From: Octopus sinensis
Lineage: Eukaryota
DNA: 64,000 nucleotides
Direction: 5' to 3'
Assembly: GCF_006345805.1 (NCBI RefSeq)
Contig: NC_043002.1
Coordinates: 74,090,001-74,154,000, forward strand
The notes beneath the pieces were generated by a model. It was not told where the DNA came from. It did no database searches and worked only from the letters and a program-made list of their open reading frames with translations. The translations under genes and the position numbers were made by a program. Positions 1 through 64,000 of this stretch are shown piece after piece; position 1 is the first letter of the stretch, and each line of letters begins with the position of its first letter.

Positions 1-12
1 TTGCGCCTCCAC

Positions 13-910
13 ATTAGCAATATAATCAATATTAACACCAAGAGGCAATATTTATCCCCACTTAAACGTGGATGTTCTGTAAGAACAAACTATACTGTGG
101 TAGTTACCATGGGACAAACTCATATATTGGCTTTTGGTACAAAATGGTCTCTTTTACTCTTTTACTTGTCACAGTCATTTGACTGCGGCCATGCTGGAGC
201 ACTGCCTTTAGTTGAACAAATCGACCCCAAGACTTAATCTTTGTAAATCTAGTACATATTGCATCAGTCTCTTTTGCTGAACTGCTAAGTTACAGGGATG
301 TAAACACACCAACCTCAGTTGCCAAGCGATAGTAGTGGGGACAAACACAGACACACAAATACATATATATATGATGGGCTTCTTACACTTTCTGTCTACC
401 AAATTCACTCACAAGACTGTGGTCTGCCTGAGGCTATAGAAGACTCTTGTCCAAGGTACTACACAGTGGGACTGAACCAGGAACCATGTGGTTGGGAAGC
501 AAGCTTCTTACCCCACAGCCATGCCACCTCCAATACTGAGACAAGCAGATCATATGATATCAATCTTCCTTGGTCTTGTCAATGACGGATGCTCAATCAG
601 TAGGGATATCAGTGATTCATCTTCCCACCATCAATATATAAAACAACAGTTTCAGAACAGGCGCTAGTGTTGTGATTAACCAGTGGGCTTGTTAAAAAGA
701 TTTATATTAGCGTCAGAAACAGTATTAATACAGAGAGGTAATTTTGTCCCCACTTAATTGTGAATGTTCTATTAGAACAAGCTGTACTGCAGTAGTTACC
801 CCAAGAGAAACTCTCATATTGGTTTTTGGTGCAAATGCACTCTTGTTTATATCGCTAGCGGGGAGATAAATCCCCACCATCTCCAGCACTGAGACCACCA
901 GATCACTTGT
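13..910. repeat. Old local direct duplication (13-150 plus 525-555 versus 706-845 plus 877-910); first copy split by a SINE
   Basis: ttatccccacttaaacgtggatgttctgtaagaacaaac... versus ttgtccccacttaattgtgaatgttctattagaacaagc...; 20 mismatches in 93 aligned nt. Also ccacctccaatactgagacaagcagatca versus ccatctccagcactgagaccaccagatca. Confidence 0.8.
151..524 (-). mobile_element. tRNA-derived SINE (family B here)
   Basis: cagtcatttgactgcggccatgctggagc...ccaagg...cagtgggactgaac...accatgtggttgggaagcaag; homologous copies at 10383, 20095 and 49425. Confidence 0.85.
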
Positions 911-3781
911 TTCAAAAACTTTGAAAGTTTCATAAGACTCAGGTTAAACATAGTTCTCTGAATTATCCCCTGGTAGGATGCCAGTATGTCACAGGTAACA
1001 TTCACAGAATATCGGGTACTTTTCTCAACAGGTGAATTTAGGGACACAAAAGGCTTGCAGCTAATTTGAACATAAAATCTATGAACTGTTAATCTCACCT
1101 GTGTGGCCTCTTCCTTTACTACCTATTAATTTTTAATACCAAATCAAGTGTTAGTACTCATTACTTCCATTTATCTGCAGTTCATTACCTGTTTAGATTA
1201 AAATCTTGAAGTTGAATTAAAACTGATTTCATTCTCTCTTACTTTATACCTAATTTGATAGGTAATTCTTACATTAGGACTGACATTTAATCTCCTTTTA
1301 AAGATTCTCAAAAAGCTAATTATAAATCCAGATATTATCACAAGGTAACAGGATTTTCCTATATCACATATAATAAAAAAAGAAAAAAACGTACTAACAG
1401 CAATAATAATAATCGTCACCACCCACTAGCATCCCACAACACACTGAAGCTTCGTCTAACTCACCTCACATGAGATTATTTTTGCTCAGTATTGTGGCAT
1501 GTCTTCTTTTACCTATAAGTTAGAACGTCTTGGATATATCATATGTACTGCTTAAACCTAAGTAAAGCTTCTGAGTTCTTATATTACTTAGACAGGTATA
1601 ACCAATTAGTCTCTTCTTTTAGTTGATTTGCTTATTTTTAATTATATCATATAACTTACTTCATTTTTGAATATAGCAGATTTACAAATGATGAAAAATT
1701 TAATATATTTTTGCACTTTCATACATTTTTCAGCATAAAGTAAGAAGAAAGTATGTCAATTTTGAACATATTCCCTCATCAATTTCAGAAGCTGCTATAC
1801 TAATAAGATTTCTAAAATTGGAACAACTCACATTTTCCATCTCCTCCCAGTACCACCCTATGAAAATAAACTTACAGCCCTATCCACGTGTGACTGCACA
1901 GGGTTCTTAAATTTTCTGCAGCAGTCTGAAGCTAGAATTTACAATGATCTATATCAGAAACCTTAAAAATAGCAACAGCGAGGGTTTCTTCTGCAGTTTC
2001 TGGTACCACTGTGTCGAGGGCACATGGACATATTCAGAAGAAGCAACAAGTATGACACTGGAGTTCAGAAATAGTTTAGGAATAAATTCCTCGTAGAGGA
2101 GAAGGTAGAGTAATTGTTACTGAAAACATATGAGCATCTCCTCAAAAGGAGTGTAGACAGGTATTACCTCAGTGGAAATATTCTCACATCTCTTAGCCCC
2201 CAGAGTGAATCTATAAAAACAAAGAACTCTATTTAGAAGTATTTTTAGCGTCTAGCTTAAGAATTAATTGAGAGTATACTATGTAGCATGATGGGTAATG
2301 ACAACCATTTCACTTATGTACATATCCACATACTCATATATCCATGCACCTGCACATAGTTACTACAAACACATGCACTCACACACACATTCTCTCTCTC
2401 TCTTTCTCTCTTTCACACACACATATACATATTCATGCACTTGCAGACTTTTAAGTGATTATGTTATTTTAAACATAAAAGTACTTATATAGACAGTGGA
2501 AAAAAAACTATTTTCCTGTTGAATTGTAACATTTTTTTCATGCTTATTTTCCAATTTGTTTTATTGAGACATCATTCTGTCATTTGTGTCTACCTAGCTT
2601 CTTAAACCTATCATTATCGCTGTATTCATTGTATGTACAGAAAGAAAATACATATTAAAAATAGTAAAAATTAGCAATCCTGAAACAGAATCAAATGCAG
2701 TTTCATGAGTTTAAAGCACATATGGTTTATTATATATTTATAGCAAAGCTACAACTAAAAGCCTAAAACTGAAAGCATTTTGTTACTATTTTATCTAGTA
2801 TGAAAGATTTCTCACATGCTTTATGACAAGAATAGAGACTTTGTTAAAATATTGTATGGATGATGCAGTTAAGTTGTTGAATAATAATTCTGATTTGTTT
2901 GAACTATTTTTTAAACACTGTTATAGAAAAGACAAATAGTTTCAATAGTAAAATTCCAGTGATAACAAAAAAGGTAAAAAGAGAGATAGTGGAAGAAGAA
3001 ACATGCTTAGTTGATTACAATTGGTTAATCTGTAATAGATACCATTGTTGTTTCAAAGTAATTTTTATTACTAAGAGTAGGAGTGGAAACATTACAAATT
3101 TTTGAAATCACTGCCATAAAATTAATCTCAGGAATTGCACAAGTCTAGTGACATCTCTTTCACTGATAGGTTATATTTACTGTAGAAAGCTTAAAAGCAA
3201 ATCATTCAAGAAATTTCAGCAAAGGAGTTTCTACATGAGGCATAGGCAACCTTTTGTCAACAAGCAGATCACATGAGACATGATTCATCTTCAGGTGGGT
3301 TACACTACAAAAAAATAAATTCAAGGTAACGTTTCATAAGCTCTGCTACTCAGAAGGTCATGTAGGTCACAATCTATTCATGATCGACTGCTCAACAATG
3401 GTCACTTGACCTGCTTGTAATAGTAGCGTTATCTCCTTCATATCAAACTCTGCTGCCTTTACAGAGGAAAAAATGCTGAAGATACATTTTATCAGGAAAA
3501 AAATAAGAAGACTACTGTATGGTCACAGTTATAATGCTTTTGATCAAAGTTAGTTTGACCTGGGCCAACCTAGGGTTAAATAAAATTGGACCTTGCTTCT
3601 CTACACAATTCCTTTGTCTGATCCATATCGAGTATTGTGAAGGATTAGCCTTTTTAATAAAATCAAACATTATGGAATGCACGTGTGGAAGGACAAATGA
3701 AGGAAATGAAGCAGCTTCTACACTGTTCTTTTAAAAATTTAATCCATTAAATTTTCTATTTGAGTGGTCAGACTATCTCCC

Positions 3782-3815
<34 letters not shown>

Positions 3816-3909
3816 CATGCACGCATGCACACACACACAAACTTACACACTACATTATACATAGGGACACAATGTAGATACATATATAACATACATGCAT
3901 ACACAACAT

Positions 3910-4253
3910 GGGATACGGCACTTTGGTCTAAACCACTTTAGTATAAGACACATTGGTCTAAAAGCATTTTCGTCTAAAGACACTTTTGTCTAAGCATTTT
4001 CATCTAAAGACAAATGGGATTATCAGAGTATAGTTATTTAGATTTTTTACTTCTTTTTTTTTTTTGAGATTCTATAGACAAAATAGTTATTAGACCAAAA
4101 TGAATTTAGACAAAAATGTCTTTATACTGAAGGGCATTTAAACGAAAATGTCTTTCGACTATAGTGTATTTATACAAAAATCACTTTAGACCAATGTTCT
4201 TTAGATCATAGTGCATTAGACTGAAGTGTTTTAGATGAAAAGTCCTAGATCCC
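3910..4253. mobile_element. Foldback/MITE-like element built of ~15-bp subterminal repeats in inverted arms
   Basis: Ends gggat...atccc; left arm repeats tt(g/c)gtctaaa(g/c)cac, right arm the reverse complement (tttagac(c/a)aa); cacaaca occurs on both flanks. Confidence 0.65.
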
Positions 4254-4889
4254 ACAACACATATGCAGATACTACACAAACATTTACTAGCTAAATGGAC
4301 ATGCTGGAAATAACATATACGACATGTTAGAAAAAGCAACTAATTCATCTTCAATCTCATTTCTAAAATCTTAGGATAAAAACGGAAGGAAACATTGGCA
4401 AATGTTGTCCTGATACACTATGTGAATAAGTAAGAGTGGTCATGACTGGAATACCTTTATCAAAGTTAACATGCAAACTTAGACACATTTGTACATTAGT
4501 ACAAGAATACTGTAACAAGGACTTATGATTGGTTATATTCAAAAACCTCATAAAAATAGAAGAAATTTAATATAAAAGTACAGTATATACAAACATATCA
4601 AGGTTGAGATGCTGCTCCTTAATGTAAAAATTTATTTACGGTAAAACAAATAACAATTTTCCAGTTATACATTTTGCTTTCAATTTTTCAATCAAAAGGG
4701 ATGGTTAGACAGCAGATAAGTATTTGATTAAGTACTATATATCATCATTATCATCATCCTCATTTAACGTCCACTTTCCATGCTGGCATGGGTTAGATGG
4801 TTTGACTGGAACTGGTAAGCCAGAGATCTGCACCAGGTTCTAATCTGATTTGGCATGGTTTCCACACACACACACAAATTTACATATGT

Positions 4890-4932
<43 letters not shown>

Positions 4933-4934
<2 letters not shown>

Positions 4935-5755
4935 GTGGTGGGCACAGCTAACCAAGAAGTTAGCATTGCTAACTGCTAATCTGCTAACTAAAAAATTAGC
5001 TGAAGCTAATGTTAACTAGTAATTGCTAACTTTATTATATGAATTTAGATTTGGTTTGGTTTTATGGGGTCTCTAAAACCCTTAAAAACAGACCTAGAGA
5101 GCTGAAATTTTCATGTAGCTTAGACATAGAGCTTTCCAAAAAGGTATAGTATACCAAGATCAGATGATGATCAAGGTTTATGCAAATAATTAAATGAACA
5201 AATGAAATGAAACATTAGTTTTTCAGTCAACATACACTTTATTTACTGTACAAAAAGTATTAAACAAATCAAAAGAGTATAGTATAGGTATCATGCCAAG
5301 ATCTGATGATGATCAAAGTGCACTACCCTGGCTGGGCCTTCTTCCATTGCCTCAACATGATGCTGGTTACCCTTCATAAATATCAGCATCTCAAAGTTAC
5401 CATCTGATAGGGTGGCTCTCTTGGCCCTCAAAATATCTTTGCCTATAAAGAATAGGTGCTCAAATACAGCATTAGATGGGATGGAAATATTACAGTTGGT
5501 GAATAGTTGATCAAGACCTGCTCACTCAAAAAAGCGACTTCAGTTAGGACTGCCTTTGAGATGGCCTCCAGTCAGGTCTTCACCAAGTTCTGCACCTTGA
5601 ACTTCAGTGACCTGTGGCTCCTGATTTCCCAGAACCAAGTGATGTTGCTGAAGAAATCATCTTCCTCATCCTCATTACTGATGGTGCTACTGCTCTCCTC
5701 ATTGGTCCCCATTAGGGCTGTCTCTATAATGATCTCCATTAAGAATTAACTCAAA
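4933..5755 (-). mobile_element. hAT DNA transposon 3' fragment (decayed transposase dimerisation domain)
   Basis: End CAGTGGTGGGCA after (TA)n; minus-strand translation gives EDEEDDFF...RSLK.KVQNLVKT* and IPSNAVFEHLFFIGKDILRAKRATLSDGNFEMLIFMKGN, matching the hAT C-terminal pattern. Confidence 0.8.
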
Positions 5756-6740
5756 CCCTAATGATTTGTGCGAACCATGTCAACATGGAAAGCTGAGGTT
5801 TTGCTTTTGTCAATGATAATGACAACGGTGACGATGATGTTGATGATGATGAGAAGGAGGATGTGGATGATGATGATGATATGTGTGTGTGGGGGACTGC
5901 ATGTATGTGTAAATATCCATCAAATATACATTAAGAATGTATTTTCTTTTTGTATTTGGTTTGAAAGATTCTTGATGTATACTTGTGTACTGAAACAAAT
6001 TTGCTGTATCTTGGGAGGGCCATAACACCATAATAAATACAGACACTGGTTCAATTTCACTTCTTTATTATTAGTCAGTTGGTTAGTTATTTAATCAACA
6101 AACTAATCAATTGTTTGCTAAATCAGTCAGTTAAACAATCACTCATGGGGATTCAAAGTAAATCTGGAGGAGAGCGTGTGTATTCATCAATGAGGTTGCA
6201 AATGGCAGCAAAAAGACTTTGACAGATAGCTGATTGATTATTTAAATGACTGATTAAGCAAGTGATTGTTTAGTTGGTTGGTTAAAAAGTAACAAATTGA
6301 CTAATAATTATGAATGTATCTTTATGCAAAGGCCACAGAAAGAGTTCGGTTTACCTAATCTGAGGTTAGAGCATTAATGTATATATAAAATATATAATCT
6401 AACTGGAATTTACTAAAGAAATAAATCAATGCATACAAGGATAACAAAGAATATATTGAAGAAGAGACTTGATTAGCTGATCCAACTGTTTAACTAATTA
6501 CATTATCTATTCAGTACTTTTAAGAGTTTCAGAAATTGTCTATCACTTTTGTGTAGAGAATTCTGCTCCCAAAGTGTCATTGAAGTATGCAGCATTTCAG
6601 ATTTGTTTACAACACTGCATGTTTTCAATATGATTTGAGTTATGTCAGCCACATGCATATAAATGAAGCTACTTTGAGCAAATATCTCTTTTAGCATCTT
6701 GCTTGTAAAGCATATAAACATGTTACTTGTTTCTGCATAG

Positions 6741-6840
6741 AATAGTGGTTTATCAGATCTATTGTCTATCGCAATACCCCACCCTAGGTCAGACGCACAC
6801 TATGTAACAAGAAGTGTATGCCTAAAACTGCCAAATGACA
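6741..6840 (+). repeat. Unclassified ~100-bp dispersed repeat; second copy at 10841-10945
   Basis: aatagt(g/a)gtttatcagatctatt...caat.ccccaccct.gg.cagac.cacacta...agaagt.tatgc shared by both copies. Confidence 0.7.
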
Positions 6841-7046
6841 GGTTTTTATTCTTGTACAGTGTTTTTTTAAGTGCATTTATCCTGCAGAATAATATTTTTT
6901 TAACGTTTTTAGTCTTTTAGATAAGAGGGAAGCCAGTACCAAAGACCCTCTCCAGTACCTTCAAGACTTGTTGGGAAGAGAGAAGTAAAGTGTTCTCAAA
7001 TAGAAGACCTGGCCTGAATGCTTACATTCAGAATAAAATCATTAAC

Positions 7047-7155
7047 ATATGTGGCTGTGCGGTAAGAAGTTTGATTCCCATCTACATGGTTCTAGGTTTA
7101 ATCCCGCTATGTGACACCTTAGGCAAGTGTGTTCTACTATAGCCTGGGGCCAACT
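7047..7155 (+). mobile_element. 5' (tRNA-like) head of family B SINE
   Basis: gtggctgtgcggtaagaag...catggttctaggtttaatccc...ccttaggcaagtgt.ttctactatagcc. Confidence 0.75.
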
Positions 7156-7236
7156 TAAGAAACTGAAAGAAGTCCATTGTATATATACATACACACCACA
7201 CACACACACACCATACACACACATACATACATACAG

Positions 7237-7267
<31 letters not shown>

Positions 7268-7268
<1 letters not shown>

Positions 7269-7605
7269 AAGGCACATGGCTCAGTGATTAGAACATCAAA
7301 CTTACAATTGTGAGGTTGTGAGTTCGATTCCTGGACTAGGCTGCGTGTTGTGTTCTTGAGCAAGACACTTTATTTCACGTTGCTCCTGTTAACTCAGCGG
7401 TAGAAATGAGTTGCAGCCTCACTGGTGCCAAGTTGTATCGGCCTTTGCCTTTCCCTTGGATAACATCAGTGGTGTGGAGAGGGGAGGCTGGTTTGCATGG
7501 GCGACTGCTGGCCTTCTATAAACAACCTTGCCTGGACTTGTGCCTCGGAGGGTAACTTTCTAGGTGCAGTCCCATGGTCATTCATGACCGAAGGGGGGGG
7601 TCTCC
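7268..7605 (+). mobile_element. Near full-length tRNA-derived SINE (family C here)
   Basis: A-box-like tggctcagtgattag, B-box gagttcgattcc, CORE-like tgttgtgttcttgagcaagacacttt. Confidence 0.8.
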
Positions 7606-8325
7606 TCATGTTAAACATGTATGTATATTCTTGTAATTGTCATTTTAGTAAATAAATAAGTTGACATAATATAATGTCTAAAAGTTGATGAATCATCTAT
7701 TGATCACCTCCATTTTCTTATTGCTCTCTCTGTCTTTGTCTCTGTCTCTCTCTCTCTCTATATATATATATACAATTATATATATATATATATATATATA
7801 AATGTGAACCCTTCAATACAAGCACTACACTTAAAACCAAAAACATAACACACACAACCATTAAAACAAAAAGCCTTACAAAAACAATAATCTTGACCAT
7901 ATCCTATTTTAAGACCAAGCCTTAACTTCGGACAATGATGGGTGAAGTTGAGATCAACAGCACATACCTATAAATAACAACACATCTCACATACACCCAT
8001 CTCCCACAGATTACTAACTAACAAAATTTACTTCAATCAGTTCACTTTGAGGATGAACAAATGGATGGAACTTAATAAAGCTGCTCCGACAATATTGCAT
8101 TTGCAACAGTGAATAGTTACTGTAGCAGAAACATATGATGTATATAACTATAAAATAAATTTTGTGGCTGTATAAGTTTCCATACTCTTTATTCTTATTA
8201 ATATATATATAGAAATATACTTTTTTGAAAAGCAGCAGAAATATCACAAAAGCTGTTACTCAGTTTCACGTTCCTATTGATTGGACAGTTTTGTTTAGAA
8301 TATACATATATATATATATATATAT

Positions 8326-8850
8326 CATCATCATCATCATCATCATTTAATGTCCGTTTTCCATGCTAGCATGGGTTGGATGGTTCGACCAGGTTCTGGG
8401 AAGCCAGGAGGCTGCTCCAGGCTCCAGTCTGATCTGGCAGTGTTTCTACAGCTGAATGCCCTTCCTAATACCAACCACTTCGTGAGTGTAGTGGGTGCTT
8501 TTTACATGCCACCGGCACAGGTGCCAGAGGAGGCTGGCGAACGGCCATGATTGGTTGGTGCTTTTTATGTGTCACCGACACGAACATCAGTCAGGCAGCG
8601 CTGGTATCAGCCATGTTCGGATGGTGCTTTTTACATGTGTGTGTATTTGTGTTTGTCCCCCACCACTGCTTGACAACTGGTGTTGGTGTGTTTATGCCCC
8701 ATAACTTAGAGGTTCAGTAAAAGAGACTGCTAGGATAAGTCCCAGACTTAAAAAAGTGAACAAATATAAGTACAGGTGTTGATTTACTTGACCAAAACTT
8801 TTCAATGTGGTGCCCCAGCATGGCCACAGTCTAATGACTGAAGCAAGTAA
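8326..8850. mobile_element. RTE-tail repeat (family A, minus, (CAT)n end) abutting a SINE 3' part
   Basis: catcatcatttaatgtccgttttccatgctagcatgggttggatgg...; then gtggtgccccagcatggccacagtctaatgactgaagcaagtaaaag. Confidence 0.8.
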
Positions 8851-9616
8851 AAGATAACAGATAATCCTTAAAAATAACTCTATTCTGTTGTTAAGTCTAC
8901 TTACAAGGACTTTATTATTCTAAGAGATTATTATTAAGAACTGTAGTCACATTCTATTTGCCATGGCATACTGTATAAATCTGGACTTAATTTCTCTTTT
9001 ATCTCTGAATTCACAGGTAGACCTGCAGATAACAACAGTAAGAATGTTCTGTTTTGATAAAATCATAAATGAGAAGCATGAATAAAGAAGTCAATGGATT
9101 TCTATGTTCAAAATTGTAATTAATTTCACTATTTACAGATTTTTCTAATTGCTCAATCTACACTGTATTTTATGTACTAAGTCAAAATTGTTTGTTTTAA
9201 TTGAATTTGTTTACCCAAAATACTGTATGCGATTTAGTTAAAATATACTAATAATAAATTAAAACAATTGCTGTATGAAAGACACATGTTAGCCATTTAG
9301 AAATACGCAGGGATTGTTAACATCTCTTAAACATCTATTATCTGTTATATGGTGACAGAATTTTCATCATGCAAACTGCAACTTGGTCACTGACAAAGAT
9401 AGACTATGACAAGGTCACAGTTGACGCAATGGAAATTTTGACACCATATGACATAATAAATGTTTGAGTGAAGTTAACAGTCTTTGTGTGTGTTTGAATG
9501 GCAAAAATGTGTCTTACATGCTGCATTTGTTTTAGTTTCAACACACAACCTCAAATCATATCACTTGCCTGATAAGTACACCTCCAAAATAATAAATTAG
9601 TTATCAGGAAAGTGTC

Positions 9617-9965
9617 ATCATCATCATCACAATCATTCAGTGACCACTTTCCATGCTGATATGGGTTGGACAGCTTGACAGGTGCTGCAACAGGTTCCAT
9701 AGTCTGTTTTGGTTTGGTTTCAAAAGCTGGATGTCCTTCTTAACACCAACTACTTTACAGAGTGTCCTAGGTGCTTTTATGTGACACCATCATCAGTGAA
9801 TTTCACATGACACTAGCACCAGCGTTTTTACATGGAACTAGCATCAGTACTTTTTATGTGCCACCATCACCAGTGCTTTTTCATGTGGAACCATCACCAG
9901 TGCTTTTCATGCAGCACTAGCACCAGTGCTTTTTACGTAACACCAGTACCAATGCTTTTTACATG
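9617..9965 (-). mobile_element. Family A RTE-tail repeat with internal ~20-bp tandem array
   Basis: (CAT)n, ccatgctgatatgggttggac; repeated cac(t/c)a(g/t)caccagtgctttt(t)(a)catg units at 9780-9965. Confidence 0.75.
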
Positions 9966-10382
9966 GCAACTTTTGTAGGTGGTGTTTAAAAATTAATCAG
10001 ATATTTTCTAGGGGTGCAGAACATAGAAAATGTGTTGGGAACTACTGCTTCAATAACTCTTCAAATTTGTTACTTTATTCATATACATTTGCAACAGGTT
10101 TCTACAAAGTCTCTATTTATGGAATTTCTCTCATAGCATTGGTCAGTCCAAGGTCACTGTGCAGCATAGTGGAATGTGTGTGTGATCAAACTAGAACCAC
10201 ACAGTTGCAAAGAAAATTTCTTAACTGCACAGCCTTGCCTCTACCCAGATTACCAAGTATATTAAGTAGCTGAGTACATTTGAAATGCTAAAGTTCTTAA
10301 ATGAATTGTAGTTTGATTTAAGAAATCGTGACCAGCAGTACCTGTGATGTGTTGAGGGAATTGATCTAATGTTTTAAATTTT

Positions 10383-10750
10383 ATTTGTTTCAGTCATTGG
10401 GCTACAGTCATGCTGGGACACCTCCTTGAAGGGTTTTAGTTGAACAAATTGATCCCAGTATTAATTTTTTTTAAAGCCAGGTACTTATTCTATTGGTCTC
10501 TTTTGCCAAATTGCTAAGTTATGATGTCAAGTAGTGGTGGATGACAAACACACACACACATGCACGTGCATGTATACAATGGAGTTCTTTTAGTTTTCAT
10601 CTACTAAGCCCATTCATAAAACTTTGGTCAGCCCAGAGCTATAGTAGAAATTAGTTGCCTAAGGTGCAATGCAGTGGGATTGAACTCTGAACCACGTGGT
10701 TGGGAAGCAAATTTCTTAATACACAATCCCACCTGTATCTACAGCCATGC
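10383..10750 (-). mobile_element. Family B SINE
   Basis: Homologous to 151-524 along its length. Confidence 0.8.
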
Positions 10751-12729
10751 CTTGCAACTAATGAAAGAATTTTTTTTATCACTTTCTTTATAGTAAATGA
10801 AAATGCCATGAAGTTATTATGCTAATTGTTTGTGAATTGAATAGTAGTTTATCAGATCTATTATCCATCACAATCCCCACCCTTGGCCAGACACACACTA
10901 CAATTAGAAGTATATGCATGATACCACTGCAAGTCTGCCAAATGATAAATTTATGCTAGTGCAGTTCGCTCATTTTTGTTGCTTATGTTTTACATAAGCC
11001 TAATCCATTATAAACAATCACAATATTAAGACCAATTGTTTGTGACTACATGAAAACATTTAGAAACAGCTATAACGATGAAGTGTAATGATAATATGGA
11101 CTGAGTAAATGATTGAAAGAGAGCAATATTAATTGCTTGTTGAGATTGTCATTTTATTTATATGGTTATTATGGTCATTACAATGTAGAAGATATCTTCT
11201 TCAAGATGTTTGTGTCCACAGCTTATTTGTTGTTTTATGGTCCATTGTGTATGGGAGCTAGCTTCATCTGTAAGTGACTGCAAATGAGAGAAAGGGTAAT
11301 AGAGTTTAGTCAAATAGAAAGTATAAACAATGTTGTCTCATGCATAGAGGTGCTTTTTCTATTGGTACTGGACAAAGAAAGATGGAAGATAGATAGATTC
11401 TCTTTGATTAGAGGCCTGTCAACCAAAGAGGAAGAATTAATTTGATGTTACTTATTATATTGTTCCTAACCAAAATAGGTCAAGCTTGACAAAGTATTTT
11501 TCCTCTGAATGATTCAAGAAGGTCAAAGATCATGATTAACTCTCATAAAATCACAAATGCAACAGACGAGAACACTAGGCATAGTACTTGTAGGAAAATG
11601 TGGATTTGGTTTCAAATCCTGGTTTACAAATTTGGTTGCTATTTATTACACAACTATACCCACCAACATAACAAGCAAGATAGAAGAGAGATGAGAAAAA
11701 GTAGCTGCTAGAAGTCTCCAAAATGAACTTCTCACTTTGGTAGTCTTTAGAGTGATGGTTACTTGGCATGATAGTAGTATTTTCCCATATTATAATCTTC
11801 CCCACAACAACAAAACAACTTCTAGACAACAACAGGAGTGTGTATAATAAACTGTTACTCTAATATTGCATGCACTTTTACTAATCAGCAAGGTTGCCTC
11901 AATTCAGTAGCTCAGCCTACCAGCAGAAACAGTAAAATTTTCTTGAAATCACACACTACAAACTTCAAAAGGAGAACACATTGAATAATATAGTTCAACA
12001 TATCATTATAAAGATGAGATAGTTATGGTTGGAATGTCCTTGATCATAGGCCTACTTAAGCAGGCTTGACTTAGAATTTAACAAGTGTAAAAATATGCGT
12101 ACAAACAAATGTAATAATTGTTCAATTAATAATTAAATGAAGCAATTGAATTATAATAAAATAATGACTGTAGCATCATGGAATGACTACACTGCATGAA
12201 CAAAATCAATATCTTTGAATATATTAGATATTCATAGTTGCTCAACACTTTGGATGCATTTGCTTTGGCATAACAAAGTGACACTGCCAGATACCATTCA
12301 ACTTAGTAAATGGAAAGAAGTTATTTAAAAAATTCAGTTACTCAGCCTTATCATCAAATAAAATACCTTGAAGTATTTCTTCCAGTCATATTCTGATTTC
12401 AAATCCTGCTTTGGTCAGCTTTGCTTTTCATCCTCTTGATGTTGATGCAATAAAATATTAGTCACCTGACTAGTATAATACTGTGACTAATCTCTCCCCT
12501 CAGAGTTGCTGGTCTTGTGCTTAAATTAGAAACAATTATATCAGGTCCATTATAAAGTCTAGTACTTATTTCATTAACCTATAATTATAGTTAAGTCCGC
12601 CTTTGGTATAATGCCATACAACCTGATACTCATATTCTGTGAGGCATTTTTGCCTGATGCACTGATAACACTTGTCCACGTGCATACATAACAAATGATG
12701 AAGTTCATCTTGCCTAAAAAAAAACAAAA

Positions 12730-13010
12730 AAAAAACAAGGGAAATTTGTTTCAAGGAAACAATTGAATTGCTATCCAAAATGTTCAGTGATAAGAATTCT
12801 CTGTTTAACACTTGCTGGGAGTATTTGAAATTAGTAAAAGAAGAGGACAAAGATTACGTCAGTTATGCCAGAATCATAAATAAAATGTGCGAAAAATTTA
12901 AACTGAAGGAATTATCTCTAGACATGTTTAAATGCCTCATTTTTGTGCAAGGTTTGACAGCAAAAAAAGATGCAGAAATACGTGCATGGATTCTTGCAAA
13001 ACTAGAACAG
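12730..13010 (+). mobile_element. Ty3/Gypsy LTR retrotransposon gag-like fragment
   Basis: SLFNTCWEYLKLVKEEDKDYVSYARIINKMCEKFKLKELSLDMFKCLIFVQGL..KKDAEIRAWILAKLEQ resembles the gag region of invertebrate Gypsy polyproteins (recognised from memory). Confidence 0.7.
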
Positions 13011-14419
13011 AAGGACCAGTTATGCATAGAGAAACCCCTGGTATAGGAATATCACAAAAAGGATGATTGAGCAACATTGAAAAATGACCAGAGAATATAG
13101 TAGAAAACATTAGGTTGACTGCTAACTGGATGAGACGGAGGGAGGACACTGTGTGTAAAGCTGTGCATCTATAACCTTCTAAGGTTATGAGTTTTTGATT
13201 GATTATAGATCCCAAATTATTCAGGGCAATCTTATATCCCTAACAATCATTGATATCCAGCTTGGCTCTCCAGGTCCCAGTCTTTAACCATAAATAGTGA
13301 CTTTTTCCAGATAGGCATCCTAACTTATTAAAATCACTTGCATATTTTTCAAATAACATAGTATTGGTTACAGCTTACACAGAAATGTAATGGAAATTAA
13401 AGGGCATGTATGAACAGAACTCCTGACATTAGTGAGAAATTTTCAACAATCATGCTGAATGACAAACAACAACAGGAACAATATGTTGTTTTATAAGTTG
13501 GTGAGCTAGATGCTCTGGGTATGACTTTAAGCTGCATCTGGTTGTGGGGCCCTGATTCAAGGGTTCCAGGGTTTTGAGGAGTGTGGAGCCAATTCTTAGT
13601 CACAATTGTCTACACTGATCCAGAGTAGAATCACCTGTCAGGGTCCCAACTATGGGTTAATTAGCATGTCAGAATCATTTTCAGATCACTCACACATACA
13701 CCCAACAGATCCAGAGCAGATGAGGCCTTCAGCTCTTTAGCTGCTCATCTAAGAGAAAGTAACTCTATACAAAACCTGCATCCTGATAACTGTTGCACCC
13801 ATGGCACTTATTGCATCAGACCAATATAAGTTTGGAGGATGAGAGTGGGACTGGCTCTGCACAAATTATGCCCACTATAATCCTCTTGTGGAATAATCTG
13901 GGCATTTAAAAAAGGCTAAGGGAATAAACCTCTACAGAAAATCTGCAGGGAGAGATCCTAAGGTAGGTATGACAAATTATCCATTCTACATTGAAAAGTT
14001 TTCTGGTATCAAATAAAGTTTTGATAAGTGAATGACTCAGTTAAATCCTCATTTGTTAGCTACCAATCTCTGGTTTAGCCACCTAATCCAATTGGAATTT
14101 ATCCATTTAGTTATTAAATTCATATTCTCATTAATATTCTTAATCCAAGTATATTATTGATGCAGATAGTCATGCTTTGACATTTCTGATTTTAGCTGCA
14201 AGGACACACCTCTAACATACACGTACAAAGTGATCAGCTTCTTATATTTGGAGCTTGTTTTGGCCTAGACTAGAAACCTATTTAGCCTTTGGCATAATGA
14301 AACTCCAAGAAGTCTTCAAATTTCAGTTTGCTTACTTCTTATTACCTTTGAGGGTAATCTGAATTTCAATGTCATAACAGAAACATGGATGGACAGCTCA
14401 AGTACTTACTACATACTTA

Positions 14420-14718
14420 CTTGTGGCGACATTCGCCCTGGGTGGGTTGAGTCAGCTTCTTCTACTCATGGAAGAAGTTTCGTGGGAATAAGTGGATTTC
14501 ACAAGCAATCCCCAACAATCCTGCATGTGGAGACAACCTGTTTGCCGCAGACGCAGGGACAGAACGACCGAGGAGCCGCCAGTTGCCGAGGCAGACACTC
14601 AGAGGATTTTCACCTGAGCCCCATCTGCCGGGTTGTGGCCCTAATACCACTCGGTGTCAGACCAATCTGCCTTGGGTGGCCCTACCAGGAACCGAAGTTC
14701 CCGACGGTATAGCTCTGA
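14420..14718 (-). mobile_element. GC-rich repeat, probably the 5' region of an RTE-clade LINE
   Basis: Abrupt GC/CpG-rich island; minus strand has CCTGGTAGGGCCACCCAAGGCAGATTGGTC, resembling RTE 5' segments. Confidence 0.45.
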
Positions 14719-16362
14719 CACTACCCCTTGCCAGCATCCCCACCATGGATTGCTAGCATCACCTTCACCTCTTTTATGTAGATGATTACAAAATGATGTG
14801 GTTGTGTATTATGATAGCTTTGTCAAAGTAGAAGCTAATGTTTTATGAGTTCTTTCAGAGCTGCCATGAACTGTTTAGACTCATGAATACACAAATGAAA
14901 TCTAAAGCTTTGGTAAGCTTTGTTTGGTTGATACAATAGTCAACCTATGCAGAATTATATCAAGCATCAATTTCTTTTGTAGATATAGATGCTTGCTTTT
15001 GATGCCAAACCCTGTTCAGAACACAACTCATTGAATATTTAGCTTCTATTTGTTAGCTGATATAGAATCATTAATTTTATTTCTTTAATGCTCAGCAGTT
15101 ATCCATAACATTGCAGTAAGTAATACAAAGACACAGCTTCACCCTCATAAACATTAGCTAACACTGTTGTCACCATGTAAAGACATTTAGATATAAATTA
15201 AAAAATGCAATGTTCTCTAACAAAAGGTATATGTTCCTGTCCCACACCGTAAAGTTAAGGCACCTTATATCGGCTTATAAATTAAGAAACTTTGCAACAG
15301 CTCATCACATGCTCAATATAATCTCAATCGCCAATAAGTGGATAATAATACATTAATTCGTAAACATAGATAGATGAATTCTTATTCCCGAAATTTCACA
15401 TGAAAAATGGGATTTGATTAGATCATAGAAAAAAACATATTTGTCAAAATCTTAAAGAATCTATTTTAAAATTAGACGATAATTGACAACCGTGTCTGGA
15501 CAACCTAATTAAGGCTTCATCCATTGCAACAGCTTTTATTGATCAATAACCAATATGTCGGCAAGCCAAAAGAATACGACTTGAATATTACTGAATTAGT
15601 AGCATAAGTTTACATCATCGTTGACTACTAAGAGCATACATAATGCATTGTTGCAATTGTGTGCTATTGAACGAAATACTTATCATAGCTTCTTTATCAG
15701 CTATTTTGTGCAGCTGGAGGACAGACAGTTAGTATGAATAAAATTACTGTCTTTTTGAGAGCGCAAAGAAAGCTAGATATAAAATCAAACTGAACGTATA
15801 TATAATTTCAGTTTGGTTTTACATGTCAGGATTGTTTTTAAAAATAGGAATATCAATAATCAAGGTATCTTTTAAAAAAAATTACCAGATCTACACATAC
15901 ACTTAGCGAATGCTTGGGAAAAACCTCACAATAACAGACTATGCAAGTCTAATCAATATAACAAGTGATCAAAAAGGCAATCGCTATAATAGCAAATAAA
16001 AATTTTCTAAGCTAAGAAAATATATGCGCGCAGTTGGGTAGAAGAGGGTTTTGAAGTGAGATGAGGCGTCACCGCGTAATGGTGAATAATCAACTACATC
16101 CATAACGACGATGACGAAGATGGTGATGATAGTCACATGATCATCAGTCACATGATAAATCGCCACCGACGTATGCAACAACGCTACAAACTCTTTTGGA
16201 CGAGTCCAATATATGCTTGGAGTGCCGCAAATTGCCTTGCACTCCTACGAAGCTGAAATAGACTGCGCTACTTGTTGAACTAGTCCACAATTTCATCTTG
16301 TCGGCCTTACTATCAACTGTAGCTATTTCGCAGCTGGACATAACAACTGCTACACACACAAG

Positions 16363-38489
<22,127 letters not shown>

Positions 38490-39665
38490 GAAAAACAAAG
38501 TGAAAGAAATGTAAAAATAAATACCAACAGAAGTGAAGATTTCATTGGAGTGTCTACTTTTCTGCCACAAATCCAGCCTTCCAGCTATTAAAACTATTTA
38601 ACCCAAACAATCATTTCAGCCATCTCTTTTCTAATGCTTCAATTTTTTTTTTCTTAAACCTGTACTGCAAGGCCCTTTTTATTTTTTTTTTATCTGGCAT
38701 TCCAATTTTTGTTTCTGGTCCTTGCCATTTAGACTCTTATGAAGTTGTTTGTATATCAATGTACTAGTTTTACTTTTGTATTTTTCTATTTGAAGAATAT
38801 GTTGTAATATTTTTGTTTTTGATTAAATATACTCTCCTCTTTTAATACCACCATGTCATATTTAGCTAAGATGGCACCAATTCAAGTGTTAAACATCAAG
38901 AAATTTTATTGATTCAGCTCAGTGTTTACTGATTCTGCAATGGATCTTGGAACACTTCAAACATTTGCTGGTGCTTAACTGCATTTTTGCTGTATTGGGT
39001 GCAATGATTTGTCTCCATAGTTATTAAGAAAAAACAACAAAACTTTAATATCTGGAAATTTCTTTTCCCAATATATATAGATTTTTACTAAGTTTATAAT
39101 ATAACTAAAAACAGTTTTCAATATTGTTTTAGGAAAATATTTTTAGTTTGAATACTTTCCTGGTAATTATCAAAGCACCGTAATTTAGTCTTTCTTTCAT
39201 CTACATATCTTTTGGCTGGAACAATAATTTGCCATTATTATATGGATGTTTTTTTTTTATCCCTTCCCAAACATAACTTCCAAATATTTCATAGCTAAAT
39301 TCTAATTACTGACATCTAATTTCTGGAGTGTTATTGATGTTTTAAAGATCTATCCCCCACTTCCACTCTACATGAATGCAACTATTTTGTTTTTGTATGT
39401 CAGAAGCGAAGCAGAGAATTTCTTTGTTTCCATCACAATATAGCAATTAACTTCTTGGCTTCTTTTAAGTGACCATTTCACTGCTTGGTGCCTGCTGTGA
39501 TTACCATATTCTTTGGCTGTGCATGTAGTACTGTGAAAGGTTATGTGTTTTTGTTTAGAACATTGTATGCATTCCAATAATGGATCTACAAGAAAATCAC
39601 GCTGCGTGTAAGTCATGTGGAATATTTTTCTACACTTCCCCTTTTGGTGATAATATGTAAATAAA
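38490..39665 (+). other. Probable REEP5 3' UTR; end not defined
   Basis: U-rich, repeat-poor stretch after the stop; AATAAA hexamers near 38516 and 39660. Confidence 0.4.
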
Positions 39666-40840
39666 ACTCAGTTTTCTCTTTAATTGTCCTTTGTATGTTT
39701 TTTTTTCCTCCCCCCCACTTCTCACAAGCTTCATCTGAATTAACTATTTTGCCATCATTTAAAATTTTTTTTGTAAACATCATTCTACTCATACTTTCTC
39801 TATGAAACTATTCAAATTCAAGATTCCTAACGAAATTAAATTTGGTTGCTTTTTCTTACTCATTGTTTCGAAAAAGAAAAACGTTATTTAAAAAGTTATT
39901 GTAACTATGGTAACTTAATAAAAGTGAATAATAATTCTTCAAAGCTGGAATTTTTTTTTTCTTTTCTGAATGTTTTAATTTTCACACTTGCTTTGCATGG
40001 CTGTGTGGTTAAATTTGCTTTGCAACCATGTTTCAAATTTGAACTATGTGTGGCACCTTGGGCAAGTCTCCTACTACAGCCCTGGGCCAATAAGTCTTAT
40101 GAGTGGAATTGGTTGATGGAAACCGAAAGCCTATTGTGTGTGACTGCATATGTTGACATTCCACCACTTGTTACCAAAATGGTAATGTGCTGATATTACA
40201 AACAGTTGCTGTGTACATGTTCAAATTCCAGTGGAATAAGATTACTGACTTGAAAAACGAGGATTGGTGATAGGAAAGGCATGCTGCCTCAAGTTTCTAT
40301 GCAAGTCGAGGTAGCATGGATAAAAATTTTAATAACTTTAGAACTAGTGTAAATAATTTACTGTAACTAGGAACATTTTCTACATGGCTGGTGCACCACT
40401 CTACTTAATGGATATCAGCAAACAATATTTCAGTTCAGCTCGTGGCAGCATACTAACAAAACAAATTTATTTATCGTGATCCTACCTTCTAATCAAAAGA
40501 TGTTTGACTTTTATCAAGTTAAGACAAATCTGCATAAATAGGATATCTTGACTGTATTATATAGTTTTCTTTTGAATTGATGATCCTATTAATTCTTAGG
40601 ATTACTTACGACTTGGACTTGGCACTTACAACCTAAAAAGTCACTGCTTATAGTTATCTTTTCTAATTTGTGAATTGTTTTTGCAGTCTGAAAATTTTAA
40701 ATGTTCATTGAAAAACCTGGTTAAACATTTTAACTGAGAAAGTAGATCTCATTCATGAGGGGAAAGAAAAATATGTGTGAATTATCCATTTTGCAGTCAT
40801 GGATGGATTTATGTTAAGTTTGATCTGAAAATCTGTTCCT

Positions 40841-40882
<42 letters not shown>
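40841..40882. repeat. (GTA)14 microsatellite; many (TA)n, (CA)n, (GA)n, (CAT)n and poly-T tracts occur elsewhere
   Basis: Direct reading. Confidence 0.95.
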
Positions 40883-42740
40883 TCAGCATGTGCATTACAT
40901 GGTGTATGTACACATACAAGGTACGGTGTTTTGAAGGGGAAATTTGGCTGGCAGTTGGTAGGTATACTAAGAGCAGCCCAGCATCTTATTAAAGAGGGAC
41001 TTCTATTAACATCACAACATTTTCAATACTTTCAGAATGTGAACATATATCAGTTACTGTTAATTATTCAAGGATCTAGTTTCTAATTCAAGTTGTAGGT
41101 TTATTTGTTTAATTTTATACTTTTCTGTATTCATTGCTGTTGTTTAGTCTCAACTCAGTTTTGTCCCTCTCAACTGGCACAAAGCTACACTCCTATACAA
41201 TTCCATCATCCCAGCTGTGTGGGTGGGGTGATGTACCTGGTGACCCTGTCATGAAATTTTTATAGCCAGTTTCAATTTAGATTGCAAAATTTGTAGTGTA
41301 AAATGGTGTTCTTAGGTTGGTATCAAAAGGGTTACGATTACAATAGGCTGACAGGTTCTGAAAACTTGGATATTTTGACATTATAAATGTTTTAGTGCTG
41401 GCTGCCATTATTAATCCATTCAACAGAAAAAGTCTGTATCCATTTGGAGAAACACTGAAGTGCTTGGAATTATGCATAGTAGTATTTCTAAAATGCAAAA
41501 ATTCATTGCAACCTTCATGATGGCAAATCAACTTAAGTAATAGGTATCAAACAGTGCTTTACGTCTAATCAGGATCATCTGCTTTCCCTGTTGGCATGGG
41601 TTAAATGGTTTGACTGAAACTGGTAAGCTGGAGGGATGCACTAGGTTTCAATCTGATTTGGTATGGTTTCTATGGCTGGATGTCCTTCCTAACACCAACC
41701 ACTCTAAGAGTGTAATGGGTACTTTTACATGACACGGGTATCAGCCATAACTATGATTTCACTTGGCTTGATGGGCCTTCTCAAGCATGGTATATCACCA
41801 AAGGTCTTAGTTACTTATTGCCTCCATGAGGCCCAACATTTGAAGGGTGTTTTGATAAATTTCAGACCCTTACCATTTTATATACATCTCCATACTGATA
41901 TAAGTGGACTAACTGTTTAGACAACCCCACAGTGGTGAATAAATGCACCTGTAGGCAAGAATAAGTTATGGAAACCTCTTCAATTGTTCCATGAGCAATA
42001 AATTAAATCAGATTGAAAGACATGAATCCAAAAACCAACTACACAAAATAACTGTGTTAGAAATAGTCTTCAAGATAGTCCTTCAGCTTGTCCTCTCTCT
42101 CCTCAAAAATAACTGGCCTTGAATCTGCAACTTAAGGATGTCCAGCTCAGAGGAAGAAGGTTGTGATCATGGCCAGTTATATACCAAGTAAAATGGGTTA
42201 ATGCAGGGGCAGACTGAGCTGTCGGTCAATTGGGCACTGCCTGAGGGCCTGCACTCGACATGTTAACTCTACTAAAACACATATTTCAAATTGAGGGCAT
42301 ATGATGTTCAGTTTGGACGTCATTACAATGCCTGTTTTAAAAAAAATGGGGCAGAGTTATGCTGTTCTCTCAAAACCAATATCAACTTCAAGGACAAGTA
42401 GAAAAGCTACACTATTTTGCACACAATATAACATTTTTAAGATTACTGTCCTTTCAAAATTTCTCGAGAGTAAAATCTGCTAAAGAGCAAGATGAATGAA
42501 AAAACCAAATTTTACATGCATTTGATAGGGGAGATAGACTGATATAAACATGGGCACAGAACAAAAATCTCTGATTATAAGAGAACATCAAAAACGGAAA
42601 TCACATGCTGCTAAGTATGGGATTTTCCATTATAAATATGAGGAACATTAGAAGCAGAATGAGCAATGGAAGTATGGTTACTTGACCTAAACATAACAGT
42701 TAAATCTTATCCTATTTGTTTAGATAAAGACACCTGATAT

Positions 42741-42914
42741 AATATCCTTGATACATTGAGGTGGTAGGTTATAATTGAAATGCTACACAATCATGACTAA
42801 ACAAAAATACCAAAAGCTGTACAAACTAATATCCTTGATACATTGAGGTGGTAGGTTATAATTGAAATGCTACACAATCATGACTAAACAAAAATACCAA
42901 AAGCTGTACAAACT
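42741..42914. repeat. Perfect 2 x 87-bp tandem duplication
   Basis: aatatccttgatacattgagg...aaagctgtacaaact at 42741-42827 and 42828-42914. Confidence 0.95.
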
Positions 42915-43470
42915 ATACTTTATGGTAAATGAGGAATAGTCTAATACAGTGCAGGAAGATAAGATAAACCAGAAATTTTCAAACTACACTAAAATCTGTT
43001 ACTAAAGAGGCCATTGTTTTGTTAGCAATAACTTTTTTTCTTTTTTAATATGTTAGGATGAGCTGGTCAGTGCCTGGTTTTTACAGGTCATCATAATTGT
43101 TCATCATTGTTTAATGTCTACTTTCCATGCTGGCATGGGTGGGATGGTTTGACAGAAGCCAGCCAGGTGGAAGCCTGCACTAGACTTCTATGACTGTTTT
43201 AGGAGGATTTTTACAACTGGATGCCCTTCCTAACACCAAGTGTTTTTTACATGGCACAGCACAGGTGAGGTTCTGGTTGATAATTAGCTTGAACATTTCT
43301 TAGAAAAATTAAAGTATTTTAAGAGAGTTATCAAAGGAAACAGCAGAAGCAAAAGTATGTAGTTGATTCATCAGAACAAACAGTGGTAACCAAATATTCT
43401 GCTTTAGTTCTCTTTATTACATTCGTTGAACTTTTTTTTCTTGAGCCCCTGGACTGATAAAGCCTTAACC

Positions 43471-43625
43471 CAGAGGCAGACAGTATTAAGGGCTCTTGGG
43501 CATAATTATTTACTGGGCACCTTTGAATGTGTGTTATAGTAGAGGTAACATGTAGAGTGCAGGCCCCCTCAGAGATCTGGGCCCTCGGGCAGTGCCCATT
43601 TGACTGACAGCTCAGTCCGCCCCAG
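43471..43625. mobile_element. hAT-type MITE (~155 bp) nested in a host repeat; the composite recurs inverted at 42087-42290
   Basis: Ends cagaggcagac / gtccgccccag; 8-bp flanks ccttaacc and ctttaacc (7/8). Confidence 0.7.
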
Positions 43626-44426
43626 CTTTAACCCATTTTACTTAGTATATAACTGGCTGAGATCACAACCTTCTTCCCCTGAGCTGGACACTAGTAAGTT
43701 GCAGATTCAAGGCCAGTTATTTTTGAGGAGAGAGGACAAGTTGATTATATTGATCCCAGGACTTGACTGGTATTTTATTTTAATTGACCCCAAAGGGATG
43801 AAAAGCAAAGTTGATCTCGACAGGATTTAAACTCAGAATGTAAAGATCTGGAAGAAATGTTGCTAAGAATTTTCTTTGATGTTCTAAAGATTCTTCTGCC
43901 TGCTTGCTGCTGCCCCACCATGTACATTTTTCTAGAATTATACTTTGTTGAAAAGTTGGCTGATAAAAAAAATTTCTTCCTGTTCCAACAAAATATTTCA
44001 TCCCCCCCTCTTTTTTTTTGGTTTTTTAATCTGCCTAAATACTTTTTTGTGAGTTAAAAAAATGAAAATATTCTAAGAGATAGCACAAATGAAACAGCAT
44101 TTACAAAAAATTAATTAAAATTATTCCTTCGAGTATAAGAGTCAAACCTCAGTCACCTGAACATCAATTATCTGAATTTTGGATTATCTGAACATGTCAA
44201 GATAGAGGAGTTTATCAAGGTAGATTTTCTACAGCTGGATGCCCTTCCTGCTGCCAATACTCACCTGTTTCAAAGGAAGGCAATATTTCCCTATGGCCAG
44301 ACATGCTTTTACAGAATATCATTGCAAATGAATGACACTACTTGTATGACAGTAAAACTCATTTACAACTATCATCATGTGATGTCAGGACAAGAAAACA
44401 CATACATTATCACATATCTCTATATA

Positions 44427-44634
44427 CAGGGTGGCCCAAAAGTAGGTTTACAGTTATCACATAGGCACTTTAAATTTCTTTTAAGACATTTTATTACATT
44501 TAAATTTCCATCTTACAATTAACTAAATTCGCATAGAATAATGGTGTCATATTTTTTTATAATTAAGATCTAAACTGTTAACATATGAATGCAAAAGAGA
44601 TAGTTAAATAACTGTAAACCTACTTTTGGGCCTG
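44427..44634. mobile_element. Tc1/mariner MITE (208 bp)
   Basis: TA|CAGGGTGGCCCAAAAGTAGGTTTACAGTTAT...ATAACTGTAAACCTACTTTTGGGCCTG|TA; right TIR lacks 4 nt. Confidence 0.85.
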
Positions 44635-44854
44635 TATACACAAGATCCTGTGAATATTGTGTGTAACCCAAATTAACATAGTACCAGTTCAACCATTTCA
44701 GTTTTTGATTACAAAGATTAAAAAAGAATCTGCTTTACTGAAGAACGCATGAAAACGTTACGACAATGGTGCTTTAATTACATCTGTTGTCTACATTTAT
44801 CAAAATATCACATGTTGATTGGTCCATCGGTTTGATTTTAGTTGGTCACATTAA

Positions 44855-45070
44855 CCCTTTTGTTACCAAATTCCTGTTGAACTACTCAACCTTTGTTTTA
44901 ATTAACCTTATTAATAAAGAAGTTATTTAGCAAAATAAATTATTAAACTGGAGTTTGAAAAATGAACTAACACGAAATTTTTATGGAAAATTTTAATTTA
45001 GACCACTTTACAATAGGGAGTTTGTGTCATAGATCTAGGGGTTATCTCAGGCAATTTGGTATCAAAAGGG
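44855..45070. mobile_element. Second piggyBac-type MITE family (216 bp)
   Basis: TTAA|CCCTTTTGTTACCAAATT...AATTTGGTATCAAAAGGG; 17/18 TIR match. Confidence 0.75.
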
Positions 45071-45779
45071 TTTAAACTGTTGAATTAATTTAACAAATAA
45101 TTCTAAAGGATTTAAAAGTGTAGCAAAATCAGTGACGACTTCATTTACTCTACAAATGCTCCAAGCATGTATCAAGTAATTGCATTTGTTGTTGTTGTTA
45201 CTATATCCATGGAAATAAACACCACTGACATTCAAATAGAAAAGTGAGATTTTGCAGTGTTTGGCTCATGATGCAATGGTTTGAAAGACTGCAGAAGAAT
45301 GAATTTTAGCAACTGAATGGCAAAAACTGTGCCAACATTTTTTTTTTAAGTAACTATGTTCAGTATGGTTTCTTTTGTTTTATAATCAGATCAGTTATTC
45401 AAACAAAACACTCTCAGCTCATTTTGGTCAGATAATCAAGAACTAAATATATTTGAGGAAAGTACTTCCAAAATTTGGTTTCAAATTTTGGCATAAGGCT
45501 AGTAATTTTAGTGGAAAGAGTAAGTCCAATTACATCGACACCAGTACTTAACTGGTACTTATTCTAAAAGGATGAGAAGTATAGTCAACTTCAGCAGAAT
45601 TTGAACTCAGAATACAAAAAGCTGGACAAAATGTTGCTAAGCATTTTGTTTGATGTGCTGATGATTCTGCCAGCTTGCTACCTTTTAGTACTCTTAAAAA
45701 TTGGCATAATATTATGATAAGTTGATGATAGCTGGATAAAATAATGGAAAACTGTTCAATTAGCTTGGATGTTTTCAAA

Positions 45780-46012
45780 TTAATTATTTGGTTCAGCCTT
45801 ATTCAGTTCAGCTTTACTTGGTTCAATCTTATTCAGTTCAGCCTTATTTGGTTCAACTTTATTCGGTTCAACCTTATTCAGTTCAGCCTTACTCGGTTTG
45901 ACCTTATTCAGTTCAGTCTTATTCAGTCCAGCTGTAATCTGTTCCACCTTATTTGGTTCAACTTCATTTGGTTCAATTTTATTCATATTTAGATTCATTA
46001 ATTCCCTCATAT
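45780..46012 (-). CDS. Terminal coding exon with 15-bp/pentapeptide tandem repeat (MRELMNLNM-NKIEP-NEVEP-NKVEQ...NKAEP-NN*)
   Basis: Very strong acceptor ctttttattttttttttccag|AT; phase-1 entry matches the microexon; TAA at 45782-45780. Confidence 0.7.
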
Positions 46013-49000
46013 CTGGAAAAAAAATAAAAAAGTTAATTAGTTATCTAAATATCTATTGGGTTGTCAGATAAATTTGTTTCTTTTTCTTTCTTTGTACTTG
46101 GCACTCCATTACTCTGTGTAACATTTTTTTTTTAATTTTGTCTTTAGTTTCTCTTTGCTTCTATCTAGAAATCAAAGGAAATGATCACTATTCCCTTCAA
46201 ACTTTGCTTTTGTGACCTGAACATCAATGTTTTGAAACTAATCTATTTTCCATTACATTTCAAACAGCTGAAATAGCAAATATATATAGCAAATATTCTG
46301 CTCAATACCACAGATTTGCTTGTCAGTGGTTTGACTATAACCACCTGAGCATGTCCCTTAGTGGCTGACAATATGTGCATTTCTGATCATGAGTAGGAGG
46401 AGTGGGGATGTATTATAGCCATGTGTTGAGAAGGATGCTTTGAGGTTTAGATAAATGTACAAAAGCAAAGTTTGAAGGAAATATTAACTATTTTTTATAC
46501 TTTCTAGGGGTAAACAAACAAGAAATAACAGTTGCTACCAAGGACAAAAAAAAAAATGTGTTGTTATATCTGAAAAGAGGTAAACATTTTTCAAATTTCA
46601 AAATTGGTAAAAACAGAACTTGTAGAGGAAGATTAGATCTACAAAAAGAAAAAGAAAAAAAAAAAAGAAACACATAAGACACTATGATAAAAATATTTTC
46701 ATGTTAATTTAAATAATATAGTAAAGAACTTAAACAAATGGGAAAAAATGAACATGTTTACTGGATATCACAATAAACTACTTTAAGATATTCAGTGGTA
46801 AAAAAAACTCTGATGGTATTTTGGCTTAAACATTATCAAGTCAGATTTAATTGCATTTTAACAATATTCAGGATCATCCTTGTTAGAAAGTAAACTTGTA
46901 ACAAGTAGTCATGCTGGATATGTAGTTTTCTCTCCTGACATTCCGCATTCCCTTCGAATTCTCCTTGTATTTTCTCACAAGAAGGAAGTAAGTCACTTAA
47001 AGGGCTCCCATAAATACATGAGTTTATTCCAACATGATTCAAACATCCCAGTGGAATTTTACAAGGATTACAAGAAATGTAATAACAGAAGATGTATCTC
47101 CAAACATGCCACAACATTCTCCTAGTAATTAGCAATAGGCTTTTCTTCAGGTAAAACAAAAAGTGGAACTCAAGGAAATAACCCTTAAAGATAATCATCC
47201 ATTTGAGATGGGCTAATTGTTCTAATGGAGAATGTGTTGAAGGCACATGTGTGGCATAACTGCTGAGAGAGTCCCATACAGGTTTGTCCTTGCTAAAAGT
47301 CAACCACCTACTGAATCCTTTTTGGCATGCAGCCAAAGCTAAAGGCTAAAAGGACGCCACCTATAGAGGTAGCCTAAAAACACTCAACTGCCAAGAGAGA
47401 CTACTTCAACCGCGTTGTTTACAGATTGATGTAAGTAACAACTATCACCAAACTATCTGTGCTACAGACTAAACAAATGGCTAATTTGAGTTGATATTGA
47501 GTCATAACTAACAATTCATCATCATCATTTAATGTCCACTTTCCCACGATTGCATGAATTAGACTGAATTTATTGAGGCAGATTTTCTATAGCCAGATAC
47601 CCTTCCCATCACCTGTTTCCAAGCAAAGCAATATTTTCTCATAACTAGACATGTTTTTCACAGAAGGCTAGAAACGAACAACCTTGCTTCCACGACAATG
47701 ATGTTCATTTACGACCAAACTGTTATGTTAGACAAGGGTACACACAAATGCACATGTATGAACACACACGTGTGCGCACACACACATGCATGCATATGTA
47801 CACAATGGGCTTTCTGTTTACCAAATCCACTCACAGGGCTTTGGTTGACCCAGGGATATAGTGGAAGACATTTGCCAAAAGTGCAACTCAGTGAATCTGA
47901 CCCCCAAGACCACATGGTTGGGAAGCAACCATGTGGTTATAGACACCTGTGTCTATAGTTAAACATTACAAAAAGAAAAATTAAACATAAAACAAAAAAT
48001 TAATTCCAGTATGTGTTATAAATACCATTTTTTAAAAATTAATGTCTTATATATAATATTTATAGTCAAGAGAGATGACTGCACTGGTATGGCCATGTGG
48101 CAAGAATGGATGTGGATAGCTGTGTGAAAAAGTGCTGAGGGACTAGCTGCTGAGGGACCCTGTGGAAGAGGTAGACCCAGGAAGACCTGGGATGAGGTGG
48201 TGAAGCATGACCTTCAAACATTGGGCCTCACCGAGGCAATGACTAGTGACCAGGACCTTTGGAAATATGCTCTGCTTGAGAAGACTCGGCAAGCTCAATT
48301 GCTTAGTAACATGTGCCTGCCATACTTTTGCTAATTGGTTTAGGTGTCTATGTAGTTGTGAGCTGATATAAATACCCGCTTGGCTCCCTCATCTTTGACC
48401 CAGAGGCATATCTAGGATGTGACAGGTGGATGGAAAGATAACTGTACCAAAACTCAGCTCCACTACAGTTGAGAATTAAACCCACAATCTTAGAATCATG
48501 AGCTGGACATTCTAACCACCAGTCTACACACTTTTATTCACCTACATAAAAACATCCTTCAATATCAATGCATGCCATTGCATGGTATATTAATCTTAGT
48601 ATCCATCCATTCACTGGCGTCATCTTTACTACTAGGTAATCTATCCTCTTTTGATAACCTCCCTTTATCTTAAATAATAAGCAACTAGAATGTGATCAAA
48701 ATGGCTTACTTTTCAGTCCTAAATATATACTTATGTGAGATGTGGTTTCCTTTTTAGCAGTAGAAGCAATTCTCTCTAGATAAGTAGGTACTAGAAAGAC
48801 TCTTCTCTAACAAGTTAGTGACCATTAAGTCTCTGTCAAGTTAGATGAATTCCAATATAAATTAGATGTAAGTTGGCAACAAGAGGACTCTCTTTCAGAG
48901 TGAAAGGTAGACTATATGATGCTTGTGTGTGAACAGCTAATACTCCATGGTAGTGAGACATGGGCTCTGAATGCAGAAGACATGTAGACTGGAGATAAAT

Positions 49001-52000
49001 GAAGGTAGTATGCTCTGTTAGATGTGCAACATCAGTGTGCATGTACGACAAAGTGCAATGTATTGAGAGAAAAGTTGGTTATAAGAGGAATCAAATGTAG
49101 CATGCAAGAGAGAAGACTACGTTGGTTTGGACATGTGATGCAAATGAATGAGAACAGCTGCATAAAGAAGTGCCAATCACTGAAAGTGGATGGTAACTGT
49201 GGAAGAGGGAGACCCAGGAAGACATGGGATGAAGTGGTAAGGACCGATCTCAGGATGTTGGGCCTCACAGAGGAAATGACAATGGACTAAGACATCTGGC
49301 GATATGAAGCTCTTGAAAAGACCCATCCACGTCAATGAAATTGAGTTCTAGAAGTGCTGTGTGTCTCCCCCACACTTAAGAAACTTCTCACACACTCTAC
49401 TACAACAAACTAAACTACATACTCTTTTACTTGTTTCAGTCATTTGACTGCGGCCATGCTGGAGCACCGCCTTTAGTTGAGCAAATCAACCCCGGGACTT
49501 ATTCTTTGTAAGCCCAGTACTTATTCTATCGGTCTCTTTTGCTGAACTGCTAAGTGACGGGGACGTAAACACACCAGCATCGGTTGTCAAGCAATGCTAG
49601 GGGGACAAACACATACATATATATATATATATATACATATATACGACAGGCTTCTTTCAGTTTCCATCTACCAAATCCACTCACAAGGCATTGGTCGGCC
49701 CGGGGTTATAGCAGAAGACACTTGCCCAAGATGCCACGCAGTGGGCCTGAACCCAGAACCATGTGGTTGGTTAGCAAGCTCCTTACCACACAGCCACTCC
49801 TGCGCCTCTACATCTCTACATCACTTCTCTTTCTCACATTTCTTCTTTCATGCACTATGCCTGGCTCCCACTCCCCAATCCTATCCGCATGGCCCTGTTC
49901 CTCTGTATCATTGCTATCCAGTAGCTCCCCTGACTCTATATATACCCAGGTCTTTGCCACTCGCCCCACCAGCTCTCTTTAATCACACTTCCTTCGCAAA
50001 ATCCCGCCACTTATATTATGGCATTCGAATCTCAAGGGTGTGCACTGGCACTTGCCACCACCTATATTTCTCTCTTCCTTTACTCAACCATCCCATTTAT
50101 ATTCTGATCCCTGTCCCTCGTGAGTATGCCTGGCACTTTGTCACCATCTCTATCCTGCTGTCTCCTACTCCTGCACTTCCATGTATTTCCTTTGCGACCG
50201 CACCTGTTTCTGTCTTCGTTCCTGATCTCCCTTTCTCTCTCCAGCTGGGTAACCTTGTACCTCCTCGACAGCAAGACACCTGTTTCTGTCTCTCTCTCAC
50301 TATAACCTTTCATCACCCAACACATGATCACCTCCTCTCCTCTCAAAAGAATTTTTTTTGTTTTGCAAGTACTTAATGACCCTGTCAGTACAGGTGCCAA
50401 TTAAAAGCACCCAGTCCATACTATAAAGTGGTTGGCGTTTGGAAGGGCATCCAGCTGTAAAAACTTTGCCAAAACTGACCTTGCCTGTGCATGTACCATG
50501 TAAAAAGCACTAACTCCACTCTGCTGAGAGATTGGTGTCAGGAAGGGCATCCAGCTGTAAAAATCCTGCCAAAACAGTTACAGAAGTCTAATGCAGGCTT
50601 CTGCCTGGCCAACTCTTGTCAAACTGTCTCACCTATGCCAGCATGAAAGGCGGCTATTAAACGATGGTGATGATAAAGTCACAACAATAGAAGAGAAGTC
50701 ACAACACTAAAGATGGTATGGAAGTTGAAAGACACTCTTGTAAGAGTATGTTTGCCACTTGTATTTGATAGAGAAGAGGAGACAAACCTATAACACAGTG
50801 GATAGCTTAAGATTTCTCAAGAAGAACTTGGTGCCAGCCATTGATTGAAGTAAGGCATGAGATGGGGAAGTGTGGTAATAAAGCAATAAAAAGGTAAGTA
50901 GGAGTCTAAAAGACAAAGAAAAAGAATGTAATATGTTACACACTGTAACTCCAGAAGGCTACAGAAGAAATATGATGACAGATTCACTCAGTGAAGAAAA
51001 GAGCAAACATGAATGAGTTTCAAAACGTTTTATTCAATGTGATTAGATCATGAATTATTCTGAATAAAAGCATATTGTGTTTATATGAATTAGAATATCA
51101 TATAATAAAATTGTATTGGACATGACAATGGCACACTTAGTCGCAGTAACAATGAAAAGAAATAAGCATGAAAGAGGTGACTAAAAAAAGGAATATGAAT
51201 GGATATCTAATAAAGATTTATACATGTAAAGTTAATAATTAAGGACATTAAGACAAGAAAAGATGCAGGTCCATCAAAAGATAGTTGTTGAATGTTGAAA
51301 GTACTAGAATTTGCTGGTAGTTTACTAATTACCTACTAAGTTTATTAAGTGACATTATTTTCAAAAGTATATACAACGGTGACAATATCTGTAGCTTCAC
51401 ATTGTATACAAGCAACAACAGAAGCCTCAAGAATTTGGGCAAATTCAGAGAGTCTAGCAAAGTTAGAACAGTTTAGATATGATACTGTTTGGGTTTGCAG
51501 TTGAGATGGAATAACAGGTGCTACATTTTTAGTGATCCTTTCAGAAGAACTGATTTTGCTTTCACTTACCTCTAGGTTTCTCAGTGGCCTCATACACCTG
51601 AAAAAAATGAAACATAAATAAATGACTTAGAATAGTTTTTATCGATAATTTAGTATAGTCCGCAGGGGATTTTTATGGGGCTGTACCTCTGAAAATCCTA
51701 AACCTTGTGTATAATACACATCCCTTCTCTAACTTGAATCAAGGAGGTTTATATAACGTCCTTGGTTTGTAAAAATGTATACGGTAACGTCCTTTATTAT
51801 TATTGTATATATAACATAATGCAAATGTGTAGCATTTTTGTGCATTTTGTTTGCAGAAAATAAAGAAATAACAGTAATAACATTTAATAAATGTTGCTTA
51901 CTGCAAGTTATGGATGATTCTTTTATGACTTCATTGCTTTCAGGCTTAACTTAAGGTATTTTCACACCCGACATCACAAAATGCGTCTGAATAAACATTG

Positions 52001-52674
52001 CCGGACAGCAAATAGACTCTCGAACATTTCTTAGAAAATAATTTTCATTTTTAACCTTGTGTATAATACGCACTAGGGATTTTGACCTTTAAATTTTTGG
52101 GGAAAAAATGCGGATTATACTCGAAAATTTACAGTAAGTATTATGCATTATAATTCTAGAAACAAGAACCAAAGGTTTAGAACAAAATGTCTTTAGAAAA
52201 TAATAACCTAATTCTCATGGTAGTTTGTCAAGGAGCTTCAAAATCTAAAAGAGGGCAATTTTCAGTCCGGTAGTATAAAATACAACATAGCAATATACAA
52301 ATTAGTAACCAAGTACATGACATTTAAATTTTGTGTGGGAAGTTGCCGTATACAGTCTGTGGCAAAAGAGAAGATTGTGGACTTTAGAAATGACAAGCAA
52401 ACTAAAGATGTAAATGTGATATCTAAAAAACTGACAGAGAAGCAGGACTATGAATGCATTAGAGGAATGGAAGGGTTACCAATAGGGGTAGCAATAAATA
52501 GCAGTGCCGAGGCTATTCAAAATATGCATTTGTTGTAATTTATAATTATTGTTAACTAGGTGAGTTAAGAAATACTGAAGAAGGTCGAGAGAAAGTAACA
52601 ATGGTGTGCAAGTAGAGGTTCAATCTTGACATGTGTGAATGACTGCACAAAAAAAACACACACACTGAGGGAGG

Positions 52675-52710
<36 letters not shown>

Positions 52711-55700
52711 TCAAGCTAGAAAATGACCTTACATTTCAGATCGTAATGCAGAGAAGTTTAAAGGGGGAATGATTAAATGTGGAGAGCAAGCAGTATTAGA
52801 GGGAGGAAATAGGTTTGGTGGGGATGTGAGGAGTGTTGAGGCAGGGATGGGTGAAAAGGGATAAGGGAGTTATTATAATGGATCTCTGAAACCCCAGAAG
52901 CAGCTGTTGGACTATTAACACCTTACCTTTCTACCTTTAATCCTCTCTGTCATATGTACACTGTATAAGTTTGATCTGTTAATATAAATATCTATATATT
53001 TATACTTAAATATTCATTCTCTGAAAGTCTTCAGTCTTTGTTTTCTTTCTTACATTTTGTATATCAAACCCAAGCTGTTATATTTAATTTGTTTATCTGT
53101 ATAATTGCCTCCATATCCACTCACCTTGATTCTCCTTACAGCCACTCTTTACCCTGGGAAATTGGTCCCTCATAAAGACATCAGAGTTTAAGTTCAAATC
53201 ATTTGAGTGCTACGAAGTGTTTTCTATACTGAGAATCTCTGGATCTCATCCGTTGACTACACACACACACACACACACATACATCATCATCATCATCATT
53301 TAGCGTCCGCTTTCCATGCTAGCATGGGTATATATTTAATCATTATCATCATCATCATTTAATATCTGTTTTCCATGCTGGCATGTATGAGACAGTTTGA
53401 CATGACCTGTCAACCCACATGGTTGTGCTGAGCTCCAGTGTCAACTTGGCATGGTTTCTACAACTGGATGCTCTTTCTCACGGCCAACCACTTTACAATG
53501 CTTACTGAATCCTTTTTCTCATGCCAATGGCACTAGTGAGGTTGCCAAGCAACTTGCAAGATAGAAAAGGAATAGGGAAAAAAGAAAAGGAAAAAGCTCT
53601 TACTACTAAATAGGGTGGTGGCGGATATTCAAGAGAGGGATGTAGCTTTATGCCAACTATTAAAAAGCTAAAATATGATAGAGGGACAAGCAGAGGTGTC
53701 TTGTTGTAGAGGAGACATGTGGCTACCACATATTATGTAGGAGTGGGAAAGAGTTGTTGGGAACAAGATAAAGATGGTAATGATGGAGTGCCAAAACAAA
53801 CTATCAGGATAAAAGCAAATATAAACAAATTTAAATGGAAAACAATAAATTCTAATTTTTCAAAGATAATGTTTTTTTTAAATGAGAAATTTTAATACAG
53901 TTTCAATATATATTGTTTATAAGGTAACATTGACAAGAGATGAATGAAATAAGGGATGGGGGTTGCAAGTATACAGGGTGCAATGGATAAATAGGTGCCA
54001 TTTTATATTTTTAATTTCGTGTATGCACATTGTTTGTTTTTGATTTTGTCAACTACACAGTATAGTAGGGTCACTTGGGCACAGTCTGTGAGAAAAACAG
54101 CACCACAATGCAATTCACTCAGCCAGAAATTTGGAAAGAACATGCTGTGCTGCTTGGCATTTACACTGGAAGCTCCAATATGAACATTTCAGAATGATTG
54201 GGTGTCAATCTCAGGACATGTACTGAGAGTGATAAAAATCAAACACCCAGTCAACAACATGGAGTTTGGAGTGATCATTAGTGATGGTGAAGTTATGCTT
54301 CCATTCATCTTCCCATGTGGCCTCAAACTCAATACAGAAGCCTACATCAAGTGCCTGGAGGGGGTAGTACTGCTGGAAGACACTATGCCTGGCAAACGGA
54401 CTCTGCATCATACCACACAAGCAGGAGAACCCAGATATAGATGTCAGACAATTTCTGTGACTACACCATCACTAACATCTTGTCACCTAACTCCCCAGAC
54501 TGCAACCACCTTGATTACTATATGTGGGGCGCAGTTGAGTGAGAGGCCAACAAAACCCTTTGTAACACTAAAGATGAACTGAAGGCAAAGATTATGACAC
54601 CAACTTAAACAAGGAAACCGTCCAGAAAAGTTGCCGGAGAGGCCGTGGCTGAAGCCAATAGCGATTTTATTGAATAAATTTACTCTCTAGTATTTCAAGA
54701 TATTTTGGTAAATATATCTGTTAAAATGAAATGTCATTCTTTTCATTTTTGCATAATTTAGACAACAGTTTATTCACTGCACCCTATATACATACATACG
54801 TAGGTATGTATATAGGGTGTATATAGAATCAAAGGGCCTTAGAGTCAACCTAGCTAAAACCAAAGTCCTAATAAGTACGAAGGCAGGCAAACCACAAATC
54901 CCTTCAGGTAGATGACCCTGCCCAATCTGTAGTAGAGGCGTAGGTAAAAACTCTATAAGATGTACCCAGTGTAAGCTATAGATACATAAGAGGTGCAATA
55001 ATATCAAAGGAAAGCTAACTGGGAAGATAGTTTTTATATGTGGCAGATGCTTGGGAGCATTAAACTCTGAAAATGCACAGAGAACAACTTCCGCCACATT
55101 CCAGGGAGGAAAACTAGAAGTAGTTGATAGCTTCCATTACCTAGGTGATCAAGTCAGTAGCGAGGGAAGGTGCACTGAAAGTGCAGCTGCTAGAATAAGA
55201 ATAGCTTGGGCAAAGTTCAGAGAGCTCTTACCTCTGCTGGTGACAAAGGGCCTCTCGCTCAGAGTAAAAGGTAGACTGTATGACGCATGTGTACAAACAG
55301 CCATGCTACATGGCAGTGAAACATGGGCTGTGACTGCTGAGGACATGCGTAAGCTCACAAGGAATGAAGCCAGTATGATACGAGGGATGTGTAATGTCAG
55401 TGTGCATACTCAACTTTGAGAGAAAAGTTGGACCTAAGAAGCATCAGATATGGTGTGCAAGAGAGACGACTGCACTGGTATGGCTATGCGGCGAGAATGG
55501 ATGAGGATAGCTGTGTGAAAAAGTGCCACACCCTAGCGGTTGAGGGACCCTGTGGAAGAGGTAGACCCAGGAAGACCTGGGATGAAGTGGTGAAGCACGA
55601 CCTTCGAACTTTAGGCCTCACCAAGGAAATGATTAGTGACCGAGACTTTTGAAAATATGCTGCGCTTGAGAAGACCCAGCAAGCCAAATGATACCATAAC

Positions 55701-58700
55701 CTCATAGCCTATGCCAGGAGCGTAACCAGCCCACTTGTGCGTACATTTTCCTTCTTTGGAAACTAAACTCTGCTTGCGAAGACCTGTTGAGGCAAGTGAA
55801 ATCAAAATTAAACTCAAATTCGATGACTGGCATCCGTGCTAGCGGGGTGCAAAGAGCACCATACGAGTGTGTTCGTTGACAGAGCGGCTAACCGGCTTCC
55901 GTGTCAGTGGCACATAAAAGGCACCATTCGTGTGTGATCGTTACCAGCGTCGCCTTACTGGTACGTGCCCCTGCTAGTAGTATGCCAAGAACATCATAAA
56001 AGGCACCATTCGAGCGTGATCGTTACCAGCATCGCCTTACTGGCACCTGTGCCAGTGGCATGTGTAAAAAAATTCGAGCGAGGTCGTTGCCAGTACCATC
56101 TGACTGGCCCCGTACCGGCGACACGTAAAAGGCACCCACTACACTCTCAGCGTGGTTGGCGTTAAGAAGGGCATCCAGCTGTAGAAACTCTGCCAGATCA
56201 AGATTAGAGCCTGGTGCAGCCATCTGGTTCGCCAGCCCTCAGTCAAAATCATCCAACCTATGCTAGCATGGAAAGTGGACGTTAAACAATGATGATGATG
56301 ATGATATATATATATATATATATATAATTTTCATCATCATTTATTCCAAGCTGGCATAGATGGGTTTGATGGTTTGACATATTCCAATGGGTTCAAGAAC
56401 TGCATTATGCTTCAATGTTTGCTTCCTAGCACAATCGACTTTACAGTGTATACTGGTTGCTTTTTATGTGAAACCAGTGCTGCTGATGTTGCCATGCACC
56501 TTGCAAGACTATGAACCCTGAGGGAGGGGTGTTTGGTTTTATGCTAGGAAAAGTGGGATTAGAGTATGAGAGATGTGGAGGCAGAGTAGCTACTTGTAGA
56601 AGATTTACCTGTTTCCTCACATTTTGTAGAGGAGGGAGAGAATGATCAGAATGAACTGCAAAGAGATAGATAAGAGATGAGGTGTCTAGGATACTCCATG
56701 AGGTACAAAGTAAGCATAAGTGGGTGGGGTTATTGCAAAATTGTAAGAGGAGTAGAAAACAAAGGGATGGAGAGGCAGTTTGTGCAACTATAAAAGGAGT
56801 TGCTTGGGATTAAAGGGTAATAACCAATGAGTCATGAATGGGGGGGATGGATATGCAGAGGTAGGAGAGTAATGATACAGTTGACAGGAGGAGGAGGACA
56901 AAGAGAAGTCATACAGCAGGAGTAGGAGTTGAGGAGAGACAGGCATAGTGCATGACGAGCTGTAGTGTGGTCTATTGCAGGAAAATGAAACAATATAACT
57001 TGAGTGGTGAGCACATAATACACAACACCTGCAGAACTCAGTTTTGCTGAGGTAGATGGATCTTCTCAAGAACTTCACATCACTAGTCAGCCTAGTCCAT
57101 TGTCATCACCTCTGTGAGGTTCAGTATCTGGAGATCAGCCCTTGTTTTTTCCTCCCATGTTCTCTTCGTTCTCCCTCTTTTGCAAGTTCCATGCACTTGT
57201 TTATACAGCTGTCCTCAAACATACACATTACATGCACAATATGTGTGTGTGTGTATGTGTGTAGATATATGTGTGTGTGTGTGTGTGAATTATCATCATC
57301 ATCATTTAACATCTGTTGGCATGGGTTGGACAATTTGACAGGAGCTGGCAAGCTAGAAGGGCTGCACTAGGTTTCAGTCATCTGTTCTGGCAAGGTTTCT
57401 ATGGTTGGATGCTCTTCCTAACACCAACCACTTTACAGAGTTTGCTGGGTGCTCTTTACATGAAGCTGGAATGGGGACTTTTTCATGTGATGCCAACGTG
57501 GGTACCTTTTCCTGTGGCACTAGCACACGTGCTTTTTTACATAGAGCCAGCATGGGTGCACAAACACACAGCACTGGCATGGGTGCTTGTTACATGGCAC
57601 CAACACGGTGTATGTCTACATGACACCAACATAGGTGCTTTTCTATGAGCCACCAACATGGGATTGCCAGAGAAGATACTTGGCTAACCCAGTAGGGTAA
57701 GGAAGTGGAGAGAGGTGGGAGAGAGAGAGAGAAAGATAGAGACAATAAGAGTGAGAGCTGATGCATAGGGAACAGTGGAGGGGAGTATAAGTAGTAGAGT
57801 TGGGACAGAGATGTTCCATAAGCATGTGAGGGGAGATATTTAGAGATAGCAAGTGATGGTAAGAGGAACTAGAGGCCTGCAGTGGGTGGTGGTGTTTTGG
57901 GGAGATGACTTGTGGTGAGTTTTGTCAGAGGACAGGGGAGAAGGGAGTGGCTTTATGGCCATAAAGGACGTGCCTGTATGTGTGGATAGCCATGATTTTA
58001 TTTAGCATGATGTATTTTCTCAAGCACAGCAAATTGCCATACACACAGTGTACATTGATGTCTGTAGCCATGCTTACATTTGTTTATGTAACCTAGTGAT
58101 TCAACAAGCAAAAATTGATACAGTAAGTACCAAGCTTAAAATAGGCTCTAAGGTCATTCTGCTTAACAAGGTGTTGAAGATAGGATGGACATTGTTGAAT
58201 GACTGAAACCAGCAAATAAGAAAAAGAAAACAACAACTTAAAAAAAAAAATAATAATATTTTTACTTACATTAACTACATTATTGTTACCTGCTTGCATG
58301 ATGGCATTTGCAATATAAATGATGGGTTTAGGTGGTTCTTGTGATGCTATTTCATGTTCTGTATCTTTAAAATATGCTTGGATTTTTCTCGCTTTATCTT
58401 TGTCTGGTATTCGCCAATCTATTTTTCTATAAGAAGCAATTCCAAAATCGTTTGTGTTTACTTCTCCATTTGTTATAATAAATATTTTTTTTGGTGCAAT
58501 TCGAATTAATTCATCTCTCAGATGCTGAGTTTGCTCATCCTTTTGCATATTTTCTGTTATGAGCAAAATAATATAAGTACAATTTTGTGTGATATCACTT
58601 AAATGCCCAAAAAAGTTATTTTTTCTTGTCTTAATCTCCGAATATAGCATACATTTTGATACCTTGGAAATTTGGTCAACAACATCAGTAGCTAATGTCT

Positions 58701-61700
58701 CATCATCATCATGATAAAAGACACAATTACCAAATTCATGACTGTTTTTGGAGTTGGAAGAGAAAGACCCTAAAATCAAAAAGATATATATAACAATGTT
58801 ACAGTGTGTAGTGATATATAACTATTAATTAAATCTGATATTTTAATAGTGTTTTAGATAATAACAAGCATCATCATCATCATTTAACATCTATCTTCCT
58901 CGCTGGTATGGGCTGGACAATACAACGAGTGCTGACAAGCCACAGGATGGTACCAAGCTCCAATGTCTGTTTTGATATGGTTTCTATGGCTGGATGTCCT
59001 TCCTAACACAAACCACTTTACAGTGTATTGGGTGCTTTTTACAAAGCACTGGCACTAGTAAGGCCACTTGGTAACTTGAAAGACAAGACCCCTCAACTAC
59101 TGAAGGGAGTAGTATTAAGGGAGATGGCTTTTTGCCAGGTGATGAGAGGTTAAAGAAAGATAGACAAAGACAAGAACAAGTCTTTTGCTGTAGCAGAGAT
59201 ACATGGTTACCCCAGCTGGGAAAAGAAAGAGGGAGGCTGTGAAGATGTGTCAGGGTGTATCCTCAAGCTACAGCAAGGTGAATATAAGTGATATGGATGG
59301 GTAAGTAAGTTCGCAGGAGTGTGAGAGACGAGTGACAGGTGGATAGAGATAGGGTTAATAGGAAATGCAGTGAGTGGTGAACATGTGTGGAGGCATACTA
59401 GCAGACATATTAAAGTAAATCCAATATCTATCATTGGTTTTATTATTGGATAACATTAGACTTAGCATCTTGCTAACTCTAAGATGTATCTATGAGATAA
59501 TACTTTTCAGACAGGGAGCCTGAACAGCCCTTCAGCTGGTTGTGTCCTGTGAAACCATCCAACCCATGCCAGCATGGAAAATGGACGTTAAATGATGAGG
59601 ATGATGAAAGGGGCAGTAGAAAGGGGAGCAAAGCAGCAGAACTGGTAAACAGTTGGAGAAAATCTCTCGCAGTGTTTAGTTAGATATCTTTATATGTTAA
59701 GTTTTAATCTTGCTAAGATCAGCTTTACCTTTCTTCTTTTTGGGATTGAAAAAATAATTACAAGCCAAGTACTAGGGCTTATTAAAACTGACTTCACTTG
59801 TACTGACCAACTTTGTGTCCCTATAAGAAACAATGATTTAGGCAGAGAAGGGAAGGTAACTCCAATAACAGTAGCAGGTTTTTCTAGAATAGTTAGGTCA
59901 ATGTAATAGAATTCAATGTAAATTGCTGAAAGATACAAATAAACCACCAAAAAATTACTGTTTTACACAGCCTACACTTCAGACAATCAATCAATAAAAC
60001 TTCAAAGTGACAAAGAGCTCTTATGTTGTCATTTAAACCAACTTAATATCTTAATTAGACTAGGGCAGTTGGTAACAGAGAGAAAATACCATGTCCTGTT
60101 TAGTTACACTTCTTCATGTTTTGATTTTGAATTCTGACAAAGTCAACTTTACTTTTCATCCTTCTGAAGTCAATAAAATAAAATAGTAATGAAGTACTGG
60201 GGTTGGTAAAATAAAGTGCTAGTATACATATAACAAACCATATGTCTCCCCCAAAATGTGTGGCCTTGTACTCATGTTAGAAATTTATATTTTAGTTATA
60301 TCACATTGTAAGTAAAAAGACCAACACATACATTATATGTTACCAAGAAGCTTGATCTTTAAGAATAAGCAGTAACCATTATCATCAGCATCATTTAAGG
60401 TCCATTTTCCATGCTGGCATGGGTTGGACAGTTTGACAGGATTTGATGGTCCCAAAGATTGCATCATACTCCTCTGTCTGTTTTGAATGGTTTCTACAGC
60501 TAGATGCTCTTCCTAATGCCAACCACTTTACAGTATGTACTGGGTGCTTTTTCATACTACCAGCACTATTGGAGTCACTATGCTGTTTGCAAGACTACAG
60601 AGCTTGAGTAGAAAGGGGGTGCTTTATGCCAATAGCACAAGGAGTAGAGAAGAAAAAAGGATCAGAGCAGAATGGGTTTCTTGCTGAAGAAGAGCTATAT
60701 GACTATCTGTGTTTTAGAAGAGTGGATGAGAGGGGGAAGAGTTAGAAAATTGTGATAAGGTGCCAGAGTGTGAAAAATATATTGTAAGGTGAGTTTGTAC
60801 AAAGACATGTAATGAAGAGTATTAAATAAAATTAGGTCACTTGAAGATGAAATTACAATGTAACAGGCAACTTGACATACCTGAACAACGAATGTTAGAA
60901 ACAGTATTTGAACTGGTGCCTTCCATAATAATTCTATAAAAATACAAAAATAGATAAATGAAAATTAAAAGATATAAACACAAAAATTAAAAGATATAAA
61001 CACCATGTTAAAATAAAATGAATTTCTTTGAAATACTGAAAAAGAATAATATGACAAATTTTAGGGACAACAGAATTCAATTCAATTCTGAAAAAAAAGG
61101 CTAAACATATCACGTCATTATTAATTTTTGGCACTCATGGGAAGAGAATAGCAAAGGTTCTAAGGATGCTTTTCATTTAAACAATAATATTGCATAGAAA
61201 GTTATAATATCTAGTAGTTGTTGCAGAATTATTCATACTTGAATAATTACCTGAAACAATACCTTCTGGTTGGTTTTCCTGTTTGTTGTTGCTATAAGGA
61301 GGATAAACATCATACACAAACACACACATATAATGTGTGTGTGTGATCATCATCCTCATTTAATATTCCACTTTATCATGGATCAGACAGAATTTGTTGA
61401 GGCTGGTTTTCAACAAGTGGATGCCCTTTCTGTTACCAACCCACATCGGTTTCCAAGGTAATACTTCCTCACTACCAGATATGTTTTTCATGGAAGACTG
61501 AAAATGAACAACCTCACTTGTTGGATGATAATGCGTTGTCAGCTAATGCTGAGTTATAATGATCCTTATTTACGAGTATATTAAAAATTTCTTGACTACA
61601 TGAAAGGTAATTAATTCTATGCTGAATATTTTTAACTAAGCAATTTAAGATTGTTTTAGGATAATTACTTTCAAAATTTATATATGTCAGCTTTGGATTG

Positions 61701-62299
61701 GATTTATGATATGGTGCATGGTTCCTGTGAGTAAATTAAGATTAACATCTAGAAAATTTACTGAGCTGTGATAATTTCCAACTGAAATCTTAAGACCAAA
61801 CCTATTGAAGCCTCTATGAAATATTTTCTTATAATTTTCTAATATTCTATTATTAGTAGTTTTAGTAATAAATAATGTATCGTCCTGATATAGGCTGCTA
61901 CCTATTTCTGGGAAGTCACTATTAAACTTATGCAGTATATATATTCCTACAATATAGGTGACTTGCACCGAATCAATCAAGCCCATAGCTATGTCAAAGT
62001 AATCAGGTGTGTCCTTCCTAGTCCAGTATTTATTGTTAAATTTCATTAATGATTTACATGCTGTAAGTATAATATTAATTTCCTGGTAAGACAAGTTAGT
62101 ATGATGCTTAGTAAAGATGAGGCACTATTTGGTACTATGGGGTTTATTGAGGAGTAGTAATCATTTATATCGACATCTATAAATATGTCTATCCTTATTA
62201 TCAATTCTATTGAACTACTTGATTACTTCACAATATCTTACCCTAATTACATAATGTCCCTCATCAAATAATTTCCAAATTGCAATCTGTCCCTCTTGA
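45780..62299 (-). CDS. TIR-domain + RHIM-motif protein with C-terminal pentapeptide repeat (TRIF/TICAM-like architecture), 5'-partial; join complement(62299..62242,61291..61251,60933..60881,58769..58270,51597..51570,46012..45780)
   Basis: Six GT-AG-bounded exons with intron phases 0,2,1,0,1 give one open frame: 913 nt = 1 nt + 304 codons including stop. The large exon encodes a TIR-like pattern (CVFYHDDDE...LSDITQNCTYIILLITENM...ARKIQAYFK), then IIYIANAIMQAGNNNVVN. Confidence 0.75.
48065..48300 (+). pseudogene. RTE LINE ORF2 C-terminal fragment
   Basis: Homologous to 55440-55680 (RLHWYGH...DSCVKKC...RGRPRKTWDEVVKHDL). Confidence 0.8.
48790..49330 (+). pseudogene. RTE LINE ORF2 fragment (older subfamily)
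   Basis: LATRGLSFRVKGRLYDACV...QERRLRWFGHVMQMNENSCIKKC...GRGRPRKTWDEVVRTDL, with stops and frameshifts. Confidence 0.85.
49425..49810 (-). mobile_element. Well-preserved family B SINE
   Basis: cttttacttgtttcagtcatttgactgcggccatgctggagcaccgcc...ccttaccacacagccactcctgcgcct. Confidence 0.9.
50385..50675 (+). mobile_element. Family A RTE-tail repeat with internal duplication
   Basis: ggaagggcatccagctgtaaaa occurs twice; ends gcatgaaaggcggctattaaacgatggtgatgat. Confidence 0.8.
51570..51597 (-). CDS. 28-nt microexon (VYEATEKPR-D)
   Basis: Acceptor tttcatttttttcag; donor GAG|GTAAGT; phase 0 in and 1 out bridges the TIR exon and the terminal exon. Confidence 0.72.
51642..52137. mobile_element. Non-autonomous Tc1/mariner (pogo-like) element, ~500 bp
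   Basis: Right end tgcggattatactcgaaaatttacagta; degenerate left end agtatagtccgca; internal cttgtgtataatac repeats. Confidence 0.55.
53974..54786 (+). mobile_element. Internally deleted Tc1/mariner (DD37D/maT-like) transposon
   Basis: TA|CAGGGTGCAATGGATAA...TTATTCACTGCACCCT|; transposase remnants MQFTQPEIWKEHAV, HPVN.MEFGVIISDGEVMLPFIFP.GLKLNTEAYIKCLE and PNSPDCNHLDYYMWGAVE, with frameshifts. Confidence 0.88.
54815..56300 (+). mobile_element. 5'-truncated RTE-clade LINE: RT C-terminus, Cys/His module, 3' UTR and (GAT)n tail
   Basis: KGLRVNLAKTKVL...KLEVVDSFHYLGD...ARIRIAWAKFRELLPLL...LHGSETW...RGRPRKTW; stops at 54913 and 54979, frameshift near 55416; tail gcatggaaagtggacgttaaacaatgatgatg. 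Confidence 0.92.
57295..57660 (-). mobile_element. Family A RTE-tail repeat with degenerate ~21-bp tandem array
   Basis: (CAT)n-ttaacatctgttggcatgggttggac...; repeated atgg(g)t.c.tttt..atg units at 57465-57660. Confidence 0.75.
58270..58769 (-). CDS. TIR + RHIM exon (500 nt, phase 1 in, phase 0 out)
   Basis: Acceptor ttttgattttag|GG and donor AAT|GTAAGT lie inside the 228-aa ORF 58093..58779. The ORF tail after the donor (KNIIIFFFKLL...) is T-rich intron. Confidence 0.88.
58868..59060 (-). mobile_element. Family A RTE-tail repeat
   Basis: catcatcatcatttaacatc...tggctggatgtccttcctaacacaaaccactttacagtg. Confidence 0.8.
60881..60933 (-). CDS. 53-nt exon (R-IIMEGTSSNTVSNIRCS-G); contains a possible in-frame ATG at 60926
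   Basis: Long polypyrimidine acceptor ttcatttatctatttttgtatttttatag; donor CAG|GTATGT; phase-1 exit fits the TIR exon. Confidence 0.8.
61251..61291 (-). CDS. 41-nt exon (QQQTGKPTRRYCF-R)
   Basis: Acceptor tttatcctccttatag; donor CAG|GTAATT; open in the frame required by the downstream exons. Confidence 0.6.
61687..62094 (-). pseudogene. Penelope-like element reverse transcriptase fragment
   Basis: FDIAMG..DS..V..IVGIYILHK...SLYQDDTL (YxDD-derived)...GLKI...VNFLDVNLNL.TG, a PLE RT pattern. Confidence 0.82.
62242..62299 (-). CDS. 58-nt exon (QEGQIAIWKLFDEGHYVIR)
   Basis: Acceptor tatatttgtag; donor AGG|GTAAGA; the only open frame of three is the phase-compatible one. Confidence 0.55.
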
Positions 62300-63189
62300 C
62301 TACAAATATATATATATATATATATATACATGTTTCATACCATTTGCTAAAATAATTTTTTTCCAATCTGTATCTCTCTTATATCTTGTTGCAAAGGCTA
62401 TTCCCTACTATTTCTCTTACTAGCTTAGGGCAAAGTCTGCCATCTTCATCCATTTCCGGCTGTCACCTCCACACCTGTTCCCCCACCTCTCAGACTTTTA
62501 TTAGTTTATTCCATGTGTTTGGCCGTTTCATGACACTTGAAAATATGCACAGCCAAGCTAAGAATTTCTCTTGCTATTTTTAAATGCTTCATTCATTCAA
62601 ACTCGTCTATTCTCTAAAATAATTCGTTCTTGTTTGTTCTGCCCCTAAAATGACTAACCTTGTTTCTTGGCTACATGTATATACACATTTTGTACTTTTC
62701 TCTAAAATAATTCTTTTTTGTTTGCTCTACCCCTTAAAGTGACTTTTCCGTGTCTGTGGTCGCACCCACCCTTTCCCAGCCCCACCACCAATACCAGAAA
62801 TCTCTTTCTCTCACCGGACATCCAGTTGCCCTTTCTCTATCTCTTCTTATATTGGTAATCTTGCCACCCTTTCCTTTCTCACCCCATCCCACATCTCTGG
62901 ACTAACTAAACCAGATAGCAGCCCACTTACCACCTCTCTCTCTCTTTTCTTTTTTTTCTCCACTTATATCTGTAGCATCAGTAATGCTTACACCCACAGT
63001 GCTCATAATGCTTATATTAATGCTTATATTTACAATGCCCCAAACACTTTCATATACAATGCTTCCTTACTCCCACTCCTCAGTAGAGGCAACAACTTTA
63101 ACAATTCTAATGTATGAATGACGGTAGATTAAAAGCAAGAACAACTATTATGACGTCTGTTACCAAATGATCATGGGAACCTTCTTTAC

Positions 63190-64000
63190 AGGTGTTGAAT
63201 AGCATCTCTCCTTCCTGTGTTACCTCCTATATCTCTTTCCTAGTTTTCAGAGTTGGCACTGTAAATGTAGGCACATTGAAGGGTAGGTCTAACGAGAGTG
63301 TCAAGATGCTTGAATGGAGATGTATTGATGTATGTTGTGTACAAGAGGTAAGGTGGAGAGGAGCTTCAGCTAGAGTTCTCACAGGCAAAGCAATAGGTAT
63401 AAACTCTTCTGGGAAGGTAATAGTGATGAAATAAGGGGTGTGGGCATACTTCTTGCAGAGAAATGGGTAGATAAGGTCATAGAGGTAGTGAGGGTGTACA
63501 ATAGAGTGATTAAACTCAGGCTAGTCTTGCAGAATGGTATAGCTACAATTATCTCTGCCTACGTCCCACAAGGGGGCTTATCAAATGAACAGAAGGATCA
63601 CTTTTATGATATTCTTCTGCAGGCTACCCCAAAGATGAGTGACAATGATCTCATCTTTGTGGCTGGAGATTTTAATGGGCATGTCAGATAAAGTCATAGA
63701 GGTTGTCAGAGTATGCGATAGAATACTTAAGCTCATTTTTATGATACCCTTCTACAGGCTACTTCAAAGACAAGTGGCAATGACCTTATCTTTGTGGCTG
63801 GAGATTTTAATGGGTATGTTGGGTGGCAATCTGGTATCTTCACTAGCATACACGGGGGCCATGGTATTGGTTCCCGAAATGATGAGGGAACTAAGCTACT
63901 GGAGTTTTGTGATGCATGTTGTAACCTTTTAATCTGCAACACTAACTTCAGGAAGCCAGATAGCCACATGATAACCTATCAATCAGGTGACTCTGCTAGC
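63190..64000 (+). pseudogene. RTE LINE apurinic-endonuclease domain with internal duplication; runs off the window
   Basis: RVGTVNVGTL.GRS...DVCCVQEVRWRG...GILLAEKWVDKVIEVVRV...IISAYVPQ...FVAGDFNGHV; frameshifted. Confidence 0.9.

What the first reader, a model, noticed from the sequence alone, without database searches (positions are those of the whole stretch)
45780..62299. TRIF/TICAM-like TIR-RHIM adaptor gene hidden in large repeat-filled introns
Seen: six phase-compatible exons give xQEGQ...CSG-[TIR-like: EFGNCVFYHDDDETLATDVVDQI...LSDITQNCTYIILLITENM...ARKIQAYFK]-EHEIASQEPPKP-[IIYIANAIMQAGNNNVVNVYE]-pentapeptide repeat. Established: TIR followed by RHIM is the architecture of vertebrate TRIF/TICAM1, which couples TLR3/4 to RIPK1/RIPK3; TICAM-like adaptors are described in amphioxus. 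As recalled, human TRIF has LQDAIDHSAFIILLLTSNF and ARKVANTFK, which parallel the two quoted segments. Inference: this is a MyD88-independent, RHIM-amyloid-based immune or cell-death adaptor in a probable cephalopod. I am not aware of this being characterised, but cannot check.
Basis: partly seen in the sequence, partly recalled or inferred. Interest (0 to 1): 0.85.

Follow-up and report, generated by a model that had tools for sequence, protein, structure and literature searches.

The report
Fast-evolving octopus TIR-domain adaptor gene
This is a real but uncharacterised Octopus sinensis gene for a small, very divergent TIR-domain (innate-immune signalling) protein that evolves faster than the surrounding non-coding DNA. 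Its claimed RHIM cell-death motif fails every RHIM test I could run, so it is at most a RHIM-like sticky segment.

Summary
The window is Octopus sinensis chromosome DNA, 100% identical to GCA_006345805.1. The finding is RefSeq gene LOC115213021, annotated "uncharacterized protein" (268 aa, no Pfam domain on record). Four minus-strand coding exons reproduce that protein exactly: 60926-60881, 58769-58270, 51597-51570 and 46012-45780.

The TIR call holds at fold level:
- Two AlphaFold models give mostly TIR hits in Foldseek.
- A tandem paralogue in other octopods nearly reaches the Pfam TIR_2 cut-off.
- A family profile picks human TRAM (TICAM2) as best solved TIR, weakly (E 0.007-0.04).

The RHIM call does not hold:
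- No Pfam RHIM match and no match to any solved structure.
- The core tetrad reads MQAG in Octopus and has no equivalent in Argonauta.
- The TRIF N-terminal domain, pLxIS and TRAF6 motifs are absent.

What is conserved is an uncharged N-x5-G-x-N-x-V-x-N segment just after the TIR, then a K/E/P pentapeptide tail of 10 to 37 units.

New here: the TIR exon differs 15.8% between two Octopus species against 5.8% for flanking non-coding DNA, which suggests an arms race.

Best reading: an octopod-restricted, rapidly evolving TIR adaptor or regulator.

The parts
60881..60926 (-). Coding exon 1 (MEGTSSNTVSNIRCS + first base of the Gly codon); annotated start codon at 60926
   Evidence: Exact match to P0007/XP_029637778.1. 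The donor is GTTCAG|gtatgt. The 159 bp upstream (60927-61085) are 80% conserved in O. bimaculoides.
58270..58769 (-). Coding exon 2 (500 nt): the whole TIR-like domain, a linker and the conserved uncharged motif
   Evidence: Acceptor ttttag|GG and donor AAT|gtaagt. It is the only region of the window with relatives in a 1.84-billion-protein scan. It is a single exon in Argonauta and O. bimaculoides too.
58366..58731 (-). TIR-like domain (P0007 residues about 29-150)
   Evidence: AlphaFold2 gives alternating strands and helices, with core pLDDT 70-92. Foldseek top hits are mostly TIR domains, at E about 1e-4 to 1e-3 and TM 0.5-0.65. Pfam TIR_2 is sub-threshold at E 0.012-0.09. hhalign to the tandem TIR_2-like paralogue gives 83.5% probability, E 8e-6.
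58270..58323 (-). Conserved uncharged segment IIYIANAIMQAGNNNVVN (P0007 residues 165-182; it continues as VY in exon 3).
   Evidence: It is the longest charge- and proline-free run in the Octopus proteins. N170, G176, N178, V180 and N182 are invariant from Octopus to Argonauta, while the preceding linker is not conserved. AlphaFold pLDDT is below 50. No Pfam RHIM hit and no RHIM tetrad.
51570..51597 (-). Coding exon 3, a 28-nt mini-exon (VYEATEKPR + first base of the Asp codon)
   Evidence: Acceptor tttcag|GTG and donor AGAG|gtaagt. Orthologous mini-exons are VFGATEKPR in O. bimaculoides and LPGAPERHT in Argonauta. Reading on into the intron gives ..PRGK-stop, which is the ending of an O. vulgaris model (P0005).
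45780..46012 (-). Coding exon 4 with stop codon: MRELMNLNM plus the [NS]K[VAI]E[PL] pentapeptide-repeat tail
   Evidence: Acceptor ttttccag|AT. The 15-bp tandem array lies at 45784-45985. There are 10 units here and 37 in O. bimaculoides; Argonauta has none and ends in an acidic tail instead.
62240..62299 (-).
   Evidence: It is absent from all predicted proteins and has no ATG. It lies within window 61086-64000, which has no match in the 10 kb upstream of the O. bimaculoides gene. It is next to the ORF at 61690-62124, which has no Pfam hit.

Best explanation
LOC115213021 encodes a small soluble cytoplasmic TIR-domain protein, found so far only in octopods (Octopus and Argonauta). It most likely acts as an adaptor or regulator in TIR-based innate-immune signalling.

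Proposed mechanism:
- The divergent TIR domain joins signal-induced TIR-TIR assemblies with Toll-like receptors or other TIR proteins.
- The conserved uncharged N-x5-G-x-N-x-V-x-N segment directly after the TIR serves as a beta-strand-type homotypic contact. It is RHIM-like in composition and position, and possibly amyloid-like. Its role would be to stabilise the oligomer or recruit a partner.
- The K/E/P pentapeptide tail is a disordered spacer of variable length.

Shown here: the gene structure, the TIR fold, the conserved motif, the variable tail and the accelerated protein evolution.
Inferred: the immune role, the partners and any amyloid behaviour.
For: Gene structure:
- The gene model matches RefSeq exactly.
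- The open reading frame and exon layout are kept in O. sinensis, O. vulgaris, O. bimaculoides and Argonauta.

TIR fold:
- Two AlphaFold models have core pLDDT 70-92.
- The top 42 Foldseek hits of model 1 are TIR domains (MAL, TcpB, SPARTA, TLR5, BCAP, TRAM, TIR-1, SARM1, MyD88). Model 2 also gives mostly TIR hits.
- A head-to-head tandem paralogue in O. bimaculoides and Argonauta scores Pfam TIR_2 at E 1.2e-5 and 3.8e-4.
- That paralogue aligns to this family over the whole domain (hhalign 83.5% probability, E 8e-6).
- Family profiles hit the TRAM TIR best among all PDB sequences.

Localisation: no transmembrane segment and no myristoylation signal; a signal peptide was not scanned for specifically.

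Motif: it is conserved across octopods while the linker before it is not.

Arms-race signature, O. sinensis versus O. bimaculoides:
- Exon 2 differs at 15.8% of sites, against 5.8% for 11.9 kb of aligned non-coding DNA (Fisher p 2e-14).
- dN is 0.186 against a non-coding K of 0.061 (p 3e-13).
- dN/dS is about 1.5.
Against: - No family member reaches Pfam's TIR_2 cut-off. This gene scores 14.6 bits against a cut-off of 28.
- The AlphaFold alignments hold only 4-6 sequences, and TM-scores are only about 0.5-0.65.
- Some CheY-like receiver folds appear among the hits of the second model.
- I had no expression or interaction data.
- dN/dS alone is not significantly above 1 (p 0.27). The selection argument rests on the comparison with non-coding DNA.
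- No other protein with a similar motif was found, although that search was very limited.
- The neighbouring genes (a REEP-like TB2/DP1/HVA22 gene, Exo70) are not immune genes.
Confidence: 0.55

Rival explanations
1. One reading: a true TICAM/TRIF-type adaptor whose C-terminal motif is a genuine RHIM. It would form amyloid with a RIPK-like partner and drive NF-kB or cell-death signalling independently of MyD88.
For: - TIR followed by a Q/G/N-rich uncharged segment flanked by disordered sequence mirrors the TIR-to-RHIM order in TRIF.
- The best sequence hit among solved TIRs is TRAM, with TRIF also listed once.
- Three of the six fixed positions of the published RHIM motif are kept in Octopus: Q, G and N at G+3.
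- RIPK1-like proteins with canonical RHIMs exist in other spiralians (PMC12119088).
- Divergent RHIMs are reported in invertebrates (PMC4262963).
Against: - No Pfam RHIM hit for any of the three species sequences tested.
- No PDB RHIM chain is hit by the motif or by its profile.
- The tetrad is MQAG in Octopus and is not alignable in Argonauta (YVQG). The published tetrad and motif both fail.
- VQSG and TQIG variants are inactive in RIPK3, and spiralian RIPK1 keeps the canonical tetrad (PMC12119088).
- The Asn upstream of the tetrad appears shifted by one residue relative to canonical RHIMs. This rests on my recollection of those sequences and was not tested.
- No TRIF-NTD, pLxIS or TRAF6 motif.
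- TICAMs have been traced back only to amphioxus, whose TICAM lacks a RHIM (PMC9440496).
- The TRAM hits are marginal, and Foldseek does not favour TICAM.
Confidence: 0.12
2. An enzymatic TIR. The domain would cleave NAD+ or make a nucleotide signal, like SARM1 or prokaryotic and plant TIRs. The C-terminal motif would supply the oligomerisation that such TIRs need for activity.
For: - A Glu in the helix after the third strand (LRDEL, LRSEL, HEL, REL) appears in both paralogue families. From my general knowledge of the WxxxE(L) region of NADase TIRs, that is where their catalytic Glu sits.
- SPARTA, SARM1, TIR-1, AbTir and TIR-STING are among the Foldseek hits.
- Bacteria have TIR2 domains with a C-terminal amyloid signalling motif (bioRxiv 10.1101/2020.01.06.895854).
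Against: - The equivalence of that Glu was not verified on a structural superposition.
- Many non-enzymatic TIRs keep the same Glu.
- The best sequence matches are to non-enzymatic adaptors.
Confidence: 0.15
3. A TIR-only decoy or negative regulator. The conserved segment would be only a structural strand or linker with no amyloid or recruitment function, and the repeat tail would be evolutionary noise.
For: - The protein is small and has no recognisable effector-recruiting motifs.
- The tail varies from 0 to 37 units, and some gene models drop it altogether.
- Rapid evolution fits a regulator that pathogens target.
Against: Five positions of the segment are invariant across octopods, in a region AlphaFold predicts to be disordered. 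That argues for a specific binding function.
Confidence: 0.15
4. A decaying or spurious gene: a neutrally drifting open reading frame picked up by gene predictors.
For: - dN/dS of about 1.5 is not significantly different from 1.
- Pfam finds no domain.
- Only three relatives turned up in 1.84 billion proteins.
Against: - The frame is intact, the splice sites are canonical and the intron positions are conserved in four species, including Argonauta.
- The exon changes about 2.7 times faster than non-coding DNA, which neutral drift cannot produce.
- The model folds as a TIR.
Confidence: 0.03

Closest known systems
TRAM / TICAM2 (vertebrate TLR4 bridging adaptor) TIR domain
   Same: - It is the best sequence match among all solved TIRs (2m1w, 9dki, 9dlg; E 0.007-0.04).
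- The shared pattern is ..(I/V)LHAEDD..A.. / ..HL..L.. / ..ILLLTENF..D...
- Both belong to the Pfam TIR_2-type class (PMC9440496).
- Both are small proteins consisting mostly of a TIR domain.
   Different: - Identity is only about 15%, and the E-values are marginal.
- There is no N-terminal myristoylation signal.
- TRAM has no conserved C-terminal uncharged motif or repeat tail.
- Foldseek ranks TRAM only 6th to 11th.
TRIF / TICAM1
   Same: - The order is the same: a TIR, then a short uncharged Q/G/N-containing segment within a disordered region.
- There is one weak profile hit to the TRIF TIR (2m1x, E 0.29).
   Different: - There is no TRIF-NTD, pLxIS or TRAF6 site.
- The RHIM tetrad and the extended motif are not met, and there is no Pfam RHIM hit.
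- The protein has 268 residues. Human TRIF is far longer; its RHIM motif alone sits at residues 687-695 (PMC9440496).
Divergent invertebrate RHIM-like motifs (Drosophila IMD and PGRP-LC/LE; amphioxus RHIM proteins)
   Same: - Short beta-prone motifs are attached to innate-immune domains.
- They deviate from the vertebrate consensus (PMC4262963).
- A strictly conserved Gly is followed by an Asn and then apolar residues.
   Different: - Homology to those motifs could not be tested here. Only Pfam's RHIM model and PDB sequences were available, and both gave nothing.
- No cephalopod or TIR-linked example came up in the papers I read.
Bacterial TIR2 proteins with a C-terminal amyloid signalling motif (BASS), paired with NLR-like genes
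   Same: The architecture is an effector-type TIR followed by a short C-terminal amyloid-type motif (bioRxiv 10.1101/2020.01.06.895854).
   Different: - No adjacent NLR-type gene carries a matching motif.
- This is a eukaryotic spliced gene.
- Similarity of the motif to BASS motifs was not tested.
Lineage-specific TIR-domain proteins of molluscs
   Same: It is an orphan TIR-domain protein of unknown function in a mollusc. TICAM orthologues are reported absent there, and many uncharacterised TIR proteins exist (PMC9334734).
   Different: - It is too divergent for Pfam to detect.
- It is restricted to octopods in a 1.84-billion-protein scan.
- It carries a conserved post-TIR motif and a pentapeptide-repeat tail.

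Membership tests
TIR domain superfamily | Flavodoxin-like alternating strand/helix fold that superposes on solved TIR domains | tested here: met
   Two AlphaFold2 models have core pLDDT 70-92. The top 42 Foldseek PDB hits of model 1 are TIR domains, and model 2 also gives mostly TIR hits. E is 1e-4 to 1e-3 and TM normalised to the target is 0.5-0.65. Confidence is moderate because the alignments are shallow.
TIR domain superfamily | Sequence match to the Pfam TIR or TIR_2 model above the curated cut-off | tested here: not met
   TIR_2 scores 13.7-14.6 bits for this gene (E 0.047-0.09; best family member E 0.012) against a cut-off of 28. The tandem paralogue scores 26.2 and 21.4 bits and links to this family by hhalign at 83.5% probability.
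TICAM (TRIF/TRAM) family | TIR domain closer to TICAM TIRs than to other TIR classes | tested here: inconclusive
   The profile search of PDB sequences gives TRAM as the best TIR (E 0.007-0.04), then Hydra TRR2 at 0.11 and TRIF at 0.29. Foldseek shows no TICAM preference. No phylogeny was possible.
TICAM (TRIF/TRAM) family | TRIF N-terminal domain, pLxIS motif and TRAF6-binding motifs (for TRIF) | tested here: not met
   Only about 28 residues precede the TIR, and Pfam finds no TRIF-NTD. The regexes [NDQEKR]LxIS and PxExx[FYWDE] are absent in all three species tested.
RHIM | Core tetrad (V/I)-Q-(V/I/L/C)-G (PMC9444067) | tested here: not met
   Octopus has MQAG, which fails at positions 1 and 3. 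Argonauta has YVQG at the aligned position. No tetrad occurs anywhere in the four proteins.
RHIM | [quoted passage not shown] | tested here: not met
   No match in P0007, P0006, P0008 or P0003. Octopus keeps Q, G and N only. Argonauta keeps the Gly and the last apolar position.
RHIM | Match to the Pfam RHIM model or to RHIM-containing solved chains | tested here: not met
   The exon and the isolated motif fragments give no RHIM hit at E up to 10. The motif and its profile hit no RHIM chain in the PDB. Sensitivity for so short a motif is low.
RHIM | Short uncharged beta-prone stretch within disordered flanks | tested here: met
   It is a 20-24-residue charge- and proline-free run, the longest in the Octopus proteins. 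pLDDT is below 50 over residues 137-175 of the modelled fragment, which covers the motif and both flanks.
RHIM | Forms amyloid and binds another protein carrying the motif | not testable with these tools
   This needs fibril and co-assembly assays and a scan of the octopus proteome. A word-based search with the motif region found no other protein.

The most novel reading that the evidence does not exclude
Octopods have a TICAM-like adaptor in which a TIR domain is wired to a RHIM-like amyloid-forming segment and is locked in an arms race with pathogens. That would mean one of two things. Either TIR-plus-amyloid signalling of the TRIF type predates the protostome-deuterostome split, or it arose again by convergence in cephalopods.
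Probability: 0.12. Interest if true: 0.8.

Novelty: new member of a known kind. Interest (0 to 1): 0.4.

Why it matters
MyD88-independent (TICAM) signalling and RHIM-based amyloid signalling are generally treated as chordate or vertebrate inventions, and TICAM orthologues are reported missing from molluscs (PMC9334734, PMC9440496).

This gene gives cephalopod immunology a concrete, testable candidate. It is a previously unrecognised TIR protein that database pipelines do not label. Its weak nearest relative is TRAM, it has a conserved post-TIR self-association candidate, and its protein evolves about three times faster than neutral DNA. That pattern marks genes in conflict with pathogens.

Even if the RHIM idea fails, it would be a tractable entry point into octopus TIR signalling. 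It is also an example of how fast-evolving immune domains escape profile-based annotation.

Tried and rejected
- phmmer of the exon against PDB sequences gave only chance hits to poliovirus VP1 at E above 0.2.
- Profiles of the 4-sequence family and of the 2 paralogues alone gave no TIR hit in the PDB. Only the combined profiles reached TRAM.
- P0004, a 668-aa repeat protein (E 1e-4 over 26 residues), was rejected as a low-complexity chance match.
- A profile word-search for more relatives returned only the family itself.
- A motif-region search for partner proteins returned only the query's own cluster.
- tblastn found no second copy of the TIR exon in the window. It found no counterpart of the tandem paralogue in the window or within 10 kb upstream. 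By synteny with O. bimaculoides, that paralogue probably lies just beyond.
- Intronic ORFs gave no credible Pfam hits. A Pertussis_S2S3 hit at E 0.06 is noise.
- The supplements of PMC12119088 held no octopus RIPK1 entry.
- No paper on cephalopod TIR-DC families was found.
- A TIR phylogeny was not attempted. No reference TIR sequences could be fetched, and identities are about 10-18%.

Full report
**1. What is in the sequence**

The region is AT-rich eukaryotic DNA with few long ORFs. It is bounded by a good acceptor (ttttag|GG at 58769) and a consensus donor (AAT|gtaagt after 58270).

A full HMMER scan of 1.84 billion representative proteins with this exon found only three real relatives:
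- A 100% match, Octopus sinensis LOC115213021, annotated 'uncharacterized protein'.
- A 68% match in O. bimaculoides, misnamed 'kinX-like' or 'sporozoite surface protein 2-like' because of its repeats.
- A 36% match in Argonauta hians.

Cluster look-up added the 268-aa isoform X1 (XP_029637778.1) and two O. vulgaris models.

Joining window 60926-60881, 58769-58270, 51597-51570 and 46012-45780 gives an 807-nt CDS. Its translation equals isoform X1 exactly, and every junction is AG/GT. The window is 100% identical over 28,221 bp to GCA_006345805.1 chromosome CM016864.1.

The two further upstream exons are not supported. The CDS begins at the ATG at 60926. Only 159 bp upstream of it are conserved in O. 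bimaculoides. The rest of the window upstream (61086-64000) has no counterpart within 10 kb of the O. bimaculoides gene. That stretch holds an ORF that looks like a reverse-transcriptase fragment by eye but has no Pfam hit. The introns are indeed full of interspersed repeats, and exons 1-3 are unique.

**2. Is the domain a TIR?**

By sequence alone it is borderline. Pfam TIR_2 gives E 0.012-0.09 and 14-15 bits against a cut-off of 28, although the match spans nearly the whole model. Three independent lines raise this to a confident fold assignment.

(a) AlphaFold2 with a 4-sequence and then a 6-sequence alignment gives alternating strands and helices, with core pLDDT 70-84 and 81-92. In Foldseek against the PDB, the top 42 hits of model 1 are all TIR domains. 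They include MAL, TcpB/BtpA, SPARTA TIR, TLR5, BCAP, TRAM, TIR-1, SARM1 and MyD88. Model 2 gives mostly TIR hits with a few CheY-like receiver folds mixed in.

(b) In Argonauta and O. bimaculoides a second small gene lies head-to-head a few kb upstream (about 5 kb in Argonauta, about 9 kb in O. bimaculoides). It scores TIR_2 at E 3.8e-4 and 1.2e-5, the latter at 26.2 bits over model positions 3-120 of 122. hhalign links it to this family across the full domain at 83.5% probability, E 8e-6.

(c) A combined 6-sequence profile searched against all PDB sequences gives human TRAM/TICAM2 TIR as the best hits (E 0.018-0.038). Hydra TRR2 follows at 0.11 and TRIF/TICAM1 at 0.29. A profile of the N-terminal half again gives TRAM, and only TRAM among TIRs, at E 0.007-0.015.

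This is a real but marginal signal. I rate 'TIR' at about 0.9 and 'TICAM-class TIR' at about 0.2-0.25.

**3. Is the motif a RHIM?**

The segment is IIYIANAIMQAGNNNVVN-VY in Octopus and NVVYVQGANSVINL in Argonauta. It has these properties:
- It is the longest charge- and proline-free run in the Octopus proteins.
- It sits in a region AlphaFold leaves disordered.
- It ends exactly at a conserved intron.
- It keeps N170, G176, N178, V180 and N182 invariant, while the 15 residues before it are unconserved.

It is therefore a constrained short linear motif. However, every RHIM membership test I could run fails:
- There is no Pfam RHIM hit at E up to 10, either for the exon or for isolated motif fragments of three species.
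- Neither the motif nor its profile matches any PDB chain with a RHIM.
- The defining tetrad (V/I)-Q-(V/I/L/C)-G (PMC9444067) reads MQAG in Octopus and has no equivalent in Argonauta.

The literature makes these deviations matter. The tetrad is highly conserved even in spiralian RIPK1-like proteins, and single changes such as VQSG or TQIG abolish NF-kB activation by RIPK3 (PMC12119088).

On the other side, divergent RHIM-like motifs are known in invertebrate immune proteins (PMC4262963). A Gly followed by Asn and apolar residues is the part that paper calls structurally critical. My verdict is that the segment is RHIM-like in composition and position but is not demonstrably a RHIM.

**4. TRIF-specific features**

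- Only about 28 residues precede the TIR, and there is no TRIF-NTD.
- There is no pLxIS motif, no TRAF6 motif, no myristoylation signal and no transmembrane segment.
- TICAMs have been traced back only to amphioxus, whose TICAM lacks a RHIM, and they are reported absent from molluscs (PMC9440496, PMC9334734).

**5. The tail**

The last exon encodes [NS]K[VAI]E[PL] units. There are 10 in O. sinensis and 37 in O. bimaculoides. Predicted 'isoforms' differ by whole multiples of the repeat unit, and Argonauta has none, ending in a short acidic tail. The tail is a charge-balanced spacer, presumably disordered (it was not modelled), that evolves by repeat slippage. One O. vulgaris model ends by reading on from exon 3 into the intron (..PRGK-stop) and lacks the tail.

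**6. Evolutionary rate (new observation)**

Between O. sinensis and O. bimaculoides:

| Sequence compared | Differences | Divergence |
|---|---|---|
| Exon 2 | 78 of 494 aligned sites | 15.8% |
| 600 bp of intron on either side | - | 6.6-7.3% |
| Aligned non-coding DNA across the locus | 692 of 11,856 sites | 5.8% |

The exon differs from the locus-wide non-coding DNA with Fisher p 2e-14. Nei-Gojobori estimates are dN 0.186 and dS 0.122, so dN/dS is about 1.5. The non-synonymous rate is about 3 times the non-coding rate (p 3e-13).

dN/dS by itself is not significantly above 1 (p 0.27). An exon that changes faster than its own introns cannot be explained by relaxed constraint, though. The frame, splice sites and a scaffold of invariant residues have survived since the Octopus-Argonauta split.

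This is the signature of recurrent positive selection, typical of genes in host-pathogen conflict. It also explains why profile methods barely see the TIR.

**7. Mechanism**

Most likely (0.55) this is a cytosolic TIR adaptor or regulator that joins TIR-TIR assemblies. The post-TIR segment would act as a homotypic beta-type contact, possibly amyloid-like, and the repeat tail as a spacer.

Rivals:
- A genuine TICAM/RHIM adaptor (0.12).
- An NAD+-cleaving TIR whose conserved helix Glu (..RDEL..) would be catalytic; the equivalence of that Glu was not checked structurally (0.15).
- A decoy or negative regulator whose motif is merely structural (0.15).
- A decaying ORF (0.03).

**8. Novelty**

The gene is already predicted in four genomes but carries no name, domain or literature. 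I file it as a new, highly divergent member of the TIR-domain proteins. It has an unusual, lineage-specific architecture and a tandem paralogue.

It is worth testing but is not established.

Noticed in passing
L003:813-1367 (-) in O. bimaculoides; L002:4378-4776 (-) in Argonauta hians: A second small TIR-like gene sits head-to-head upstream of the orthologue in both species. It scores Pfam TIR_2 at E 1.2e-5 and 3.8e-4, and hhalign to this family gives 83.5% probability. It has no RHIM-like tail. No counterpart was found in the window or within 10 kb upstream in O. sinensis, so it probably lies just outside.
   Followed up: partly
window 58270-58769 compared with L003:13285-13784: The TIR exon is 15.8% diverged between O. 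sinensis and O. bimaculoides, while flanking and locus-wide non-coding DNA is 5.8-7.3% diverged. The exon therefore evolves about 2.7 times faster than its introns (p 2e-14).
   Followed up: yes
window 61086-64000 (and on to about L001:3124): About 6.7 kb upstream of the start codon has no match in the O. bimaculoides locus. It looks like a lineage-specific insertion. It includes an ORF at 61690-62124 (-) that looks like a reverse-transcriptase fragment by eye (..YQDD..) but has no Pfam hit.
   Followed up: partly
window 45784-45985: The coding 15-bp minisatellite changes copy number between species (10 versus 37 pentapeptide units). RefSeq 'isoforms' X1 and X2 differ by exactly 15 residues inside it, which looks more like repeat-length variation or an alignment artefact than true splicing.
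   Followed up: partly
window 50388-50676, 53282-53541, 56104-56325, 57289-57476, 58862-59063, 60373-60566: A roughly 200-bp interspersed element, SINE-like, translates as ..NPCQHGKWTLNDDDD.. in one frame. It recurs up to 11 times in the window, in both orientations, within the introns.
   Followed up: no
window 51570-51562: Reading through the donor of the 28-nt mini-exon gives ..PRGK-stop. An O. vulgaris model (CAI9724215.1, 193 aa) ends exactly that way, which suggests an alternative tail-less isoform.
   Followed up: no
L001:32438-35147 (-); L003:27542-31713 (-): The downstream neighbour in both Octopus species is a TB2/DP1/HVA22 (REEP-like) gene. In Argonauta the upstream neighbour is Exo70. 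Apart from the TIR paralogue, the locus is not an immune-gene cluster.
   Followed up: no
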